NCBI GenBank assembly: GCA_964016885.1
Contig: OZ024742.1
Span: forward strand, 120,962,001-121,026,000
From: Eledone cirrhosa
Lineage: Eukaryota
Direction of reading: 5' to 3'
Length of the DNA: 64,000 nt
The notes under the pieces are model-generated. The model was not told where the DNA came from. It did not search any database and saw only the letters and a program-made list of their open reading frames with translations. Below, one piece after another: positions 1-64,000 of this stretch. Both the position numbers and the translations under genes were made by a program. Position 1 is the stretch's first letter. The number at the start of each line of letters is the position of its first letter.

Positions 1-11752: not shown

Positions 11753-13549
11753 CCATTATGCCAAACCCATGATAACAACCACTTCATTACAGAAGGCAAC
11801 CATCTCTTCAACGAATTCCCTGCTATTATGAACCACTGTCAATTGCAGGCTGCTGGCCAGTTTGATGACCAAACAGGTTTTGTTTAGGTCACTTTTCCTA
11901 AACCCTTCCCATGTGGTATAGGTGAGCAGTGCATCCCCAAAAAGAGCTGCTCAAATGCTCAAGAGTGCACCAAAGCATGTTACTGTTCAGGTTAACAGTG
12001 CAGTGATGATGGGAAAAGACTCGAGCCACCCACGTGTAGATTTGTGACTATGTGTTTCTAACCACTCCAGTTTGCATGTGTCACCACTCCTCCACTGCTG
12101 TAGGACTGGTGCAAAAATATCTCCACATAAAAATGGCAATGTTACGTGCTTTGTTACACATGTAGCATCCACTCCATCCCAACTTCTAGGTGTTCAGTGA
12201 CAAGCCAAGGCAAGATAACAGGACAGTTACTAGGATCACATGTGTTATTGTCATGGAGTTTAAACTCACCAGGGGGTATAGCCATACTCACCACACTTGG
12301 CCAACTGAAGGTTGGTGAGGCTATTTAACCTATAGTTGGTGTGGATGGCTGTTGACCCTGTGGAGTTCATCTGCCCTTTGACAGCTCTTGTTTTTGTGTT
12401 GCTGGGTTTCCACATATACTCCTAGATCAGGGTCTGGTGAGGGAGCTGGTTTAGTTGTCAACCACCCGACTATGAAACAGGTTGTACTGGGTTACATGGC
12501 ACCAGTAGCAGGCAGAGACCTGACCTGACATAATATATATATATATAAACACACAAACATGCATGTATACATATTACATATGTAGGAATATATGCAAAAT
12601 GCATATGAAATTATTATCTGTAGTCAGCAATATCTTACACCCTTTTATCATTCGCATATATGTTTAATATGTTTACATCAAATTCACAAGTTGCAAGGTC
12701 AAGAGCTTATATTCTGACTTTACTTATAAATGCTATCAATACATTTGGTAGATACAGCACAAAGCTTTGTGATAAAACATTCTGCAGTACCGTTTAACAC
12801 CATGAAAAGTATTGGACACAAAGAAATATTATGGTCCAGTGGTTTCCCTGATATAACTTTGATAAATATTTGAAAAGTATATTCAAAATGAGAATTATAT
12901 ATGTACATAATTTATGTCATATTCCTAAATCTACTGAAAAGTAACTTCCTGAGAATATCAATGACTTCAATGGAAATCAATATTCACAAAATTAATCTCT
13001 CCACATCACTCTTCTCTCTCTCATCATAGTCATTTTAATGTCTGCTTTCCCTGCTAGCAAAGTTTGAACAGATCTACATAGACCAAATCAGTACTGAAGC
13101 AGAGCCACTGATCTCTCAGGCAGGCCAGGGATCTGTGTCTTGCTGTATGTACAGTTGACGCTCCACTGAGTGTGCAAGAGAGGTTGTCATGTCTTTGACA
13201 CAACTGAGGGTCCTCCGCCTCTTTTGTTTGACAAGATTTCTAGAGCTGGATACCCTTTCTACCACCAACTTTACAGAGTGTACTGTGTGCATTTATTGTG
13301 TAGATCACCTATACTAGGGAGGCTGTCATGCCTTTGACATGGCTGAAGGATTCTCCCAACCGTTTGTTTGTTTAGCCCTCACAGCTGAATGCCCTTCTCA
13401 TCACCAACCACTTCATGGGAGTAGGGGGGCAGCTGTTAGGAATGGGAGGGAAACGTGTGTGGTGGGGGTTGAAGCAGTAATGTTGAGAATAAATGTTAGG
13501 AAGTGCTAGTTGAGGAGGGTGCATGGGGGTATGTCAGGTCACATTGTAT

Positions 13550-13990
13550 ACTGCAGGTCGGGTCTTCCTCAACACTGTATAGCTCCATCCCTCGCGGTCT
13601 TTAGTCATTTCTGTTATGAGGTTTGTTTTTTAAGGTCAGTTTTCACAACCTCATCTCATCTCATGTCTTCCTTGGTCTGCCTCTTCCACGAGTCCCAGTC
13701 ACTGAGGTTTCTCTGCATTTCTTAATGCAGCTGCTATTTTCCATGCATATCATATGTCGATACCAATACAGTCTTCTCTCTTGCACACTATATCTAATTC
13801 CTCTTATGTCAAAGTTTTCCCTCAATTTGCTTATGCTATGTTGCTCATAGACACTAACATTACACATCTATCAGAGCATACTCAACTCATTTCTTTCTAA
13901 CCTCTGCTGGTCTTCTGCAGTCAAGGCCCATATTTCACTGCCATATAGCATAGCTGTTCACACTCAGGCATCATAAATTGCTTCACATTA
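13550..13990 (-). mobile_element. RTE LINE 3' fragment
   Basis: MCNVSVYE...VQERRLYWYRHMICME...RGRGRPRKT. Confidence 0.85.
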
Positions 13991-14079
13991 ATCTGTAAAG
14001 TCATACTAACACTATACATCAAAAACATGACAATTAAAAACCTTCTCCATAACAAACTACAAACATATTATTTTCTATG

Positions 14080-14990
14080 TTTTATTGCACAAATGTCAAT
14101 ACTTTATAGGATTTATCAAATGTTGCTTTATATTGGATATATAAAGGAAGGGATAATTAATTTCAACCGAACTCTTAAATTCTCCACTTGACTTATACAC
14201 AATGAAAATTGTTTACATTTTATTTCTATATTCTTAAGTTGCATCTTTCTAGTATTTCATGCACATGAAAGGACAATACATGATGAATATTTAACACAGG
14301 TCTAATGGAGACTATTCAGTTTGAAATATAAAAAATAATATTTTAATGTTACCTTAGGTTGCAAACTAAGAGTGACACCCAGATTATATTACAAAATATT
14401 TTACTTTTCTTGTTCTTTTTTATACACATACACACACACTCTCTCTCTCTCTCCTTCTTTCTCTCTCTCTCACTCTCTTTCTCTCTGTCTCCCCCTCCCC
14501 CTCTCTCTCTTTCTCCTTCTCTCTTTACAACAAAAACTGTATGTGTGGATATATGTGCATCTTCTTCACCCTCTTATTCCCGAGAGGGTCGTGCGAGCAG
14601 AGTCCTTTAACACTCCTTCCAGTGGGTCCTGTCAGAAGAAACCATCTCCAACTGATTTAGCTGGATCCCCAAGCGAGACCAGCCAAGTTTATGGATGTTA
14701 TCCAACCATCTTGCTCAGGATCTACCCCTAGGTCTCCTGCTGAGTGGTTTTGCCTGTAAAATCTGTCCAGTGATTCTTTCCTGAAACATTCTAACCATAT
14801 ACCCATAGTGTCGGAGCTGTGATCTCTCAATGGAGTGACTCTCTGATCTCCGAGCTATACACTCTATTGAGAAACATTACTCCAAAGACCCTTTAACTGC
14901 TTGTATTCGCGATCATATTCTTTTTGTCATTACCCAAGATTCGTGACCATAGTTGATAGTTGACATGAATACTGAATTGAAGATAACAAG
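14080..14990. repeat. Arm 1 of a ~0.9-kb inverted duplication (partner 21860-22795), including an RTE 3' fragment (~14560-15080, minus)
   Basis: Direct reverse-complement match; ORF-track peptides 14372-14731 and 21964-22504 correspond. Confidence 0.9.
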
Positions 14991-15270
14991 TTTGGCTTTT
15001 ATGCTTACCTCCCTTCTTCTTATTACTGAATGCTGAAGCTGGGGCATTACTGCACCAGCTCCTGACATTCTTGCACTTAATTCAGTAAAGAAGTTCTGCT
15101 ATCTGCATTGTTGATTAGTATAGGCCTGATAACATTACACATGTTATAAAACCAACAACCACGAAGTACTTTAAGAAGTTGATAAGAGCTTTGTCAGAAA
15201 GGAAAAGGCCTATCTCAAACATTTGAACCATTACAATTGTCATCATCATAGTCAAAAGTGGCCAACAATG

Positions 15271-15447
15271 TGGCTAATTATACTAAGTATAATTATACTA
15301 AGTATATACTAAGTATAATTAGTAATTAGTAATTAGTATAATTAGCCAAGTTACCACCTTGGCTAATTATACTTAGTATAATTATACTAAGTATAATTAT
15401 ACTAAGTATAATTATACTAAGTATAATTAGCCAAGGTGGTAACTTGG
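15271..15447. repeat. Quasi-palindromic 15-bp tandem/inverted array
   Basis: Unit ATTATACTAAGTATA; GCCAAGTTACCACCTTGGC (15345) is the inverse of GCCAAGGTGGTAACTTGGC (15430). Confidence 0.85.
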
Positions 15448-15590
15448 CAGAGTTGTTAGAGTGTCGGATAGAATGCTTTGTGGTATTCATTCTGCTTTCT
15501 GAATTCAAATCCCACCAAGGTCCATTTTATTTCATCAATTCAAGGCCAATAAAAAGTACCTGTCTGGTACTGGGATCAATTCTTCCTCTT
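15432..15590 (+). mobile_element. Diverged Nin/Deu-type SINE
   Basis: TGGCAGAGTTGTTAGAG (A box), GAATTCAAATCCC (B box), AATAAAAAGTACC. Confidence 0.65.
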
Positions 15591-17620
15591 TATCTCTTTC
15601 TCACTTCCTTTTTCTCAGTCTTTATCCTTCTCTGGAAGAAATCTGTTGTATTTGGACCTGGAGAGGAGATGGGCTCTGCCAGGTTTAAAGAAATGCCCTA
15701 GAAATGCTGTATGTCAATATGACACTCCTACAACTACCTCAGGAGTTACGAGTCCATACACACATAAATAATTAGCCAAGCAATGAAACACTTGCAACCT
15801 TTTTTAAATTTTTTATTTAGTAGCTTAATCAGAGGAGGGAGAGGGGAAGTTATCCTCACAATGAAGACCTGGCCTGAATGCTTGCATTAGAGCAGAGCCA
15901 ACGGAAGATACTGACCACTGGATCATATCCAAACTGATATCAAACTGAAACAATGTTTTCCTTGTGACATTATGTATTCAGGCTAAAACATTTGTCTTGA
16001 ATGATTTTGACACCAATTCTGGCTGTTATACATTTATTTTCTTCCACCATTCTGTTCTATTGATTTGGCTATAACTCTATTTTGTGTTATTTTTATTCTT
16101 CTCATAAGCACTATTCTCTGTCAAATTTCAGAGCCTATTGTGGCTTAACAAAAGAAATATTTATAATAACATAATTAAACAATATTATGATATTATGAAA
16201 TGCCTGCTCTTTATATCACCAGTAAAAACCAATTATTTCATTCTACATTAATCACTTATAATGAAAAACATTAAAGTATATAAAAAAAAACAAGCTGTTT
16301 CCATAGACTTGCAAGATCATGGTTTCATTTGTTATTCACTTTGGCCTGCAAGATATAAAAACATTTTCCACCAGGTCTGCCCCCTAAAAGGTTTGCTTGA
16401 TCCCAGCATAGACTATTAAGCAAGCTCTTTTAATGCAGGTAATCTGGAGATTTGAACCCAAATCTGAAATAATCTTTTATTTAACAAGTATAACACTCCA
16501 CCTGTCTGTTGATAAGCATTTCTCATAACATCTTATTTTTTTAATAATCTTGGACACCATGTATTATGATACATGTCACGAGTTGGTACCCACAAAACCG
16601 AGAAGCAGAAAATGAACTAATACCAATTATTAGTAGACAGATTCTTTTGTGCACCAATTGCTGCTTGCTTTTACCAAACCAATTGGGAGTTATGCCTGGG
16701 AAAGGAGCACTGTACTGTGGCTGTTTTTCATGGTAATGCTTTTACCCTTTTGTCCATGCAGTTGTGTAGCTGGTATATACTGTTCAACAGAAGGTGTGGG
16801 GGTTTGCTTAGAAATGCTCTGAGATCAAATCACACTTGTGATAATCCTGACATCCATTCCTCTAGAGCCAATAATACAAGTAACAGCTGAAAACTTTATT
16901 GCTTCTCCTTTTTAATAATTTTTTCATGAATTATTTTAATTTTACAGGTCTTAATTTACTAGTAAAACTATTCTCATAACTAAATATTTCCCTGTCTGAA
17001 CAGTCTAGTTTGAGAATTTTGACATGATGAACATTTTTTAATACTGATATATCCTGTAAATTAAGAAATAAGCTTTACCTAATGAAAAGAAGTCAGAGGC
17101 TTACTCTTTTGAAAAATGTTTTATTATATAACAATGGGTGTGTTTTCTTTACAAAACCCCAAACTTGATATTTTCTATTTCATATTTTCAACGCTTCAGC
17201 AGGCACCTACATTTGTACTATATAGACTGTATGTTGTCTCTTAAATCAATTAGAACATTGAGATATATCAGTGACCAGAATGGTAGGTAGAAAATAAAAT
17301 TACCTCACACATACGATCACCACACACACTTTACACAATCTGCATTTACAAACCCTAGTGAATTCTTAATGATTATATCATGTGATATCCGGGTTATGGG
17401 CTTAGTGTAGGTTTTATCTTGGTGTATACTTGCATAAACATACAAAACATTCACATACACACACACAATTAAATATATGTATATGTGTATACATGTGCAT
17501 ATGTGTGTATGTGAGTATGTGCATTCATGCATGTGTATGTGTATATGTGTGTGTGTGCGGGGTATGTATAGAACAATGAAAAAAGACATAAGTCAGAGGT
17601 AGGTAGTTAATTAGTTCATT

Positions 17621-17750
17621 GTTTTACGATCATTTCAGAGGGTCGATTGATCTTGGAAAATCGATATATCAACTAGCCTGATGGTGGTTATGCTACTACC
17701 CATTTCTAGTCTCAAAATTCCTGTTTGATCGACCGTCCTCTTCAGAAAAC
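17621..17750 (-). ncRNA. Degenerate type I hammerhead ribozyme with long stem II
   Basis: Minus strand: GUUUU-CUGAAGA-GGACGGUCGAU...AUCGACCCUCU-GAAA-UGAUCG-U-AAAAC. Confidence 0.55.
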
Positions 17751-17979
17751 CGGGAGGAATACTATAAATATATATACATTCGTATACATCATTATTTTGT
17801 TGTATGTATAGTTTGTGCCTTCGGTTGGTTATCTTGGTGTCACATTTTGTAACTATGGTGTTTAACTCTGGATTTAATGTTTGTTTTTAACTTTCAATCC
17901 ATTGAGTGCTCTTTGATTGCCTCAAAACGAATTGAATTGTACATGCTGTACTGCAGCTAAAGTTCGATTTACAAATATT

Positions 17980-18138
17980 CGGACGCCATGCTTTCCAGCA
18001 TAGTTATGTCCCTTTACGGTCTGAGTTCAAATCCTGTCGAGGTTAACTTTGCCTTTCATCCGTACTTGGTCGATAAAATAAAGTACCAGTAATGCACTGG
18101 GTATTTGCTGATCTTGTGCCAAAAGTAGAAACAATTAT
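17980..18138 (+). mobile_element. Nin/Deu-type SINE (5'-truncated)
   Basis: GAGTTCAAATCC...GCCTTTCATCCGTACTTGGTCGATAAAATAAAGTACCAG. Confidence 0.8.
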
Positions 18139-18384
18139 TTATATACATATTTATATACACACACACACATATATACTTTATTATATATATATATATATAG
18201 TATTAATTATACTATTTATGGTTATGTAAATACAAAAACCTTTTGCAGTTCTATATATTTTTTATACAAACCCTAAATAGTGGTAGGCAGTAATATATTA
18301 CTACCTTATTACCAGTAAGTTAAGTAGCTCAATGTAAAAACATCAGATGATTTACAGAGCAGTATATATATATATACTATTAAT

Positions 18385-18659
18385 AATGAGTTCAAAACTC
18401 AGGTAGTCCTTTACAATGAAATAGCTCAAAGAAAGAAGTATTTCTGAGCCGTGTATTACACGGCTCAGAAATTATTTGTCCAAGCACCACGACCATTTGC
18501 CAATATACTTTGTTTTTATTGATTTATTATTTTAAATCGAGACAGGCAAACTGTATTATTATAATTAGTATTTTTCAATCTAGCTAACTTAGTCATTTAC
18601 AATACAAACACGGATATGTTGGTATTTGTGTTTATCAAATATATTAATTTATATTAACT

Positions 18660-18662
<3 letters not shown>
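18385..18662. repeat. Unclassified repeat between (TA)n tracts, with a perfect hairpin
   Basis: Homologous to 9815-10430; hairpin ATTTCTGAGCCGTGTA-T-TACACGGCTCAGAAAT at ~18440-18472. Confidence 0.7.

Positions 18663-18751
<89 letters not shown>
18663..18751. repeat. (TA)n microsatellite
   Basis: Direct observation. Confidence 0.95.
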
Positions 18752-18754
<3 letters not shown>

Positions 18755-18929
18755 TATATATAAATAAATATACACGGGTGTGTATGATTGTGTATAGAAG
18801 ATTATATTAATAAAAGGAATTCCAACTTTGTCTGATTTACTCGTTTTATTTACAATCCTTTAAAATTAGAATGATATTATAATGATGGTAGAATAAGTAT
18901 GGTAGAATATTAAATGTTAAGTGTTAATT

Positions 18930-18966
18930 GAACAAGTACTTTCATGCTTTCGCAATCTTCAGGTTC
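18930..18966 (-). ncRNA. Minimal type I hammerhead ribozyme
   Basis: Minus strand: GAAC-CUGAAGA-U-UGC-GAAA-GCA-U-GAAA-GUAC-UU|GUUC. Stem I GAAC/GUUC, GNRA-capped stem II, palindromic stem III. Confidence 0.7.
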
Positions 18967-19780
18967 CTATTGAGTGGTGACAGTCAAGTTTGCAATTTTC
19001 ACCTATATATATATATATGTTTTTCTTTGGTTTATATCTGTTTTTCTTTGGTTTTGTTCCATGTGATGGAAATTATGACTGTGTACCAGATTGACTACTG
19101 CCTTGAATACTGTAGTTTACTCTCCGTTCTAATGTACGGCACTATCGTTCAATATGTGGATAGTGTAACTGTGACATTGGAACCCCTCTCAGAACTTCTT
19201 ACTTAAACATCTCTCTCCATATTATTTACTCACTTCAGTCTATGTTTTTTTACTCACCTCAATCCGGATTCTCACTTGAAACATTTTTTAATTTCTAATT
19301 GTTAATTTTTTAATTATTTAATTTATAATTTTTTATTTGGGATTTTAATTTTTATTTCCAACTCTCACTCATAACTTCCAATGTAAAACCATGATACCTA
19401 GAATTAAGTATATTTTCTCTTGGGAGTTGATGGTTAGTCGTACTGTCCATGCTTGGTGAGAGGTAGTATTGTGACCTGTAAAAACAAACACTCTCCCATC
19501 CCCTCTGGCTTTCGGCTGACTGCCACAGGGTAGCAGTAAACTATGGTACAGGTCTAAATGGGTCATTGTTTGGCTGAGAGGGTGAACTGACTAAGCGAAT
19601 TTCGTTGAAATCTGCCGTAGCTAATGGTCAACTTCCTTCGGACATGCGCCTGCGCAGACTGGTGGGGGTGAATTGGTACTCACAGGGGAACGGATGAAGA
19701 ACCAAAAAGCACACACTTTGTCCGTTCCCATGTCGATTCAACTTGGATTGCCTTGGAAACATAACCTTATTATATAACAA

Positions 19781-19854
19781 GCTGTCTGATGATGTCACGA
19801 CACTCGCACACAGAACAGTGTGGCCAGTGTCGTCATTGAAATATATATCACAGC
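19781..19854 (+). ncRNA. Type I hammerhead ribozyme (PLE pseudo-LTR type)
   Basis: GCUGU-CUGAUGA-..ACGACACU..ACAC/GUGU..AGUGUCGU..-GAAA-UAUAUA-UC|ACAGC. Stem I GCUGU/ACAGC, palindromic stem III; base of stem II is decayed. Confidence 0.75.
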
Positions 19855-19931
19855 ATTATTATTAACGGACTTGAACATCTGAAACTACTTCGCTTTTACT
19901 TATTCGATATTCTATATATATATATATATAT

Positions 19932-20330
19932 AGTAGAAATAGTGGACACCTTCCGTTACCTGGGTGACAAAATCAGCAGTGGTGGAGGGTGTTCCGAAAG
20001 TACTGTAGCTAGAGTCAGAACGGGATGGAAAAAGTTCAGAGAGCTTATACCACTATTGGCCGCTAAAGGTTTCTCTCTAAAAATAAAAGGCAGGCTGTAT
20101 GATGCCTGCATACGAACAGCGATGTTACATGGCAGTGAGACATGGGCCTGGTGTGCAGAAGATCTACGCAGACTGGAGAGGAACGAAGTTTGCATGCTCC
20201 GTTGGATGTGTAATAGTAATATACACGAACGGCAAAGCATAAATGAACTAAGTGAGAAATTAGGAATAAGAGGGATCAGATGTTGTTTACTCGAGAGAAG
20301 ACTATGTTGGTATGGTCACGTGATGTGCAT
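19932..20330 (+). mobile_element. RTE LINE ORF2 fragment
   Basis: DTFRYLGD...RVRTGWKKFREL...MLHGSETW...ERRLCWYGHVM. Confidence 0.9.
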
Positions 20331-21600
20331 GCGTTGCCTCAGGTGATGGCGAGGCTGATGCGCTGAAACAACCAAGCGCCCTCGCGAGATTCGCCAGTTG
20401 CCTCTATTAGGTGAGCAGCCAGTGAAGAGAGGAACCTCACAGTCAGCGGCCCGACTCCCCCAAACGTCTCGAAAGCCACGGGCTGAAAAATGTAGCTAGC
20501 CGACAGATCACAGTATTTGAAGGTCTTACTCTGCTCGGCTGCAGAAGCTGTGGCTCTCGTCCTAACCGCAGCATCCAGGATGTGGGAAAGAGCAAAAGTG
20601 TCACTAACAGTGACGTCCTAGACAAGGCACCTGCCTCTCGACCAGGGGCATAGGGTAAGACCATCAGGTCTTTTGCTGTCACTTCTGGACAACCCAGATG
20701 GTTCCAAGACTGAGGGAATATTCGCCCGGGCCAAAGCTCTCTTCAGAATGAGGTTTAGCTCCGTGTGACGCGCGAAGCGGACGGCATTCAGGCGGCTAGA
20801 AAGACCGTGGAGGCCTGTGGAGTTGAGGAGTTTGCCGCAAGAGCACCTCAAACCCATGCAGACGTCAGCTCCCCCTCTGAGGGCGATGGAGACACGAAGT
20901 TCATCCAGGCTGAGTAGGCCACCAATGTTGGCCACGGGTAGGGCATCAACCCAGTCACCTGAGTATTTGGCGCTGGCAGATAGTAATGCGGCACCTTGCA
21001 AACTGATCTGACTGGACGAAGAGGGAGTCGAAGGTGGCCTTCGAACTTATGCTGTCCCAAGTTCTCTGACTTCGACTGTCCTCCACCTTCTCTAGAAGAG
21101 ACAAGCCCAACTCACTCCATTGCTGGAGAGCTTCACCCAACTCCCTGTTGGAACTAGTCCATGTTGGAGAGGAGAGGATGCTGCTCACCAGGGTGGAGCA
21201 AGCATAGGTGGAGGAAAGGAAGCAGGGCAGAGAGAGGGACAAACACTTACGAAGACCAAGACCCCCAAATTGCTTGGGCAACGCAGCCTGATCGCGGGAT
21301 TCTGGAGAGAGTCTAACATTGACCAGGCACTCGAGTCTCTTGAAGATTAGGTCATCGAAGCGTTGGAGGCAGGACGGAAATCTGTGAGAGGGGCTGATCC
21401 TGAGCAGATACAGAAGCTTAGGAATAGACAGGTAGTTCCTGAGTATGAAGAAACCTTGATGGGGTTCGATAACTTTGATATTCCTCAGCAGCTGCTCAAG
21501 GCCAACCATCTTCGATTGGAAGGTTGACTCGAAGGCCAGGTCTGTGATTGGGGCTCCTAAGGAGCACCAAGCCGACGGGGGAGGGACCGCGATGGAAGGG
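20331..21600 (-). mobile_element. CRE-clade non-LTR retrotransposon remnant (RT C-terminus, zinc knuckle, restriction-like endonuclease)
   Basis: IPKLLYLLR, QAALP..FGGLGLR, CSCG..GLHGLS, RHTELN, LEPSGLSRSDSKRPDG..PWSRGR.LV, followed by FQPVAFETFG and WLFQRISLAI. Confidence 0.85.
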
Positions 21601-21697
21601 AAGGACTCTGCAAACAGGTCGATTAGCTAAATATTATTTTCTTTTTTGTTTAAAAAGAAGTGCCAATATAAAATCTGCACCCTCGCATATATATATA

Positions 21698-21851
21698 TCA
21701 TCATCATCATCATCATCATTTTACGTCCGCTTTTCCCTGCTTGCAAGGGTGGGACGGGAACTGATTCTGGCTTGATTTCTACAGCTTGATACCTTTCCTA
21801 ACACCAACCTCATTTACAGTGAGTGCTGGGTGCTTTTTTTCCATGGCGCCT
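21698..21851 (-). mobile_element. 3' part of the CORE/RTE-tail SINE
   Basis: Matches 733-890. Confidence 0.8.
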
Positions 21852-21859
21852 GGCAGATT

Positions 21860-22368
21860 TTATTCGTGCCAATCCTTACCTATGGTCATGAATCTGGGGT
21901 AATGACTGAAAGAATACGATCGCGAATACAAGGGGCCAAAATGGGGTTCCTCCAAAGGGTCTTTCAAGTACCATTACTCGATAAAGTGCATAGCTCGGAG
22001 ATCAGAGGTAGAGCTGCTAATTCTCTGAATTGAGAGATCACAGCTCTGATACTATGGAGAAGTAGTTTGAATGTCTCAGGAAAAAAACGCTGGGCAGATG
22101 TTATGGGCAAAACCAGACCACAAAAGACCCAGGGATAGACTCTGAGCAAGATGGTGGAATAACATCCATGAGCTTGGCTGGTCTCCCTTGGGGATCCAGT
22201 TGGATCAGTTGGAGACAGTTGCTTCTGATAGGACCCACTGGAAGGAGTGTTAAAGGACTCTGCCCCCACGACCCTCTCAGGAATAAGTGGACGAAGAAGA
22301 TGCACATATATCCACACATACAGTTTTTGTTGTAAAGAGAGAAGGAGAAAGAGAGAGAGGGGGAGGGG

Positions 22369-22439
<71 letters not shown>

Positions 22440-22795
22440 TGTGTATGTGTATAAAAAAAAGAACAAGAAAAGTAAAATATTTTGTAATATAATCTGGGTG
22501 TCACTCTTAGTTTGTAACCTAAGGTAACATTAAAATATTATTTTTTATATTTCAAACTGAATAGTCTCCATTAGACCTGTGTTAAATATTCATCATGTAT
22601 TGTCCTTTCATGTGCATGAAATACTAGAAAGATGCAACTTAAGAATATAGAAATAAAATGTAAACAATTTTCATTGTGTATAAGTCAAGTGGAGAATTTA
22701 AGAGTTCGGTTGAAATTAATTATCCCTTCCTTTATATATCCAATATAAACAACATTTGATAAATCCTATAAAGTATTGACATTTGTGCAATAAAA
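21860..22795. repeat. Arm 2 of the inverted duplication: RTE 3' fragment (+, ~21860-22300), (GA)n and AT-rich flank
   Basis: Reverse complement of 14080-14990; FVPILTYGHES.VMTERIRSRIQ..MGFL is an RTE motif. Confidence 0.9.
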
Positions 22796-23189
22796 AATAC
22801 TTAATCTGGCCCTGGGGATAACATACTTAATCTGGTGAGTTCTCCCATCTCCCATCTCCCATGTGTTTTAATTAATTAAAATTACGTCTGTAATGAAAAG
22901 AAAAACTTACTAACCTACTGGCTTCAATGGGTAATTCCTATCAGGAAAAGCAAGGGAGATAATTCTGAAATACAACTTTTTGTCTGCGTTTTATTTGTAG
23001 GCTCCTTTTTCTCAGTACACTCTCTTCCACCAAACCATGACATGTTTTTACCTTGTTTATATCATCCATTTGCAGTACATATAACCAATTCTCCTACACA
23101 TGCTGACCAATACAATATATCAAGAAGTCTTCCTGTGAACGTGACCTGGGCATTACGGTCAGCAGCGATTTGCGTTGGACGAGGCACGT

Positions 23190-23840
23190 CTCTAAAATTG
23201 TCAAGAGGGCCGAGGGTGTCTTAGCATCACTCAGCAAGACCTTTGTCAGCCGCTCTCCAGATATCTATTTAAGGCTGTATACAGCTATGGTGCGACCACA
23301 CTTATAATTTGCATCACCAGTCTGGAACCCCTATCTTGCTCAGGACATTGACCGCCTGGAAACTGTTCAGAGATGTGCAACCAAGCGAATACCCTCCATC
23401 AGGCATCTACCATACTCTGAGCGCCTTGCTTCCCTGGGCATGGATTCATTGAAGCTCCGACGCCTGGCAACTGACTTGGTAAACACCCACAAAATTGTTA
23501 ACCATCTTGCCAACAACAACCCTGAGTACCTTTTTGATTTCCATGTGTCTAACACACGTGGACATGCCCACAAAGTAAGAAAACAGCACAGTTCCCATGT
23601 CTTTCGGAAACATTTTTTCACGCTCAGAGTTGCTGAAGCATGGAACAAACTACCTGCATCAGTTGTTAGCTGTCGAGACACTGCATCCTTTAAGGCCTCC
23701 ATGCTTCCCGAGATCCGCCAACACTACAGCTAACACATACACACATGTACTTCCCTGACATTTGTGTATTATTCTATGTACTATATTGACGAGTTGTAGT
23801 GCACCTGAGCACTACACAATAATTTCATTATTATTATTAT
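23190..23840 (+). mobile_element. CR1-clade LINE 3' fragment
   Basis: LYTAMVRPHL*FASPVWNP...LETVQR.ATK...YSERL..L...L..RR...TRGH...FFTLRV...WN.LP; 3' stem-loop GTAGTGCACCTGAGCACTAC and (ATT)n tail. Confidence 0.9.
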
Positions 23841-25624
23841 ACTTTTAATAATTATAGATTCAATACAACATGGATTATGAAAGAAAAAAATGTATACAGA
23901 GTCATATGTTTTTTATTGCTTAGTTAAAAGGAAGTGTAGTGCCCATAATTATCTATAGGAACCTCCAAATTGGTGGAAGGTAAAAAAGAAGGAAGCTATT
24001 TTCAAAGCAAGTGGGGGCATTTAACTGGGTACTGTTTCCGCTTACCACCTATGGAAGCCAGGATGGGTTTTGAACTCAGAATGTTAAGAACTAGAAAAAA
24101 TATTGCAAAGCATTCTATTTCCCATTCTAATGACTTTGCTAGTTTACTAATTTAGATATTTACTTTGTTTATGGAACCCTGGAAGAATAAAAAGCAAAGT
24201 TGAACACCGTGAGACTTGAACTTGGAAGACAAGGAGTTGGAATAAATACTGCAAAGCATTTCTATAAATAAGGCAAAGTCAATCCAAATATGTTTAACAG
24301 ATATATATTTAGTCTTGCTGTTAAATTAAGCTTGTAGTTAAACAGCAGGACTTTCAACAAAAATGAAGAATGAATTGACTTATTTTGTTGTTTTTAAGCT
24401 CAGCAGAGAGCTTTCCAGTCTGTTGAAAATATGTAAAATAAAACTACTTATTTAAAATGTAAATAAAATTGTTATTTACATAATGATTGTCAGATGTAAA
24501 TAAATTGAACCTGCAGAGGAGAAGACTGAAGAAGATGGTAGAGGTGATGAGGGCTGGTTTTAGCTTGCTTATGTTCACAAAGGACAAAGGACTGCAACTA
24601 GTAGAGATACACACTGTTGAAACTACCATCATCATCACCACCACCACCACAACCACCACCATCTTTCTAAATAATAAAACAATCCTCACAGTAATGACTC
24701 TTTCGTGATTGTATGATGAATCAGCTATACAGATAACCATCTTACCATAAACTACCTGTCAGAAAGTAAATATCAGCGCCTGCATTTTGAGAAGAACTAA
24801 AATCTGTTTTTATTTATTTTGCTTGTAGAAAAGTCAGAAACTGCCAAATTATTTTGGAATGTAAAAGTAGATTGTTTTATTAGTATTGTGTAGTGATTAT
24901 ATATATTTTTTCTATTAAGACAATTGACACTGCTCTCTATATGAGGATAATGTTTTGTTATATAACTCTCACTATATTTTACCCAAGAATGCTGCTTAAG
25001 TGCAGATACACTAAGACTAGGACAGAAACAGCAAACATTATGACTAAGAGTATGACATAAAGGAATCCCCAAACCCCAGTCTTCAGCAATGAAATTCATC
25101 TACTTTTCTTTTGGATTGTAGTGATGTTCATGTTTTTCCTATGAGTTATAAGCAGCATAGTGTGGCCCAAGTTGTCAACCATCATGCAGTGGCCCAGGAA
25201 ACTAATCACGGATCCCTTATCTTGATCAAGTGAATGACAGCAACTTAAGACAACAACAGTCTAATATGCAAGACAAGAGAGTGAGAGAAATATAGTATGT
25301 AAGTAGTAAAGGACCTTAACTCCCAATGGAGTTGTAGGGGCACCATCATGATACAAACCTTGTTGGGCCTTTTAAACTTGGCAAATCCTATCCCCTGCCA
25401 GGTCAGAGCAGCTGATTTCTAACAAACAAAAAAAAAGAGAGAGAGAGAGAGTGTCCAAGATTGACCAGATGAAAGTTATTTATATTTAAACTATTTAAAC
25501 AGAAGAATAAAAAATAAACAGAAAATAAACCACTGTTGAATATTAACAGATAGATATGTATATCTGTGTGTGTATGTGTGTGTGTGTGTGTGTGTGTGTA
25601 TGATAAAGAGATATAGAGGAAGAA

Positions 25625-25780
25625 TCAACCTCAGTTCTGGACTGGTACTTTATCAATTTTGAAAGAATGAAAGGAAAAGTTGATCTCGGTGGGATTTGAA
25701 CACAAAGAACAGTGAACCAGAACAAATACCAAGGTATGTTTAATCCGACACACTAACATTTCTGTCAGTTTGCTGCCTCA
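25625..25780 (-). mobile_element. Diverged Nin/Deu-type SINE
   Basis: CTGGTACTTTATCAATTTTGAAAGAATGAAAGG...GGGATTTGAAC. Confidence 0.65.
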
Positions 25781-26200
25781 TCATCATCATCATCATCATC
25801 ATCGTTTAACGTCCGTGTTCCATGCTTGCATGGGTTTGGACGGGAGTTTTCCCACTTGAGGCAAGAGTGGTTGTCTTGCTCGCATAGGACTGTCTGGCGG
25901 GTTTTCTACAGTTGGATGCCCTTCCTAACACCAACCACATTTACAGTGTGGGGCTGGGAGGTTTTTACCGTGTTGCCTACATGGCCACATTACAGCGTGG
26001 ACTGTCTGGCAGGTTTTCTACAGCTGGATGCCCTTCCTAACACCAACCACATTTACAGTGTGGGACTGGGAGGTTTTTACCGTGTTGCCTACACAGTCAC
26101 ATTACAGCGTGGACTGTGTGTTTTTTTGTCGTGACACCTACACGATCTCATTTGTTTCGGCCTGGATTTTGTGGCACCAACATAACTTTACATTGAAAGG
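25780..26200 (-). mobile_element. RTE-tail SINE with an internal ~114-bp tandem duplication
   Basis: (CAT)n, TTTAACGTCCG; GGACTGTCTGGC...ATTACAGCGT occurs twice (25887, 25999). Confidence 0.7.
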
Positions 26201-26285
26201 GGCGGTGTGGATGGGGTGGGGGTGGTGGGACGGGGGTGTATTTTGTTAGAGATGCCTACTGACTGTAGTAGGTTTTACTTTGTAT

Positions 26286-27085
26286 TTAGGTAACGCGGGT
26301 CTTCTCTATTACTGAGTACCGCCAAAGCTCTCGGTCCAGTGACATTGTCTTGGAGAGGTGTAAGTGTGTGAGGTCGGAATTTATCAGCTCGTCCCAGGTT
26401 TTTCTGGGTCTGCCTACTCCGTGGCTACCGTCTATCTTTATTGCCCTGCACTTTTTTATACAGCTGTCGTCTTTCATGCGCATCACGTGACCATACCAAC
26501 GTAGCCTTCTCTCGAGTAAACAACATCTGATCCCTCTTATTTCTAATTTTTTCCTTAGTTCGTTTATGCTTTGCCGTTCACGTATATTACTATTGCACAT
26601 CCAGCGGAGCATGCAAGCTTCGTTCCTCTCTAGTCTGCGTATATCCTCTGCACACAATGCCCAGGTCTCACTGCCATGCAGCATTGCTGTTCGTATGCAG
26701 GCATCATACAACCTGCCTTTCATTTTTAGGGAGAACCCTTTAGCGGCTAATAGTGGTATAAGCTCTCTGAACTTTTTCCATCCAGTTCTGACTCTAGCTA
26801 CTGTACTTTCGGAGAACCCTCCCCCACTGCTGATTTTGTCACCCAGGTAACGGAAGCTGTCCACTATTTCTATAGAACCCTCTGCGCAGTTGAAAGAGCT
26901 AGTATTTTGTGGGCACTTGCTGCTACTTATTGCACCAGAGCACCGGCCACATGTAAAATCTGTGTTCTTAGTTAGCTTACCTGTGATCCCACTACATCTT
27001 TTATGCACCCATACTTTGCATTTGGGACATAAAATGGAGTTTCTACCTACGCCTTTCCTACACACCGAGCATGGCCATTTCCCTA
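26286..27085 (-). mobile_element. RTE LINE ORF2 C-terminal fragment (young; open for 259 aa)
   Basis: CSVCRKGVGRNSILCPKCKVWVHKRC zinc finger, DSFRYLGD, MLHGSETW, RRLRWYGHVMR, GRPRKTW. Confidence 0.92.
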
Positions 27086-28564
27086 TAGTAACATATGTGA
27101 AGTGAAATAACTACAACTTGTAATGAAATCAAGTTTCATGCTCTGTTTGCTATGAGTTTAACTTGCTTTTATTTTACAGTCTCTCCTTTCTTTCATTACA
27201 AAATATAAATAATCTGTTACTTTTTCTATATCTTCTGTAATAATTAATTCTTTACTCAAAGGATGATTAGATATCATAGATAAACTAAAAAAAATAATAA
27301 ATGATTATATTTGCATGTCATTTTCTTAGCTATGGAAAATATTTGTTTTGAATGTGTAATTGTGATTAGCAACATCATTAGTAAGGAAAACAAACAATTT
27401 GTTTTCTTATTTCCTTGCCCTTGCATCTATCAAACTTGTTACAACAGGAAAGAATCACCAGCAACTCTTAGTAATTCAGTAACTATCAGACATAACTAAC
27501 AGCTGGCTACAGAGATAAATTTATGGACTTGGCAAAAGATAGTATTGGCTAGAGGGAAATCTGTTTCTTATTTCTAGAAAGCTATTAATAAAACTGAATA
27601 TGGGTTAAAGTTTTCACTAAGGTAAACAAGAAAATATAAAACTAAAGAAATAAATGCCCAAACCATAGAAAACATGTTGCAAGTATGGTTAGGGAAAGAT
27701 TGACCAATAGTGAATAAGAAATATTCTTTACATGTCTTGTTTCCTGATCACAGAATGTATGTCAAATTAGTTGTTATTATAAGATAAGAAGAGTTGAAGG
27801 TTATATGATGGCAGAAACAGTTGCATGCTAGATTAAAGAAGTTTTTCAGTATGAAAATGTGCACATTTTGAGTTTAAACCTTAGTGTGTCATATCTCATT
27901 AAACCCCATATTAAACACAAAATCCAACCTCCTCTCATCATCTCTAATGTATATGATCCCATTAAATCCTCTTATCGTCCCTAATGTGTTACACTGCATT
28001 AACCCCCACCACATATTAAACACACAACACAACCTCTTCTTATCATCCCTATTGTATCTCACTTCATTTAAGTGAAGCTATCTAACTGACCTAACACTTA
28101 TACTCCCATTAGTCTGGTGCAAGATAACTCCCTTCGTCTTTATAGTTTATTGGCAATGTTTTATATTTTAGATATAAACCTTAAGAAAGATTAATTTAAC
28201 AAGATTAAGTCAGTTGTTCATATAGGTCTCTTAGATCAATGACCCATTCCACCTAACTATAAGTAGGTATCATGGACTGGTATATGTCATTAATATAAGC
28301 ACTACATAACTGAAGAAAGTATTGTTATTGTGTTGTGTTGAAGCTAGATATTAAGCTACAAGTGTCTAAAATCCTATCCAGGGGAAGAAATGTTTCCTAA
28401 AACCTCAACACTATACAACAACAATGTATTTAAAGGCTACTAGAGCAGAAGTTAGTCTTGTGGACCCCTTCAGATGAGGTCTTTTAGAGGCAAAGTTTTA
28501 TAGCCAGATTCCCTTCCCAGTGCCAATCCTTTTAATCACTTCTTACAACATGCAGTGTCACCAT

Positions 28565-29360
28565 AATAATCCTCATCACCACTGTTTAATGTTTATTTTC
28601 CTTGCTTGCATGGGTTAGATGGGTTGTCATATTTTGAGGCTTGACTAATTAGATGAAAATGTCCTGCTCATAGGTTCCATTTTGGGTTTGGGTTCTATAG
28701 CTGGATGCCCTTCCTAATGCTAACCACTTTACAGTATCTACTGGGAACATTTTATCATGGCACTAGCACTATCATCTTATTGGGTGTACTGGGTGCTTTT
28801 GTTGTGATGTCAACACTACCGCCTTACACGTGGACTGGGTGCTTTTGTTGTGGCACCAGCACTACCACCTTAAGTATAGACTGGGTGCTTTTGTTGTGGC
28901 ACCAGCACTACCGCCTTACAGTATGGACTGGGTGATTTTGTCGTGACACCAGCACTACCACTTTACCGTATGGACTGGTGATTTTGTCATGACACCAGCA
29001 TTACCACTTTACAGTATGGACTGGGTACTTTTGTCATGATGTCAACACTACCGCCTTACAGCATGGATTAGGTAATTTTTTCGTGACACCAGCACTACCA
29101 CTTTACAGTATGGACAGGGTGCTTTTGTTGTGGCACCAGCACTACCACTTTACAGTGTGGACTGGGTGATTTTGTCATGACACCAGCACTACTACTTTAC
29201 AGGTGGACTGGGTACTTTTGTCATGGCACCAACACTACCACTTTACAGTGTGGACTGGGTACTTTTGTTGTGGCACCAGTGCTACCACTTTACAGTGTGG
29301 ACTGGATATTATGTTGTGGCACCAGTTATATTGCTTTACAGTGTGGACTGGGTGCTTTTA
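28565..29360 (-). mobile_element. RTE-tail SINE with internal ~44-bp unit expanded to about 14 copies
   Basis: Repeated ACTTTACAGTGTGGACTGGGTGCTTTTGTTGTGGCACCAGCACTACC-like units at 28725-29360. Confidence 0.8.
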
Positions 29361-30214
29361 GACATGTTTATACATGCACACATACATCCCCCGCCTATAC
29401 ACACACACACCATGTACAAATAAACACACACATACACAAGCAAATACATACACACAAACACGTATACACACACAGTCCTACCTATGCTAGCATGGAAAAT
29501 GGATGTTAAACGATGATGATGATCATTACCATGATCATGATGATGGGACATTTTGGTTACCCACTATCTATATCTGTTAATATTTAACAATGGTTTATTT
29601 TCTGTTCATTTTTATTCTTCTGTTTGAATATTCTACTGTTTAAATAGTTTAAATATATTTAACTTTCATCTGAACAATCTTCGACAAAAGCTGTAACAAT
29701 ACTTTCTCATTTTTATTTTTTCTATTTATTCTTTGGTTTTATTCAACATAATTCAATAGATTTAACCTTTTCTGAAAGTCAAGTTCAGTAAAAAACAATA
29801 AAGGGAATATTTTTAAAGAGTTAACAAAAACCTGAAACTGTTTGCTCTTACTGTTTTACAGCTATATTTTACATTGCCAGCTGGGCTGGAAATCTACTTA
29901 TTTGCATACAGTTGGAGTAATTGTTATTGTTGTTGTTGTTTATCCCCCCATCCTCACCTCAATCAACTCTGATCGAGCAGACATATGATCACAGGCATTC
30001 CAGCTGTGATTTTACTGTTTTATTTAATGCACCATTTCCTTTTGTTAAAGTGATGTGATATGATTTAAGGGAGATTTGGTTGATATTTCTAACATATTAA
30101 GTGACTACATACTGGCTTTCTTGTTGGTTTTTTGGAGTAATTGCTTCAACAACTGTATGCTTTTCAATGCTAATGTCCATTAATTAATGAATGTGAAAGG
30201 AAAACCTAGAGAAC

Positions 30215-30470
30215 ATCATCACCATCCTTACCATTAACGTCCACTTTTCCACACTAGCATGGATTAGACAAGTTATCCTGTTGTGAACAATGCCAGAACT
30301 GATTCTGGCTTGGTTTCTACAGCTGGATGCCCTTCCTAGCGCTAGCCTTATTTACAGTGAGTACTGGCTGCTTTTTGTTGTGACGCCTACATGATCACTT
30401 TACAGTGAGTATTGGGTGCTTTTTGCCATGACACCTACACAACCACTTTACAGTCTGGGCTGGAGGCATC
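30215..30470 (-). mobile_element. RTE-tail SINE fragment
   Basis: TTTCTACAGCTGGATGCCCTTCCTA and internal TTTACAGTG repeats. Confidence 0.75.
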
Positions 30471-30809
30471 ACTGGATGTATACTTTAGCTTGTCCTATTG
30501 AGGGATGTATGGGAGTGGGTTGGGTGGTGCATGCTATATATTCAGGGAATTCGGGTCTTTTGTATTACTGCATAACGCCAGAAATATTTAAATAATTTCT
30601 GGTGAATACTGTAAAGAAGTGTGACTCAGGCAAATTGAGAACATGACCTCATTTCAATTGTGGTTTATAAACAACTTTGCTTTTCCAGAATAGTATTACA
30701 ACATTACTCCTCCCTTTTCTACCAAAATATAGGGCCTTTGTTTCTAATGATTTCTTTCAAAATGGTTATGGGGTGACAGAAATGTGATATCTAGTCACTT
30801 CCCACTATG

Positions 30810-31030
30810 TAGTGAGTTCCAGTGCTGCTGAGGTTGACTTTTCTTTCCACCAATGGGAAGACTTCAAGACATGGTGATGGAACAAAGAATGAGACTTACT
30901 GGTCTTGTTCTATCACTGCCAGATCATCAGTATGCAAAAAACAACATTGGGATGGACATGGGGAAGACCTTAGCTCAGATGGCAGTGAATCTTCTACGAG
31001 GACCCACAAGGTTGATAATAGATGCAGAGA
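30810..31030 (+). mobile_element. Highly decayed LINE (RTE-like) 3' remnant
   Basis: LQDMVMEQRMRLTGLVLSLPDHQYAK resembles the RTE 'RRLR.AGH.LR.P..R.AK' motif. Confidence 0.45.
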
Positions 31031-31148
31031 AAACATCGAAGAACATGCAACTGATTGAGAACACTAAAAGAAAATGGTTACCCAATACACAAACAAGCAT
31101 GAAATGGATTGATTGAATATATCCATTAGTTGGTTCAGTCATCTATAC

Positions 31149-31497
31149 CAGCGGTCACCAACTGGTGGTCTGCAGAAAAATGTGGTTATTATTTGCAATT
31201 TTTATGCTTTATTAATAATAAAACAAAAACTAATATTCGGTTAAAATATGTTTTATAACACCCCTAAAAAATATTTCTCCTCTGTAAAGAAGAAACATCC
31301 ATGAAAGAATTTTACACATGTGTATCATCTATCGACAATATGACACACGTACACTTCAGTAACTAATAAAATGGAAGTTCTCTGATAATTATTTTAAAAA
31401 TGTATTTATCTTTTCAAAAAAATTCATATTAGTGGTGCGCCGGATTTAAAATTATAAATTTAGTGGTCCATGAGGTCCGAAAGGTTGGCGACCGCTG
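31149..31497. mobile_element. hAT (Charlie-like) MITE
   Basis: TIRs CAGCGGTCACCAAC / GTTGGCGACCGCTG; 8-bp TSD ATCTATAC / ATCTATGC. Confidence 0.88.
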
Positions 31498-31913
31498 ATC
31501 TATGCCCTCTCTTCTACAACTTTGTAACCCTTGAATTAGTTGGTGATATTAATAAACTCTTAGTTTTTAACTTCTTTATAAAAGGATGAAGGATGAGGAC
31601 TCTTTGTATTGGTTATATGACTTTCAGTGATAGACATTAACAATGTAAGTGAAATGCATAGAAATTAAACGGGTGACAGTTGTTTTATGGTCACTCCATA
31701 GCACTTGTTACTAAATGATATCTAGAATTGTTTGAATGTGTGTGTGTGTGTTTGCATGTGTGTGTGTGTGTATGTGTGTGTATTTGTGTGTATGTGTGTG
31801 TGTGCGCATGTGTATGTGTGTATGTGTGCATGTGTGTGTGTTTCTGTGTGCATGTGTAAATGCACATGTGTGTCTATCTATGTGTACACTTATTCTATTC
31901 AGTAGAATTTTAA

Positions 31914-32140
31914 CCCATTAATGTTCAAACCGGCCAAAACCGGCCAGAATTCTCTACCTCTTTCTGTTGAAACTGGCTGTAACTGGTTGCTCAAACTGAT
32001 GTTAAGGTATTGTTCTCCAAATAAATACTTTCAAAATCTCATAGATTTGATATTATGTGAGATAATTATGCAAGGTAAAGCCTTTACCAAGAAAATATAA
32101 CAGTATATATAAATGTAAATGTAATGTAAATGCTAAAGGG
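31914..32140. mobile_element. piggyBac-type MITE, full length
   Basis: TTAA|CCCATTAATGTT...AATGCTAAAGGG|TTAA. Confidence 0.85.
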
Positions 32141-32384
32141 TTAATCTATAATACAACCAACATTTATAATTGGATTTCTCTAAAATTTCTCATCTAAATC
32201 ATTATTTTTTATGTGTTCCTAAAATGAATTATAAATAAAGAAATAAATGAATAAATAAATAAATAAATAAATAATAGAAAATTTGAATAATAATAATAAT
32301 AATAAATTCCAAGATGTACCTGATTGTTTGTGGAAGAATGGAAATGTTTGATATATTTATTAAACCATGGCTCATAATAATAAT

Positions 32385-32537
32385 AATGTTTCTACTTTTG
32401 GCACAAGGTCAGCAATTACACTAGTGCATTACTGGTACTTTACTTTATCGATCTCGTAAGGATGAAAGGCAAAGGTAAAAGGCCATAACTCTATGCTGCA
32501 AAGCATGGTGTCTGATGCTCTACCGATACTGCCAAAC
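32385..32537 (-). mobile_element. Nin/Deu-type SINE (internal deletion)
   Basis: Homologous to 2292-2458; (TAA)n tail. Confidence 0.8.
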
Positions 32538-32688
32538 TGTTGTAGTTTGCTTGAAGCATTGTATATAATATATGATATAATGTGGAAAGTGATACAAGGC
32601 TAAATAATGCAAAATGAACGGTAAGATGAAGGTAACGAAAAATTTAGTTACCTGGTAATATTTGTTTGTTTTTGTTGTTACTTTTGTC

Positions 32689-32724
32689 CTAATATTTCGG
32701 GACTTAAAATTCCCTTCTTCAGAG
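32689..32724 (-). ncRNA. Degenerate minimal hammerhead-like motif
   Basis: Minus strand: CU-CUGAAGA-A-GGGA-AUUUUAAG-UCCC-GAAA-UAUU-AG. Core and stem II intact; stem I only 2 bp. Confidence 0.45.
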
Positions 32725-33072
32725 TTTAAGGAACTCTTGGAGAAAACTGTTCCGGTTTCTTCTCTTTGGAATTAAATTTATTATATAATATAAATATAAA
32801 TTTAATAAATTAGATATATAATAAATTTAATATATAATAATAATAATGATGATTAAGTTAAAGATGTACATCCATATATGTATACTGAAATACTAGTATG
32901 TATATGAATACACACACGTATACATATGTAGATGTACCAAGTTTTTTCACTGGTCACTTTACTGTGAGTGGCCAGCTATTCTGTATGTAAACACACAGAC
33001 AAACCGGTTTTTAGAGTCATACTGGTTTTTGAGGAAACACCTTTCCTCTATTCTCCAGAAAGCCAGACAAGG

Positions 33073-33117
33073 AATATTGAACTAGTTTCGTTGTTGTTAC
33101 AACTCATCAGCAATATT
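33073..33117 (-). ncRNA. Minimal type I hammerhead ribozyme, copy 1
   Basis: AAUAUUG-CUGAUGA-GUUGU-AACA-ACAAC-GAAA-CUAG-UU|CAAUAUU. 7-bp stem I, 5-bp stem II, palindromic AACUAGUU stem III. Confidence 0.9.
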
Positions 33118-33539
33118 TACCTATCTTCCGGCCTCTCTAGAGAATCGTAAAAGCACATATCGTTATATGCTTTTTCTATGAAAATTAGTAGTGGGCAGAC
33201 TAATTTGCATAGAGTGTGAGTAAGTACCGGTTCAACGGAGACGATAAAAACAAATAACGAAACGAAATTAAATTTCGTTTCGTTTGTAACTCACTTTTGT
33301 ATGACTGACGCTTAAACAATTAAGTTAAAGATGTACATCCATATATGTATACTGAAATACTAGTATGTATATGAATACACACACGTATACATATGTAGAT
33401 GTACCAAGTTTTTTCACTGGTCACTTTACTGTGAGTGGCCAGCTATTCTGTATGTAAACACACAGACAAACCGGTTTTTAGAGTCATACTGGTTTTTGAG
33501 GAAACACCTTTCCTCTATTCTCCAGAAAGCCAGACAAGG

Positions 33540-33584
33540 AATATTGAACTAGTTTCGTTGTTGTTACAACTCATCAGCAATATT
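33540..33584 (-). ncRNA. Minimal type I hammerhead ribozyme, copy 2
   Basis: Identical to copy 1, 467 bp away. Confidence 0.9.
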
Positions 33585-33787
33585 TACCTATCTTCCGGCC
33601 TCTCTAGAGAATCGTAAAAGCACATATCGTTATATGCTTTTTCTATGAAAATTAGTAGTGGGCAGACTAATTTGCATAGAGTGTGAGTAAGTACCGGTTC
33701 AACGGAGACGATAAAAACAAATAACGAAACGAAATTAAATTTCGTTTCGTTTGTAACTCACTTTTGTATGACTGACGCTTAAACAAT

Positions 33788-33821
33788 TGAGTTGTAACAA
33801 CAACGAAACTAGTTCAATATT
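33788..33821 (+). ncRNA. 5'-truncated hammerhead at the inversion junction
   Basis: TGA-GTTGTAACAACAAC-GAAACTAGTTCAATATT; lacks the stem I 5' strand and CUGA. Confidence 0.8.
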
Positions 33822-34243
33822 CCTTGTCTGGCTTTCTGGAGAATAGAGGAAAGGTGTTTCCTCAAAAACCAGTATGACTCTAAAAACCGGTTTGTCTGTG
33901 TGTTTACATACAGAATAGCTGGCCACTCACAGTAAAGTGACCAGTGAAAAAACTTGGTACATCTACATATGTATACGTGTGTGTATTCATATACATACTA
34001 GTATTTCAGTATACATATATGGATGTACATCTTTAACTTAATTGTTTAAGCGTCAGTCATACAAAAGTGAGTTACAAACGAAACGAAATTTAATTTCGTT
34101 TCGTTATTTGTTTTTATCGTCTCCGTTGAACCGGTACTTACTCACACTCTATGCAAATTAGTCTGCCCACTACTAATTTTCATAGAAAAAGCATATAACG
34201 ATATGTGCTTTTACGATTCTCTAGAGAGGCCGGAAGATAGGTA

Positions 34244-34288
34244 AATATTGCTGATGAGTTGTAACAACAACGAAACTAGTTCAATATT
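34244..34288 (+). ncRNA. Minimal type I hammerhead ribozyme, plus-strand copy
   Basis: AATATTG CTGATGA GTTGT AACA ACAAC GAAA CTAG TT|CAATATT; predicted cleavage after 34281. Confidence 0.9.
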
Positions 34289-34596
34289 CCTTGTCTGGCT
34301 TTCTGGAGAATAGAGGAAAGGTGTTTCCTCAAAAACCAGTATGACTCTAAAAACCGGTTTGTCTGTGTGTTTACATACAGAATAGCTGGCCACTCACAGT
34401 AAAGTGACCAGTGAAAAAACTTGGTACATCTACATATGTATACGTGTGTGTATTCATATACATACTAGTATTTCAGTATACATATATGGATGTACATCTT
34501 TAACTTAATTGTTTAAGCGTCAGTCATACAAAAGTGAGTTACAAACGAAACGAAATTTAATTTCGTTTCGTTATTTGTTTTTAATAATAATGATGA

Positions 34597-34810
34597 TTTC
34601 TGATTTAGGCACAAGGCCAGCAATTTGGGGAGAGGGAAAAGTCGATTAGATTGACTCCAGTGTATTACTGGTGCTTTATTTTATTGACCTTGTAAGGATG
34701 AAAGGCAAAGTTAATCTCGGCGGGATTTGAACTCAGACAGTAAAGGGCTATAACTCTATGCTGCAAAGCATTGTGTCTGATGCTCTACCGACACTGCCTA
34801 TCCACTCCCC
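34597..34810 (-). mobile_element. Nin/Deu-type SINE whose A/T-rich tail received the retrozyme-like insertion
   Basis: Full-length match to 38206-38425 in reverse. Confidence 0.85.
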
Positions 34811-34869
34811 TCTATAATAATAATAATAAAAAAAATAATAAAATCTGAGCTCATCCCAATTAAATCCCA

Positions 34870-34950
34870 AGTTCAGTGTGTTTAGTATCACAGATAATGG
34901 TGTCAATTAGCATCGACACCATTATCTGAGATACTAAACACAATTGGACT
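34870..34950. repeat. Short hairpin, 28-bp core stem with 10-nt loop
   Basis: TGTGTTTAGTATCACAGATAATGGTGTC-AATTAGCATC-GACACCATTATCTGAGATACTAAACACA, one mismatch. Confidence 0.85.
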
Positions 34951-34977
34951 GACCCATAAACCTTGTGGTAATGTTAA

Positions 34978-35216
34978 CCCTTTCATTACTATATTTCTAA
35001 TAAAAGACTTCCTAATTATATAAAAATTGTTAAGAATTTGGAGGGATTTAATATTATAACTAACTTTCTCATTAAGTTGATATTTGGAACATTGTTTAAC
35101 AAAAGTTCTTTCATAAAATTATGGTAGACGTTTTTAGATGAATATAAAGACTATATAACAAACATATTTGTATCATAAAACTTGGGGCAGTTTCAGACAT
35201 TTTGGTGTCAAGAGGG
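34978..35216. mobile_element. Older piggyBac-type MITE
   Basis: TTAA|CCCTTT...AGAGGG|TTAA with degenerate TIRs. Confidence 0.5.
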
Positions 35217-35485
35217 TTAAACCAGAAAATCTGGTAGATGGAAATTGTGTGGAGGTTTGTAATATTAGGATCAGGTTTATCAAGTGCAGAGCCTCAAGCT
35301 AGCATATGTTATAAAGGGGCTCTATATGAAAACATATCAAATTGTAATTATTTTTATCATTTTTTATGGATCAAGGTCAGTGGATTAATAGAATCATTAG
35401 AGAATCAGACCAAATGCTTTGTGGTATTTGTTTTGGTTCTTTTCATTCTGAATATTAATTTCACCTATGTCAACTTTGCTTTTAA

Positions 35486-35705
35486 CCCTTTAGCATTTAA
35501 ACCGGCTGTATTCGGCTAGAATTCTCTTGCCTCTTTCTGTTCAAACCAGCCATAACCGGCTGCTGATACTGACATTATGGTATTGTTCTCAAAATAATAA
35601 CATCAAAATCTTGTAGATTCAATATTATGTGAGATAATTATGTGAGATAAAGCCTTTACTGTGAAAATACAATAGTAAATATAGAGTAATGTAAATGCTA
35701 AAGAG
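35486..35705. mobile_element. piggyBac-type MITE nested in a SINE (~35372-35805)
   Basis: TTAA|CCCTTTAGCATTTA...TAAATGCTAAAGAG|TTAA; the flanks rejoin as SINE sequence CAACTTTGCTTTTAATCC...AATAAAATAGTACCAG. Confidence 0.88.
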
Positions 35706-35927
35706 TTAATCCTGCCTAGGTCAATAAAATAGTACCAGTCAGTACTAGAATTGATATAATCTACTTACCTCTTTCTTCCAAAATTATTGGCTTTATGCCT
35801 AAATTATCGATCTAACTGCATCTTTGAAGAACCAGCATATATAGATCAGCTAATATGGAACGATAATTGAAATACATACAAGTGTTCCACTGTTTATTAT
35901 TTTACCTAAAGCTTGATATTTACCTTA

Positions 35928-36190
35928 TGCAGGCATGTAGCCTAGTGGTAAGGGTGCTGAACATAGTATCATCGATTCCTGGGCTGCGTTGCGTGTTGTG
36001 TTCTTGAGCAAAACACATCATTTCACATCACTTCAGTATACTCAGCTGTAAATGGGTACCAGAAATTGCTGGAGGTTTAACCCTGTGATGGACTGGTATC
36101 CTGTCCAGGAGGGAGTCTTGCACTCTCTGTTGCTTCACGCTATGAAACCAAGATAAGCACCGACCTAACGAGCCTTAAGACAGACTTTTG
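35928..36190 (+). mobile_element. tRNA-headed CORE-type SINE
   Basis: TAGCCTAGTGG A box, TCGATTCC B box remnant, TTCTTGAGCAAAACAC...CTCAGCTGTAAATGGGTACC. Confidence 0.75.
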
Positions 36191-36561
36191 ATATTTACGT
36201 ACGAGCAAATGAGACATTTAGAAAGTTTACCTTGGAAGACAAGAACTTAAACATGATAAATTATGTGGCGAACCCTTCCTCTATAAATCCTTTTATATAA
36301 AGCAGTATAGTACTATAGTAATAGAACAAGTGGAGAATTGCTGAATCAAAATTGATAAGTTGCAAATGTTTAATCTAAAGTGTATTGGATCTTGGAATTA
36401 ATCCAAGTATTGGATTAACATTAAACAGCTTGCTGTTCCCAAAGGCTGGAAACAGAAGAGTCCTAAAGTTGTAAAATATTTAGAACAGGGGCTCCTGAAA
36501 TTGTACAGTGTGTAGCATCTGTTACTTTTGTTAGTAGGTTTAATACATCACTGTGTCCTGG

Positions 36562-36702
<141 letters not shown>

Positions 36703-38029
36703 TTTTATGTTTACTGTTTTTTATATGTCTCATGACTTAGCAGTTCCATAAAAAGAAATTGATAAAATAAGTACTGGGGTTGATATAAGTGACCACAGTC
36801 TAATGGCTGGAATCAGAAAAAGAATAAAAGAATAAACTATCCAAATATAAAGATCTATAAATGGAGATAATTAAAATGTGGGGACTGAAAACAGAAATAG
36901 CCCCATTAATAGTAGAAGCCTTGACAATGATGAAAAAATAAAGATGCCGATATGAAGGTGCCCCAGCATGGCCTTAGCTAGTCAGTTGGTAAAAAAGTAA
37001 AAGAGCAATGCATAACCATGGGAGGCAAAGATGACCTTGACAAAATTTGAACTCAGAATGTAAAGAAGTGTAACTAAACGCTTCTCTAATGATTTTGCCC
37101 TAAAAAAAAGGCACTGTTAGAAACGACATACAGTGCAGTTTCTATCTTAAACAGTTATTAACCTCTCTACAGTAATTTATTTTTGGAACCTTCATAAAGA
37201 GCAAATAGATATTGATGTTAGGGTATAGGGGGTATATTATATCTTTTCACCTTTCCATTACAAAATATTTCAGCTGTGAACAGACAGCAGGATGGAGGAT
37301 GGAGAGTGGAGGGATGTGAAAAGAAATGAAGGAAAAGGAGATGAAAGTGTTTGGCTTGGATTTTTATTTTTGTTCTTGTTTCTTTGCTTATATTTATTAA
37401 TGAGGTAGCAATAGGTAAAAATGTCTTCCTTAGTTTATTCTGCTTCTACTTCTCTCTGCTTATAATTAACTATTGGTAGGTAACATGCTGTTTCCTTCAA
37501 AAAATAAGTGGCAGCAATTTTTTGTTTCTATTTCTTTTTTTAAATTTTTTTTTATTTTTAGCATTGGAAATTTATTTTGGAAATGTATATGAGAGGATTG
37601 AGTCGGTGTTGCTGGATGGTGGCTGATAACACGAAGAAAGAAATACAGAAAAAACAGATAAATAATACAAATATCAGGAAATGTGGAAACTAAAAATAAT
37701 GTTACTTTGAAACACGTGTTCAGTTAAATTATATAAGAAGTCCTGGTTTGAAACAGCAAATGGTTTGAAACTGACCTTGGTTATATAATACACAGCTCTT
37801 TATTTTAAAATGTTTATATTTATCTATATATTTTTCATTATAATTTTATGTAAAAACCTTTGTTAAGTTATGGTCCAAGCATCAGCTTAATTATGAGAAA
37901 GCTTATTACTAAATTCCTCCAAATTCTTGATTATTTTCAAAATGATTTGAAAATCATTGGTAGCGTCTTTTATTAGTAATATGTCAACAAAAGGCTTAAT
38001 GTGTTGTATTATCTTAACAAAGCTACCTT

Positions 38030-38425
38030 TATGATCTGAGTTCAAATCCCACTGAGGTTAACTTTGCCTTTCATCCTTTCGGGGTTGATAAAATAAAGTA
38101 CCAGTCGATAAAATAAAGTACTGGGTCGATTTAATCGACTTTCCCCTCCCCCAAAATTGATGGCCTTGTGTCTATATAAGAAACCATTATCTTAATATAG
38201 CTTAGGGCAGTGGATTGGCAGTATTTGTAGGGAATCAAACACCATGCTTTGCAACATAGAGTTATGGCCCTTTACGTTTTGAATTCAACTCCCGCTGAGG
38301 TTAGCTTTGCCTTTCATCCTTACGAGGTCGATAAAATAAAGCACCAGTAATGCACTGGGGTCGATTTAATCAACTTTCCCCTCCCTTTCAAATTGCTAGC
38401 CTTGTGTCTATAGTAGAAACAATTA
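38030..38425 (+). mobile_element. Two tandem Nin/Deu-type SINEs (38030-38190 and 38206-38425)
   Basis: GAGTTCAAATCCC / GAATTCAACTCCC B boxes, GCCTTTCATCCTT..GATAAAATAAAG in both. Confidence 0.85.
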
Positions 38426-38837
38426 TTGTAACATAGCTTAAAATACATCCAGATAAAAAATAATACGGAACATTCCTTAATTCTTTTTATTTCTTCCATT
38501 TATAATCTAAGGCAAGATTTTTGTTTTCTCTTTTAATTATAAACAGATAAAGTCCAGGTCAGTGACTGGTTGAAGGTCCCAACAAGACAGACACTGACAT
38601 GGTGTTGGAATGATAGAGTGTATAGAGCCATAAAAGCAAAGAGAAAGGACTGGAAAGATTGGAAAAAGAAGAAAACAGAGCATTATCAAATAGCTCAAAG
38701 TTAGGCGAGGGGGCCGGTATACTTAGTAAAAATAGTAGAAAAGAAGAAATTTGCATATGATCTCTCGGTTTGGAGAAGTAGTGGCTCTATCTGGAGTAAT
38801 TCTCTGGTCTCTGATCTCTGAACTATGCACTCTATCG

Positions 38838-39020
38838 AATAATTGTTTCTACATTTGGCACAAGGCCAGCAATTACCCAGTGCATTACTGGTACTTTATT
38901 TTATCGACCTCGTAAGGATGAAAGGCAAAGTTAACCTCGGCGGGATTTGAATTCAGAATGGCAAGGGCCGTAACTCTATGCTTCAAAGCATGGCGTCCGA
39001 CCCTCTACCGATACTGCCAA
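38838..39020 (-). mobile_element. Nin/Deu-type SINE inserted in an RTE fragment (~38750-39105)
   Basis: SINE consensus match; the flanks match the RTE piece at ~14820-14960. Confidence 0.8.
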
Positions 39021-39758
39021 GGAGGAACCCCATTTTGGCCACTTGTATTTGTGATCATATTCTTTCAGTTATTACCTAAGATTCATGACCATAGGTAAGG
39101 GTTGTGTAAAGTTTGTAGGAAACTAGAAATTGCCTAAGATATTTTCATAGCAATATATATATATCAAATGGCAACAATATGCACTTAGCCTGTTAGTGAA
39201 GATCAAAGTACAGTATATCTAAAAGTGATAAATAAAAATGTTGCTTCCTGTTCTGTCAACATGACACCATCATAAAAAATATAGCTTATTTGACAAATAC
39301 AGCGATAATAGCTTTAAAATGAAAATGAAGTAAAACAAGAGCTAATTAAAAATAGGAAAACTACAGGTTTGGATATCTAATCTGTAAGGTTTCCAAAGAA
39401 ACCACATACTGACTGCTGGCAATTAATTTGTTGTGGCTTGGTTATAGTTAGATACAGACATCCTAGCGAAGGTGGTGATATATGATCAGAAATAATTTCA
39501 GCTGTAATTTTATTTTTCTGTATTTGTTAGTATTTATAAGAAGAGCTTATCCAGTGACACTATGAGACTTGTCTGGCTTGGAGTGCAGGGATGGCATTGT
39601 GGTTAAAAATGAAAGTCATTATCTTTGGTTTAAATTACTGTGGTATTTTGTGAGATAATGAGGGAGCTCAAATGGTTGCAGTCAGTACTGCATAATAGTA
39701 AAATAGTAAAATAGTAAAATAGTATTTAATTTTTAATTGTAGTATATATACATATGTA

Positions 39759-39801
<43 letters not shown>

Positions 39802-39824
39802 GCAGGGAAAAGCGGAGGTAAAAT

Positions 39825-40245
39825 GATGCTTTTCCCTGCTTGCAAGGGTGGGACGGGTCTTATTCAGCACAGCATCTCTCCACTTGTCACGGTCCTTCGT
39901 CATCTCCACCGTGAGCTTCAGCAATCTGAGGTCTGTTCTCACCACCTCCGCCCATGTTTTTCGTGGTCTACCTCTACCACGTCTTCCTTCAACTGACATT
40001 TCCTGGCACTTCTTCATCCATCGGTCATCCTCCATGCGCATCACATGTCCATACCACCTCAGTCTCCTCTCCCGTACACTACATTCTATCCCTCTCAGAC
40101 ACAGTTTCTCTCTCAACACATCTATGCTGGGTCGTTCATGCACATTTACACTGCACATCCAACGGAGCCTGCTTGCCTCATTTCTCTCCAGCCGTTGCAT
40201 ATCCTCTGCAGTTGCTGCCCAAGTCTCACTATCATGCAGCATCGC
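39825..40245 (-). mobile_element. RTE LINE 3' end
   Basis: MLHDSETW...ERRLRWYGHVMRME...GRGRPRKTW; ends CCCACCCTTGCAAGCAGGGAAAAGC. Confidence 0.9.
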
Positions 40246-40282
40246 ACGCGCGCATGCGCGCGCGTGTGTTTGTGTGTGTGTT

Positions 40283-40558
40283 TGTTGGTATGGGCATGTG
40301 ATGTGTGCGAAGGATGACAGCTGTATAAAAAGGTGCAGGGGACTCAAAGTTGATGGAAGCTATGGTGTAGGAGGACCTAGAAAGACTTGGGATGAAGTGA
40401 TAAAAGCTGACCTTGTACAATTGCACCTCTTGAAGGTGACGACACTCCACTCACGCTTAAGCAAGACATGGTCATTGGACCTGGCTTGTCTCACAACAGG
40501 ACAACTCATCTAACCCATGCTAGTGTGGAAAAATGGACGTTAAACTGTGATGATGATG

Positions 40559-40560
<2 letters not shown>
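40283..40560 (+). mobile_element. RTE 3' fragment with tail
   Basis: WYGHVM..DDSCIKRC..GPRKTWDE; tail CTAACCCATGCTAGTGTGGAAAAATGGACGTTAAAC and (TGA)n. Confidence 0.8.
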
Positions 40561-40635
<75 letters not shown>

Positions 40636-40936
40636 TAGATAGATAGAGGTAGGGAAAGTAAAAACCCAACTGCGATACCTAGCAGTTTTGGCTTGCATTC
40701 AGCAAGCCTTTTCATAAGTGTAAACATTCCTCTATACTCACTCTAATTTTTCCCATCCATAGAGAACTCCCCTGATTTGTGGTCTACCTGCTTTCACCAC
40801 CACAGACTTTATATATATATATAGTGTTGCAGAAGACTGTTCTGTATCTTAGTTGTTACGTTGTCCTAGTGATCTAAACCACTTCACGTCAATAGTTTAT
40901 CCGAGGTAGGTGATAATGAGTGACAGAGTATTCATT

Positions 40937-41016
40937 TATCAAATAAAGATAGTTAAGATGTGATTAATTCACTGTAAAGATTATGGTGAATTAATTCCAT
41001 CTTAATTACCTTTATT

Positions 41017-41021
<5 letters not shown>
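40937..41021. repeat. Inverted repeat (~38-bp arms) abutting (TA)n
   Basis: TATCAAATAAAGATAGTTAAGATG..ATTAATTCAC / GTGAATTAATT.CATCTTAATTACCTTTATTTGATA. Confidence 0.8.
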
Positions 41022-41054
<33 letters not shown>

Positions 41055-41072
41055 TCATCATCATCGTCGTCG

Positions 41073-41118
<46 letters not shown>

Positions 41119-41129
41119 ATATATATATA

Positions 41130-41711
<582 letters not shown>

Positions 41712-41834
41712 TCTATGAGATTTTGATACTATTTATTTTGAGAACCATACCTTAACATCAATATGAGCAGCCAGATACAGCCGGTTTGAACAGAAGGACA
41801 TGAAAGAATTCTGGCAGGATACAGCCAGTTTAAA

Positions 41835-41970
41835 GACGTGTGGCTGATTGGTTAGAGAACTGGATTCACAATCGTGAGGTTGTCAGTTTGATTCCTGGAC
41901 TGGGCGATGCGTTATGTCCTTGAGCAAGACATTTTATTTCAAGTCGCTCCTTCTGCCTGGAGTTGCGACC
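41835..41970 (+). mobile_element. CORE-type SINE 5' part
   Basis: TGGCTGATTGG A box, GTTTGATTCC B box, TCCTTGAGCAAGACA. Confidence 0.7.
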
Positions 41971-42139
41971 GATAGATAGCATTAGCAATTGGAAAGACCA
42001 ATGGAAACATTGTTTCCTCGGTCCGATTTGACAAAAGTCGATCGACAAATTTTATATAATACACATATATATATATGTATATATATATATATATGTATAT
42101 ATATATTGGAAAATGTGTGAAATCCTTGGTACAGTTAGG

Positions 42140-42268
42140 TATATTTAAAAAAAGGAAAAGAATGACTTCACTTGTAGTTCTAAACAATTTAATTTAATTT
42201 CATATTATTATTATTTTACATTGTTTAGAACTACAAGTGAAGTCATTCTTTTCTGTTTTTAAATATAT
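42140..42268. repeat. Inverted repeat (~49-bp arms, ~31-bp spacer)
   Basis: GAAAAGAATGACTTCACTTGTAGTTCTAAACAAT / ATTGTTTAGAACTACAAGTGAAGTCATTCTTTTC is perfect over 34 bp. Confidence 0.9.
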
Positions 42269-42277
42269 ATATATATA

Positions 42278-43695
42278 CTAGCAGCTGAGCCTGGTTGCAC
42301 CCAGGGCCACTTTTTATTAAGTTAATAATTTAAAAACTATTATTGAAAATTTATTATAAAGAAGCAGTTTCAGGAAAAAAAATAGAAATATGCACTTGGG
42401 GCTGGACGGCGTACAATGAGAAGTGGAGCAACGTGAAACGCGTTGTTTATTAACAGCGAAATAGCAAGTCGATGATATGCAATTTGAAAAATACTACTTA
42501 CTGTTAGTGGTGGTTAACATGTATTAGAATTAAAATAAAAACACGCGTCCCTTCTTCGCAATTTAAGGGTTTGGCGATACTTGGTTTTAGTGTCCTAAAT
42601 TATCGTCATCGACATTCAATTATTAGCTCCACCCACTACACGATACGTCAAGACACGTCATCAGTTGCTGCTGCGGCTTGATTTTTACATGTTCATTTTC
42701 TTACATGCTTCATTTTTACACAAAAAAACATTGAATTTTTAGTATAAATATTTATTAAAATATTAACAGAGAAAATTAGATTTTTGATTTATATTTTGAA
42801 CAAAATAAATATTTATTTACAGTTTTTCACAGAAAAATTATGCTTCCTTTTTACATGAATATTTATTTACAGTTTTTAAGTTTTTAACTGAAACACTATG
42901 CTTCATTTTTACATGAATATTTATTTACAGTTTTTAACAGAAAAAAAATTGCTGCGAAATACATTTTTTTTTAACACACGATATGTCACGAAGGTAAATG
43001 TTTCTAAAAAATTTTAAACTTTATATCGCAACAATATATTATTTAAAGAAATTTTTTTTCTGTTGTTTAAAACTGTAAATCTGTTTAAAAAGAAAATTTA
43101 TTTAACCGAAACACTATGCTTCATTTTTACAATATTTATTTACAGTTTTTAACAGAAAAAAAATTGCTGCGAAATACATTTTTTTTTAACAGATTTACAT
43201 TTTTTAACAACAGAAAAAAAATTTCTTTAAACAATATATTGTTGCGATATACAATTTAAAATTTTTTCGAAACATTTACTTTTGTGACGTATGGTGTAGT
43301 GGGTGGAGCTAATAATTGAATGTCGATGATGATAATTTAGGACACTAAAACCAAGTATCGCCAAGGGTTTTATTTCTTTTGGTGGAAAACAGTGACCGTA
43401 CTGCAGAATCGATTTCATAAAACGGTACTGTATGATCGTTAAATGTAGAAGGATGATGAAATTGTAAATAAGACAAAAGTATTAGAACAGGGGGAAATAA
43501 CTCACCAAACGCGATAGTTTTGGGGCCCCAGGGACCACATTTTTCAAGTTAGAGATTTGAAACCTCATCTATTTGCTTCCTTGGCACTTTTTACATAGGT
43601 GTGTAAATTTACATGTCAGTCCGACCACGTCTACTACCATTTAACCGTGCACATTTGAATTTCAACCACCGCCCATTTCACAAATATATATTAGA
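42278..43695 (-). mobile_element. Non-autonomous Helitron, both ends intact
   Basis: Minus strand: A|TCTAATATATAT 5' end; 3' hairpin CCTGG-GTGCAA-CCAGG 8 nt before CTAG|T; no TSD; internal direct and inverted repeats. Confidence 0.85.
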
Positions 43696-43801
43696 TAGAC
43701 AATAATGTATTAACTGTTCACTCCATTGAGTGCTTTGTGGTCGCCTCAAATAAATCGAATCGTACATGGTGTGGAGCAGCTACAACTTTGGTTTATACCT
43801 A

Positions 43802-43846
<45 letters not shown>

Positions 43847-43944
43847 TAAAAGGGCAAAAATGAAAAAGCACAGAGGTATATTTAAAGATTTTTTTCTTTT
43901 TCTTTAATTCAACAGAATAAATATCTTAATAATTGTTGCCTTAA

Positions 43945-44950
43945 ATGGATTTAAGGGAGTTTAAGATCAGATGCCCATGGGAATTCCTGTATGCGGATGA
44001 CCTCGCACTTATAGCTGAGTATATGGTAGAACTAGAGTAAAAATTCCAAACATGGAAGCAGGGACTAGAAAGAAAGGGTCTCAAAGTCAACCTGACAAAG
44101 ACTAAGGTCCTTGTAAGTAGACGAGAAAACAGAACCCAGATCCCCTCAGGGAAATGGCCTTGCTCAGTATATAGGAAAAGTATTGGTAGGAACTCCATCC
44201 TCTTCCCCAAATGCAAACAATGGGTACACAAGAGATGTAACGGGATCTCAGGGAGCTTAACTAAGAATGTAGGCTTCCCATGTAGCAGCTGCGCTGGGAC
44301 AGCAAACAGCCACAGTAAACAAGCACCACCAATCTCTGGGAGGGCTCTATAGAAACAGTAGACAGCTTCTGCTACCTAGGTGACCGAATTAGCAGCGGAG
44401 GTGGGTGTTCGGAAAGTACAATAACTAGGGTAGCAACGGGATGGAAGAAGTTCAGGGAGCTACTGCCACTGCTAGCAGCAAAAGGCTTTTCCCTCAAAAT
44501 GATAGGCAGACTGTATGATGCGTGTATCCGAACAGCAATGTTACATGGTAGTGAGACCTGGGCACTGTCTGTAGAAGACTTGCGTAGATTAGAAAGAAAT
44601 GATGCCTGCATGCTCCCATGGATGTGTAATAGTAATATACGCGAACAGCAAAGCATAAACGATTTGAGAGACAGACTGAGTATAAGAGGAATCAAATGCT
44701 GTGTGCAGGAGAGGAGGTTGCGTTGGTATGGACATGTGATGTGTATGAAGAATGACAGCTGCATAAAAGGGTGCAGAGCACTAGAAGTCGATGGAAGCCG
44801 CGGAGTGTGGAGACCCAAGAAGACCTGGGATGAGGTGATAAAAGCCGACTTTACCCAATTGCACCTCTCAAAGGCGATGACACACGACCGTGACCTATGG
44901 CATCACGCAGTAATACAGAGTACCCGACTTCCCACGGGTACAAGCCGAAG
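43945..44950 (+). mobile_element. RTE LINE ORF2 3' portion (pseudogenised)
   Basis: PWEFLYADDLAL (RT YADD), GLKVNLTKTK, SFCYLGD, MLHGSETW, RRLRWYGHVM; stops and frameshifts. Confidence 0.92.
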
Positions 44951-44969
44951 CTGAAGCATATAGACAATA

Positions 44970-45266
44970 TGTCCCCACCCTCTCCCACTGCAAAGTGGTC
45001 GTGGAGGTGCCACAGCAAAAAAGCACCCAGCCCACACTGTAAAGTGGACGTGTAGGCGCCACGGAAAAAAAGGACCCAGCACTCACTGTAAATGAGGTTG
45101 GTGTTAGGAAGGGCATCCAGCTGTAGAAATCCAGCCAGAATCAGTTCCCGTATGAGCAAGACAAGGTCAACCGACCGGGCACTGCCCACAACAGGACAAC
45201 CCGTCTAACCCATGCTAGTGTGGAAGAACGGACGTAAAACGGTGATGATGATGATGATAATGATGA
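44970..45266 (+). mobile_element. RTE-tail SINE 3' part
   Basis: GTTAGGAAGGGCATCCAGCTGTAGAAA...GGACGTAAAAC and (TGA)n. Confidence 0.8.
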
Positions 45267-45340
45267 TTACCGGTTTTGATTGGTATGTCTATCTTATCAA
45301 ATATTATAAAAGTTTGTTCTCACATTCTGTGGCTAGTTAG

Positions 45341-45630
45341 AACATATAAATTATACTACATATACTACATAAATTATACTACATATAAATTATACTACAT
45401 ATACTACATAAATTATACTACATATAAATTATACTACATATACTACATAAATTATACTACATATAAATTATACTACATATACTACATAAATTATACTACA
45501 TATAAATTATACTACATATACTACATAAATTATACTACATATAAATTATACTACATATACTACATAAATTATACTACATATAAATTATACTACATATACT
45601 ACATAAATTATACTACATATAAATTATACT
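45341..45630. repeat. 39-bp minisatellite (~7.4 perfect copies)
   Basis: Unit ACATATAAATTATACTACATATACTACATAAATTATACT. Confidence 0.95.
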
Positions 45631-45710
45631 AACAACACTCAATGTTGCTCAGAAAAGAGATGATTTAGCCAGTTGATAATTGCAATTCTGCATAAACATA
45701 TTATTATTCA

Positions 45711-45925
45711 GGGCAGTGGATTTGCAGTATCGGTAGAGCACTAGACATCATGCTTTGCAGCATAGAGCTATGTCCCTTTATCATCTGAGTTAAAATCCCG
45801 CCGAGGTTAGCTTTGCCTTTCATCCTTAGGTGGCTCAATAAAATAAAGCACCAGTAATGCTCTGGGGTTGATTTAATCGACCCCCCCCCCCCCAATTGCT
45901 GGCCCTTGAACCTATAGTAGAAATC
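45711..45925 (+). mobile_element. Nin/Deu-type SINE
   Basis: GGCAGTGGATTTGCAGTATCGGTAGAG...GCCTTTCATCC...AATAAAGCACCAG. Confidence 0.8.
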
Positions 45926-46168
45926 CTTTTTATTCAGTGTGTGGATGTGTTCTTGCTCTTTCCCTGGAACATAATATCTAGTTTAGAAAATAGAGATCAA
46001 TAATATGTATCAAATTGAAATAAATGATGGTATTGATATCATTGCTGAAACTATTTAAGGTATTGCTTCTGTATGGCCACAGACCAGTCATATGACTAAA
46101 ACCAAATCAGTGAAAGATCTGATTCATTTTTATTATTACTGTGAATTGGCGGTGAATTGGGCGGTGAA

Positions 46169-46362
46169 GGGCGGTGAATTGGCAGTATCGGTAGAGGGTC
46201 GGGGACCATGCTTTGATGCATAGAGTTACGGCCCTTGCCATTCTGAGTTCAAATCCCGCCGAGGTTGACTTTGCCTTTCATCCTTACGGGGTCGATAAAA
46301 TAAAGTACCAGTAATACACTGGGTAATTGCTGGCCTTGTGCATAAAGTAGAAACAATTATTA
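46169..46362 (+). mobile_element. Nin/Deu-type SINE, young full-length copy with stuttered 5' end
   Basis: A box TGGCAGTATCGG, B box GAGTTCAAATCCC; GGCGGTGAA(TTG) is repeated upstream at 46141-46180. Confidence 0.88.
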
Positions 46363-46437
46363 CTGTTCATTTGCTTTGTTGATTGTATGAAACTAAAACA
46401 TTACTGCACCTCACCACATCACTGCACCTCACCTTAA

Positions 46438-46648
46438 CCCTTTAACATTTACATTACTCTATATTTACTATTATATTTTCACAGTAAAGGCTTTACTTCA
46501 CATAATTATCTCCCAAAATAATCAAATCTATGCGATTTTGATACTATTTATTTTGCGAACCATACCTTAACATCAGTATGGGCAGCCGGATACAGCTGGT
46601 TTGAACAGAAAGGCATAAAAGAATTCTGGCAGGATACAGCCAGTTTAA
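46438..46648. mobile_element. piggyBac-type MITE (right end lost)
   Basis: TTAA|CCCTTTAACATTTAC...; homologous to 50614-50833. Confidence 0.8.
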
Positions 46649-47444
46649 CAGCATCTATTAGAAGAACTTTCACATTTGCTCCAAATGCTAGACCTCTCTT
46701 GCACTAAAGATATCTCATCACTGAATTTTATCAGGCTTGACCCTTCTTTACTTCTCAAGTCATATCCATATTCAATGTTCATTCTAGTATAGCCATTCTG
46801 GTGTTTACCAACATGTCCATTAAAGTTGCCAGCTAGGTTGATGACCTCTTGGCCATCTGTTATTAAAACTGTCTGTAAGAGGTCCTTATAAAAATGGTTC
46901 TTTCCTTCTTTACTTATTCCTGATTGTGGTACATGTTAAGATAACTGTTGATATTCTATCACCTATGCTATTCCAAGCTTGATAATTCTGTCATTTATTC
47001 TAAGTACCTCAATTACCTTATCTATCCACTTCCTAGCTAGTAAAATGCCAACCTTACCAACCCTATCAATATTTCTAACCTAGGAAAGTTTGTATCTATA
47101 CTGCTTGCCTGTGAGAAGTCTGGCTGATGCAATGTGTGTGTGCATGTGTGTGTGTACGTACGTTTGTGTGTGTTTGTGTGTGTGTTGGGGGGGGGGGGAT
47201 TTTGGTTTAAACAGCTGTACTAAAGTTTTATATTTTATATGTTCTATCTTCCATATGATGGATTTTTCTTATTTCCCTATAAGTCATTTACTGTTGATTT
47301 AAAACAATAAAGTTGCCAGTTGCATTGATGTTTCAAGACTTTCGTAGCTCGTATGTTTTGATTAAGTAGTTATTGATGTGTGTTAGTGCTGTTTTAGAGA
47401 GCTTTATTTACATTTTCCAAATGGAGTCATAGTAACATATATAT

Positions 47445-47637
47445 ATAATGAGTAGCTGTTACATAACATAAAACTACACCTGATGTCCCCCGCCCTACAC
47501 ATGCACATGTATTTCATGACTCGTACAGTGTTCTTTTTCCTGACATTTGTACATTATTCTATGTACTATACATGCACCTTTGATGAGTTGTAGTGCACCT
47601 GAGCACTGTACACAATAATTTCATTATTATTATTATT
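47445..47637 (+). mobile_element. CR1 3' UTR fragment
   Basis: Matches 23740-23840 (GAGTTGTAGTGCACCTGAGCAC...ATTATTATT). Confidence 0.75.
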
Positions 47638-47785
47638 AAAACTAAGTAAAAATTCAATAAAAAAGGAAGGACACATTAGACAATATAGTCTAAGGTATAC
47701 AAAAAGGTGGACTGGTCACAGCTGTAGTAACTTTAATTATAGGTCTGCTTGACCTGAAGCTAAATAATAATAACTTCATCTAGAA

Positions 47786-48170
47786 CAGAGGTTCTCAAAG
47801 TGGGCACTACTGCCCCCCCCCCCCTCTCCCGCCCCCAGGGGGCGCTGCAGCCTAAGGGGGTGGTAGAGATGATATAATAGTATATAAATAATAATAATGA
47901 TAATAATGAAATTATTGTGTAGTGCTCAGGTGCACTACAACTCGTCAAAGTACATAGAATAATTAAATATCAAATGATACAAATTATATATAAATATAGT
48001 AAAATAAAAAATATATAATATCTATTTATACATAGTATATATTATATTATTTTTTATATATTATGTACAATTTTCATGTAGGTAGGTCTCTCTGGAAATA
48101 AGGCTGTGAACATTGGGGGTGTTATGTGGCCGTAAGGAGGTCAATGGCCCAAAAAGTTTGAGAACCTCTC
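47786..48170. mobile_element. hAT (Charlie-like) MITE with a nested CR1 tail (~47890-47962, minus)
   Basis: TIRs CAGAGGTTCTCAAA / TTTGAGAACCTCTC; perfect 8-bp TSD ATCTAGAA. Confidence 0.88.
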
Positions 48171-63900: not shown

Positions 63901-64000
63901 CGCACCACACTATCATTACACACCACACTAACATTACACACCACACCAACATTACATACAACACTAACATTACACACCCCACTAACATTACACACCCCAC
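57908..64000. repeat. 18-bp minisatellite (>6 kb, runs off the window end) with variant units
   Basis: Consensus ACACTAACATTACACACC; occasional 19-bp units shift the frame; about 335 copies by length. Confidence 0.97.

Follow-up and report, generated by a model that had tools for sequence, protein, structure and literature searches.

Non-LTR retrozymes are the closest described relatives of the element that we report here. In the coral, mussel and axolotl families characterised by Cervera and de la Pena (2020; PMC7229834), each low-GC, non-coding unit carries a canonical type I hammerhead ribozyme, as does the unit of the present family, and the mussel retrozymes comprise about 5,000 motifs in units of 350–390 bp. 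Canonical metazoan type I hammerheads cleave poorly as monomers and well as dimers (PMC4209133); eight of nine Xenopus retrozyme dimers failed to cleave in vitro (10.64898/2026.07.22.740005). In the latter work, Li, Clavereau and Pollet (2026) argue that retrozymes derive from Penelope-like elements (PLEs) and are not autonomous. A PLE protein is able in vitro to nick and extend both strands of its target; it begins at two positions inside the RNA, the segment separating these two reverse transcription (RT) start sites is the PLE 'tail', and insertion did not need ribozyme cleavage (PMC11167929). The circular RNA has been proposed as the template of retrozyme transposition, with editing named as a possible source of heterogeneity among circles, neither being shown there (PMC7229834). 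The mode of retrozyme insertion and the role of the circle as a template are questions that bear directly on the family described below.

We analysed a stretch of 64,000 nucleotides of the Eledone cirrhosa genome (hereafter, the window), in which an original prediction, made from the sequence, had inferred a young and possibly active, viroid-like retrozyme family in a probable cephalopod. The family is young, very abundant and fixed in its footprint, and hence the question of insertion can be tested on sequence alone as well as at the bench. It is best explained, with a probability of roughly 0.8, as a young non-LTR retrozyme family, that is, a non-coding, hammerhead-bearing passenger of an endonuclease-bearing PLE.

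Methods

Genome-wide counts were made by sequence-pattern matching in a genome of 3.0 Gb, ribozymes being counted with three mutually exclusive patterns. We examined 130 loci, 50 found via the ribozyme or by chance and 80 picked by the young form of one insertion end (the A end, see below); 33 were without a two-arm pair by BLAST and 4 ran beyond the fetched stretch, leaving 93 resolved. Variants were scored in 119 insertions, 80 of them with overlapping arms, after 11 of the 130 loci were dropped for having no arm at 93% identity or more. The young clade consists of 85 insertions, of which 60 have overlapping arms, and one locus with nested subfamilies (L187) was excluded from some of the variant counts. 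Unit positions are numbered from window position 33816, which is position 1, and place the predicted cleavage between 466 and 467.

Structure of the insertion

The 1,732-bp insertion is composed wholly of one 467-bp unit (Table 1). Every base of both arms fits a single 467-nt circular permutation, and the left arm is 100% complementary to the right. The arms lie head to head, with their 5'-truncated ends meeting and the RNA-sense 3' end of each facing outward, and no LTR organisation was seen in this insertion or its relatives. The unit has a GC content of 35% and is without an ORF, the longest stop-free frames being 57 aa in the sense and 62 aa in the antisense direction, while the monomer has a predicted fold far more stable than those of shuffled sequences (z = -11.4). 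The prediction of a non-coding unit in identical copies is thus borne out, down to the unit coordinates and the cleavage positions; its tandem description was sound, and omitted the inversion, the 12–17-bp target duplication and the two fixed end points.

Table 1. Parts of the retrozyme insertion and of its target, in window coordinates
Feature	Position	Strand	Remarks
Target-site duplication, left copy	32838..32854	+	At most 17 nt; 12 nt once the 3 nt and 2 nt shared with the arm ends are assigned to the element
Left arm	32852..33788	-	2.0 exact units; stops at site A (unit position 227)
Intact type I hammerhead	33057..33128	-	HH9, 37.7 bits; predicted cleavage 33080/33079
Predicted 467-nt monomer	33080..33546	-	Bounded by two predicted cleavage sites
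Intact type I hammerhead	33524..33595	-	HH9; predicted cleavage 33547/33546
Head-to-head junction	33783..33793	.	Exact overlap 1 nt; BLAST overlap 6 nt with one mismatch
Right arm	33788..34583	+	1.7 exact units; begins within the ribozyme core; stops at site B (unit position 301)
5'-truncated hammerhead	33788..33837	+	Stem I without its 5' strand, part of the core missing; cut by the junction
Octamer ATGCAAAT	34151..34158	+	Also 33203-33210 and 33670-33677 on the minus strand
Intact type I hammerhead	34233..34304	+	HH9; predicted cleavage 34281/34282
Tail	34510..34583	+	About 70 nt between sites A and B; hairpin and U-rich end; at one insertion end only
Target-site duplication, right copy	34582..34598	+	
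Host repeat hit by the insertion	34582..34830	.	TAA/TGA-rich end is the target

The host repeat that was hit, which we take to be a SINE and in which no tRNA was called, has ten more matches in the window, at 72–87% identity. Elsewhere, the window contains a 71-bp satellite at 98–99% identity and an 18-bp satellite (51998–56511 and 57912–64000), the latter in at least 337 copies with an extreme strand skew and continuing past the window end; minisatellites of 47–49 bp and 112 bp that belong to one dispersed repeat family (28723–29359, 48940–49258 and 25887–26117); and reading frames resembling transposon remains (4920–5300, 11195–11755, 26286–27110 and 44319–44954), which are presumably mariner-like, PLE-like and RTE-like. 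No host exon is evident in positions 1–49000, and the microRNA matches returned by Rfam for the window are low-complexity TA hairpins far under the gathering scores. Five runs, each of seven molluscan haemocyanin domains, are present in the genome; seven units per gene is the octopod or Nautilus pattern, so that the host is octopod-like and the 'probable cephalopod' of the original prediction stands.

A canonical type I hammerhead

Scanning with type I hammerhead covariance models, as the original prediction had proposed, returned three matches to Rfam HH9 in the window, each at 37.7 bits (E 1.2e-6) and therefore below the gathering score of 52. The claim that every copy carries a hammerhead holds for these three and fails for the truncated fourth. 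Two intact minus-strand ribozymes do lie one unit apart, with cleavage predicted in both after the triplet GUU and before a C, and the minus arm accordingly bears the two or more consecutive complete motifs by which retrozymes are recognised. Helix I has 6 bp and is extended past a bulge, helix II has 4 bp and a hexaloop, and helix III has 2 bp and sits within the palindrome ACUAGU. Among 11 hand-picked sequences, 95% of cells are paired and 6 of the 15 pairs have changed on both sides, far above slid controls, although these counts are to be taken as support and not as a probability, because the sequences are related. On its predicted structure, the window ribozyme is a canonical metazoan type I hammerhead in the terms of PMC4209133. 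It differs from the minimal hammerhead (min-HHR) of PLEs, in which helix III is cut down to the conserved core; hence, of the expected 'canonical minimal type I', the words canonical and type I stand and 'minimal' has to be dropped.

A pattern for other ribozymes sharing this helix III gave 15 matches. Other hammerhead-like motifs were encountered at L228:3717, L071:6851, L066:33 and L064:893, with ACGCGT, ATATATAT and ATGCGCAT as palindromic helix III regions, and L228 appears to represent another tandem family, its unit being short.

Copy number and age

The 39-nt ribozyme core has 4,933 exact matches across the genome, compared with 0 for the reversed control; this, together with the stability of the monomer fold, shows that the window unit is not a chance pattern. 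A further 4,204 motif matches (control 0) come from sister subfamilies in which helix II is compensated, and a third pattern, with 30,784 matches (control 28), belongs mostly to a more distant family that is 64–66% alike to the window unit across its whole length, so that the three patterns together amount to about 40,000 motifs. At least 2,334 insertions have a B end adjoining (TA)n at one fixed point. The family is therefore dispersed over many loci and not confined to one. It is also young, as had been proposed: at 467 of 467 positions the window unit agrees with the commonest base of the 119 insertions scored, in which the young subfamily is over-represented, and 27 of the 60 two-arm insertions of the young clade are without any template-borne change. 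The larger related retrozyme family, with units of about 420–540 bp, about 30,000 ribozyme motifs and a GUA cleavage triplet, shares its layout, octamer block and B-type end (examples are L012, L055, L072, L153, L159, L215 and L226).

Within the unit, the octamer ATGCAAAT falls in a 12-nt block that is invariant between families only 64–66% alike, and its hairpin is where the A>G changes described below cluster. The block TATGCAAATTAG is constant between families, its pairing partner in the hairpin is variable, and it has 26,952 matches genome-wide (control 4). Presumably, a conserved octamer would suit an snRNA-type promoter as in newt satellite 2. The block could possibly be such a promoter element, or a protein-binding site; the motif may instead have been kept for RNA structure or protein binding.

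End points and target sites

Outer arm ends concentrate at two places in the unit, positions 227–233 (site A) and 301–302 (site B), about 70 nt apart. Among the 93 resolved two-arm insertions, 81 combine an A end with a B end, one has two A ends, none has two B ends and 11 have a non-canonical end; the A+B combination accounts for 32 of 36 in the subset not selected by its end. Pairing as strict as this suggests coupling between the two priming events. In 75 of the 93 there is TA-rich DNA on both sides, the arm ends show short TA microhomology, and target duplications measure 12–17 nt at informative loci (12–15 nt at those other than the window). The combination of an inverted, 5'-truncated copy and a one-sided tail, which is characteristic of autonomous PLEs, is hence found in 81 of 93 two-arm insertions; the ORF with RT and GIY-YIG domains that defines an autonomous endonuclease-bearing (EN+) PLE is absent from the window unit.

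Autonomous PLEs are co-hosted by the genome, where 150 GIY-YIG matches were scored out of 10,597 candidates, with ORFs of 844–1096 aa that include RT, and where elements with RT, GIY-YIG and long ORFs end in (TA)n. Two Neptune-like PLE copies were noted, at L061:2909-5722 (938-aa ORF) and L063:1775-5062 (1096-aa ORF); the former is flanked by near-identical direct repeats and so belongs to a young family. Its 938-aa ORF carries the CX4CxxC motif, which marks Neptune/Nematis (10.1101/2021.04.23.441226). BLAST and a four-unit profile were run against 50 GIY-YIG loci, which represent a small fraction of the PLE copies; neither found a pseudo-LTR (pLTR) homologous to the unit, the only unit-like sequence there being retrozyme insertions that adjoin PLEs. 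At several loci (L139:2020-3212, L158, L178, L205 and L155) the arm that meets a retrozyme arm head to head is the 3' fragment of a PLE or a different TA-targeting element, through either two-template events or later deletions; the opposite arms at L139, L158, L178 and L205 are mutually dissimilar and so point to no partner element. That the retrozyme is mobilised by a PLE is nevertheless very likely. The retrozyme is thus independent in one sense, as it is not merely the pLTR of a coding element, and not in another, since its insertions carry the PLE footprint.

Variation between arms

Reverse transcription evidently runs through the ribozyme. The cleavage site is crossed by 173 of 215 arms and 8 arms end 15 nt or less from it, where 6.7 would be expected; as there is no excess of stops, a cleaved linear monomer is unlikely as the template. 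More than one unit is present in 127 of the 215 arms and more than two in 63, and the continuation always consists of further units, up to 30.

Eighteen private variants occur in all copies of both arms of the insertion that bears them. No variant fills one multi-copy arm while being absent from the other (0 at 19,010 sites in 60 insertions), and at most two variants are confined to the same register of both arms (35,902 site-rounds). In one insertion of 20 units, every unit of both arms carries three A>G changes together with a single inserted base. Read on the RNA strand, the 18 both-arm variants include nine A>G and no T>C (p 0.004), or eight to none when counted by insertion (p 0.008). Of the 36 distinct shared alleles in the young clade, 13 are A>G, against 3 that are T>C (p 0.02), whereas its singletons have 10 A>G and 16 T>C (Fisher p 0.01 against the shared alleles), G>A and C>T being their commonest changes, the pattern expected of DNA decay. 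The most recurrent site is position 345, in a UAG context, which carries G in six young insertions of differing backgrounds, and 5 of the 13 A>G sites are no more than 10 nt from a single stem.

These numbers are low, and the asymmetry is not uniform across the ways of counting. Adding single-arm cases gives 10 A>G to 4 T>C (p 0.18), and a tree-tip count gives 13 to 8 (p 0.38) on a tree that is rooted on the youngest type and unreliable for older branches. Among shared alleles G>A exceeds C>T, 7 to 3. The neighbour preference of ADAR is not significant in the young set, and in the wider set 5' G shows no depletion (4 of 16).

Three insertions, M2 (C1 near 56.39 Mb), M3 (C1 near 5.74 Mb) and L131, have arms of 11–31 units with mosaic, partly periodic variants, pointing to expansion after insertion or to assembly effects, and to a path from retrozyme to satellite. 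Arrays therefore also grow after insertion, and length alone is no proof of rolling-circle copying.

Template and editing

The mechanism that we propose would begin with transcription of tandem copies, from which two ribozymes, dimerising via the palindromic helix III, would excise the 467-nt monomer for a host ligase to close (extrapolating from PMC4209133 and PMC7229834). A circle with a single ribozyme would be unable to dimerise with itself, and would hence be stable. A PLE protein would nick (TA)n or AT-rich DNA with a stagger of about 12 bp and cDNA would be primed at sites A and B; the footprint of this staggered-nick priming is seen in the genome, and its chemistry is taken by analogy with PMC11167929. 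Each RT would continue beyond the ribozyme site, in many cases over several units, and head-to-head joining of the two truncated cDNAs would follow, as their footprint indicates. Judging by the variant patterns, both arms would share one template, most plausibly a single circle of monomer length, and A>G changes, most plausibly edits by ADAR, would reach every unit in this way.

These components do not all carry the same confidence. A circular template is probable on the sequence evidence: the singletons are symmetric and the both-arm variants are rich in A>G, a pattern that fits a single circular, ADAR-edited template. That ADAR is the source of the A>G excess has about even odds. The most specific form of the proposal, in which a dimer of the PLE enzyme, working on a single circular RNA, primes both nicks at two fixed sites of that RNA and copies the circle repeatedly, so that germ-line A-to-I edits of the circle are written into every unit, we put forward tentatively. 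Were this joint reading true, it would provide genomic evidence for the circle as the actual transposition template, explain the PLE tail and inverted arm as a single coupled event, and open a route from cephalopod RNA editing to heritable DNA change. An A>G signal that holds would answer the suggestion of edited circles made in PMC7229834, and would show edits entering the germ-line genome.

It is possible, if somewhat doubtful, that the A>G excess arises from something other than ADAR, namely errors of RT or RNA polymerase, RNA-to-RNA replication, selection tolerating G-U wobble pairs, or small numbers. RNA-RNA replication is listed beside editing as a cause of circle heterogeneity in PMC7229834. 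Fourteen of 16 A>G sites are predicted to be paired, where the change preserves a G-U pair, and the context tests are mixed and the tree-based count not significant; wobble tolerance, however, predicts C>T over G>A, the opposite of the 3 to 7 that was found, and RT errors should raise A>G among singletons, where no rise is seen. The top recurrent site has moreover the UAG context, which we take to be an ADAR preference.

Unlikely, by our estimate, is the proposal that retains the PLE footprint and replaces the circle with an uncleaved linear multimer as template, the ribozyme being a passenger or a late cutter and the circle unneeded. Unprocessed RNA was indeed the dominant substrate of a PLE in vitro (PMC11167929), arrays do expand at the DNA level, and very young, homogeneous source arrays could pass on variants shared by all units, the source locus lying outside our sample of 119 out of at least 2,334 insertions. 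Editing of a multimer should however yield unit-specific A>G, and singletons show no such excess (17 A>G vs 27 T>C); arrays of average heterogeneity should leave about 49 same-register variants, a rough expectation, against the two at most that were seen; and the ribozyme stems covary across families 64–66% alike.

It is highly improbable, and largely refuted, that the unit is only the pLTR of an autonomous PLE, one that is abundant and represented by truncated ends, as had been named beforehand as a danger to the retrozyme assignment. The head-to-head, tailed architecture does match PLE insertions; the majority of arms, however, continue as further units, a PLE protein query matched 5 of the 130 loci and none as an ORF leading into the unit in sense, and the 50 GIY-YIG loci yielded no homologous pLTR. 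A viroid-like replicon that multiplies as RNA and leaves genomic copies as by-products, although its predicted circle would be small, highly paired and ribozyme-bearing and its variants template-borne, is similarly remote, and the term 'viroid-like' is best abandoned, given a ribozyme in one polarity only (3 of 3 Rfam matches), a branched and not rod-like fold, and a spread that is accounted for by thousands of target-primed DNA insertions.

Relationship to described elements

The non-LTR retrozyme mobilised by a PLE thus remains the preferred reading, and the assignment to this class made at the outset stands: a hammerhead in a tandem, low-GC, non-coding unit, dispersed copies, and the target-site duplications (TSDs) of more than 4 bp, thousands of copies and co-occurring PLEs that the families of PMC7229834 also display. 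At 467 bp, the unit is slightly above the 150–450 bp given there and well inside the 51–972 bp of the families in 10.64898/2026.07.22.740005, contrary to its initial placement at the long end of animal retrozymes. The PLE link has already been published, both as a hypothesis and as a phylogenetic argument; as the latter work gives that link and such unit sizes, neither is new. Circles and cleavage have been demonstrated for retrozymes in these two studies, whereas the window family is known here from genome sequence. In the portions covered of either paper we found no account of ends fixed at two sites, of arms joined head to head or of A>G changes carried by the template, and cephalopods are not mentioned as retrozyme hosts in their main texts; a literature search that covered article texts yielded neither a cephalopod retrozyme nor a report of editing marks in insertions of this kind, though the family may be recorded in supplements, Repbase or Dfam.

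Newt satellite 2 (Coats et al. 1994, as cited in PMC2220036) likewise combines a dimer-type hammerhead with a tandem unit, and is there cited as having an snRNA-type promoter, whereas no proximal element was identified in the window unit.

The insertions themselves most resemble those of EN+ PLEs (Neptune/Nematis, Penelope/Poseidon and Naiad), which also consist of a tandem and an inverted, 5'-truncated copy (10.1101/2021.04.23.441226; PMC3846280). PLEs and the window family share AT-rich or (TA)n targets and two internal RT start sites; the optional one-sided tail of PLEs is 30–40 bp long as against about 70 nt here, and their TSDs of about 8–12 bp or more compare with 12–17 bp (10.1101/2021.04.23.441226; PMC3846280; PMC11167929). 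An anole element was primed without homology, unlike the window family with the short TA microhomology of its ends. PLEs possess an ORF and a minimal ribozyme, whereas the window unit has no ORF, a canonical ribozyme and arms of many identical units. The class of element is already known; the value of this family lies in the unusually clean footprint of its insertions together with the variants carried by its template, through which the circle-as-template model becomes testable.

Follow-up and report, generated by a model that had tools for sequence, protein, structure and literature searches.

Two-armed hammerhead retrozyme inserts in Eledone cirrhosa share two fixed outer ends and the end rule of Penelope-like elements

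In the portions of the literature available to us, target-primed copying of circular RNA into tandem cDNA has been proposed for retrozymes (Cervera and de la Pena 2020, PMC7229834), and non-LTR retrozymes have been argued to be non-autonomous Penelope-like elements (PLEs) (Li, Clavereau and Pollet 2026, bioRxiv 10.64898/2026.07.22.740005). Type I hammerhead ribozymes with a 2-bp palindromic stem III are described as cleaving as dimers in tandem RNA and as being spared in monomer circles (PMC4209133). PLE insertions are reported to contain an inverted 5'-truncated copy, to carry a tail at one end and to target (TA)n (PMC3846280; PMC8557442), with target duplications of 8-10 bp (PMC3846280; PMC8557442; PMC11167929), and the way in which they make tandem or inverted insertions and a one-sided tail has been called undefined (PMC8557442). 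An Anolis PLE protein cuts and extends both target strands, with two internal start sites bounding the tail; in vitro, uncleaved RNA was its main substrate and the start site did not differ between strands (PMC11167929). The retrozyme life cycle has so far been a proposal. Here, we describe a retrozyme insert in Eledone cirrhosa and its relatives across the genome, which tie retrozymes to the PLE machinery through the insertion footprint.

A two-armed retrozyme insert and its ribozymes

The window, meaning the whole stretch of 64,000 nucleotides that was analysed (assembly GCA_964016885.1, contig OZ024742.1, positions 120,962,001 to 121,026,000), contains a young insertion of a hammerhead retrozyme, taken as non-coding, whose units are arranged in two head-to-head arms. 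Registers are counted from the base after the predicted ribozyme cut, and its parts are as follows.

32838..32854, plus strand: left copy of the target duplication, 17 bp at most, the last 3 nt common to the unit
32852..33788, minus strand: left arm, registers 226 to 228 over two full units; its outer end is site B and lacks a tail
33057..33128, minus strand: type I hammerhead, predicted cut 33080/33079
33524..33595, minus strand: type I hammerhead, predicted cut 33547/33546
33788..33788, no strand: head-to-head inner junction, 1-nt overlap, registers 226 and 441, no fold-back
33788..34583, plus strand: right arm, registers 441 to 302; its outer end is site A and carries the tail
34233..34304, plus strand: type I hammerhead with a GUU cut triplet, predicted cut 34281/34282
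34510..34583, plus strand: "tail" between sites B and A, at the right end only, holding a 29-nt hairpin at 34544-34572
34582..34598, plus strand: right copy of the target duplication, the first 2 nt common to the unit
34599..34810, no strand: adjacent SINE-like repeat outside the element, its AT-rich edge being the target

The 467-nt unit (GC 35%) is repeated without a single difference in the window insert. The left arm, with its RNA sense on the minus strand, spans 937 nt (2 x 467 + 3), and the right arm, with its RNA sense on the plus strand, spans 796 nt or 1.70 units, base 33788 being common to both; this is the two-armed geometry that a preliminary description of the window had proposed. 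The outer ends lie at registers 228 and 302 and the inner ends at 226 and 441, so that neither outer end is the ribozyme cut site, also as proposed. The direct repeat of 17 bp, overlapping the unit by 3 and 2 nt, is present at 32838-32854 and 34582-34598 as a maximum length: it lies in a (TAA)n tract, and its non-element minimum is 12. The neighbouring repeat is termed SINE-like after the label that the preliminary description gave it. The further proposal that removal of the insert restores the tail of this repeat stands in part, as the rebuilt site resembles the AT-rich edge of other SINE-like copies, an edge that may be either tail or head.

The three complete hammerheads each matched Rfam HH9 with 37.7 bits (E 6e-6), a score below the Rfam gathering score of 52. 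As read from the sequence, the copy at 34233..34304 would form a stem I of 7 bp, a stem II of 4 bp and a stem III of 2 bp with a palindromic loop, and the hammerhead of the 467-nt unit comprises the full core and three stems. Its 2-bp palindromic stem III is the form treated in the available text of PMC4209133. The right arm contains one complete ribozyme and one partial copy starting inside the core, and the window insert holds four predicted cut sites in all (33080/33079, 33547/33546, 33814/33815 and 34281/34282). Across the family, the core is almost invariant and a stem II pair varies in a compensatory manner (52 T-A, 44 A-T and 1 broken); on this variation, selection seems to maintain the function of the ribozyme. 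The predicted circular fold of the unit has a z of about -10, which would be compatible with a circular RNA.

Elsewhere in the window are tandem arrays with periods of 71 bp (51998-56511, 98-99% matches), 18 bp (57912-64000, 337 copies), 39 bp (45342-45631, 100% matches) and 47 bp (28723-29359).

Fixed outer ends, their pairing and the target site

Copies in the genome were located by exact sequence patterns, yielding 5,098 matches to a 36-nt ribozyme core pattern in the whole 3.0-Gb genome and 1,940 exact junctions between site A and (TA)n. The inserts studied, most of which lie in the initial 130 Mb of a single contig, comprise a ribozyme-anchored sample of all 27 loci behind the first 100 listed core matches, a site-A sample of 77 further matches among the first 100 listed for the site-A end pattern (of the 1,940 in total; 8 of the 100 were omitted), and added loci from two young subfamilies, one of them complete at 7 loci. 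The arrays are dispersed, multi-copy and without LTRs, and their target duplications are about 12 nt, longer than 4 bp. Sister families with a period of about 420-490 nt and related hammerheads, 67-81% alike over registers 144-383, were seen at L101:1390-1965, L084:2700-3264, L168:5059-6203 and L176:4178-6401; these too are situated in (TA)n, and some are two-armed.

Each of the 27 ribozyme-anchored loci has an outer end at register 301-304 (site A) or 228-234 (site B). Among 77 two-armed inserts, that of the window included, 67 pair one A end with one B end and none has A+A, B+B or a tail-to-tail arrangement; in the remaining 10, one arm is interrupted, truncated or incompletely covered. Most of the paired inserts were chosen by their site-A end, so the test there is of A+B against A+A. 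One of the 67 is a segmental duplicate: L126 and L127 are the same insert with its flanks, about 18 kb apart, and L127 is counted among the 77 paired inserts and omitted from the variant and cut-site stop counts. A short second arm of the complementary type was found in 10 of 37 single-arm rows. Sites A and B flank a perfect hairpin enclosed in the 69-74 nt between them, and this B-to-A segment varies less than any other part of the unit (0.010 vs 0.04-0.05 in most other regions). The outer-end layout is therefore a family rule and not a one-off. Two unusual arms were noted beside these, the left arm of L031:2948-7710, broken by a 4.8-kb sequence at registers 157-160, and that of L037:1000-1619, which ends at register 19 and runs into a tandem repeat of about 25 bp without reaching site B.

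These fixed registers contradict the earlier idea that priming took place at arbitrary internal positions. It had also been suggested that the registers of other copies be compared for circular permutation as a sign of a circular template; the ends are not permuted and are fixed, which is the outcome that the preliminary description had named as refuting, with two sites instead of one, so the permutation test fails and permuted ends are ruled out as a sign of a circle. The start registers point to the Penelope machinery and are uninformative on the circle.

For the target, the shortest and longest possible duplication was read by eye at each site. In the 13 targets whose sequence was informative, a length of 12 nt suits every one and 17 nt suits 2. 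Pure (TA)n lies on both flanks in 42 of 75 A/B inserts, and most of the others have imperfect (TA)n.

Loci with a GIY-YIG domain are numerous in this genome (10,596 candidates), with RT plus GIY-YIG frames of up to 1,096 aa. In four PLE families, each of 12 head-to-head end pairs combines a tailed with a tail-less end, and 8 of these pairs lie at GIY-YIG loci; one further pair (L075), of tail-to-tail orientation, lacks the tail on both sides. The RT/GIY-YIG PLEs of this genome follow the same end rule as the retrozyme. Among 50 GIY-YIG loci of the 10,596 candidates, no helper PLE with a pLTR similar to the unit was found, the matches being independent retrozyme inserts, and a hammerhead, sought as a helper mark in the pLTRs of the same 50 loci, was not found. 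When 9 PLE loci were scanned with Rfam, the matches were all to miRNA and snoRNA families and repeat-driven.

Several individual PLE loci deserve description. Frames of 1,096 and 938 aa at L090:1775-5062 and L091:3809-6622 show similarity to RT and, at the C-terminus, to GIY-YIG; their flanking pLTRs end in (TA)n, and searches by pattern and with Rfam found no canonical hammerhead there. A long hairpin at 9567-9759 of the window, with spurious miRNA matches, looks by eye like a small head-to-head insert akin to the L091-family pLTR. At L121:453-4200, one insert between (TA)n flanks consists of a retrozyme arm ending at site A and, head-to-head with it, a second arm of 39 nt of retrozyme plus a 5'-truncated RT/GIY-YIG PLE with a tail-less end; the PLE part belongs to the L066/L088/L096 family (92-95%). 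This one case is possibly a two-RNA event that names a helper PLE family. At L135:467-3470, the right arm of a retrozyme joins the tailed 3' end of an L102-family PLE via a short palindrome, which may reflect a template switch or a nested insertion; as a single chimeric event it is ambiguous because both ends are of the tailed type.

Priming on both strands and the nature of the template

The two arms of L114, L100 and L110 have no register in common, so neither arm can have been copied from the other and both were primed on RNA, in line with the earlier proposal that both target strands primed cDNA. Either arm may be the longer: a B arm can far exceed its A arm (14,317 vs 346 nt), and the opposite also occurs. 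The lengths of the two arms are weakly coupled (rho 0.28, p 0.02), and the inner registers come close to a uniform spread (p 0.10). Among the 62 inner junctions that could be resolved, an overlap is present in 41, the mean being 1.9 nt vs 0.75 simulated, and 21 have extra bases. The two arms of an insert usually carry the same haplotype, with at most one informative difference in 71 of 75 inserts vs 5% of control pairs, which fits one RNA or one source; L039, with arms of two haplotypes, is the clear exception. We hold double priming by the PLE machinery with high confidence.

The cut site is crossed by 54 of 67 A arms and 56 of 67 B arms, upholding the earlier statement that a linear cleaved monomer was not the template. 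In total, arms cross it 320 times and 7 stops fall within 10 nt of the cut where 7.0 are expected (L031, L136, L142, L152 and L164 were omitted from this stop count); no ligation scar was seen at the cut across the 320 crossings and no pile-up of inner arm ends there. Such crossing excludes cleaved linear monomers and still allows uncleaved multimers. Given double priming by the PLE machinery, we consider a circular RNA template fairly probable. Rolling-circle copying, as previously put forward, is retained as the likeliest reading on other evidence, its supposed sign of permuted starts being dropped.

Part of that evidence comes from variation within arrays. Young arrays are near uniform over both arms (19.7 units with 0 differences; 38 units with 5 differences), array length does not increase with within-locus diversity (rho 0.04, n=85), and 43 deep arrays carry 34 haplotypes. 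The lack of excess stops or a scar at the cut and the near-invariant ribozyme core with its compensatory stem II pair also count in favour of a circle. On the RNA strand, A>G makes up 20 of 48 inherited (whole-array) variants, with 7 T>C, and 29 of 330 single-unit variants, with 37 T>C; the excess of A>G is significant for inherited vs single-unit variants (p 5e-8) and vs T>C (p 0.012). Cephalopods have strong A-to-I editing, and editing of a monomer that was then copied into every unit would leave this pattern. The A>G changes recur at sites 37, 111, 274 and 337-346. No clear ADAR neighbour preference was found at the A>G sites, and most A>G changes would give tolerated G-U pairs; selection on structure may therefore contribute.

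The foremost alternative retains the same A/B double priming by the PLE machinery and places it on a linear multimeric RNA that comes from a tandem array and stays uncleaved, with long arrays maintained by DNA-level duplication and new haplotypes fixed via short inserts that later expand. Uncleaved RNA as the main in vitro substrate (PMC11167929) and the existence of source arrays of 24-38 units speak for it. So do variants repeated periodically in one arm only (L058, L111, L136, L164 and L178), which indicate DNA-level expansion, so that array length alone is no proof of rolling-circle copying and its use as such is weakened. Variants common only to the outermost unit of both arms in L130, L169 and L187 do not suit a monomer circle and would agree with gene conversion or a heterogeneous multimer; comparable outermost-unit cases, not matched by index, occur in L136, L159 and L169. 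In addition, no daughter in the complete 7-locus subfamily has a private variant fixed over several units. A linear multimer should, however, pass the unit-to-unit variation of its source to its daughters, and stops would at times be expected at a fixed RNA 5' end, whereas inner registers are spread almost evenly and do not gather at the cut. It also sits poorly with an A>G excess that belongs to whole-array and not to single-unit variants, and with a ribozyme apparently selected to keep working. We regard this alternative as a serious one that is nevertheless rather unlikely to be correct.

Locus-private variants were considered as proof of a single circular template and set aside, the three tested all being common to other loci. 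Two further patterns were recorded. Every second unit of L054:2411-4624 is changed at register 443 of the ribozyme core and in stem I, a two-unit period expected from a dimeric circle or from a dimer that was duplicated later. In L204:1373-3789 and L196:1265-5907, a single arm passes in register from a young haplotype to an older one.

Improbable by comparison is a single priming followed by fold-back or template switch onto the first cDNA, with the tail arising from endonuclease resolution, as outlined in the available sections of PMC3846280 and PMC8557442. At 11 of 77 junctions, where 5.1 are expected, the inner registers lie within 15 nt of each other and could reflect fold-backs, several of them at hairpins; the other 66, the window's among them, are not fold-backs, and both the arms without a common register and the freedom of either arm to be longer run counter to it. 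Still less credible is the mechanism first put forward for the window, twin priming of the L1 type that starts at chance positions inside a circularly permuted template: its head-to-head arms between target duplications match those of L1 in the available text of PMC2837659, but the starts are fixed in 27 of 27 loci, no end carries poly(A) and the second arm does not begin near the stop of the first. A fold-back chimera or misassembly is the least plausible, for although perfect inverted repeats assemble poorly, the window junction is asymmetric, the end registers are fixed, a target duplication is present and the layout recurs in 67 of the 77 two-armed inserts, some of them up to 12% diverged, so that the artefact, which the preliminary description had named as a refuting outcome, is very unlikely.

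We infer, as the narrowly probable reading overall, that the arms are made by a borrowed PLE RT/endonuclease that primes both strands of one staggered cut, likely on circular RNA. Tandem transcripts would self-cleave as hammerhead dimers, and the monomers would be ligated to 467-nt circles. The PLE protein, probably a dimer, would bind the hairpin at registers 263-291 and cut AT-rich DNA, leaving 3' overhangs of about 12 nt, of which one would prime just 3' of the hairpin (A) and the other just 5' of it (B). Both RTs would then copy random lengths, passing round the circle if they run far enough, before the two cDNAs are joined end to end through microhomology of 0-5 nt, followed by fill-in. 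Some arms may lengthen later through DNA-level duplication. A bolder version, which we consider doubtful, is that Penelope integration is obligatorily two-ended (a dimer, one hairpin and 12-nt overhangs), with both RTs on one ribozyme-made circle and A-to-I edits copied into every unit; if it holds, RNA editing drives the heritable sequence change of the retrozyme.

Comparison with known retrozymes, PLEs and L1

Like the metazoan non-LTR retrozymes in the available descriptions, the window family is built of tandemly repeated units that are a few hundred bp long and each contain a type I hammerhead, and it is taken as non-coding, with GC below 50%, no LTR, long target duplications and co-occurrence with PLEs. 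The two head-to-head arrays, the two fixed starts and their pairing are found here and go undescribed in the available portions of PMC7229834, which does not contain the word "inverted", and bioRxiv 10.64898/2026.07.22.740005. As set out in the accessible part of Li et al., the link to PLEs is co-occurrence and pLTR similarity, whereas here it is the insertion footprint, no pLTR similarity having been found among the 50 loci. A literature search over titles and the starts of abstracts, taking in few subscription papers and main texts without supplements, returned no paper on two-armed retrozyme arrays, a strict A+B rule or editing footprints in retrozymes.

With L1 twin priming, the retrozyme shares the priming by both nicked strands, the inverted arms between duplications and the short inner microhomology, according to the available sections of PMC2837659; in L1, however, this arises as a variant, one start lying at poly(A) and the other at a chance internal position, and in the retrozyme it is the rule, with both starts fixed and internal.

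The closest likeness is to endonuclease-bearing PLEs, which in the available text of PMC3846280 and PMC8557442 show the same head-to-head inverted copy, one-end tail and (TA)n bias, and which also have two internal RT starts around a stem-loop and cut and extend both strands (PMC11167929). The retrozyme differs from them in having no apparent ORF, in a tail of 69-74 nt vs the 30-40 given for PLEs in those portions, and in arms that are both multimers running through the ribozyme site. The strict one-of-each pairing is counted here, while the PLE papers, in their accessible sections, call the tail optional and the start site in vitro did not depend on the strand (PMC11167929).

Collectively, the retrozyme is a known kind of element with the known PLE footprint in countable form, and the countable footprint favours obligatory two-ended priming. 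To this footprint, our analysis adds a count of how ends pair in RT-encoding PLEs, arms that do not overlap, the length of the stagger and a bias towards A>G. The family offers thousands of natural products that obey a countable rule (one A, one B, a stagger of about 12 nt and no stop at the cut site), which makes both the two-ended model and the choice between circle and multimer testable in vitro.
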